Part shown: one piece after another, positions 1-64,000 of the stretch
Numbering within the stretch: position 1 is the stretch's first letter
Layout: every line of letters starts with the position of its first letter
NCBI RefSeq assembly: GCF_000143415.4
Contig: NW_003314263.1
Coordinates: 223,114-287,113 of the forward strand
DNA length: 64,000 nucleotides
Direction of reading: 5' to 3'
Source: Selaginella moellendorffii
Taxonomy: Eukaryota; Plantae; Lycopodiophyta
Notes under the pieces: generated by a model
The model's input: the letters and a program-made list of their open reading frames with translations, nothing else
Told to the model about the DNA's origin: nothing
Databases searched by the model: none
Position numbers and translations under genes: made by a program

Positions 1-3000
1 TTGAGTAGTTCACGTGGAATATAAAGTGCATCTTCCCCATCTCTTGAGGAAGTCAGAGGTAGTAAGCCACTTTACCAATTTGAGCCTCAATCTCATAAGG
101 CCCCACAAACCTACTTAAGGAACTTAAGATTAGTTCATTTCCAAGAATACATGCATTTTATATTTGGGTCAATTTTTGGTTGATCCCACTTGGTAACCTT
201 AGGTTATTGGTGTTTAGCCACACCTTGTCCCTAAATTAAAACTTTACGTCTCGGCACTTTTGGTTTGTGTATTTAATTTGCCTTTATTGAGCATGTTTCA
301 AGGAATCCTTTATTAGATTCCAAATGTTAAGTCTTTCCATTGTGAATGCTTCTACTACGGGTAACTCTCCATAATACTTGGCCATGCCGAGTCCTATAAG
401 ACCTTAAATAACTTGCCCATTGATGATTTCTCATAGACTCACCCTAATATTTAAATGTGGTGAGTTGTTATAATATATTTCCGTAAGTCTCAAATGACTT
501 ACCCAATCAGTCTGGTCTCCAGAGACATAGCATTGCCAATAATCCTCCAGCTGTTTATTCACTCTTTCATCTTGTCTAGCTGTCAAAAAGTGTTATTGCC
601 ATTCGACTTGACTTAATACCCAATATCTGTCTATGGGTGATAAGCTATGCTGAATTTCAACTTAGTGTGATACTATTCCAAGAGAGTTCTCCAGAACCTA
701 CTAGTGAAGATCTTATCTCGATCTGAAGTAATCTTTTCTGGCCTTCTTTGCACTCGAACCATTTGTTTGAAGAATAACTTTGCGACACCTTCTGCATTCA
801 CTTTTGTTGTGGTGAGTATGAAATGTGCCATCTTCGAAAACCGGTCCACCACCACGAATATCACATTAAACCCCTCATTTGGGGGCAATCCCATGATAAA
901 TTCCATCATAAGATATTTTCACGGATGATCTGGAATCGGGAGGTTTTGTAACAAACCCCCACTAGCTTTAGTCATGACTTTGACCTGCTAATATATTAAA
1001 CATGTCTTTACATAGTTTTGAATGTCTTTAGCCATATTTGGCTAGTGATAAATGTAAGCCTATTGTCTTGGGCACTCTGCCATTTCCCATAAAAGGTCCA
1101 TCATGACACTTTTCTAAAACTACCTTCCTTAGCTCCTCTTGTGGAATATACACCATCATTTGTTTATAATAGATGAGTTCATTGCGTTTTGTATAACTTT
1201 TTTTGTCTTCTGTAGATGGCTTGCTTCTCTGGTGAGCATCCTACACCTCTTGGTTCCTTAGCAACGCTTTTTGTGCTAAATTATCATTCTTATACACTGT
1301 CCACACATCATCCCAAAAGGTTACTATTGCACTAGATATCGCTAACTTCAAGCTTGTTTTTCGACTTAGAGCATCTGTCATGATATTGCTCTTTCCAAGT
1401 TTATACAAAATCTCATAATCGAATTTAGCTAAAGCATCGGACCACCGACTCTATTTCCCTTGCAGGTTGGGTTGTGACAAAAAGTGTTTTGTTGCCATAT
1501 TATCTATGTAAACTTTGAAATGCCTCCTAAGGTAGTGTCAACACTACTTGAGTGTTTTGACCACTATAAACAGTTTTATTTGCTGAGCCTTGTCCAACTT
1601 CTTTGACGAGAATGCCACTGAGTGGTTGTTTTGCTTTAAAATTGCACATAACACAAAGTCTAATGCATCTATTTCTACCTCAAAGTCCTTACTAGAGTTT
1701 GATAATGCCAACACGGAAGTCTTCCTCAATTTCCCTTTGAGGTGGATAAATGCCACCCTATATTTTGCTATCCATATTATCTTCCCTTTTTCTGTTTGGT
1801 CCATTAAATGTAAGGTTACTCTTGAATAGTGTTTGATAAACTTTCAATAGTAGTTACATAGTTACACGCCCTTAACTCGTGTATATTCAATGGTCATTTC
1901 TATTTCTAGATTGCTTGGACCTTCTAAAGGTCCACTTTAAGCTTATCTTTACCCACCACATGCTCGAGAAACTTTACTTTTTGTTGAGCAAAGTTATATT
2001 TGCTCTTTTTAGCATATAACTTGTGTTTTCTTAGTTTTTCAAACACTTTTGTCAAGTGTTCAACATGCTCCTTTAGCGTCTCGCTATAGAATAAGATGTT
2101 GTCAATGTAGACAACCACGAAATGATCTAGATAGGGTACAAAAATGTGGTTCATCAACACTAAAAATGTTACTAGTGCATTGCATAACCCAAAGGGCATC
2201 ATTAGAAACTCAAAGTTTCCATACCTTGTCTGACAGGTTGTCTTCTCGACATCTTCTTCTTCTACCTTAATCTGGTAGTATCATGACCTTAGGTCAATCC
2301 TCGAAAAGTATTTCACCTTTTCTAACATATCGAATAAATCCTCAATCTTTAGTAAAGGGTACTTGTTCTTTTTGTATATTTGTTGAGCAATCAATAGTCT
2401 ATACATATGTGCATATAGCCATTTTTCTTTTTCACAAATAACACCAATGCTCCATATGGCAACAGCTCAATCTAACATACCTTTTTTCCACCAACTCTTC
2501 AAATTGATACTTGAGCCTCTTCAAATTCCTTTTTATTCAACTGATAGGGGGGACAAACCACTACTTTAGCATCCTTGACTAGCTCGATTTTATGTTTTAT
2601 TGGTTGTGTGGGGGGTAACCTTGCTAGTAACTCCTCTAGCATGGTATTTCAAAATTGGTGTAACACTTGTTAAATCATTAAAAGTACTTATTTTGTTCTT
2701 GTATTTTTATCACTCTCTATTGAGAGTAAGCACAAAAATGCTACCTTAGTTCCTTTATTAAGTTGTTCTCTTGTGGACACCAAGTTCAAATAGTAGTCTT
2801 TAACCTTATATTACCCTACCTTTAGATCCTAGGCCTCCACCCTAGATTGTTTTCCTCAGGCATTCGCAAGGTTCCTACTTTGTCCATGTAGGGCTACCAC
2901 AAACCGATTGAATCAATCCATCCCGAAGATCACGTCAAATCCCGCTATATTCAGCACAGTGAAATCCATGTTTACTTTCCATGTCCCTACTTCAACTCTT

Positions 3001-4772
3001 GCTTGTCAAAGTACCTCATCAGTGCTTTGGCTACCTTGAATAAACTTTATAGTCCTTGGTTCACCCAACCACTATACTGTTAATCCGGCTTTCTAAACTG
3101 TCTGTAACCACAAAATTATCCGAAACACCCTTGTCAATAAAAATCTTAACTAAGCTTCCCTTGGAGGGTTACTAAATGTCACAAATGATTTTCTACCGAA
3201 GTTTCTTATGTAATGAGTAACTTTGAGTTAGAGATTGGATCATATACCTCAATTTCGATTTCACTTAATGGCCATATTGACTTTGCCCTTCTTTGGGTAG
3301 GGATATTTTCTTGAAAAGTGTCCTACTTCACCGTAGTTGAAGTATATGTTATTTCCCATGCTATTAGCAAACTTGACTTTTTTATCAGTGGGTTTGTCCT
3401 TTTTCGCTTGACTCCCCCACATACTTGCTTGTCACTACCAGATCTGCCTTTTTGAAACCTTAAGGACTCATTCTTAGAAAAACTCTTCTTAAATTTCTTA
3501 TATCCCCTTTGGTTTAGCTCCTTTGCTAAACATAGACTTTGACCCCGTTGTGTTCCCCTTTTATAGATTATCATTGAAATACACTATAATAGCTACATCC
3601 AATGCTTCCTTATAGTTAGTTGGATTCCAACACATCACCTCACATTAAACCCAAGTCTGTAAGCTTGATATGAAAGCATAGAATACATCTATATTACCCA
3701 TGTCTATGACAAGGATCCTCTTCACCATAAACACATTCACATACTCTTGAATGGTTTTTGTCTACTTTAGCCTATTCAACTCATCCTTTAAATGCAAAGT
3801 AGCATTTGGAAGAACATAAATTGTGTGGATCCTTGCCTTTATAATTTCCTAAGTGGCCATCGATCCTTTGTTGGCCTCTATTGTTTTCCACCAAGACTTA
3901 GTATTATCTGCCAATATGGTTTTACACATGAAACCTTCTCTGATTTTTGTAATTGCAACACTTAGAAGTAATCCTTCATATCATAAAACTAATCCTCCAC
4001 CATTTTATAGTCATTTACTTTCTTGGATTAAGAGTATTAACCATTTAATCTTTAGGGGGAGCTAAATCTAGAGTCTAGTTTTGGACTCCTTAGTAATTAT
4101 ATCATCACCCACCACGTGGGTGTAGCCTTCTTTAGTCACATTAGCCTTTTTTGGTTAAATTAATTCTACTAAAGTCCTCCCCCACACTCTTCTTATTATA
4201 CTTTTAGAACCCCCTAACCCCCCTTAGGGGATGATTGCTTTGGGCTTTTACCCATGATCTATATTAGTATTTGGTTATAGTTTTGGTCTCAAACTTAGAC
4301 TTGGACTCGGTCTTAGTCTTAATCTCAGTCTCAAACTCCATCTTGGACACAGTCCCAGCTTCCATCTCAGACTCGACCTTGGGCTCCATCTCGGTGTCGA
4401 TCCCGGAGTCAATGTCGAACTTAGTCTCAAACTTGATTTTGGACTCGATATCAACACTTCCATGTATCACAACACTTGCCACATATCAATCCTTCTTGTT
4501 TCCTTTTTTGAAAACTCATTTTTTAAGCACTTCTTTATAAGTTCCACTCCCACTCTCAACTTTCCGAGTTAGAGTTTTTGGTCCAAACGTGTTATGTTTG
4601 TAAGACTTTTTTTTCAGCCACTACCACATGGCCCACTTTTGATAACAATGCCATTTCCATTAGCATATGTGTTAGCGATGTTAATGACTTAATTACACAC
4701 CTTCTCTATTTAACAATCTACTCTAAGTGTTAACGAATATCCACTTTGGGGCTTAAGGATTTATGTCTTACA
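1..4772 (-). mobile_element. Degenerate Ty3/gypsy LTR retrotransposon (gag-PR-RT-RNaseH-IN), 3' end outside window
   Basis: Minus-strand fragments in gypsy order: RT (1924-2202, MPFGLCNA...VYIDNIL), RNaseH (1544-1804), integrase (673-909, VVVDRFSKMAHF...ITSDRD) and GPY/F-like motif near 1-115. A decayed tRNA-Met PBS (ttttgataaca, approx. ctctgatacca) lies at about 4647-4657, followed by a candidate LTR TG(4659)...CA(4772). Many stops and frameshifts. Confidence 0.85.
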
Positions 4773-5675
4773 TTGCACTTCCAACTTACATAACCACTTT
4801 GGGTTATATCCCTCAATTTTTATTGTTTGGTTTTATCTTTTTATTACTTGCTCTTTGTTTTATACATTCTTTCCATTTATCCTCCTCCATTCTAGCAAGT
4901 ATTTTTAGGGATAAACTTACTCAATAACTTAGAGAGTGGTTCTTTAATTAGGATATCTCAACTTGTAATCACACCAAACTACTCCTTATATTTTAGTCGT
5001 GTTAAAATATTTTTGACATTATCAACTTTGGATAGACAAACTTCCCCCTCCTCTAGCTTTTTTTAACTTTGAACTTTGGATAGTACATCTTATCTATTAT
5101 TCTTTAAGGAGTTAGGATTTTGGGCTTTATTTAATGCCTTCATGATACTAAATACTATTTTCTTGGTCTTTTAAGGTGTTTATACGTCTTAATAATAGAC
5201 TTTTTAAGCAATGAATATTTCTTTCTAAAACATTAACTCACTATATCATAATGTAAGCAATTTATTCTTATATCTAACCTTATTTTTATCCTAACAAAAA
5301 TTCTTAAGAAGTTAACTTCCACTATTCCAATAATCTATACTAAGCTTTTTGCTTAGTTGCCTCATAATTATCATGTTTCACAACTCATTATTGATACTTC
5401 CATATATTTGGTCAAATCACTTAAATCTTATACCTTCCAACTTAGGCTATATTTCTCCTATTTCTATTGGGGTTCTTTTAATAAGGGGTTTTCATAAACT
5501 AGCCAACTTAACCTTAAGGTATCTTCCCTTGAAATATTTATTGTTCATTTCATGAGCCTATCTTTACAACACATTTTACTTGTATCTATATCTTCTACAA
5601 AAGCATACTTTGCCATTTTATACGTTGACTATTAAATATCCCTTCACCATTTTTCAACATAACATTTGTATGTAA
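4773..5675 (-). mobile_element. Highly decayed retrotransposon 3' part (integrase/chromodomain-like remnant)
   Basis: AT-rich sequence with a PPT-like purine tract next to 4772 on the minus strand. Shares a short match (caaaagcatactttgcca) with the decayed integrase at 46.5-47.7 kb. Confidence 0.35.
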
Positions 5676-5677
5676 AA

Positions 5678-7744
5678 TCTTAATCTCTTTGGGTGACCCA
5701 TGACGAACAGAAACCTTGATTGGACGTGCATCCCCGGTTGGAATAGGATGACATGTGGCAATCTTGGCCCCAGACAATAGGTCAAATTTAAAGAGACCAG
5801 AATACTCCTTTATGAGCCACTTAACTACTGCAACACAAAGATTGTTAGAGGGATCGAAAAAGGGAAGAGCAAAGCAAGATGAAAATATAGGAGGAAGGAG
5901 TGGGGGAATAAAAGTAATTGAAGTAAAGGTAGAAGTAAAAGGACGAAGAAGTACTGAAGTGAGAGGAATGGATGAAATATAAGGTAGGATAACACAAGGG
6001 GGAGAAGCTTTAAAATCACACTTGGCAACCAATCTATACCAAGAATGAGGTCAAAAGCTTGACTCAGCACCACCCGCAATGACTGTAACCCAAGCTCAAG
6101 ATCACCCACATGCACAACCAGGTCCGCCTCATCCCGTGCACATGCATATGTATGGCCGTTGCCATTAAGAATAAAAATTGGCTCTACCGCAGGACGCAAG
6201 TGTAGATGGCAACATGTGGCAATATGTCGAGCAATACAAAATAAGCTTTAACCTATATCAACCAACACAGAGAGAATAATAGGAGACCTTTTGTTAAAAA
6301 AATGAGCTTAGAAAGTAAACATTGGATGAACTAGTGCTGAGTGATGATGATACTCCCGAAAGAAAGATGGAGAGGTCATTGACTTATTTGCGCAAGGTCT
6401 CTTCATTACTCGTGCAACTCCTCATGTCCCGGATGCATCTCGGTGTCCAGACCTTCCACTGCAGCAACACCAATAGGACGTTGTTGACACCAAGGTCTCC
6501 ACCCAGGAAATGGAGGTCGCCAATCTGGAAAACACCGACAACGCCGATAAGTGTGACCAAATTCATCACATGCTCAACAGCAAACATCATGGCTACGACT
6601 ATGTCCTCGCTTTTGTCCTTAGACTCGAGTAGCAACAGCATCAACCTCCATTGGAACAAGATCATTGCCCACAAGGAGTGGAGCAGAAGGACGTGCAATG
6701 AGAAGTGGAAGAAACAACATTTCATAACATTGTGCTAGGTGAAGAGCGTTGTCAAGGGCAGCTGAAGCAAGTGCATGCACAAGTCTAACAAGATCTTGAC
6801 AAAGTGCTGGCCACAACATTCCTAGCTTGATCCACTTCGACATATTTGGCTCTGCATGAAGCAAGAGGCTTCAGAAACGAATGCCAAATTGCATCACCGA
6901 CTCAGATAGCCCTTGACGAAGACAATGCAATTGCTAGAAGGCATCATCACAATCGTCGGCATATCTGAATGCTCATTTGAAGACGTTCAGAAGAACACTC
7001 CAATTCCCACAAGTGGTTGCACTCAAACCATTGTACCACTGCAGTGCCATCCCTTGGAGACACGTGGGAAACTTACGCAAATCTTGGGCATTATCCCAAG
7101 AATGATATGTGGCAATCACCGTGAAGTGATCAAACCAATGGTAAACATCATCCCTAGGATTCCCATGAAAGAACTCCGGCCGAACGCGAGGATCGACACC
7201 AAGAGCAGGAGGAGATGTACCACATGCCGTGAATGTTGCCATTAACTGAGTTTGGTTGTTCAATTGCAATCGCATGGCATTAAGCAATTGCACCAACTGC
7301 TGCTCCAGAGTTAGAGGGGGAGACTACTACTCTACCATGAAGATGAATGAAAAGGAAAGAGCAAAAGAAGGGAAATGAGAAAGAATTAGAAAGAAGGGAG
7401 ATCTAGATAATGGAAAAGCTAGATCTAAATTAGAATCCTGAGAGGGAAGAACAAAAGAAAGGGAATGGAAAAAGCTAGATTAAGATGATGCAAAAGTTAG
7501 ATTTAAACCAAAATCCCAAATCCAAGCACTTCTTAGGGATAAGGAAAGGTGCCTTTTATCTCCACCAATGTGAGTGTTTGGAATATGGAAAGGGAATATA
7601 GAAAATGTGCATATCAATTAGCCCAAAAATCCTAGCTTATATACAGGAGCGAGTGGTTCAGATTGAAACCAATCTAACAGCTATCAAAATCCCATTACAC
7701 TAATATTAGTATACAGTATCGTAGCCATACACTTAGCCCTCACA
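5678..7744 (-). mobile_element. Ty3/gypsy 5' half: LTR, PBS, gag, protease and start of RT
   Basis: gag 6973-7296 (PEFFHGNPRDDVYHWFDHF...LQGMALQWY), protease tail FDLILGIDWL, RT start (HPIPTGDARPIKV...SPKEIKIL). PBS TGGTGGAGAT (tRNA-Ala-like; plus-strand atctccacca 7558-7567). Candidate LTR TGTGAG(7569)...CTCACA(7744). Confidence 0.75.
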
Positions 7745-8248
7745 TATATGTATGTATGTATGTAAATATATACATTAAAGTTCTTTTGTTGATATATTAG
7801 GATCTGGAGGAATATCAAAAAGAGGTATTGATAGATTTGTAAATAGTGCAATTTTTTTTTAATCTCTTTATATAAAACATTTTAATTGTTGTATATATAT
7901 AATTTCTAGAAGATATATCTTGCCAAACCTTATAAACTTGTAATCCAACTTGTCACAATACTTGACAGGTTATATACCATAAGATTAGGAAAATGAATTA
8001 ACACCAAGTCATTTATTTCATACTTTGCAAATGGATAATTATGAGCGTTGTAACACCATTGTTGTTCTACTTGCATATAGCCCATATATTCAATAGACTT
8101 TATTTGAACTAGTGGAAAATGCTTATCAAATATTGATCCTAGAACTTAGCATTAATGCAACTGCAAAAGTAAATTCAACTCTGGTAATATGAAATAATGA
8201 CCATATAAAAGCTTATATGGTGAAACATTAATAAAACTTTACATCCTA

Positions 8249-8250
<2 letters not shown>

Positions 8251-8314
<64 letters not shown>
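8251..8314. repeat. (AT)n microsatellite
   Basis: Perfect AT dinucleotide run of about 64 bp. Confidence 0.97.
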
Positions 8315-8317
<3 letters not shown>

Positions 8318-8687
8318 AGAGATGGCAAATAATCATTTAATTATAAATGTTGAAAGCTCATTTACTTTACAATCATTTATTTGAAGGTCTAAACAAGCTA
8401 TTCTGCCAAACTATTCATTTATAGATGATAAACACTTGCAAAAGTGTGGTGTATCCTTAATTGAAACATCATGATATGAAATGCCTCAACCATAAATGAA
8501 AAACCATTATATAAGAGAATCCGCTTTAAATAAAAATGTTGGAACACCAAAATGAAATATCTAACAATAGTCTCAAACACATTAGTAAGAGCATACCTAA
8601 TGAGTTATATAGTCAAAAGCAATAATGACATACTCATTATCAATAATTGACTGTCCCCATCAAATCAAATGCCATAAGATCAAATTA

Positions 8688-8846
8688 TAATGCATGTAAT
8701 CATAGGATGAAATTTGGATATATTATCACCGTGAATCTTTGAAATTTTAGGGGGTATATAGGGATAAAATAGCTATTAAAAGTTTTTTTATAAAGTAATT
8801 ACCCTTTTTCTAATTAGCTTAAGAGGACAGAAATATGGTATACTAT
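8688..8846 (+). mobile_element. Decayed solo LTR of the TRIM family seen at 12917-13570
   Basis: Aligns with LTR 12917-13068 (gatgaaattt.gatata...aattaccctttttc.aatt.gcttaag). Confidence 0.75.
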
Positions 8847-9357
8847 TAGGATATTTATAGACCTTGAGTGGTTAAAATATTTTACTGAGTCACCAAGCTT
8901 TTAGACTTTATTAGTCTCATGACATATAAGGTCCAAGCCTCATGGTTACTTTTAAGGTGCCACTACTCTTAAATATAACTTATTATATTCATGTTTTATT
9001 CATAAAACCATTCCTACAAGTGTTATTTCAATACGTGATTATCTTTTGTCCCATATGGGTATGAAAACTATTTTTCCACATCATGAGAATGCTAATTCAT
9101 CCTTTAAATATACCCCCAACTCCTTAAGTTGTCCCAACATTTATTAAAAGTAGCCTTAACTACCAATTTAAGAATATATATCCTCATTTTTATTTAACCT
9201 TCTATTAAGAAAGAAGCCTCTCAATGGTGGGGAGAACACTTTCTTATACTCTAAAATCCCACTCAAAATATATCTCTTATGTGAACTTCTTGACCTAGAA
9301 AATAGGAATAATTTCAAAGGATTAGTGAAAACACATTTGGATTGAAGTGTGTTGTAT

Positions 9358-9979
9358 TGTAAGCTTATGAGAATTTGAACTTCCCAAAAAGTCACCCAAC
9401 TTAGTACTATTCAAACTGAGTGGTTATCCAACCCAGTACTATTCAAACACAAAGACAATTAACCCCAAATATCCTAAAACCCTTAACCAATTAGAAAAGG
9501 GAGTGTATTTTTGTTTATCGTCTTTATATTTGAACTTTCATAAATTGTCTTTCGAGTCATTTTCTTTAGTTGTTTGTAATCCACCATACTTCCTTGCAAG
9601 TTCATGCCCTCGTGAATAAAAGTTAAGAGCCATAACTCTCCCAAGAGCCTCGCTTTTTTGACACCTTACCCCTCAGGTCAAGTCCAGCTAGAGCAAACTA
9701 AACGTCTTAGATGTCAATTAATATGTGGTGTGATTATTATAGCCAACCAATATAATTGGACTCAAGACTACTCTAATATCAAATGTAAGCTCTTCAGAAT
9801 TTAGACTTCCCGGAGGTTACCTAACCCAATATTATTCAAACCCAAAAATGTTTAAACCCAAATATCTCAAAATCCTTAATTAATTAAAAAAGGGGGTGCA
9901 CTCTTATTCATAAGCTCTTTCCTTTTATATTTAAACCCTTATGGATCATCTTTCAAGTCGTTATCTTTGATTGCTTATA
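9358..9979 (-). mobile_element. Cassandra-like TRIM with 5S rRNA-derived LTRs (complete, decayed)
   Basis: Two direct repeats, 9358-9578 and 9784-9979, both beginning TGTAAGC. Non-coding internal domain of about 205 bp with a decayed tRNA-Met PBS (ctctaatatca, 9771-9781) and a PPT-like ggtggat. The LTRs carry the reverse complement of the 5S A-box/IE/C-box region and match the solo LTR at 45472-45665. Flanks tgtat/tatac may be a mutated TSD. Confidence 0.85.
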
Positions 9980-10058
9980 TATACTCAATCAAGAATTAAA
10001 AGGATTATGAGTTCCAAGTATGAGATATCTTTAATGGCAGAGGATGCTATTCTAAATT

Positions 10059-12620
10059 TATGAAAAAGTGTTCATGAAAGAAAATAAAGGGTGTTATTTG
10101 GAAGTCGCGGAGTCCTTGGGCATGTGAACCTCATCTTGTGACAAAGCTTTATGAGAGTATTTGTTTTTGCATCAACTATTGTCCATTAAATGAAATGATG
10201 ATCTTGAATGTGTACCCTCTTCCTCACACTGCTGATCTTTTGGATCGTCTGGGGCGAAGTCGTTAGTTCACCAAGCTAGATCTTGCTTCTGGGTACTGGC
10301 AAGTACTGATGGCCGAAGAAGATATTTCTAAGATTGCTTTTTGTACACCATTTGGTTTGTACGAGTTCTTGGTGATGTCGTTTGGTTTGAACAATGCTTT
10401 AGCAGCTTTTCAACAGATGATGGACGAGGTTTTTTGCAATATGCCAGAGGTGACTATTGACTTCATTAATGATGTTTTGATTCACTCAAAGGAGATGTGG
10501 GAGGAGCACATTCGTGATGTTTGTAAAGTGTTAGATCGGCTATGGGACATTGGTTTAAAGCTGAAGCAGTCGAAGTGCGTATTTGGGTCCAAAGACACGA
10601 TTTATCTTTGGTATGTATTTTTTGCAAGTTGATCTTAACAAACTTGTGACTATTTTAAAGTTCCCTACTCCAAAGTGTGTGAATGATGTGTAGCACTTCT
10701 TAGGCAAGGTATAGTATCTTAGTCATTTTGTGGATCATCTTTTTTATCGCACTACACTGTTGCAAGTGTTGCTGAAGTTATTAACGTCATCTTTCATTTG
10801 GTCTCCGAATTGTGAGCAGGCATTTGTGGATCTCAATGAGCCGTTGACGACTCCTCTAGTTTTGGCATATCCTGACTACACTCAACCTTTTATTTTGCGT
10901 GTGAATGCTTCTGATATTGGTCTTGGAGGTGTGTTGATGCAAGAAAGCCCGAGTGTGCCTGATCAGCGTCATCCCATTGCATATATAAGCCATACGTTAC
11001 AACCAGTAGCAGTGAACTACTCCACAATAAAGAAGGAGTGTTTAGCAACAGTTTGGGGTTTTGAGAAACTTCATGCATATCTATATGGTTCTCAAATGTT
11101 ACTTGAAGGTGATCATGCTACCATTACTTCATTATTAAAGTGAAAAAACTTGGTTGGTCGTACTGCTCGGTGGGCTTTGAAGTTTCAGATATATAATTTT
11201 GATGTTGTTCATTGCCCTGGGAGTTTTATGGCTAATGCTGATGGCTTTTCTTAAGCTCCTCTTCCTTCTCCACTCTCTTCTCTTGTTTCTGACGAGCCTG
11301 TTGTTCCAATGTTTGTGGATTTTCTAGACGAGGATTCTATGCCATCAGCAGTTGTTGTACTCGACATTCTATGCTCCACAAGGTGTAGAGCAAGATTTAC
11401 CTTCTCTTGATGAGGTTCACGAAGCTAAAAAACTTGAGCCATGGATACGAAGCCTTTGAAATGGGTTTGAGAATTCTACATCACTTGCTGATGACTTGCC
11501 ATTCTGGCATTTACATTCTCAATATCGCTTTGAAGATGGCTTTTTTTATTTTATGGGGATGGATCTTGATGATCATTTATAGCTAGTGGTGCCTTCTATC
11601 TTTATTCCGCAATTTCTCCATGCCTACCATGATTCTCCTATTCTAGGCAGGCATATGGGACATTGTCGTGTGACTGAGAAGCTACATAGGTCTTTCTATT
11701 GGCCGGAAATGCGACGTGATGTTATCCAGTATGTGCATAGCTACGTTTGGTACCAAGCTCGTAATACTCCCCCTCGTGTTGTGGAAGGACGGTTGGAGTC
11801 AATTGCAGTTTTTCATCTGTTTGAGTTGGTGGCATTTGATCTTATGGGACCTTTTCCATGATTGATTGCTGGCAATGAGTATGTTATTATTGCTTCTGAC
11901 TATTTGACTCGTTAGGTGGAAGTTGGTGCTCTTGCTAGTGCCTCTGCAACTACTGTTGGATACTTCCTCCTCAATCGAGTGGTGTGCTAGCATTCTTGTC
12001 CGGAGCATATTCTTTCAGATAATGGTCCTGCATTTATGGCTGAGGCATTTCATGTTTTGATGTCTCGATTGGGGATACGCCATACTTTCACGAGTGCTTA
12101 TCATCCACAATCAGACGGTTTGGTGGAACGGTTCGTTCGGACATTCAAAGGGATGATCGTGAAGTATGTGAGCTTTTAGCATTTGGATTGGGATGGTTAT
12201 TTGCCGTCTCTTCGGTATGCATATGTCACAGGGGTGTAGAGTTCTGTTGGTGCTTCACCATATAAACTCCTATATGGTCATGATCCAATATTACCAACGG
12301 AATTGGGTTTATCTTCGTGATTGCCACGAGCTGCCGATGATAGGTTGTGGGATCAATATTTGACAAGCATTCTTCCACTTGTCCAAGCAGAGTCTGCTGA
12401 ACACTTAGGTCATGTACAAGTGGGACAACAACGGCGTTACAACTCCCATCATCGTCCACCTACAGAGTACAAAATGGATGACTTAGTGTTAGTCCGTTTT
12501 CCCTATCTTACAGTATGTGGTTTATCTAAAGGGCTCCTTACTTAGTGGAAAGGACCGTATTGGGTGTTGCGGCAAGTTGGACCACAAGTATATGAGGTTC
12601 GGCATGATGTCCAGCAAGCA
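10059..12620 (+). mobile_element. Ty3/gypsy pol 3' part (RT, RNaseH, integrase), degenerate
   Basis: LDLASGYWQV, GLYEFLVMSFGLNNA...FINDVLI (RT); NASDIGLGGVLMQ...YSTIKKECLA (RNaseH); HDSPILGRHMGH, SDNGPAF, SAYHPQSDGLVER (integrase). Broken by stops and frameshifts. Confidence 0.9.
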
Positions 12621-12916
12621 ATATAATATATATATACATATATACATATATGTATATATGTATGATATATGTGTGTGTATTTATCATAATAAGGAGAAAG
12701 TGGTGAACTTTTTGGGCTGCCGGATCCAGCCAATCGCAACTGTCCGATGGGGGGTAATTGTAAAGGGGTTATTTCTTTAACCACATCTTAGCAAATAATC
12801 ATGCTGATGTTTGCTCTTGGCCAATGGGAGGCGGCCAAGTTGCATGGGGCAAGAGAAGAATGCATTTCGACATGTGTCACATGCATATGTTCTATAGTAG
12901 ATCTCGCTGGCCTACT

Positions 12917-13570
12917 TGTAATGCATGTGATCATGGGATGAAATTTAGATATACTGTCACCGTAGATCCTCAGAACCTTAGGGGATAAAATAATCACTAA
13001 GGGCTCTCTCATCAAGCAATTGCCCCTTTTTTAATTGGCTTAAGGGGAGAGAAATAGGGTGCGTTACATGTGGTATCAGAGCAAATGGCACGGGTTTGAT
13101 TCCCACTGATTAGTGGCTACTTAAAAATATAATATACCTTTGAGCAAGGTATATTCTTACCCCTAAATTTGAAATCGTATGTATTGAGCATCCATACGTA
13201 CGTCCTTCTTTTTGTGTGGAGTATCCACGGACAAATGTATCCACCATGGGATTCCGATACGGGTGGATGACTAGTTGCCTCACATGGAATAGCTAGTCTA
13301 CACAATAGAAGGATTGATAAATTCAGTGCGGAAATGGAGGTGTTGATTCCCCTTGGCTCAGTAGGGGTTATTAGTCAATAGTCAATAAAGACATTGACAT
13401 CTCTGAAAGGGGAGTGAGTGTAATATATGTGATCATAGGATAAAATTTAAATATACTGTCGCCGTGGATCCTTGAAACCTTGGGGGATACAATAGCCACT
13501 AAGGGCTCTCTCATCAAACAATTACCCCTTTTCCAGTTGGCTTAAAAGGAGAAAGATAGAGTGCGCTACA
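12917..13570 (+). mobile_element. Complete TRIM (terminal-repeat retrotransposon in miniature)
   Basis: 152-bp LTRs at 12917-13068 and 13419-13570 (TG...CA), PBS TGGTATCAGAGC at 13071-13082, PPT gaaaggggagtgag before LTR2, perfect 5-bp TSD CTACT and a non-coding interior. Confidence 0.95.
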
Positions 13571-13579
13571 CTACTAGAG

Positions 13580-15060
13580 CTTGCAGAAGAGATCCAACAC
13601 AAATTAATGCAATCCGGGATTGTGGGTGATACCAATGATCACTACTATCCAAGAGACTAGATTTGGATTTGGCATGGTGTAGAAGATCACAATTGCAAGG
13701 CCAAGATAGCTGAATTGGATGTAATTCATGAGGATGGTGTTCCAGCACACTACATTGCTCTCTCTCACCCTGGAGAGGAGGATTTTTGCCTTGCGCAAGG
13801 CCTATTCAAGGCTAATGCTGCAATCATGGCATTGTAGCTCGTGGCATTGGGATGGGCGATTTGGGAGAAGATCCACCACACCTCCACGACATCTAGGATC
13901 TGGGCATACACATCGATGATCGCTCTGATCGCACTAGAGTCCCAATTATCTGGGCTCAAGCAATCAAACAGCACCTTGGCTTCCTCAATACTCCCAGACT
14001 GGGCGTAGGCCTCCAGTTCTTGAGCATGGAGATCACGGAGTTGGGCAATGAGAATCAATCAAAGAGGAGCTTGGCTTGCTCGATTTTGCCACCAAACATG
14101 AGTGTTGTGACCATGGCATTGATTGTCATGGTGTTGTGATGGGGCATCTGACCAAAGAGGACCTGCACCTCATTGAGATTGCCATTCCTCACGTAACTGG
14201 AGATGATTGCGTTCCACACTGCCACAACACACCACGGCATGGAATCAAAGAGCACGCATCTGGCCCCGCACAGCATGGGCAGAGATCATTGACATCCATG
14301 ACACTGCGTCTCAATCAGGCATGGAATCAAACACTTTTCTAGCATCGCCCACTTGATTGCTTGTGAGGTAGGCCTCTAGAGTGGGTTCCACACGCGACCT
14401 GTCGTGAGACTCCATGGAATCAAACACAATCTTTGCGTTCACAGCTAGTCCCTGCTGCACGTAAGCTCTGATCATTGTGGCATCACGGCAAAGAGAGCTT
14501 GTGCCTCATGGATATGGCTGTGAGAACCCATTGCTGCAATCATCAGGTTCCATGAAACTGTGTCTCTGAAAGGGATTCTCTAAAACATCACAATTGCATC
14601 ATCGATCCTCCCAGACTCTGCAATCGTGTCTAGCAGGCTGTTCCACAGGCAGCAGTCCCACTTAGGCATCTCAAAGAAAATAATGGCCACCTTTTCATTC
14701 TTGGCATTTGCCAGAATCATAGAGTTCCAAGCAGCTACTGTTTGTAATGGCATAGAATCAAACAGATCCTTTGCATTGAAGAGGGCAATGGCTTCCTCCA
14801 GATGCCAGTTTTGGGCATAGCACAAAAGCATTACATTCTAGTAGATGATGTCTTTGTGTGCCAGCACAAGAAACAAAGTTTTCATTTTGTCAACCATTCC
14901 ACAATCCATATATGCAGTGATCATCGTTGTCCATGACACGAGACTGTAGAAAGGCATCCCATTAAACAATTATCGTGCCTCCTCCAGATCCCTAGCCATG
15001 GCAATTGCTGCAATAGCAACATTTCAGCTGACAAGATTCTTCATTTGCCTGGCCTTGAAT
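13580..15060 (-). pseudogene. PLS-type pentatricopeptide repeat (PPR) pseudogene
   Basis: Fragmented ORFs with PPR motifs (LFDSMP...WNAIISSYVRNGNLNEVQVLFGQMP; YAQNWHLEEAIALF; YAQSGSIEEAKVLFD) split by frameshifts and stops. Confidence 0.85.
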
Positions 15061-15308
15061 AACTGCAAATAATAACACTAATGTTTTCTTTTAGCCAATG
15101 GGACGTGGCCAATTGCTTGGGGCAAGAGAAGAAAGCACTGTGACACATATAACATGTAAAACATTGATTGGCATTAACATTCAACCTTTGCAGAGATTTA
15201 CTTAAATCTTATAATTCCCTTTAAGGAATTTAATAATTTTCTATGAAAAAAAAATGCTTATAGTTACTTTTTCAATTCTAATATAATATAATATAATATA
15301 TTGGAATA

Positions 15309-18300
15309 TCTATAATAATAAGAACGAAGAACCTAGACCCCCACAGCCGTCCGATCCCAGGCACGGGGCAGCCTCGGAAGCCATGGTTAGCGGGAATATC
15401 AACTCAATGTTGTGGTGGCCAATGGGTGGGATACACGTGTGGCCGAGAAGAGAAGAGCGCATGGTGACAGGTGTTACACCATGCACTCCTAGGGCTCCAA
15501 AAAATTTGTCTGCCACTCATCAATTCGATTCCCAATGGCCCATGGCCGATGTAATTAGAGTAGCAGCGCCATCTCCAGCACTCCAAGTTCCTTTCAAGAG
15601 TTTTTTACTTCTTATCCTTGGTTCTTCGATCATTCTTCCTTTTTGATTCATTTTTGCGACTGATGGATTGGTTTCTCTTGCAGGCAGCAGCTGTTCTAGG
15701 CTATGCTTCTCTATTTTGTTTGCGTTTCAGCCTTTGATGCCACGGGCAGCTGGTAAGATTTTGTATTCTATGATGAGATGTTTTTTTCTGTCCGATACTG
15801 CTTCCGTCGAATCTAAAATTTAGTTCCAGTTTCTAAGATTTAGAGGGCCGGTTTCAACGATGCGTGCTTATGGGCTTTCTCAGGTGTTTGGGGTGCTGTG
15901 CCAGGTAACCTAATGCTGGCGTAGGAGCAGCACTTGGGGCTGGAGCTCAAAATTGCAAAGTTGTGGCAGAGATTGGTAAACACAACATTGGAACTATTTT
16001 GTTGTTCTTGAGTGCGCTTAGCAAAAGTCTAATATTTTCCTTTCAGATCATTACATAGTTGTGAAATTTATATATATCCAACTGTAGTCTGCATTCCTAT
16101 TCTGCATAAACTTCTATACAAACTCAATTAATATATTAATTCAAATCTATAATCAAACTGACTGAAAATGCCTTGCCTTCGCCATCTTTTGAGAGCCATG
16201 CGACATAGTAAACAATCTAATGGAGATTTAGATGCCTCTGAAACTATGATTGATTATGATACACATATTATAGCTGTTCAAAATAATCATGATAATAATT
16301 CTATACACCAAAATATTAATTATGATAATGATTATATATACCAATTAGTTGGACAGTCAGAAGCATCTGGAACCTTACATGCACATCATTATGATGGTCA
16401 CATATATCAAGCAATATTAAATCCACCACACCCACCCATGAATACCACACTACATAGCATTTATAATGACTTTAACATTATAAATTTTAATATTGGTAGT
16501 TATCATTTGTTTGTACTTTATGTAATGCATTGCATTTTAAAGATGAAAACTCTTCAATGTGTTGCTAGAATAACCAAGTTGTATTACCTCTAATTTCACC
16601 TTTACCATTTGATTTACTTTCACTTTGCAAGCAACATAAAAACTCTAATTTTAGAACAAATATTAGACATTACAATAGTGCTCTTGCTTTTGCATCTATG
16701 TCTTCTAATATTGATATTGTAAAAGGTCATAGTCCTTATTGCTTTAAAATCCATGGTCAAATATATCATAATATTGTATTAGCACATCATTCTCAAACTT
16801 ATGGACAACTTTATATGCTTGATATTGTAGAAGCTACAGATATAAGAAAGCAAAACCCTTTTAATTCAAGCTGTGAAACAAACTTACTTAAATATCTTGA
16901 TGCTCTCTTTCATCATGTTAACCCATATGCTCAAGCTTTCAAAATGATGTATGGAATGGAACAAGAAGAAATTTGTTCTACTACACTTTCAGGTTATCTT
17001 ATATGTGGTGTTTACATGTTATTAAAAACTGAAGGAACTGATCCACGGCACTATAATGCTCCACGGACAAATGATGTTGCTGTTGTGTTTGTTAGTGATG
17101 ATGGAGAACCGCCACATTGTCGTGAAATTTGCATATATCCAACTGTAAGCAATTATAAATGTATCTCAACACTTGATTATAATTATGATCCAATGGTTTA
17201 CCCATTAATATTTCCTTTTGGTGATAAAGGCTGGCACAAAAATATTTTTAATTCCGGATGTCGAATTACATTACTCCAATATTATACATACCATTTTTAC
17301 ATGCAGGAAAACTCACACAACAATATATAGTCGATGTATATGTAAAAGTTGAAAGCAATAATTTGAATTACTATTGCACTCATCAGAAACAATTACAAGT
17401 TGAAATGTATATTGGTCTTATGGATTATATTGCAAACTGTACTACTAATGAAAATATAAATCCAGGCAAGATTGTTATTTTACCTTCAAGTTTTGGGGGT
17501 GGCCCTAAAGCAATGCAACAAAATTATCAAGATGCAATGCCTATAATTACTCATTTTTCAAAGCTAGATCTTTTCATTACTTTTACATACAATCCCAAAT
17601 GGCTAGAAATTTCTAAAAATTTACATCCAAATGAAGGCCCTAAGGATCATCCAGACTTGGTTTCTAGAGTATTTCATATCAAGCTTAAAGAATTTATGAA
17701 TGATATTACTAAAAACAATATTTTTGGAAATTGTATTGCTTTTATATATGTAATTGAATTTCAAAAGAGAAGCCTTCTATATTGTTACTTTCTAGGGATT
17801 TTATCTCATGAAAATAAGATTAAAGACCGTGATGCTATTGATCAATACATAATGGCACAATTGCTTGATCCTCAAAATGAACTTGAAATTTCTAAGATAG
17901 TTATATCTCATATGATACATGGTCTATATGGGTCTTTTTACCCTAATAGTCCTTGCATGGAAAATGGCACTTGCTCAAAAGGTTTGCTTTAATTATAAAA
18001 CTACTTTTAGTATTGATGGATATCCAGATTATTATAAACTTGATAATGGCCGCACATTTCTAAAAAATGGGTGCTATATTGATAATTGTTGGGTAGTGCC
18101 TTATAATAAATACCTTTGTAAAAAATATAATGCTCATATTAATATTGAAATTTGTTCTACTATAAAAAGTATTAAGTATTTATTTCAATATGTCTATAAA
18201 AGTTATGATTGTGCAACAATTAAAATCCATTCAGAAACCCAACAACCTGATAATATTTTAAATTAGGATAAAATCTCAAATTTTTTAAATACACGTTATG

Positions 18301-20507
18301 TATATGCTCCAGAGGCAATATGGAGACTTTTTAAATTTAAAATGCATGGTCGTTCAACCCCCATAATCGGTCTTCCTATTCATCTTCCAAATTTTCAAAA
18401 CGTCTATTTTATAGAAAATTCTCACCAAATGGCACTTCAAAGAGCTACTCAAAATGGTACAATGTTAACAAAATGGTTTGAATTAAATATAAATGATCCA
18501 AATGCTAGACAATATACATATCCTAAAATCCTTTTATATTATATATTTAACCCTCATACTCATAATTGGCAAATTCAACATACAAGAAATGTCATTCCCT
18601 GAATGTATTCTGTGTCGCCATCTAATGTTGAACTATATCATTTACATCTTATTTCACTCCATAAAAAAGGTGTTACATCTTTCAAAGATCTTAAGACAGT
18701 TAATAATATTTATTATGACATAAATTTAAAGACTTCCTTTTTGAGGATTTCAAATCCAATTTTTCATTATGAACATGCTTTACATGATATAAATATAAAA
18801 ATGAAAATGCATGGCAAAACTAATCAAAACTACCATCTACTTTTCCCGTCTGAAAATTTTGATGATGAAAATATTGTCAACTCAACACAAATATATCAAA
18901 ATGTTGAACAAAATATTCCTCAATTTAATCAAGAACAATTAAATATTTTTAATGATATTCTTAATGTTATTGATCACCCAACTGAGCAAAATCGATACAT
19001 TTTCATTGATGGCCCTAAGGTACTGGTAAAACATTTCTTCTTAACACTCTTATAAATATTTTACAGCTGAAAAAAATAAATGTTGTTAGCATAGCTTGGA
19101 TACAAATTGCAATTACTTTTCTCTATAATGGCCAAACGTCACACACAACTTTTAAATTTCCTATTCCAATAAATGAAACATCAACTTTTGCTACAACTGC
19201 TAATAGTGAAGCAGGTATAAGAATCAAAACTACTAACATATTGTTATGGGATGAAATAAGTATGGTTCACATTCATGTATTCACTGCTGTTGATCAAGTG
19301 TTGTGAGACCTAAAAAATATATTATTACCTTTTGGTGGCATAATTGTTATCACTAGCGGGGACTTTAGACAAACACTTCTAGTCATTCCACATGGACATA
19401 GGGCACAAATTATTTCAAGTTCTGTAAAAATGAATAAATTATGGAGATTATTTAAAAAATTATCTTTGAAAACAAATATGCAACTTGCTGAAAGTGATAA
19501 ATCATAGGCTGAATGGCTTTTTAAAGTCGGAAATGGTGAAAATTTTCAAAATTTACCATCTTTACCTTTTAACTCCATTTTATTACCTCATACACAACTA
19601 ATTTATTCATCTGTTATTGATTTTGTCTACCCTTTAGTACTTGATATTTCAAACCCTTATATTGCAGCCAATTGAGTCATACTTACCCCACTTAACGATG
19701 ACACATTTGCAATCAACAATACTATTGTCTCTAAATTACAAGCTGATACATATATATCTATAAAAGCATTGATTTTATTGACACTGAACATCTTGAAAAT
19801 TTTCCAACAGAATTCCTAAATTTTATCACACCTTCTGGTCTCCGACCACATAAACTCTCTCTCAAATAAGGTGCTATTCTTATCCTCCTAAGGAATATGT
19901 CTCCATCACCACGACTATGCAATAGCACATGTCTCATCTTAAAAAATGCACTACCAAATGTTTTAGATTGTGAAATTGTGATGGGGCAATTTAAAGGGAT
20001 AAGAGTTTTTATCCCACGTATCACACTAATACCATCAAATGTAGAAATTCCATTTAAATATCTAGAAGACAATTTCCAATCTGTTTAAGTTACTACTTAA
20101 CAATCTCCAAATGCTAAGGACAGACATTTGACTGAGTTGGAGTTTACTTGCCCCACCCAGTTTTCACTCATGGGCAACTTTATGTGGCTTTATCAAGATG
20201 CATATCACCACATGGACTTGGAATTAAAGTTCAAAACACCATACGCCAAAGCCACCTCCTTCTTCAAGATCCTTCTGTTTTTACAATTAACATTGTTTAT
20301 AAAGAAGTTTTATATTAAACCTCTTTGTAAATCACCCAACATTTGCTGGGCAAGTACTCCTTCTCTGGATATTAGCGCTATGTTGGATTTCCAAAATAAA
20401 GCAAGCCATAGCATTTATAATGACTTTAACATTATAAATTGTAATGATAAACCTCAATAATAGAAACCTCTTTGTAAACCACCCAGCATTCGTTGGGCAA
20501 GTATTCG
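15309..20507 (+). mobile_element. Helitron, autonomous-type Rep/Pif1-helicase, degenerate
   Basis: 5' end A|TCTATAATAATAA. Rep motifs FKIHGQIYH, ILPSSFGGGPKAMQQNYQDAM, DLFITFTYNPKW, YVIEFQKRSL, KSIKYLFQYVYK. Helicase motifs [28 protein letters not shown]. 3' GC hairpin CCCAGCattcGTTGGG at 20482-20497 with a decayed CTRR end. Confidence 0.9.
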
Positions 20508-20718
20508 TAATATATGTTGTTTTGATACTATTTCAATTTAATTTTCAATGTAATAATGATGGTGTTTGCTAACTGAGGCAGCATATGCTGGATAATGATT
20601 AGTACATATATATTTATATATATAGATATGCAAATATTTCTGTTATATTGAACTAGAACGAATTTTCTGTCAATAGTTTAACCTTAAGAACGAAAACGAC
20701 AACAAAAATCCTACTTAT

Positions 20719-21606
20719 TTAATGCGGTTTTGGTACATGTCCATCCACAGCGAAGTTTCTTGTTGCTGCTGGGAGAGCCAACTCCATGCCGTTGAGTTCG
20801 GGCTTTGCAATCACTTGGCATCCCAAACGAGACCTGAAAAAACAAAAACAGGAAACAAGAAAACACTTAGAAAGAGTTCAACCACAACAGTAAATAGCTT
20901 ACGTCTCTGTAAGTCCAAATGCAAGATCAAGCATGTCGTTCTCCTCGTCCGATGGCTCCTTGAGCATCCGATAAAACTTCTCATCCTGTGATCCACATAC
21001 GAATCGCTCAAGAAAAAAGGAAGACGATATACCTTCACAATGACATGACAAGTCGAGCACGCCAATGAGCCCTCGCAAGCACCTGTGATCTCGTTCCAAG
21101 CTAGAGTTTATCGTTTCCAAAGAAAAGGCTCTTAAGAACACTCCACCTTCAAGCTCGATGTCGTTCTCATGAGCAGCCTCCAACATTGACATCCCAACTG
21201 GAACTCGAATCGTCTTCCGATCGCCTTCTTTGGTTACAAAAGTCACCTCGATCCTGCCACGAAAACTCGAGTAAGCACAAGGCGTTTCAGGAGTTATGAA
21301 GAGAAGGGAAAAAAATTTGCTGGAAGGAAAGCATAGGATAATACCAACGTTTCCTTGTTTTCTTTGCCATTTGCCTCTGCCTTGGATCGCATCAATACCG
21401 CAGTCGATATAGCTGAGGATCTCTGGCCATCTAAGAAAAAAAAAATTCATGGAGACAAAACCACACATGAGAATTCGTACCTGGTTGTGAAATCCAATCG
21501 CGCCTCACACGCTGCGAAACAGAATTTAGCATCGCGTTTTTGGAGCGAAACGCCAGCATTCTCTTACCCGGAATCCATGCGCCTGCCCAAATGCCCGTCT
21601 CCACAT
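20719..21606 (-). CDS. MFDX: Mitochondrial adrenodoxin-like [2Fe-2S] ferredoxin (multi-exon)
   Basis: IEVTFVTKEGD...SMLEAAHENDIELEG, ACSTCHVI, EENDMLDLAFGLTET, C-terminal NFAVDGHVPKPH*. The start codon (MWRRAFG) and intron boundaries are inferred. Confidence 0.93.
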
Positions 21607-21834
21607 TGCCACGAGCCCTAACTTAAACCCTAACTCTTTTACTCTGTTTAAACTATTCAGCTTTCACCCTTAAGCTTAGTTTTAAACTGGTACTGAATAT
21701 TTTAAAATATGCTCTAGCATATGCTCACATCCAACGGAATAGATTACTTAAAATTTGTTTGAAAAAATTGCTTTTTTCACATTTTACTGTGTGCCTATGT
21801 GTCTAGCTTAAACTTCGCTATCCCTTTTTTTTTT

Positions 21835-24647
<2,813 letters not shown>

Positions 24648-26332
24648 GCCAGGAAATCCAAGGAATTCAATCGGCCTGATCAAAAGTACCGATCGATTGG
24701 GGGAGGAAAAAAGAAAAACAGAAAAAATCGAGAGCGAGAGAGAGATGTGTGATTTGTATAAGCTTTTCCCAGAATTTGCCAGAGAATGGGTGAAAAGAAA
24801 CAGGATAGAGACAAGGAAGAGTGAGCAGAGCTCTCAAGAACAGAGACGGTGGATGAGCAATCAAAGAATTAAAATCACTCCTCCCTTTCTAGCGCAGCTG
24901 CTGCCGCCGCTGCTACTCAAGGACATAGCTGCACTGCACAAGAAAACAATGCCTTTCTTTTTGGGAGAGGATTGATTGATTCCTCTCTTTGCCAGAAATC
25001 TAGAACCAGTAGCTACAAGTTCCCGGGGGGAGATCTTTTCTTGAGCGTTTTGGTTTCTTTCCTTGTCCTTTTTATTTTTGATTTTCTTTGAAGAGCCAGG
25101 AACTCTGGGCATAGCCTATCTGGAGACAGTGAAGTAGTAAAAACTAGCAGCAGGGTGTGGATGATGGATGAATGGATGGATCAAAAGAGAGTGGCTATGT
25201 AGCCCTTTTATATAAATGCGCCACACACACACACACACACACACTCTCTCTCACAGAGAAGATGCACTGCTCCAACACAGAAAGGGGGATTGATTCCAAT
25301 GAATTAAATTTCAAGCATTGTCACAGAATGGAACTTGTGATCAGAGATTTTTTCAAAGTTTTCATGGTCTGGACTGGACTGGAGGGATTGATTGCAAAGC
25401 TACCTTCTACAAACCATGGCAAACGGTATGGCGGCAAACCATTAAATTGGAAGGAAACTCAAAGCTTGGTTCCTCATAAAGGCAGCCGCCAAAACGGATT
25501 TAAAGGCGGAGAATTCACGGCTATAAGTGGAAAGTGATGCGAGTAAACAGTATAACTTGCCCAAAAGGGATTGACCTAAATGCGCGAGGGTGGCGGGCTA
25601 TACCCTCCGGGGTATTTGTTCCCGCGACAGGGATGGGCGAGGAACTGCAAATGCCATGAATGGGCAAATGTACCCTTTCTAACAGTGATGCATGGATGTG
25701 ATATTTTGACGTGGAGATTTGCTCTTGCGAACTCCATATAGTAAAGCATGGAAATATCACACTCAGATACTTACGCTTTCGAAAACGGGCTCGGTCTTTG
25801 GAGGCGCTTCAAGAGAGCGTGCGAGTGAAATTTTTCAATCCCTGGCCAGTTCGTGTGGAAAAGACGTCCCGAGGCCACACGGGAATATAAAATATTCCCA
25901 CTAAAACATTATTATTATTATTATTGTTATTAAATTATAGACAACATTCTATAAGATTCCCGGAGATTCCCTCGCCACCTTTCTTTCCAGTGTCCAAATG
26001 ATGGGCGACGAGTCCTACTGTTTCCTAGCTGACGCCAATCATACGCTCTGTTCATGTTAACCAGAAACCCAGAGAAAAAAAGATTGAGAGAGAGAGAGAG
26101 AGAATCATGTCCTAATGAGAACTATCGAGCACTAGCGAGTGCTCGAGAAACAAACAATTCCCCGGGAATCGTTTTCTAAACACCTTTGAATCGTCCAGTC
26201 TCTTTAGCAAGAGGGCGCGGAAGAAATCTGCCAAGCCAAAGTATCATGCCACATAAATGAGTTTCTTCCTGGCAGTGGTGGATTGAACGCTCCAGAAGTA
26301 TAAAAAGGAAGAATGGAATTTAAAACGAAAAC

Positions 26333-26900
26333 TTACAATCCCTGCAAGTTGGCTTGATCATTCGTACTTTCGCACCTTGCCTTGAAAGCTTTGGGGATGG
26401 CTGGAGTCAATTCCTGTGGAGCAAACATAAAGCATGAGTGACTTCTTAAAAACTGTAGAGACTTTGAAACGGCCTGCCTAGAGCTTCGTACCTTGAAAGC
26501 AAAAGGAAACCGGTCTGGTATTTCTTTGTTGCATAGGCTCGCGAGTCCGCTAACGAATTCCTTGTGGGCTTTGTTTGTTTCGTACGGCACCGAGCACCAA
26601 GTTGACGAGAACTTCGAGTGGAATGACGACTAACACGGGCCAAAAGTTGTTTGAAATTGCGAGTGAGGGGCCACATCTTCCCCTGTAAATACACTTCTTT
26701 AGCTATTCAAGAGTTGATCCAGCTTAGATCACTTTACTCTCCTTAGCAAGGGAAAGGAAAAGAAAAAAATCCACTGTAAAGTTCTTACCTCGATGTGGAA
26801 GGAGAAAGAAGCGCATCTTGCAACTGTCAACTTCCTTAAGAGGAACGCAAATGTTAGTAACCTTACATATTGAGAATGAAATCTTCTCACCCTGGATGTG
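26333..26900 (-). other. Possible short spliced exons downstream of the PPR gene (unknown product or 3' UTR)
   Basis: Several GTAAG/GTACG donors and pyrimidine-AG acceptors on the minus strand. Short ORF YETNKAHKEFVSGLASLCNKEIPDRFPFAFK, not recognised. Confidence 0.3.
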
Positions 26901-26904
26901 GATG

Positions 26905-29877
26905 TCAATCCAGTGACAAAGAGTCCATTTTGGTAGTCATCCTTCTTAACAGCTCGGCTGCCTCTTCTCCCCTTCCCTGTCCTCGCAAAGCCAAGTAGAG
27001 CTTCCTACACTTGAGATCATCGATCTCGCAATCGCTGGAAGCCATCTCCTCGAGCACCTGGAGCGCTTCTTTCCCGCGGCCTTGGCCGCACAGGCCATAG
27101 ATGAGCACAGTGTACGAGACCGAGCTAGCCACGATCCCGCGCACTGCCATCTCGTCAAACAGCTCCCATGCCTTGTCCACTTTGTCGAGCTTGCACAGGC
27201 AAGTTATCACCATGTTGTACGTGATGACGCTCGGAGAGCAGCCCCGCTGGACCATTAGCTCCAGTAACGTCAAAGCTTCGTCCAGCCTCTTGGTCTTGGT
27301 GAAAGCGTCGATCAGGAGGTTGAAAGTGTGCGACGTGATGCACAGTCCTTTCACTGCCACCATCTCCCTGGCCAGCTTGCTGGCTCTGTCCAGCTGCTCG
27401 GCCTTGCACAGGCCGATTATCACCGTCGTGTAGCTTACTTCGTCTCTGAGCGTGTCCATCTCTGACAGCAGCGACGAGGCCTCGTCCAGCCTTCCTTCCT
27501 TGCAGAGCCTGTCGATAAAGATATTGTAAGTCACTGTGTTGGCTTCCACCCCGTGGCCAGTCATGTGGTCCATGAGAAGCAGCGCTTGCTTGAGACAACC
27601 CTCCTTGCAAAGCCTGTCGATGATAGTGTTGTAAGTTGTGCAGGCACTCACGACGCAGCCGTTTCTCAGCATCTCGTGCATCAGCTCGTACGCATCCCCC
27701 AGCCGGTTCGTCTGGCTGAGGCCACTGATCAGAGTGTTGTAAGTCACGTTGTCTGGATCCACCCCTGCCTTGATCATGTTTTTCAGGATACCCACGGCGT
27801 CGTCAAAGCGTTCTTCCTTGCAGAACTGGGCCATCAGAGTGTTGTACGTGACAGCGTCAGGTGGAATGCCCGCCTGGATCATCTGGTCCAAGACTTGACG
27901 AGCTTCTTTTGGCTTGCTCGCCTTGAACAGTCCGTCGATGATGATGTTGTACGAGACCACGTCCGGAACACACCCGGCCGAGTGCATGCTCTCGAGGAAG
28001 GGAAACGCCTCGTCAACTTTGCCATGCTTGCAGAGCCCGTCCATGACGATGTTGTAAGTCTTTATGTTCGGGACGCAGCCTCGGCAGGCCATATCTTCGA
28101 AAACGTTGGGGATCTCGTCCAGCCGGCCTTCTTTGCAGTAGCCATCCATCAAGGCATTGTACACATCAATATACGGCGTGCCTCGGATCCCATCCACGAC
28201 TTTCTGAGCTTCTTTCGTCCTGCTTGATTTGCAGTAGCCATTCACTAGGCTCACATAAGCCAGAGCATCTGCAGTGCAGTCCTTGCTCACCATCTCTTTG
28301 AAAATGTGATGAGCCTCGTCAACCCGGCCTGTCCTACACAAGCCTTCCATGAGAGCTGTGTAAGTGATGACGCTGGGTGTGCAACCCCGCTTTAGCATCC
28401 CTTCTACCATCTTCAGAGCTTTGTCCAGCCTGCCTTCCTTGCAAAGCCCATCCACAATGATTGTGTAAGTCACTACGTCCGGGACGAAACCCGAAGAGAC
28501 TAAAGTCTCCAGTAGCTCATAAGCCTTCTCCGTCTTGCTTGCCTTGCAAAGCCCGTCTATGAGAGTGTTGTAAGTCACTAGATTTGGAGTGCATCCATTT
28601 CCAGACATCTCCTTCACCAGCTCGAAGGCCTCGTCGATCCTTCCCCTCTTGCACAGCCCATCGGCGAGAATGGAGTAAGTGACCACGTCTGGAACGAATC
28701 CGCTGCTTACGAACTCATCCACCAGAGTTTTCGCCCTGTCAACGTTTTGCTGCTTGCACAGGCCGCTGATGAGTGTGTTGTAAGTGCAGCAACTTGGACG
28801 GCAGTTCCTCTCGGCCATCACAGCCAGCAAGCTGTGAGCACGCTCAAACTTTCCAGCCTTGCAGAGCCCGTCCATGATAGAGTTGAAAGTCACCGTATCG
28901 GGAGTGACTCCTCTGTCCACCATTTCATGGAGCATCTCCGACGCCTTGTCAGTCTTGGACGCTTTGCAAAGCCCGTCGATGAGAATGTTATACGTGAATA
29001 CGTCCGGTGCCACCTTCCTCTCGTTCATCTCTTTGAGAAACTCAAGAGCTCCATCGCAGTCATTCTTCCTGCAGTGCCCATGGATGATAGCGTTGTAAGC
29101 AATGGCGTCTGGCGATGGTATGTTCCGGAAGATCTCTAGAGCGTCCTTGAGCCGGCCAGTTTTGCAAAAAGCTCTGGTGAGTATCGTGTAAACCGAGACC
29201 TCTGGCTTGAATCCTCGAACTTTTGCCTTGTCTAGCATCGTGAAAGCCTTGTCAATTTGGTTCATCTGGCACAAGCTCTTGATGACGAGATGATACGTGT
29301 AGGAATCCGGGGCATAGCCAGCGTCCAGCATCCTCTCAAACATCGCTGGAATGCGATCGCTGGCGCCATTCTCGAGTAGAGTCTGGAGGAAGCAGTTCCT
29401 GGTAAATGTGCTGTGCTTGAATCCCCTATCCCCGGCCCACACGAAGAAGACGATGGCGGTCTGTGGATCCTTGAGCCGCTGCAATACCCTAGACACCACC
29501 GCGGGCTGGAGAGTCCCTCGCCATTGCTCGAGGCGCTCGCGGATATTACTGCCCGATTGGAGGAGCCCGAGGAGGTCGAGCACGTCCTGCTGCAAGCTCT
29601 CGGATCTAGCGAGCTTCCTCGCTGTCGACAAATGGAGCTGCCTGTGAGGAATGCCGCTCGACTTTCCATCCGTGCTTACCTGAATCGACGCTGGCGACGC
29701 TGGCGACGCCGCCGCCTCGGCGCATCGATTTCTTGCCGTAGAGAAGCTGGGAGAAACGTATTGGAGCAACGCGCACGCCATCGCTCCTTGCTTCTCATCC
29801 ACATCCTGACATTCCCGAAAGAACCTACCTATGACATGGCTGACATGGACAAAAATATCCTGCGTGGCACGTGACAT
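26905..29877 (-). CDS. P-class PPR protein (about 20 repeats, intronless)
   Basis: Tandem 35-aa repeats (VTYNTLIDGLCKA...). Likely start at Met 29877 or Met 29781; the upstream part of ORF 26905-30537 overlaps the WEB gene in another frame. Confidence 0.93.
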   Translation of the reverse strand: MSRATQDIFVHVSHVIGRFFRECQDVDEKQGAMACALLQYVSPSFSTARNRCAEAAASPASPASIQVSTDGKSSGIPHRQLHLSTARKLARSESLQQDVLDLLGLLQSGSNIRERLEQWRGTLQPAVVSRVLQRLKDPQTAIVFFVWAGDRGFKHSTFTRNCFLQTLLENGASDRIPAMFERMLDAGYAPDSYTYHLVIKSLCQMNQIDKAFTMLDKAKVRGFKPEVSVYTILTRAFCKTGRLKDALEIFRNIPSPDAIAYNAIIHGHCRKNDCDGALEFLKEMNERKVAPDVFTYNILIDGLCKASKTDKASEMLHEMVDRGVTPDTVTFNSIMDGLCKAGKFERAHSLLAVMAERNCRPSCCTYNTLISGLCKQQNVDRAKTLVDEFVSSGFVPDVVTYSILADGLCKRGRIDEAFELVKEMSGNGCTPNLVTYNTLIDGLCKASKTEKAYELLETLVSSGFVPDVVTYTIIVDGLCKEGRLDKALKMVEGMLKRGCTPSVITYTALMEGLCRTGRVDEAHHIFKEMVSKDCTADALAYVSLVNGYCKSSRTKEAQKVVDGIRGTPYIDVYNALMDGYCKEGRLDEIPNVFEDMACRGCVPNIKTYNIVMDGLCKHGKVDEAFPFLESMHSAGCVPDVVSYNIIIDGLFKASKPKEARQVLDQMIQAGIPPDAVTYNTLMAQFCKEERFDDAVGILKNMIKAGVDPDNVTYNTLISGLSQTNRLGDAYELMHEMLRNGCVVSACTTYNTIIDRLCKEGCLKQALLLMDHMTGHGVEANTVTYNIFIDRLCKEGRLDEASSLLSEMDTLRDEVSYTTVIIGLCKAEQLDRASKLAREMVAVKGLCITSHTFNLLIDAFTKTKRLDEALTLLELMVQRGCSPSVITYNMVITCLCKLDKVDKAWELFDEMAVRGIVASSVSYTVLIYGLCGQGRGKEALQVLEEMASSDCEIDDLKCRKLYLALRGQGRGEEAAELLRRMTTKMDSLSLD

Positions 29878-29917
29878 GGACAAAATCAAATTAGAATTTA
29901 AACGTTTGAATTCTAGG

Positions 29918-31686
29918 TCAAGTGTGCTTCTTTCGCGCGGTAAATATGGCCCCCAGTCGCGCGAGGAGCCTGAGCTTCTTCTTCTTGATTTCCGCGCTCT
30001 CCACCACGATTTGCTCCAGATTCTTCGATCTGCCCCCGCTAGCGTCGGGCAATTTGATCTGGAGCACCTGAGCGAGCGATTCCCCGGACGATCGCCGCCC
30101 CTCCTCGATCGTTGCCGACCGTGCAATCTCGCGAGAGCTCGACGAGAATCTCCTCCCATTCCCGTCATTCTTGGCCTCCGGATGAGCGATCGAGACGCTC
30201 GACGCCAAGATCGTCGCTGGAGAAGCATCGCCATTGCGCTGTGGAACCGGCGTCGCGGCGGTGAGATTGGCCACCATCGCCATCCTCCTGCGCTGCTCGT
30301 TCTCTGACCGCCATCGCCGGAGCTCGCCCTCCACCGCCGACTTGGCCGCCTCGGCAATGGCGGCCTTCTCGTTCGCCTGCTTGAGATCCACCCGCGTCTC
30401 CTCGATCTCCGCCCTCGCCGCCTCCAAGCTCCTCTTGAGCTCTTCCTCTCGCGCCCGTGCGCTCGCTTCCTCGGCGCTCGCCTCGCGCAATCTCCCAGCC
30501 GTCTCCTCCTCGAGCATCGATTCCTTCGATTCGGCACGATCGTCGTCCTGCCGGATCGACTTCATGGCGCGGGCCTCGGATTCCTTGGCCGCCAGCGCCT
30601 CCTGCGTAAGATCTTCCACACGCTTCTCGCTCGCCATGGTCGCGAGCTTGAGCTCCCAGGCCTCGTTCCTCATCCTCGCCACCTCCTCGCTCACTCCAGC
30701 CCTAACGACCTCCGCCTCGATGGCTTCAGCCGACACGAGCTCGTAGCCCTCCAGCATCCCCGCCGCGCTCGCCATCGCCTTGGATTCCAAGCTCGACACC
30801 GCCTCGATCTTGGCCTTGATCTTCTCGATCGCCACAGCCGGATTCTCTTCTTCTCCCTCTCCTCGATCTCTCTGGAGGGACTCGTGCTCCAACTTGGTGC
30901 TCTCCAGCTCCGTCTCCAGGTAGCGCGTCGTCGCCTGGAGTGTGATCTTCTCATCCTCCACCGCTTTGATTGCCGCCTCCACCCGGCTGATCTCCGCCGC
31001 CGCGTCCCCCACCTCCGCCATAGCTCTCAACTCGGAGCTCCTCAATCGATCCAGCTCCTCCTTCGCGATCCTCAGCTCCTCCGCGAGCTCTCCCACCTGT
31101 GACCTCAGCCTCTCCACCTCAGTGCTTAGATCTCCTGCCTTGGCCATGGAGCTCTTCTCGCGATCCCTGGCCGCTTCCAGCTCCATGCTCAGCGATTCAA
31201 TTGTCTTGCTGCTCTCGCCAACTTTATGATCTTCCAGATCTTGGATCCTCTCCCGCGAGGCTTCCAGATCTTGCGTCGTCCTCTCGTAGAGCTTCTGGAG
31301 ATCTTCTCGCTCCTCACTTCCCATGGATTCTGGGATTGACAATGCCATCTCCAGCTTCTTGCTAAGTTGCTCGTAGCTCTCCTTGAGCTTCGCGAGCTCT
31401 TGCTCCACCTCACGCTTATCCAATTCCATCTTATCCTTGGCCGCCATGGCTTCCACCAGCTGCTCCTTCAAAGCTCCAATGGGACTTTCATACGCACGCT
31501 TCTGCCATAGTTTTTTTTTTTTTTCCTCTCTCTTGTAAAAACAAAGCTCGAGTAAAAACATACCTCTGCCGAGTTTTTTACTCCAGGAAGATGGTCAAAC
31601 CGATGAATGGCCTCTTTCACATCGGTGTAAGGCTTGGAAGTATCGACTTCGCCTCGTTTCTGTGGGGAAGGGGTGGATTCCGCCAT
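29918..31686 (-). CDS. WEB family (WEB1/PMI2-like, DUF827) coiled-coil protein
   Basis: Exon 1 MAESTPSPQKRGEVDTSKPYTDVKEAIHRF carries the WEB N-terminal motif. Long coiled coil with AEAAKSAVEGELRRWR and a C-terminal SLAQVLQIK...KKKK motif. Confidence 0.88.
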
Positions 31687-31712
31687 AGCTGGATACACGA
31701 GAATTGAAACCG

Positions 31713-31715
<3 letters not shown>

Positions 31716-31742
<27 letters not shown>
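31716..31742. repeat. (AG)n microsatellite in the 5' leader/intron of the WEB gene
   Basis: Direct observation. Confidence 0.9.
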
Positions 31743-31748
<6 letters not shown>

Positions 31749-32199
31749 TCTTACCAGTTAATGGGTTTTTACATGCCCCTGTAGTAAGCACTGAAGCTAT
31801 TCGCTAAATCCCTGAGACCCTTGGCAACCATAGCCAGCGCTTAATCCTTAAAAGCCCAAGTCGAAAAAAAGGGTCCCTCGATTCGGCAAAGACTAACAAT
31901 AAAAAAAGGAGAAATTTTCGACCTAGCGCGAGAGGAAGAGAGATATGGAATGGGCCGAGAGAGAGTGTGGAAAACGCTACATGGAAGAACAAAGCGCTAT
32001 TATTTCTCTGGCGCCCAGAGACAATGGTGGATTTAGATTAGCGGGGGTTGCTTATTTTTAATAATCGTGTGGCCCAGGCCTGGATTTGAACCCCTGACGT
32101 TCCAACAGCGCAGCACAGGCTGTTCTATTTGCAACGAGACAATGTAATAGCTATAGACTACAGAAGAATAGAATAGAGCACAGCCAGCACGAATGAGAC

Positions 32200-33165
32200 C
32201 TGGAGGGGCGAATCTCATTTACATTCATTTGGATATGCTCTAACAATGTCCATCCTATCCATTTCGATATGATAGCCTATGATAGAATGTAGTATGCCTA
32301 CAAGAAAACAAGTTAGAACTGAAAAACCGTAGAAAAAACGCAAAAAAAATGGAAAAAATAACTTCTTTTTTTTTTTGTTTTCTTTTTTCGGCCCGTATCT
32401 GTCCGCAAAGCAAGACTCGTGCAGTGCAGTCATCAGAAGCCAAGCGCTGTTGGAGCTTCAAAGAAAAAGGAGACCAAGTTACTTGATTGGAGTCCCGGAA
32501 CGAAAGCTCCCCAGAGAAAGACGTAAAAACTCTAGAGAGATTTTTGGAGTACCTCGCGATGGCGGGATTCTAGTGCTGGGAAGAACTCTTGGAAAACGTC
32601 CTCACGTCCTCCAGCGAGGGCTCGGCGTTCGAGCTCCAGATCCATCGGCGGGGTCTGTGAGAGCAGCGGAGCGTCACAGGGCTTCGATGAAGTTGTCTGT
32701 GCTCGCCTTTTCATTTTCTCCTCGTTTGTAAGGAGAGTAAGAATTTTTCTTTGTTTGGAGACTACTTCGTGGATTCATTCTCTACAAAACTTAAACAAGA
32801 TAGAAGACTTACATGACTTGGACCTGTTGTGGATCCAAATCCAAGCTCCGCTGCATTCCCACTGCTAGCCGCCCCGCCCTGAGCGGGCTTAAGAAGCACC
32901 CATCGACGGTAGCCCCAGAATCTTGAGAACGCACTCTCGTACCCTAGATTCACACTAGGGTAGTACTTCACTTTATACAATCATATGTATCATAGAGCCG
33001 GAAGCCTTCGTCGGGTCCACGACCGTAAACAGATCATAGCAGTCCCTCCCTTACTCTCGACTGAGTTGAAACAAGAAGTGGCACAGCGATCTCTCATCGT
33101 CGCGTAGTCCAAACCGCTACTCCTGCGAAGAAATGAGAAACGCGGCAGACGAAAGGTTGGCCATC
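32200..33165 (-). pseudogene. Truncated or degenerate paralog of the gene at 34900-35800
   Basis: Strong nucleotide similarity to 34940-35750 (cgatgaagttgtctgtgctcgccttttcattt, ccccagaatctt, gcaagactcgtgcagtgcag), with deletions. Confidence 0.6.
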
Positions 33166-34899
33166 TTTTATGGAATGTTTTTTATCGATGTGCCATTTGT
33201 GTGGCTTCTCGTCCGGAAAGAAAAGCCGAGCAGAGAACAAAGAAAAGCGTGAAAGAAAGAACATTTGACGACTCCCAGCAGCTCGAGAACACAGACAAAT
33301 AATGATACATGTTTTTCATGTTTGTTAGCACCCATCTAGAGGCATTGGGAAACAAGAATCGATCTGGGCTCCAATACCAATGTTAGGATCCTATCCATGC
33401 ACACGTTCATGCAAAGGATGGTGGCATGAATGCCACAAATGGATTGTGATGCACAACCATGGACATGCATGCTTCGCCTTCAAGGGCTTAGAGAGCCAAA
33501 TTCCACGGCAGATCAGTTTTATACCACTTTGGAAAATCCTTGGCCACTTATGGACCCTTATTTGAAACTGACAGCACCAAGACAACACCCGCTCGAACTC
33601 AAGGACATTATCTACATCCTGTAAGCCATAAGTTTTCCTCACCGCTACTGCCTTGGCTTGGTTGTGACTTTGTGGTGGAAGTTACTATATATGTTATGTG
33701 CATCAATAAGTGGGCATCCAAAATGAAAAACTAAGTAAAAACATGCATGTATTGTAAACTTGTATAAATGAATGAATTATTACTCAGCTTGCCTATTTCA
33801 AACCAGTGCAATCCACACTTGGAGTGCTTAGGCGTAGAAGGCGAGCTAGGTCCCAAGCTTTAATTGCCATTGAAAGATGATACCAAAAACTCTTAGCAAG
33901 GGAAGGTCACATTCTCCTTATCACCATGAATGGCAACACTCCTCAAGCGCGTCTTTTGCACAAGCAGAAACACATTTGCATGACTTTCACAATGCGGTCA
34001 TAAACTTTTCGCCTTCCACTGAGTAAGGTTATATCCGATTGTAGTAAGCTCTTGCTTACGCAAGCTAAGGACGGTAGTTTCTTGACATTCTTGTACTGCC
34101 ACCTTTGCCCGATAAAGAGTTTGGATAGCTTCACGAGTCTAGAGCCTTCCATGACAACACAATCTCCATAATTTTCCAGCTCTTGCAAGCCATTGCACTT
34201 GAGCTGCAATTCATGGTATGGCGTTGCCAGCAACTTGTCCTTGGGATCAGTCTCGAATGCATATCGCTGGCCGTAAATTAACTTTGTGAGTGAGGAAGAC
34301 TCGATTACCACTGGCGATTTCAAACGGTTACCCTCAGCAAGGATGTCATATCATTCAATGTCACGCTTGAGAGTCTTGGAAACCCATTCAAAATCTCCCA
34401 GAAACCAGAAATTTCAAATGCTGATAAGCCCAAGTTAAAGATGCGTAATCAAACTCTAGATTTGTCATGTTTTGGCCAATCAATGCAATCCACTATTAGC
34501 TTCTGCAAGCCAATGTGTTTACTGGCTAAAGCACCATTTACTATCGTTTTTAGTTCATCACAACACTGCTTCCTAGGCACATAAGTGGGAGTCCAATCGC
34601 AATCCTTGAAATCCTTTCTCACGACTAGGGCAGGCCATTGAGGTCATGAAGGACAACAGCCTCAAGCTTGCTTAGAATAAGCACTGGCAACTTCTCCATC
34701 TCCCCAGAAAACCTAGGGCTTCGGATAAATTTTTTGAAGATGAACGAGGAACTCATGCCCAATCTCTTCACACATCAACAGGACGTGTCCATGTGTTCTG
34801 CCATTTTTTTGTGAGTAAGTAGACATCTCTCTCTCTTGTAAAAAGCCATGCTAAAGTACTCTCCTTACTCGCTTTCACTCGAAATGCTCTTAAGATCCT

Positions 34900-35800
34900 C
34901 CATTCGACGAATGGTCTGTTGATCAACATGAAAAAGAAAAGCGTTTTTTTTTCTCATGTTTGCCCGTGTCTGTCCCCAAAGCAAGACTCGTGCAGTGCAG
35001 CAGTGCTGGATCACGTCCTCGCTAAGCGAGGGCTCGGACTTCTCGCGTACTCGAGCTCCCCCTCTTCCAGATCCATCGGCCGAGCAGCCGGGGTCTGTGA
35101 GAGTAGCGGAGCGTCACAAGGCCGCGATGAAGTTGTCTGTGCTCGCCTTTTCATTTCCTCCTCGTTTGTAAGGATCTGCAATTAAGTTGAAGAAGAAACT
35201 TTGTAAGAAGACTTAGAACACTTGCCTGTTTTAAGAGCTGAACAAGACGGTGTTTCTCTGAAGTTAGTGTCTTAAGTTTCTCCTCGAGTTCTTCTTTGCG
35301 CTTGGCTCGCTCCTGGAGCACGGGATCGGCAGCGTACGTGGATCCGTTCTCTACGTTCTGGACAAACAAGAAAAAGTTTCATACGAGAGAGCAAAGATCC
35401 AAAGTAAAACAAGAACCTACATGACTAGTATCCTCCTTTGGTTGGACCTCTGGAGGAGCCTGCTGTTGTGGATCCAAATCCGAGCTATCCTGTTCTCCAA
35501 ATGCTTCCTTATCGTCGGCAACGCAAATTTGCTTGGCTGGAGCTTCCTCCTCGTCTGTGGCGTCGACCCTCTTCCTCTTCCTGGAGCTCTCATCGCTGCA
35601 TTCCTCATGCGCACTGCTAGCCACCGCCGCGGCCGCTGTTGTGGCTGCCAGCGCCTTGTCTCGGAGCTCCAGCGCCTTCTTGAAAGCCGGCAAGCTGATG
35701 GAGGGCTTGGGAAGCACCCATCGGCGCGGGAGCCCCAGAATCTTGTGAACCCCGGATTTGTAGAGACAGAGCTTCATCGTGCCCTAGAACACAACATATT
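34900..35800 (-). CDS. Uncharacterised plant coiled-coil protein (multi-exon; ends uncertain, may be partial)
   Basis: Exons encoding ...KALELRDKAL..., KRKEELEEKLKTLTSEKHRLVQLLKQ | ILTNEEEMKRR, with splice sites. Confidence 0.5.
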
Positions 35801-37044
35801 TAGGGCAGTGATTGATTTATAATATCCGCAAGAAAGACAAAACCTTGAGGAACATTTCAAGTCGTTGACAGACTCCAAGCAAGGCTGGCTGAGAGGAATT
35901 GATCCCAGAGCTAAATTCCATGACAGATCAATTCCAGCTGGATTGGCGCTCCAATATATAATTACCACTTTAAAATCCTTGGCCACTTATGGACTGAAAC
36001 TGGGCACGTAGTCTCTAAAACTGGTTGGGTGACCAAGATAACAACTAACATGCCCACTAGTCCCCCTTTCAATCCAAAAATGCTCATTAGCTTCATATAA
36101 CTCCTCTTATAGTGCACCATTGTCATCTCACTCTTTTATATATATATATATATATATATCTATATAGTGGGATGACAGTGAGGTCTAAGATATAGTTTTT
36201 TAGGAACTTTCCAGTAGTGTTTCTAAACTGAATTAAGGTTGGGATTAAAGGTTAATGGCTTTGGGTGGAAGTGATAATAAATTTAGGTGGTGCTAGAAAG
36301 GCCACCCAAGGAAGTGCTCAAAAATAACTCCTACTCTTAAAAAGGAAGTTAATTGTAATGCTCTCAATTTGTATAAAGTAGTATCCGATTTGAGTATTAT
36401 GTGCCTCATTAGTCCTCACTCTCTCCTAAAGGCTTGAACTTTTCCATTGGGAGTAGAAGGTCATTAAGCCACAATGTTTCCCTCTAGGGTCCCAAAACAA
36501 AATATGTATCTAAAGTTTAGGATTTATAAGGTTTTATTATCAAGTCTTCTTGTACCTAGGGAAGTTAAAAACTTAAATAGAACCAATACTTCCATTTTCA
36601 CAAATTTTATCAATTGGGAGTTTGCATTTTCTCTTGGCATTCTCTTTTAACTAACACAATGTCTAATTTATGTTAAAGTGGTGGATAGTTAATAAATTTC
36701 TTTTGGGTTCATTATATATAAGATTGAGTTGGTGAAGGTGATAATATTTGAAATTTGTTATATTATCTCTTTCAATGTTATCTCCTCCTAAAAAATTTTA
36801 TCATTGTTTATCTTCCAACTTATCTCATTGATCACATATGCTGTAAGGTTAGTATAAATTTGAGGCTACTTTTGAGTAAATATGATAATTTGGGATAAAG
36901 GCATATAAAACTCTTTTTAAGTGGTCAAAGATGTGGTTAAATGATTAAAGTATAATGGAAAACTTAGTTTATATATAAAGAAGACTTAAAGAATTGGGGA
37001 ATTGTCTCATGTCACATTTAATTCATTATTATTATTGAATTCAT

Positions 37045-37336
37045 TGAGGGATATATAGGGATAAAATAGCCACTAAAGACTATCTTATCAAGAAATTGCC
37101 CCTTTTTATAGTTGACTTAAGGAGAGAGAGATAAAATGTGCTATATGTGAGTAAATGACAAATTCCCATTAGTTTTTATTTAAAATAAAATATACCCTTA
37201 AGAAAAGTATATTTTTACCCTTAAAATTTATGTCTTTCATCTTGTTCCATAGATGAAGATATGTACCATGGGATTACAAAATCACATGGAATAACTAGCA
37301 TATATAATGGAAGGATTAGTAAATTCAATAGAATAA
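37045..37336 (+). mobile_element. Decayed partial copy of the TRIM family (LTR 3' part plus internal domain)
   Basis: Aligns to 12980-13330 (gggataaaatagccactaa, aattgccccttttt, accatgggatt, cacatggaata, gaaggatt). Confidence 0.75.
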
Positions 37337-37344
37337 CCTGTCTA

Positions 37345-49168: not shown

Positions 49169-50001
49169 ATGGCTCAAAGTCGTCTGGTGCTAGCGACCTG
49201 GATTTGCACTGTTCTTTTGAATGCCTCAAGTAAGCTTCCAGCTCCTACAACTTGGAACTTTCTAAATGCTGAAAGCCGCAGGATCTTTTGGGATAAACTT
49301 TCGTCTATACAATGGATGCCCGTTCACGGTCTGGCCTGGATGGCTCAACAACGGCGATAGCCCGGCTCTTGGAAATGGTGGCACGCAGCTAGAACCTTAC
49401 ACTTTTATAGACTTGGGAACTCCAACATCGGACTGGGGTGGCCGGTTCTGGGGCCGCAGGGGTTGCGACTTTCAAGGTCTGTCCTCAAGATATTTAATTC
49501 TTTGATCTTTGATTTGTGGTTCCTGTAGGCAGCGGATGCAGCACTGGGGATTGTAACAAGCAGCTCTATTGCCAAGGCATAGGAGGAGCTCCCCCCTACA
49601 GCATTGCCGAGTTTAAACTTGGTGGCGCCCCCAACACCGGCTTGGACTTCTACGACGTCTCTCTGGTTGATGGCTATAATCTGCCCATCCGGATCACTCC
49701 CAGTAAGTCCGGCTGCCCCTTCACGGGTTGCCTGAGGGACGTGATTCCGTGGTGCCCGTCCGAGCTCCAAGTTCACGATTATTCCGGAGTCGTGGGCTGC
49801 AAGAGTGCGTGCCTGGCGTTTGGCACGCCACCTTTTTGTTGCACGGGGGACTACTCCACTCCCCAGACCTGCAAACCCTCGTCCTACTCGAAAATTTTCA
49901 AGGACATTTGCCCGCTCGCGTATAGCTACGCTTACGATGACCCAAGCAGCACGTTTACTTGTTCCAATGGTGGTGACTATACGATCACTTTCTGTCCATA
50001 G
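49169..50001 (+). CDS. Thaumatin-like protein (PR-5), 3 exons: 49169-49229, 49282-49476, 49529-50001
   Basis: NGCPFTVWPG, WGGRFWGRRGC, CSTGDC, AEF, DFYDVSLVDGYNLP, CKSACLAF, YSKIFKDICPLAYSYAYDD, YTITFCP. GT-AG introns keep the frame. Confidence 0.96.
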
Positions 50002-50148
50002 AATGTTCCAGTTTTGAGAAAAACCATAAAAAAAAAGAGCGAAACCATACATTTTTATTGGGCTGCTAAAGTAATTAGAGGTTCTGAAGCTAGTAACTCA
50101 TAAATAAATGTGGAACAAAACTCTAAGGCTTTGTAACTGACTGATGAG

Positions 50149-50592
50149 ATGATGAAGATGAATTATCTTGCTTTTCCTATAGTGTTTGTGATTTGCTCTG
50201 TTTTTGTGTTTCCAACTTCAATGGTTGATGCTACTGCTATAACACCTTCTGGTCGTATTGTTGATGGCAAAGTGTATTGCATAGCTAATCCTACTATTCC
50301 ACCTGATATGCTACAGCGGGGTTTAGATTATGCGTGCTCTCAAGTTGATTGTTCTGCGATTCAGTTTGATGGTCCTTGCTCTTATCCTAATAGCATCTAT
50401 TCGCATGCATCGTGGGCATATAACCTTTATTTCCAAATGAAAGCTCGCTATGATTATAATTGCTACTTTGACAACACTGCATTGATCTCTTCCACTGATC
50501 CGAGTAGGATTTATTTTTATTTCTGTAATTATTCTTGTTCAAAAATTGATTACTTTTCAGGCTTTGGGAGTTGCAACTATTTATTTAAATGA
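50149..50592 (+). CDS. Secreted X8 (CBM43) beta-1,3-glucan-binding domain protein
   Basis: Signal peptide; YCIAN...LQRGLDYAC..VDCSAIQ..GPC...HASWAYNLYFQ...CYFDNTA...TDPS. Short intron before GFGSC. Confidence 0.9.
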   Translation: MMKMNYLAFPIVFVICSVFVFPTSMVDATAITPSGRIVDGKVYCIANPTIPPDMLQRGLDYACSQVDCSAIQFDGPCSYPNSIYSHASWAYNLYFQMKARYDYNCYFDNTALISSTDPSRIYFYFCNYSCSKIDYFSGFGSCNYLFK

Positions 50593-50926
50593 AGAAAATT
50601 AATTTTTATGTAATAATTATAATAATTGTAACTTTTAATTTGAATTTTAATACTAATTTGGAATTTAAACGTAATTGTGTGCGAATATTCATGACGCCGT
50701 TGATCATACAAATTGATCCTGACCGTTCGAGTCCGTTGGGCAAAATTAGGGTTCTTCATCTCCCCGAATGCCGTCCAGGAAGAAGAGGCGCCGCCCGTGG
50801 AGCCGGATCGAAAGCGCAGTTGGAGTAATGCAGGTAATCTAGGCAGTTCCTAGCGATCGCTAGCTGCGGCACAGGCCGGAATTGGGCAGGGGTGAAGATA
50901 TGCATACTGTTCTACACAGCAGGGAA

Positions 50927-51958
50927 ATGGATCTTGATTGCCAGCGCGTGGACGCTGCGGCGGCAGCTGCGGCATTGAGCTGGGCGAACGAGGTAGCGCT
51001 CCTCGGCGATAGGGATCAATCAGAAGGATTGGACGATGGCGTGGGACACGACAATATTCTCATGGACCAGCACGCCTCGATGCAAGGCTTTTCTTTGATG
51101 ATGATGGCCGCGGAGAATGGCCAGAGTTTCCATCCCATGATCCTGATGGGCCAGGAATCTACGCCGCCTCCACAGCCGCCGCCGCCTCCTCCACAGCCGC
51201 CGGTTAGAACTCCGTCCACTGTGCTCTCTCTCCAGACCATGCCTCCAAACGAGGAGAATTCTTCCAAGGCCGTGACGAAGAAGAGGGGGAGGCAAAAGGG
51301 CCCCGGGAAGCCAAAGTCACACTACGTCAAGGAGAGGGACTCTTCTTTCCAGCTCGTCTTGAAGCTCCCGCTTAAGTCGCGAAAGCTCTTTTGCGTGGCC
51401 GAGTTTTACAAGTACATGGCGCAGTCCTCCTCGGATTCTCTGTGTAAGGTAAAGTTCTCTCGATCGGTTCTTTAGTCCTTCGGATTTTCGTTTGCTCTTT
51501 GGACACTGCTCTGTGGCCTTTGTTTTGTTTGTCGAGAAGAGCTAATAGCGTCTTTAGTTTGACAGGTAACCGAGGCATACGCAAAGGCTGGTGAATCCGT
51601 CGGCGTGTCTGGAAAAACTGCGAGGAAATGGGTGGAGGACTGGGAGAGGCGAGCCGACGGTACATTCTCGGAGTCACAGCAGGTTTGTAGAGATTGTTTC
51701 TTTTTCATTTGTCATTTGTAAAAAATCCTCCTTTTCATTGATTCACGCAGGGAAAGCACGTCAAAGTCGAGTGGCTGCTACAACCGGAGCACTTGCAAAG
51801 CAAAGCTCGGGCATGGATAGAGCAAAACTGTCCAAAGAAAGGCGAGCCTCCTCGCAAGGACTCCATCATCAAGATGTTTCGCGACTTTTGTAACAACGAT
51901 CTCCTCCTTGACGTCCAGGTGAGAAGAGTTACACACTTCTAAAACCTCATCTCTTTTT

Positions 51959-51999
<41 letters not shown>

Positions 52000-52147
52000 G
52001 GCTGGAGATCTAGCAGCTGACTCCCTCATGGGCATGACTAGCCATAGAAAAATCTCCACCGAGACGGCCAGGTCTTGGCTCCACAGGCTCGGTTTTAACA
52101 ACTTCAAGGACTTTAGAAAATCATCGACCAAGTCTCTATCAACGTGA
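50927..52147 (+). CDS. Four-exon gene encoding a transposase-derived helix-turn-helix protein without a DDE domain
   Basis: Exons 50927-51448, 51566-51682, 51751-51918 and 52001-52147, all phase-0 GT-AG, giving about 317 aa. Pro-rich region, basic KKRGRQKGPGK, then GVSGKTARKWVEDWE...FSESQQGKHVKVEWLL...ISTETARSWLHRLGF. Confidence 0.75.
51964..51996. repeat. (CT)n microsatellite in an intron polypyrimidine tract
   Basis: Direct observation. Confidence 0.9.
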
Positions 52148-52317
52148 AAATGGTGTAAATAGTAGTAAAACTTGTAACCATAGCTTTGAAAAGTTTGCTC
52201 GAATCAATCAAACGAATTCTTATTTTGTCCAATATGTATCTTACAAAACTTCAAGAGTGTCTTTGTAGCACTTATTTCTAGCTCCGGAAAAACAATCGAT
52301 CTATCCGTTTTCTTCGA

Positions 52318-54042
52318 TCATGGAAGTGGAACTATAACTTCCTTGCGGTCAGGGCCATACGCCTGCAAACAAGAAGAAAATTCGCAGCAATCAACTGTGA
52401 AGAAAGCTACAAATCTTCGTCTTACCAATTGCTTCAGTCCCTTGACGTGAACGTGCGTAAACAGCTCGTGAGTTTCGGGCTGACCGCCCTCCTGCAAAAA
52501 TCGTGCCCGAAAGATTTTTAGAATCCAAGGGTTTCACTCGACTTGAGAAGAGAAAGTCCTACCTTGGCTTGATTAACGGCCTCGTCCACTTCTGCCTTGG
52601 CTTGCTTCTCCAAGTTCTGTAAAGACCAAGTTGAGAGAAATCTCTGCCAATAGCGCACACAGCGCACTCACCTTCAAATCGGCTACAGTCACGATCTCTT
52701 TCGCCAAAAGAAGCTTTCTTACTCTTTCAATCGGGTCTCGCTCCTGGCAGTGGCAGCAAATTATTGTTTTAAAAGTGCAGTGTGCAAACGATAATGACTC
52801 CAAGTTACCTGTCTCACGCCGGAAATCTCTTCCCTTGTCCGATATGTACTCCCGGGATCAGACATGGAGTGCCCATGATAACGATAAGTATCCATTTCCA
52901 ACACCTGTAACGTTCCCATCCCCCGTGAGGAGTAAAGCCAAAAGATATAAAAACTAGATAAGCTTACGATGGGGCCTTTTGTCAAAGCGTGCTCCTTTGC
53001 GAATCGGACGCCCTGCTTGACTGCTAAAACGTCCATTCCATCAATCTAAGAGACAACCACCAAAGTAACAGTTGAAAGAAAAAGAAGGAGACGATCATTG
53101 TAGTTTTGGAGCACAACTTGTACCTTAAGACCCGGGACATAATCTCCACGTTTGTAGTATTCTGGAGATTTTGCTGAGCGCCACTCGGCCGTCCCCATTC
53201 CATCTACACGACAAAAATTCCACACAATCAAAACGAGGAAGAACTCGCACAAGTCAGCTCATAACAAAGAGCAAAAGGAAAAACTCACAGTGATTGTTCT
53301 CGCAGACGAAGATCACCGGCAAGTCCCACAGCGCTGATATGTTCATGGCCTCAAAGAGTTGTCCCTGGTTGGCAGCTCCATCCCCATACAAAGCCAGCGA
53401 CACCGCGTTCTGCTTGTTATACTTTTGCGCGAAAGCTAGCCCAGCTCCCAGCGCGGTCTGTGCTCCAACAATCCCGTTCCCTCCATAGAAATTCCCCTCC
53501 TTGTTGTACATATGCATCGATCCACCTTTCCCGAGCGAGCACCCACTTTTTCTCCCCATGAGCTCCGCCATCACCTCCAGCACCGTGCCACCTCGCCCAA
53601 TATGCGTGCAGTGGTCCCTGTAAGCAGTGATGATGGCGTCCTCCTTGGTGAGCGCCGCCTCCATTCCCACGCACACCGCCTCCTGCCCGTCGTAGAGATG
53701 GCAAAACCCGCGAATAAACTTCGCCTTGTAGAGCGAGTCCGCCGCAATCTCCATCCTTCTCATCACATACATCACCTTGAAGAAATCCACGAGCTCCTTG
53801 GCCGAGGTCTCCACGCGCTGCTCCGGCGGATCGCACCGGTGCCCCGCGTACGGCACTGGAATATCGACCACGAAGGGCGTGGTGTCGTCCGGCGCCGCCG
53901 CGAAGCCCCTGGACGAGGACTGGCGACTCAATGCCGACGACGCGAGGCGGAGTAGCGCTTGCGGCGCCGCGGCACTGGAGGACGACGAAGAACACGCCGA
54001 GGAGAGGAGCCGCTGCCGCCATCGCGCCATCGCCATCGCCAT
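52318..54042 (-). CDS. PDHA: Mitochondrial pyruvate dehydrogenase E1 alpha subunit (multi-exon)
   Basis: [53 protein letters not shown], and a transit peptide. Confidence 0.97.
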
Positions 54043-54321
54043 TCTCCTCCTTCCTCTTTCTCCCTAACCCTAATGCGCTACCTCCCGGGGTTTAGCTTAA
54101 CCCACTTTAGTTTAAGTTTAGCCACAAACCACGTCAAAATAACGCACCGCTATGGCCGTACGGCTCGTGCGGATTGCCGTACAGATACATCCATAAACCA
54201 CGTACGACCATACTTGCCGTACTCACCTTTTATTCTTTTACAAATAGACCAAAAAGACGAAGAGAAAGAAAGCTTTTCTTCCCAAATGGCGGGTGTTCTT
54301 GCGGATCGAGTGGAAGTCTTC

Positions 54322-55335
54322 TCACGCGACTGGTGGTCTGAGGACGTGATCTTGCGAGGTGTCCACCACCGCCGGCGGCATCCACTGCCACATTGCCATG
54401 CCGGGGAATCCTGGCAATGGCCCCGCGGCGGATGCTCCGCCAGTCTTGGTGGAAGCCGCCTGGATCTGTGCGTGGAAGGCCGCGGCGGCGGCGGCGGCGT
54501 GGTGAGCGTGGAGCGCCGCCGCCGGGTGTGGCATGAAGCTCGGAGGCATCGCCATCGTCTTGAGCTGCTGCTCCAGTCGGTCCTTCTCGGACTTGAGCCT
54601 CATCTTCTCCTCTCTGAGCTCGTTCTTCTCGGCCTGGATGGACGATCGAAGAGGAGAGTTTTTAGAGCTGGGAAGCTTGAGAGAGCTTGGAACTTACCTT
54701 GAGTTCTTTGATCCCGTCCCGGAGCTGCTCGTTTGATTCTTTGAGCTGCTGGGCTTCCGCGCGGAGCTGCGTGATGACACGCACCGCGTCGCTGAGGATC
54801 GTTGCCTTGTCCGACTTTGGAGGCCTTCCGGGCTCCAATGCGGCACTCAGCTCTACAAACCTGTGAAAAAAAGGAAACAAAGTTCGCGAAAGAGCTTTAG
54901 AACTTGGAAGAACAAAGTTGGCAAACCTGTCATTGAGACGGTCCCTTCGCATTTTCTCCCGGCAAGCTTTGTTCCCTGGAGCACCGCACGACTCTTCACG
55001 GGACCTGGAAACAATCTCTCGTAAACCATCAAAGATCTACCAAGGAAAAGTCGCATTGAATCGAGAAGAAGAAAGCTCACCTTTTCTTTGGACATGTCTT
55101 CTCGAATTCATCCGAATCCACTTTGGAGGAGTCATTCTCGACGCTGCAAGAACAGTAGAAAGATTTCCAATCAATCCCAAAGGAAAAAATTAGAAAGCTT
55201 GTTAACTTACCAGCAATCCACTGGATCGCAAGAAGGTTGTGAGCCCCAAAAGAGGGCACTGGAATTCTGTGACTCCTCGTCTAGAAAAGTATCCGACAGA
55301 AAAGCCATCCATTTCTGGCTTTGCGGCGAGGACAT
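54322..55335 (-). CDS. ILR3: bHLH subgroup IVc transcription factor (ILR3/bHLH105-like, iron homeostasis)
   Basis: Start MSSPQSQKWMAFL; KACREKMRRDRLNDRF, ELSAALEPGRPPKSDKATILSDA, leucine zipper, C-terminal MAMWQWMPPAVVDTSQDHVLRPPVA*. Confidence 0.93.
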
Positions 55336-56021
55336 TGCCAAAATACCCTACACCCGGCCACGCCGCGGCCAAGCCCCAATCCACACTCGGCACGGCGAAA
55401 TCTCCCACACTCCCTCCCAGATCCAAGCACAGACCTCGAAATTCCCAAAATTCTCAGAATGCCGAGCCCGCCGGCTCATCCACCACCCGCGCCGCCGCCC
55501 AGCTCGAAAATCCGCCGCCGCCGCCCTTGAATCCCCTCGATTCCACGCAAGAACAGTGCCGCAAAGCTCTGGCTATGGCGCTCAATCACCAATCGCGGAA
55601 AGGGTGAACCTCCACACCACGCAGCCGCCAAAAGAGTAAACGGTATATTCCACCAGGGTGAAATATTCCCGGCCATAGATAAGGCGACTCGTGGCCCGCA
55701 CACTTAAAATTTTTAAAGGTAAACAAAGCGATTTTCGTACCCTAAGATCAAGCGTTCCGTATCAACAGAGAATAGACACAGAATAATCATTGACCGTACC
55801 AAATTCACGGAGAATATACGCCGCATAATCATTGAATGAAAGAATTTTAGGATGGAACATATATTGATACAGTGGACGGGAGGAGAATGCCTCGCGGTCC
55901 AAGCTTACAAAAAAAAAACTTCCTCACTCTTCTCTTGAGCTTTTTCGCTTGCCTTCTACGTGTGTTCTTCCCTGTAAAACCAACTTGGATCGCTCGCTGG
56001 CTCGATTAAAGAAGATCTCGT

Positions 56022-59000
56022 CTAGCAGCAGCAGTAGCAACAGTGGCACCGGTTGCACAGGCACTGCCGCTGGTGCTGCTGGAGCTGCTGGTGGAGCTGC
56101 TGTTGATCCGAAAACTGGGCCAAAATCCGGGCGTGAAGAGGGTCACTGCCGCTGCTGCTAGACCAATTCGCTGGAAACTGCATCAAGAACTGCTGCTGCG
56201 GCTGCTGCTGTTGTTCTTGCTGCTGATCTTTCGGGTGTTGGTGCTGCTGCTGCTGGCTTTGCTGCTGCTGAGAGGACTGGCAGAAACCAGCCACGAAAGA
56301 TGGTTTCATCACCTCCCCCTTCCAAAGATCCAGGGGCTCTCTCGTCGCCGCAAGCTGCTGCCAGTCCACCACACCATCCGGCAGCTTCGAGGCCGCCTCA
56401 GGCAAGGCACCTGAGAAGCCCCCGTTTTGATCCAGCCTGTAGATCCCGCCGCCGCTGCTCACGGCGGCCAGACTCCTACATCTCGCGGCAAACTCTCTAT
56501 CCTGGGCTTCTGTGGTAACTTTCACACTCTTAGTCGATCGGCCCCAAGGAATGAAATAGCAGTGGCAACTTACCAGCTGAGCCCGAGCACCAGCTCTCGC
56601 CGAGCAAAAACGGAACGCCCCTAGAAGTCGAGTCACAAGGCTCCGGCTTTGCTGCTGTTGTTGCTGTTAGTGACATTGTTGGTGGATGGGAGAGGAGCGA
56701 CTGTCCAAAGAGCTTCACGTCGCTGCTCCGGCTCAGCGGTGTCTTGGACATCGTCTCGCCCGCTTGGACGCCGGGGGTGGCAATAGTAGCAGTCGGCTCG
56801 GTCGTGATCTCCGAGTTGATGGAGGCGGAGGCGGTGGCGGCGGGGGTGATGGCGGCGGGGGTGGAGCTTCTAGCTTGCACCGTGTTCGAGGCATTCGAGG
56901 GGAAGCTGCCTCCATCTGGGGAAGTTACCGAGGCCAGCTGCTGTGTCGTTGTTGCACTCATCTCTTGAGCCAGCTGATGCTGTTCAACAATCCGGTCAAG
57001 CTTTAGGCGTTTCCGAGCTTTGCTGTAAAATGTCTTGCACTGACCTTCGTTCTTTGAGCGAACGTGCACCGCTATGCTCTTGAAATCCTTCCCGAAGAGT
57101 AACACCGCATCCAGAAACAGCTCCCTCTCCGTATCTGTCCATTCCGACTCCGCCTCCTCAACCTGTTCCCGTCTACTCCGAGAGCTACGCACCCCCTTCT
57201 GCTTGATGGAGTGCTCCTCCCGCAGCAGCGCCCTCTCACACGGACCCCTCAGTGGTGTCAGCGGCGCATCACTGCTCAGGCTGCAAACTCCCGTCACAAT
57301 GCTCGAGACGTTACCCGAGCTCGTCTCCTTCCCTGGCGTAACTTTGGCCACCGCGGACGCTGCGTTGTAATCCCGGAGCCTGCCACTTGCCGCCGGGGTT
57401 GTCGTCGCCAAATAGCTTGCCCGAGAGTGACGCTTCTTCAGCTGCTGCTTCTTACGTAGCTTCTGAAACTCCTCCGTCTTCTGGTTCCGGTAGTAGAACT
57501 CCACACAGTCACCCGTCGTCTTGTGCTGCAGGAACGACGCGATCTTGGCAAAGTTCTTGTAGAACAAAGCAAACTTATCCAAGAAGAGCTTCTTCTCCTC
57601 GGGTGTCCAGGGGTTGATGCTTTTCCTCTCCTGCTCGAACTCAATGGGATCTTCCACCCGCCGGTTTGACTGCACGATATACTGCGCACTCCTCTCCCCT
57701 TGGCACAAAATCATCGATGGCATGCGTTCTGTTTCTCTATACTGACGCACGGGCTCCGAAACCACCCGCAACCACTGTTGATCTGCAGAAGGAAAGCGTT
57801 TGAGCATAATGAAAGAGGGAAAAACAAATCATCTTACCATCTGGAAGTCGCAGTTTTTGAGGCAGCCGCTGAGTAAAACCATTCCTGCCATCAGTAGCAG
57901 CATCACCCTTCCGTGTCCCATATCTGTCCCTCAACAATCTGTACTTGAGAACAAGCGACCGCTCCTTAAATCTCTGAAGATTTTTCTTGTTAAGCATCTT
58001 CTCCAGTATCCGATCTTTATTCAGCCTGTGTAACTCTTCGTTACGTATCCAAACTTCTGTTTCCTGTGGACTGCTGTAAACCTTCCTCCCACGCACAAAT
58101 CCTTGAGGAAGTATGTGCCCAAAATCTTCTAAACATCGGTCAGTAATAACTTCAGGAAGTTCACCTGGTAAATTACCCGATTGAGACTCCGGCTGATCCT
58201 CCGGCTGCTGAGCAGCATCCACCATAACGACATCCGTGTCGGAATTCCTCTCCTCCGGTATTTCCACAGCAGTCTCCGTCTCTTTTGTCGAACATGGTTG
58301 CTTTTCTAGATCAGGTTGAACAGGCTGTGGCGCATCCGTCTGGACCGCAAGACTTGCCAGCTCCTTCTCGATGGACTCTATCTCAAGCTCAACCTGTTCC
58401 ACCTGAAGTAGCACCGCTTCTTTGGACAGCCGAGGCTCTTCCTCCTGCTGCTGGAGGGTCTGTGCGGGCGGATCGTGAGTCTCTTCTGCCTCTCTCGGTT
58501 GCGGTGACAGCGCACACTCTTCATTACCTCTCGCAAAAGGTATAGAAGGAGATCTCGGTGTAGTCAGGGGTATGGAAGGAGACCTCGGTGCTGCCGTCGC
58601 CATGGTCTCACAAGTTAGAATGATGGGATGGTCAGTACCGCACACCACCTTGTCACTGACGCCGCTGGGCGCAGGAGTGGGAGTATGCTCTCTCGACGGC
58701 GTGAGATCTCTGTCCGAAGAAGGCAAACCTGCAAAGCAGAGAAGAAATCACTTATAACGAACACCGAACGAACGAAATATCACTTACTTCCATTCGCGTC
58801 TCCCTTGCTCTCGAAACCCCGTGCGTGTTCCTGCTCAGCGCATCCGTTACTCGTCGCAGGGGCTGGCTCCTCCTCGTGGGACCTGGCTCTGCTGGTGTTC
58901 TTCTGCTCGTATCTCGCAAGACCTTCCCCCCACTTGAGGCGAGTCTTCTTCGGAGGAGACGATGGTGGCAGAGGTACCCTCTCCTCTTGTAGCAGCGAGG

Positions 59001-59887
59001 CCGGCACCGAGAAGCCCCCCCGCTGGTGCTGCGACTGCTGGAACCTCGGCGAAACGAACGGATCCAAGACCTCCTCCGTCGGGAGCTCTCGAATCCGCCC
59101 ATCCGGGTCCCGGGAAGCACCATATCTGTCCAGCCGCCCCTCGAGCTCCCGCTCTGGAGCATCGCTCCACCCAAATCTCGAGACGCCGCCGCTGCCGCCA
59201 CCATTTCTTCTGTCCAACACATCCGGGCTGCTGGAGAACCTCTCCCGCGTCGTCGCGTGATGCTCTCGCTCGCCCCTGCTGTGAACATCCCAGCCATAGC
59301 GAGAGCCCCTGTGGCCGTCGCCGGGGTGCGCGTCGTAGACCACCGAATTGTAAGGATGGAGCGGCTGCGCGGGGCTGGGCGACGAAGAAACCAGGCGCTC
59401 GCAGTCCCTCTCCCGGAAGAAATCGTCCTCGCCTCCGCCATCTCTGAGACCGTTCCTTCCCGAGCTGCTCGAGCCGGGGCAGTGGGTCATCCCCCCACCG
59501 GGAAGAACATAGCGCTCCGGCTTGTGACCGAAGCCCGTGAAACCACTCGGCGCCGAGGAAAACATGGGCTGGTTCTCTGACGCGCGGCTGCTGCTGTGCT
59601 CCCGGAATCTCCCGTTCTCGCCAGAGAATCCATGCCGCCCTGGAAACAACCACGGTGATCAGTTTCGGCGCTAAGGCAAAAATAGAGGAGAGAAAGCTAA
59701 AAGTACCAGATGGACGCCGCTTGCTGGGAGGATCATAAGATCCGCCATTCGAGGAGCTCAGAGCTGGGGACCTCTCGAACACCGCGACGCGCTGCCAGTC
59801 TCTCTTGCCCAGGAACCTATCATTTCTTTCGTACCTCACTTCTCTAGTATGCATCGGCTTGCTACGAGGAGCGTAATCCGTCGGCAT
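56022..59887 (-). CDS. PWR: Two-SANT-domain NCoR-like co-repressor (POWERDRESS-like), multi-exon
   Basis: KKTRLKWGEGLARYE, SKEAVLLQVEQVELEIESIEKEL, SANT1 INPWTPEEKKLF...HKTTGDCVEFYY, SANT2 WTDTERELF...QCKTFYSKARKRL, DVKLFGQSL; poly-Q tail. The 3' end is approximate. Confidence 0.88.
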
Positions 59888-60000
59888 TGAGCAGCAGCGC
59901 CTTGTAACATTGGCCAAGAACGAGCGCCCCAAGAGATCATAGAGAGCAAAAAAGAGAGAGGAAAGATAGAGAGAGAGAGAGAGCTATGGAAGAACGAGGA

Positions 60001-60009
60001 AACCCTAAG
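60001..60009. promoter_or_regulatory. Telo-box AAACCCTAA upstream of the PWR-like gene (another at 21625-21633, upstream of ferredoxin)
   Basis: Exact motif in the promoter or 5' leader position of housekeeping genes. Confidence 0.5.
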
Positions 60010-61539
60010 AAAAAAGGAGAAGAAGTGGGAAGAAGAAGATAGAAGCGCTACACTGCCTTTAGCTTAGCCCCCTCCTCGTCTTGCTCGTCCATCCCTCGGA
60101 CGATTTCAGCGATTCCGGCCTCCGCGCGAGCTCGCGCAGGGGAGCGCCATGGCTCTTTCCGATGCCGCTGCTACCGCCGCTGCCACTGCCTGCATGAAGA
60201 ACACCGCATCTTTTCACAGAACCAAACCCTACTCGCGGAGCCTCCGGGAAATCGACTGCTGCGACGGCCCTAGATCCCCACATCCGAGCGCCTCTCGCTC
60301 TTCCTGCGAGAAAATTTCCTCTCTCTCAGGGCGCCACACACTTTACCGCCGCAGACGCCATAGCTAGGGCAAACAAAGGCAACCCAACCAAACTAAACGA
60401 CACCCATACTAAAGGGGAAGAAGATGAAAACCCCATCTTTACCGCCGGTGAAAACGAAAAAATTTCCAACCGGGCGGCTCCCGGATTAAAACTGCGCGGT
60501 TCCGCTAGGGCAACGCCTCGCCCAACCAGCGCACGCCGCGTGGCAGGAGATAAGACGCAGCTTTTCTCGGTAGATATTCCGGCCGCCTGCGACACGTGGC
60601 AGGCAGTCACTGGGCCGCGTCCCGGGCCCCGCGAGGACTTGGACTTTATGGCAGCCACTGGCATCGTGACGCGTGGACAGGAGGGCTGCGTGCACATGTG
60701 GTCCATGAACGCCCGCTCAGTCATAGCCATGTATATCATTCAAGGTCTGGCCTTCCCGCCTGGGATGGTGCCAGGGTTCGAATCCCTGTAAAAGTCCTGC
60801 CCCAAATGTTTTACTCTGGTTATTTTTTTACGGCTACTGGATCAATCCGGATGATCGAGGAGAAGACCCCAAAATCTGTGTGTGATCCGGCTGAGAGGAG
60901 AGACCCCAATTTCCCTGTTCTTCTTGTCCTTTCCATGGTGGAAAGCTCGAGGATTTCTCAAGACCCCCTTGCTTGTTTTGGATCTAGGAGAACAAGGAGA
61001 AAGAGACCTTACCCGGAGCGCTTTCATCGCGAACCCTTGCGCGATACGAAAGACAGGGGTGAGTGAGATAGGGCTTCTTTTTTTCTTTCCTTTGGAGCTC
61101 TGGCCGCCATAGCTAACGGCGATTTGGCAAAGAAGGGAGTATGGTCAGTCACGTAACTAAAGGCAGACCGCATCTTTCCCGCCTTTGTCGCCAGCGGGCA
61201 CGGGCAGCCTTTGCTGCCCCTGCCCGGCTGCCCGGCTGCCCGCTGCCCGCTACGCGGGCCCCACCCCACAGGCTGCACTGCCCCTTCCGCGAGCTTTCCT
61301 GCACGACACGTGTTTCCAGATCTTTTATTGGCCCAGGGGTGAATGACTACATTTTTCTAGCCCTAAGATAGGTAGAAAAGAACTCCAAAACGAGCGCGGC
61401 ACGGCATTTGCTCTCCTCCTCAAACAAAACAAGCCATTGTTTCTTCGCATTCGCATCTAATCCTAATTGACCGTCAACGCGGACGGCCTCAAACGAAAAC
61501 CGTCCGATGGCCTTGAACGACAACCGTCCGATGTGGCCG

Positions 61540-62343
61540 CTACGTGGCAAGGCTCCGGCCGTTGGTCGTTTCGTACAGCGCGGAAGACGATGGTTCTTGC
61601 TGGAGGTGGAATTGGCGGAGCTGATGGGAGAATCGATTGTGCTGGAGGGCGAGATCCGGATTGGGCTGCTGCTGCTGCTGCTGGCGCCGGAAGGATCGCT
61701 GCTGCGAATTGAGCTGGTGTTGGAACTGGCGCATAAGTGGCGACGAGAGGAGGAAGGACGAGCTCGAATCGCCGGGCGATGGCGACGATCGCGACGATCG
61801 CGACGGCGACGGCGGCTCCAAGACCCTGTGGCGGCAGATCGGGCACGACGAGTGGGACATCAACCACGCGCCAATGCAATCGACGTGAAATCCATGGCCG
61901 CAATTTGGGAGGAGCTTCATCCTCTCGCCATGCCCAAACTCTTGCAAGCAAACAATACACTCGGAATTGCTGCTAAGAGCGACCGGCCCCACGGGTGCCT
62001 GCCGGTCATGCCCGTCCACCGGGGCCGGCACGACGGGCAGCGTGGAGATGGTCTTCGCGTCCAGCCCGGCGGCGCTCTCGTCATCGCCGCCGCCGGTGAC
62101 GGTCGCCACCGGCTGCCGCCGGTTGCGCCGTACCATGCACCGTACCACGGAATGGAGCCACACCGCGCATATGAGCACACAGAGTACCGCGCCGAGTACT
62201 ATGACAATCTGCGTGTCCAGAAGATTGCCTGTGCTTTTCGATTGCGCGAGCGGCGGAGGTGGCGGCGGCCTTGCCTCGATCTCCTGGAGTAACTTCCGTG
62301 ATCTCCGGATACTTTGATCCTCCGCTTCGCTGGTCATGGCCAT
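61540..62343 (-). CDS. ATL-family RING-H2 E3 ubiquitin ligase
   Basis: RKLL motif, TM helix, GLD motif, ECIVCLQEF...LLPNCGHGFHVDCIGAWLMSHSSCPICR; intronless CDS. Confidence 0.95.
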   Translation of the reverse strand: MAMTSEAEDQSIRRSRKLLQEIEARPPPPPPLAQSKSTGNLLDTQIVIVLGAVLCVLICAVWLHSVVRCMVRRNRRQPVATVTGGGDDESAAGLDAKTISTLPVVPAPVDGHDRQAPVGPVALSSNSECIVCLQEFGHGERMKLLPNCGHGFHVDCIGAWLMSHSSCPICRHRVLEPPSPSRSSRSSPSPGDSSSSFLLSSPLMRQFQHQLNSQQRSFRRQQQQQQPNPDLALQHNRFSHQLRQFHLQQEPSSSALYETTNGRSLAT

Positions 62344-63041
62344 CTTCTGTGACTGGCAAGAAGCATTTTTCCACTTCGCCAGAAGATATGAAGAGAGATC
62401 GTCCCTGTCGCTAAACTCTCACCTACAAGTCACCAGTAGTCCCAGCCTGTAACCATTTTCTCTGCCTGCCTGTGAAGAATCCCTGTCCCGGTAGTGCGAT
62501 CGAGCTCCTCCTTTTTTCTGGTTTTGCCAGTACTTGTCCCTGATGTGATCGTCGACAAGCTGCGCTGCTGCAGCAAGAGGCACTGGAGGGACGAGCAGAT
62601 ATCGACGATGGCGAAGAGCTACGCAACAAAAGCAATCCATCTCGAGCATCTCGCCAGCCGCGGCTCTGTTCATCATCATTCCCCGCCTGTATGTCCCTAC
62701 CACCCTTGTTTCCATCGTTCGTCGCTCGAGAGCTCTCCAAATGCCGCACTCTAATTCTTCCGTCGTCCATGTCCATACCCGGCCGACCTTTGATTGCCAT
62801 CCCGTGCACGAAGTCGTCATTCCCTGCTTTGTTCCACCTTGTCCAAGCGCAACCAAAGTGGTCCCAGCGATTGGAAAAAAATACAACCTGTCTTCGCGGC
62901 TTTACAGTTGTTTCACCGTGTGGTCCCTGCGATGGCCTAGAATCCACGAAGAAGTTCATCATATTTCGTCGTTAGTGCGCAGATATATTGCCACTCGGAA
63001 GGAAAAAAGAAGAACTAAAAATTTCACGGCCACTTACCAGA

Positions 63042-64000
63042 CTAAAGGACTCCTGTGACGGATTCTTCCAAGATGAGTGCTCCAAGTATTTCGTTCCATG
63101 TATCTGTCACTCCGGGTAGGCACCAGTGCATACAATCTTCGTGCTGCTTCTTAGCGGACGTTGACGGGTGTCCATCGGCCCTGAACTCGCTCAAGTGCGT
63201 GATGTTGAGCAGCCTGAAAGTGGAGCTCGCAGAAGCCGCTCGGAACAGGTGCTCGTTCACGAGCCGCACTTCTTTGTTGACCCCTTTATTCGCTGGAGAG
63301 AACATTTCTTCGACCTGGAAGTTTGGGACGAATGGGTTTGAAACGAAAACAATGTCGCAGCCCACCTCTGCAAGCTTTAAGGGGCCGGAACGGTGACATT
63401 TTCCCCCTTGGTACCAGTCACCCCCGTCAAAATGACGAGGGGATTGCGTGCGCAAGAACTTTATTCCTCCGGGTTTCATGTTTTGTTCCGCAAAGCTCAG
63501 CTGAGAAAAAACAAAAAAAAGTTAAAGATAGGACGATGATAGGGAGATTTATATACCATGTACTTTAGTGTGAGATCCAATCCTTCACGGGGAGACTTCG
63601 GTGGGACGATGGGCTTTCCGTTCTCAAAGAATAACATCGGCGACGTCACTGGATTGAACTTTTCAGGAGCAAACCACCTACAGAAACGATTCGTAGCAAC
63701 GGTGCAAACGAAGAAGGTGATTGGTTACCAGTGACCTGTGCTTATAACGAGGATATCGTAAAACTGTGGAGCCTCAGACCAGGTGCTCTGTGGAATATCC
63801 ACATCAACTCGATATCCTTGTTTGTAACCATGCTCTTCGAGCGGGCCTCCATCAGCCGAAGCTTTCCATCTGGATCCATAAAAAAAACACACTCAAGCAG
63901 GAGTCCTCTATGAACGACTAAGATCGGAGATGATACTCACTCTCCATAGCGTGCCAACAAGTTGGTCCGATGATAGGCAACAGTAACGTTGTACCCAAGG
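63042..64000 (-). CDS. TBL: Trichome birefringence-like (TBL) polysaccharide O-acetyltransferase, 3' part
   Basis: RTQSPRHFDGGDW, LLNITHLSEFRADGHP, DCMHWCLPGVTDTWNEIL. The 5' end lies outside the window. Confidence 0.93.

What the first reader, a model, noticed from the sequence alone, without database searches (positions are those of the whole stretch)
50927..52147. Candidate domesticated transposase: spliced host gene keeping only the DNA-binding module of an IS630/Tc1-type transposase
Seen in sequence: the six-frame track shows only exon 1, but three clean phase-0 GT-AG introns join an intact protein of about 317 aa. It has a Pro/Gln-rich N-terminus and a basic KKRGRQKGPGK patch, then VTEAYAKAGESVGVSGKTARKWVEDWE...FSESQQ|GKHVKVEWLL...KARAWIEQNCPKKGEP...FRDFCNNDLL...ISTETARSWLHRLGF, and stops 16 codons later. 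From recall: this motif series resembles the N-terminal HTH regions of IS630/Tc1-mariner-related DDE transposases of fungi and invertebrates, where RWLxxLGF is followed by KGxYxDGHER and the catalytic core. Here that core is absent. There are no TIRs or TSD, the composition is host-like and undecayed, and the gene sits in a gene island. Inference: an exapted, lineage-specific DNA-binding protein or transcription regulator, possibly from a transposon family not typical of plants.
Basis: partly seen in the sequence, partly recalled or inferred. Interest (0 to 1): 0.8.

Follow-up and report, generated by a model that had tools for sequence, protein, structure and literature searches.

The report
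Tamed transposase DNA-binding gene, Selaginella
This is a real, spliced and expressed spikemoss gene that keeps only the two-part DNA-binding head of an IS630/Tc1-type jumping-gene enzyme; clubmosses and peat mosses have conserved the same cut-down gene for hundreds of millions of years, so it is an old tamed transposon gene whose cellular job is still untested.

Summary
Exons 50927-51448, 51566-51682, 51751-51918 and 52001-52147 join through three phase-0 GT-AG introns into 317 aa. This equals the database protein SELMODRAFT_438228 of Selaginella moellendorffii. An upstream in-frame ATG at 50900 gives 326 aa. Transcript contigs from four studies lack all three introns.

A profile of the conserved core finds dozens of eukaryotic proteins that align collinearly up to the WLHxLGF motif. 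They then continue with KKGxYxDGHE and a DDE_3-type catalytic domain. The plant protein instead stops 16 residues after LGF, and no catalytic remnant lies anywhere in the 64-kb window.

Orthologues in Diphasiastrum, several Sphagnum species and one unidentified contig end at the same point and share the same three intron positions. Non-synonymous change in the core is 0.16-0.22 per site, while synonymous sites are saturated.

The gene is therefore not lycophyte-specific; it predates the split of mosses and vascular plants. Two more divergent truncated homologues of unknown source group with it.

Function (sequence-specific DNA binding, probably gene or chromatin regulation) is inferred only. 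This scan already reported the identical twin locus 1.88 Mb away (s1-431166) with the same reading.

The parts
50750..50899 (+). 5' UTR (transcript start about 50749-50760), holding a 24-codon upstream ORF at 50768-50842
   Evidence: Left ends of transcript contigs. The uORF was read. A 4-base indel at 50859 appears in two runs.
50900..51448 (+). Coding exon 1. ATG at 50900 gives the 326-aa form; ATG at 50927 gives the 317-aa GenBank form. It encodes a variable low-complexity N-terminus and the start of the conserved core.
   Evidence: The N-terminus is poorly conserved and the core is conserved from LKLPLK onward.
51278..51316 (+). Basic Gly-rich patch KKRGRQKGPGKPK (residues 118-130), a likely nuclear-localisation or minor-groove patch
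   Evidence: Sequence. It is basic and Gly-rich in all orthologues, but the letters are not conserved in Sphagnum. It has no canonical GRP AT-hook core. Function is inferred.
51371..51652 (+). First helix-turn-helix subdomain (residues 149-203), split by intron 1. Recognition helix is around KTARKWVEDW.
   Evidence: AF2 helices at 149-165, 175-186 and 190-203 with pLDDT above 90. Sub-threshold Pfam HTH_23. Best structural match is transposase HTH protein TnpE 2rn7: Z 7.0, rmsd 1.8 over 53 residues.
51449..51565 (+). Intron 1 (117 nt, GT-AG, phase 0)
   Evidence: The same position occurs in Sphagnum and in L001.
51566..51682 (+). Coding exon 2 (39 codons)
   Evidence: It is 117 nt in Selaginella, Sphagnum and L001.
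51683..51750 (+). Intron 2 (68 nt, GT-AG, phase 0), just before the conserved GKH linker motif
51751..51918 (+). Coding exon 3 (56 codons): GKH linker and the first two helices of the second HTH
   Evidence: It is 168 nt in all three plant loci. The G of GKH is nearly invariant across transposase relatives.
51919..52000 (+). Intron 3 (82 nt, GT-AG, phase 0) containing a (CT)n run at about 51958-51997
   Evidence: Removal is shown by record arithmetic.
51787..52096 (+). Second helix-turn-helix subdomain (residues 226-301), split by intron 3, ending in ETARSWLHRLGF
   Evidence: AF2 helices at 226-239, 252-279 and 289-298. This stretch aligns to the part of the long relatives that hits Pfam HTH_33.
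52001..52147 (+). Coding exon 4 with the conserved tail NFKDFR (52100-52117) and the stop codon at 52145-52147
   Evidence: Relatives carry KKGxYxDGHE and the DDE domain where this protein stops.
52148..52299 (+). 3' UTR, overlapping the 3' end of the convergent minus-strand neighbour by about 87 nt (52213-52299)
   Evidence: Contig ends, table 8.

Best explanation
This is a host gene that arose by domestication of an IS630/Tc1-mariner-group (Pfam DDE_3-type) transposase. Only the N-terminal two-part helix-turn-helix DNA-binding module was kept, and the DDE nuclease was lost. The following points are shown. The gene is spliced and transcribed. It is homologous, residue for residue, to the HTH head of DDE-bearing transposases. 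It ends where their catalytic part begins. The same truncated gene with the same three introns exists in clubmosses and peat mosses under strong purifying selection. The following points are inferred. The protein enters the nucleus through its basic patch. It binds a specific DNA sequence with two HTH subdomains joined by the conserved GKH linker, as paired-like transposase heads do. Its variable, low-complexity N-terminus acts as a regulatory or recruiting region. Under this reading it works as a transcription or chromatin factor and cannot cut DNA.
For: The gene model and splicing are confirmed. A profile of the conserved core gave 119 hits at E<=1e-3 in 1.84 billion representatives. At least 50 of these continue after WLHxLGF with KKGxYxDGHE. 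Long relatives of 795-923 aa carry DES, FDxSxxH and HxELNPIE motifs. Pfam DDE_3 matches 7 of 20 long relatives, best E 4.4e-7, and no other DDE family matches. Two more relatives carry a precomputed PF13358 annotation. The best PDB hit of their profile is the Sleeping Beauty catalytic domain at the NPIE motif, E 0.019. The homologous N-terminal segments hit HTH_23 (13 members), HTH_29 (7), HTH_28 (7), HTH_33 (3) and HTH_32 (2). ESM Atlas neighbours by shape are all transposase HTH modules, including HTH_Tnp_IS630 and DDE_3 clusters. Orthologues: Diphasiastrum is 80% identical and Sphagnum 62-63% identical over residues 113-317. All of them stop 10-30 residues after LGF. The three intron positions are shared. 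In the core, pN is 0.155-0.22 while pS is 0.76-0.89, which is saturated. The truncated proteins form one clade, with SH-aLRT 95 for the five plant rows and 97 when L004 and L005 are added. There are no TIRs and no DDE remnant in 64 kb.
Against: Every Pfam hit (HTH_23 on this protein, DDE_3 and the HTH families on relatives) lies below the curated gathering score. Matches to solved structures are middling: Z is at most 7.0 and Foldseek E is at least 0.1, so the fold alone is not diagnostic. No DNA binding, localisation or phenotype data exist. The tree is unrooted, so the direction of descent (transposase to host gene) rests on taxonomic breadth and on the bacterial IS630 architecture, not on the tree. 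The gene was not found among annotated proteins of seed plants, ferns, Physcomitrium or Marchantia, so whatever it does is dispensable in most land plants.
Confidence: 0.8

Rival explanations
1. The gene is a host-retained transposition inhibitor. A DNA-binding-only transposase fragment would compete with, or poison, active transposases of the parent family at their terminal repeats. Known truncated-transposase repressors work this way. This would be a genome-defence role rather than gene regulation.
For: The architecture (HTH head without nuclease) is what such repressors have. The gene is expressed at moderate depth in every run laid.
Against: The core stays 61-80% identical across lycophytes and Sphagnum, which is hard to maintain against a transposon family that would itself evolve or die out. 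No DDE-bearing relative was seen in this window. No plant DDE-bearing relative was identified among the named hits.
Confidence: 0.08
2. The gene is a decaying or non-autonomous transposon fragment, or an annotation artefact, rather than a functional host gene.
For: UniRef labels the Sphagnum proteins 'Transposase'. Two loci in the Selaginella assembly encode the same protein.
Against: The reading frames are intact. The same stop region and the same three introns occur in taxa separated since the moss/vascular-plant split. Non-synonymous change is low against saturated synonymous change. Transcripts are spliced in four studies. There are no TIRs. The Sphagnum loci are syntenic between species.
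Confidence: 0.03
3. The HTH module has been repurposed and no longer binds specific DNA. It might instead act as a protein-protein or RNA-binding scaffold in a complex.
For: No binding data exist. The structural matches are to generic three-helix bundles, and some of these are not DNA binders. The strictly conserved C-terminal tail NFKD(F/Y)R has no counterpart in transposases.
Against: Both predicted recognition helices and the GKH linker, which are the parts conserved in the transposases, are the most conserved parts here too.
Confidence: 0.07
4. The direction is reversed or the descent is independent. An old host HTH gene was captured by the transposases, or the plant clade and the transposase heads share only a remote common HTH ancestor.
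For: The tree is unrooted.
Against: Similarity is collinear over about 165 residues through both HTHs and the linker, at E down to 1e-11 for DDE-bearing proteins. The HTH plus HTH_33 plus DDE_3 layout is also that of bacterial and archaeal IS630-type clusters. The truncated forms are a single narrow clade, whereas the DDE-bearing forms are broad.
Confidence: 0.02

Closest known systems
This may be the Zator superfamily, a guess from memory that was not tested.
   Same: The N-terminal module is collinear: a helical lead-in, HTH1, the S-x-x-G-K-H linker, then HTH2 ending in TARxWLHxLGF.
   Different: The plant protein stops 16 residues after LGF. It lacks the D, D and E motifs. It has introns, a low-complexity N-terminus and a conserved NFKDFR tail. 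It has no TIRs.
Vertebrate genes domesticated from pogo transposases of the same ITm group (CENPB, JRK, POGZ and others; PMC7386202)
   Same: They are host genes built on the HTH DNA-binding head of an ITm-group transposase. CENP-B's second HTH appears among the weak fold matches (1hlv, Z 3.9).
   Different: They come from a different superfamily (pogo rather than DDE_3-type) and a different kingdom. Several pogo-derived genes keep a dead catalytic domain, whereas here it is wholly gone.
SETMAR / mariner paired-like DNA-binding domain (PDB 7s03, 3hos)
   Same: It has a two-HTH head joined by a linker that reads transposon ends. There are weak two-domain structural matches: 3hos Z 4.2 over 106 residues and 7s03.
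   Different: SETMAR is a recent primate fusion that keeps the catalytic domain. Sequence similarity to this protein was not detectable.
Known plant domesticated transposases: FHY3/FAR1 and MUSTANG (Mutator-like), DAYSLEEPER (hAT), ALP1/HDP1 with HDP2/ALP2 (PIF/Harbinger). Listed from my own knowledge.
   Same: They are transposase-derived plant nuclear factors conserved as host genes.
   Different: They derive from other superfamilies and are found in seed plants. I found no paper describing an IS630/Tc1/DDE_3-type example in plants.
Twin locus SELMODRAFT_438090 (scan finding s1-431166), 1.88 Mb further along the same scaffold
   Same: It encodes the identical protein, and the earlier agent reached the same reading.
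   Different: It is a separate stretch of DNA. Whether it is the second haplotype or a recent duplicate was not resolved.

Membership tests
IS630/Tc1-mariner-group transposase (Pfam DDE_3) | N-terminal bipartite HTH DNA-binding region (HTH_23/28/29 plus HTH_33-type) | tested here: met
   The core aligns collinearly to transposase heads. HTH_23 hits exon 2 at E 0.0066, below the gathering score. The homologous segments of relatives hit HTH_23, HTH_29, HTH_28, HTH_33 and HTH_32. AF2 gives two three-helix units.
IS630/Tc1-mariner-group transposase (Pfam DDE_3) | DDE/D catalytic domain | tested here: not met
   The protein ends 16 residues after LGF. No DGHE or DDE motifs are present. tblastn of eleven queries, P0001 plus ten relatives including the long transposases, hits only the HTH exons anywhere in the window. 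The gene is therefore not a transposase, only derived from one.
IS630/Tc1-mariner-group transposase (Pfam DDE_3) | Terminal inverted repeats and target-site duplication flanking the gene | tested here: not met
   The repeat finder on 49500-53500 gives only 16-33-nt chance-level pairs, none bracketing the gene.
Domesticated (exapted) transposase gene | Significant homology to a transposase, with loss of the parts needed for mobility | tested here: met
Domesticated (exapted) transposase gene | Orthologues in distantly related species with conserved gene structure | tested here: met
   Orthologues occur in Diphasiastrum, at least eight Sphagnum species and the unidentified L001 contig. The three intron positions and two exon lengths are identical. 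Synteny holds among Sphagnum species. No shared neighbours are seen between Selaginella and Sphagnum.
Domesticated (exapted) transposase gene | Purifying selection (dN/dS below 1) | tested here: met
   NG86 on the core gives pN 0.155-0.22 against pS 0.76-0.89, which is saturated. Selaginella against L001 over the whole gene gives omega of about 0.11. Within Sphagnum, core omega is 0.19-0.42, but this rests on only 1-3 changes per class.
Domesticated (exapted) transposase gene | Transcription as a normal spliced mRNA | tested here: met
   Spliced contigs appear in four runs of four studies.
Domesticated (exapted) transposase gene | Low copy number | tested here: inconclusive
   There is one copy in the window and two loci encoding the identical protein on one 4.46-Mb scaffold.
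Zator superfamily (ITm group) | Clustering of the DDE-bearing relatives with reference Zator transposases | not testable with these tools
   No Repbase or Dfam reference sequences were on hand. The papers read say only that Zator belongs to the ITm group and is commonest in fungi.
AT-hook proteins | R-G-R-P core in a basic context | tested here: not met
   The patch reads KKRGRQKGPGKP, with Q where the core has P. It is not conserved letter for letter in Sphagnum or L001.
Sequence-specific DNA-binding transcription factor | Demonstrated DNA binding, nuclear localisation and target genes | not testable with these tools
   This is inference from the fold and from homology only.

The most novel reading that the evidence does not exclude
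This may be the founding member of an unrecognised, ancient streptophyte family of paired-like (two-HTH) transcription factors. It would have been born from a DDE_3-type transposase before mosses and vascular plants split. If the divergent truncated homologues L004 and L005 come from algae, the origin would be earlier still. The family would then have been kept in lycophytes and Sphagnum and lost from most other land plants. That would be a plant parallel to the proposed transposase origin of the animal paired domain.
Probability: 0.3. Interest if true: 0.65.

Novelty: new member of a known kind. Interest (0 to 1): 0.5.

Why it matters
Domesticated transposases have supplied plants with important regulators, all from Mutator, hAT or Harbinger elements. 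This gene would add the IS630/Tc1-mariner group to that list. It would also give a case where only the DNA-binding head survived, conserved since the moss/vascular-plant split yet retained in only a few lineages. It offers a defined, small, foldable module (about 165 residues) for asking what DNA such a tamed head recognises once its transposon is gone. It also corrects database labels: 'hypothetical protein' in Selaginella and 'Transposase' in Sphagnum.

Tried and rejected
**Searches and structure comparisons that gave nothing decisive**
- Pfam on single exons and on the whole protein gave only sub-threshold hits: HTH_23, plus a DNA polymerase lambda fingers match that I treat as chance.
- A sequence profile of the core against the PDB found nothing.
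- Foldseek of the 208-residue model against the PDB gave no match at E below 0.1, although transposase heads topped the list.
- VIA-align gave Z of at most 7.0 for HTH1. It gave Z of at most 5.2 for an HTH2-only model of low confidence (pLDDT 65). Both are within the range called common for helical models, so I count structure as consistent but not diagnostic.
- The last word search, using the long-transposase alignment, returned only unnamed metagenome proteins.

**Things I could not establish**
- I could not name the source organisms of L001, L004 and L005, or of the long transposases. Cluster look-ups gave no taxa.
- The literature searches found no paper on this gene or family.
- I could not test whether the parent family is Zator.

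**Handling of the spliced model**
- I did not submit a hand-joined spliced model to any search tool. Exons were searched by reference.
- After that, the identical database protein P0001 was used by its id.
- Exons were joined only inside local scripts, for codon counts and the tree.

**Steps not taken**
- No complex-prediction job was sent, because I claim no binding partner.

Full report
**1. The observation**

Exon 1 (50927-51448, 174 codons), exon 2 (51566-51682, 39), exon 3 (51751-51918, 56) and exon 4 (52001-52147, 48 plus stop) translate to the quoted peptides. The three introns begin with GT and end with AG in phase 0.

A word search with the mechanical ORF that covers exon 1 returned a 317-aa GenBank protein, SELMODRAFT_438228 of Selaginella moellendorffii (P0001). 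It matches at 100% identity. A script confirmed that the joined exons equal P0001.

I never sent a hand-joined model to a search tool. Exons were searched by reference, and afterwards the identical database protein was used by id.

An in-frame ATG at 50900 adds nine residues. This corresponds to the 326-aa RefSeq form P0185, which is otherwise identical.

**2. Expression and splicing**

Twenty public runs hold the stretch. The best runs hold 0.7-0.77 of its sampled words, which is what a transcript without introns and flanks would hold.

Contigs of four runs from four studies lie on the locus from about 50750 to 52299. Introns 1 and 2 are removed at GT..AG joints.

Intron 3 is also removed. 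In each contig, 6 record letters bridge 88 genomic letters, so exactly 82 are missing. The tool masked the (CT)n run 51948-52007 and therefore did not tabulate that joint.

Contigs that lack all three introns must derive from mRNA. The 3' end overlaps the 3' end of the convergent neighbour.

**3. What it is related to**

Pfam leaves the protein open. The only family hit is a sub-threshold HTH_23 at residues 179-206.

Word searches found orthologues only in Diphasiastrum complanatum and in Sphagnum.
- Diphasiastrum (344 aa) is 64% identical overall and 80% over residues 113-317.
- Sphagnum (388-398 aa) is 62-63% identical over that part.

In the four-way alignment the stretch from LKLPLK to NFKD(F/Y)R is nearly invariant. 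All four proteins stop 10-30 residues after RLGF.

A profile of this core (A2) was scored against 1.84 billion representatives and gave 119 proteins at E<=1e-3. Apart from exon-sized pieces of plant orthologues, these are proteins that align collinearly through both helix-turn-helix units. At least 50 of them run straight on after TARxWLHxLGF into xxxxKKGxYxDGHE(R)xDVV.

The long relatives (795-923 aa) carry a DES motif, an FDxSxxH motif about 100-125 residues later, and HxELNPIE about 115-125 residues after that.

Evidence that the catalytic part is DDE_3-type:
- Pfam DDE_3 is the only catalytic family that hits them: 7 of 20, best E 4.4e-7, all just under the 28.6-bit cut-off.
- Two further relatives have PF13358 precomputed.
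- A profile of the long proteins finds the Sleeping Beauty catalytic domain as its best solved-structure match, aligned at the NPIE motif (E 0.019).

Evidence on the heads:
- The homologous head segments hit HTH_23, HTH_29, HTH_28, HTH_33 and HTH_32.
- In P0054, HTH_33 covers the stretch that ends in LGF.
- ESM Atlas neighbours by features are eukaryotic clusters from Basidiomycota, Rotifera and Mucoromycota, followed by bacterial and archaeal IS630-type heads.
- By shape, all ten family sets listed are transposase heads, including HTH_Tnp_IS630 and 'Tc1-like transposase DDE domain' clusters, at TM 0.30-0.51.

The parent is therefore a eukaryotic lineage of the IS630/Tc1-mariner group. Whether it is the Zator superfamily could not be tested. 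Zator is described as an ITm member commonest in fungi (PMC7386202; bioRxiv 10.1101/2021.09.26.461848).

**4. The catalytic part is gone, and this is old**

The protein stops 16 residues after LGF. tblastn of eleven queries (P0001 and ten transposase relatives) against the whole 64-kb window hits only the HTH exons. The convergent neighbour starts about 150 nt after the stop. No inverted repeats bracket the gene.

The Sphagnum genes (L003, L006, L007) and an unidentified 7.6-kb contig (L001, run SRR33208241) have introns at the same three codon boundaries: CK|V, Q|GKH and VQ|. Exons 2 and 3 are 117 and 168 nt in all of them. Sphagnum has one extra intron in the variable N-terminus. The L001 model (345 aa) also stops 14 residues after NFKDFR.

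Nei-Gojobori counts on the core:

| Comparison | pN | pS |
|---|---|---|
| Selaginella vs L001 | 0.155 | 0.76 |
| Selaginella vs Sphagnum | 0.20 | 0.89 |

Synonymous sites are saturated while replacement sites are strongly held. The N-terminus is much freer, with pN 0.52-0.58. Within Sphagnum, core omega is 0.19-0.42, but on only 1-3 changes per class.

A quick maximum-likelihood tree of 52 head segments puts the five plant proteins on one side of a branch (SH-aLRT 95). Two more divergent truncated homologues join them at 97. These are L004 from SRR23617307 and L005 from a JGI metagenome. Both lack DGHE and any DDE remnant within 6 kb, and both have different intron positions.

The simplest history is one domestication before the moss/vascular-plant split. 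'Lineage-specific' is therefore wrong. 'Retained in few lineages' fits, because the word search over annotated proteins found no orthologue outside Selaginella, Diphasiastrum and Sphagnum. That search covers only proteins of 174-555 aa in that collection.

**5. Structure and likely mechanism**

AlphaFold2 with a 49-sequence alignment gives a confident model of residues 110-317: mean pLDDT 84, with 120 residues at 90 or above.
- A lead-in helix spans residues 131-145.
- A three-helix unit spans 149-165, 175-186 and 190-203.
- A less ordered linker carries the nearly invariant GKH.
- A second three-helix unit spans 226-239, 252-279 and 289-298.

Matches to solved structures are weak.
- The best match is the transposase HTH protein TnpE (2rn7): Z 7.0, rmsd 1.8 A over 53 residues.
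- Two-domain matches to TnsB, MuA, IstA and Mos1 give Z 4.2-5.3.
- Foldseek E values are all 0.1 or above.
- An HTH2-only model was of low confidence and matched generic DNA-binding three-helix domains.

I take the fold as consistent with, but not proof of, a paired-like DNA-binding head.

The mechanism I commit to is inferred, not shown. Nuclear import uses the basic patch at residues 118-130. Two HTH units and the linker recognise a bipartite DNA site. The variable N-terminus supplies regulatory output. The protein cannot cut DNA.

**6. Copy number and earlier scan work**

The Selaginella assembly has two loci on the same 4.46-Mb scaffold that encode the identical protein. This scan already reported the other one, 1.88 Mb beyond this window (s1-431166), with the same reading. 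I reached my reading before seeing that note, and I do not count it as independent evidence. Whether the pair are haplotypes or a recent duplicate is open.

**7. Verdict**

The kind of thing (a host gene made from a transposase DNA-binding head) is well known. This family, its parent lineage and its plant distribution appear undescribed. I rate it a new member of a known kind, with interest 0.5.

Noticed in passing
window 50768-50842: A 24-codon upstream ORF (it begins MPSRKKRRRPW) lies inside the 5' UTR of the transcript, ahead of both candidate start codons. It might modulate translation.
   Followed up: no
window 52213-52299: The 3' ends of this gene and of the convergent minus-strand neighbour overlap by about 87 nt. 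In two runs the assembler fused both transcripts into one 2477-nt contig. The neighbour is a pyruvate dehydrogenase E1-alpha-like gene, about 52301-54042, judged from ORF translations only.
   Followed up: partly
window 50859, 51358, 52117, 52137: Transcript contigs of other studies differ from the window by a 4-base deletion in the 5' UTR and by three single-base changes. These are probably the twin locus, the other haplotype or strain variation.
   Followed up: no
window 49516-50592: Two small secreted-protein-like genes lie upstream on the + strand. One is a thaumatin-like Cys-rich ORF (49516-50001) and the other an X8/CBM43-like ORF (50149-50592). Both are named from the look of the translations only.
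   Followed up: no
window 54322-54952 and 56530-58726, minus strand: Exons of a bHLH-like gene and a large SANT/Myb-like co-repressor-like gene lie downstream, which confirms a gene-dense setting. Neither was analysed.
   Followed up: no
L004:5228-6917 and L005:5005-7223: There is a second, more divergent group of DDE-less homologues (50-58% identical in the best exon). Exons 2 and 3 are fused and an intron sits elsewhere. They come from an SRA run and a JGI metagenome of unknown organisms. They could be algal orthologues or an ancient paralogue.
   Followed up: partly
ESM Atlas clusters seen: Many DDE_3 transposase clusters of arthropods, nematodes and rotifers also carry Pfam PF27940 'C21orf140-like'. 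This hints that the human gene C21orf140 may itself be related to this kind of transposase. No paper links the two.
   Followed up: no
P0014 (249 aa, on a 2.39-Mb ENA contig): A protein of another, unnamed eukaryote ends a few residues after LGF, while its close relatives P0029 and P0055 run on past LGF (P0029 into DGHE; in P0055 the motif reads AGHE). It is either an independent truncation or a broken copy.
   Followed up: no
L003, L007 (Sphagnum troendelagicum): This species has two copies on different chromosomes with the same neighbours (a RecA_N gene upstream, a PP2/kinase gene downstream). That would fit homeologues of a polyploid.
   Followed up: partly
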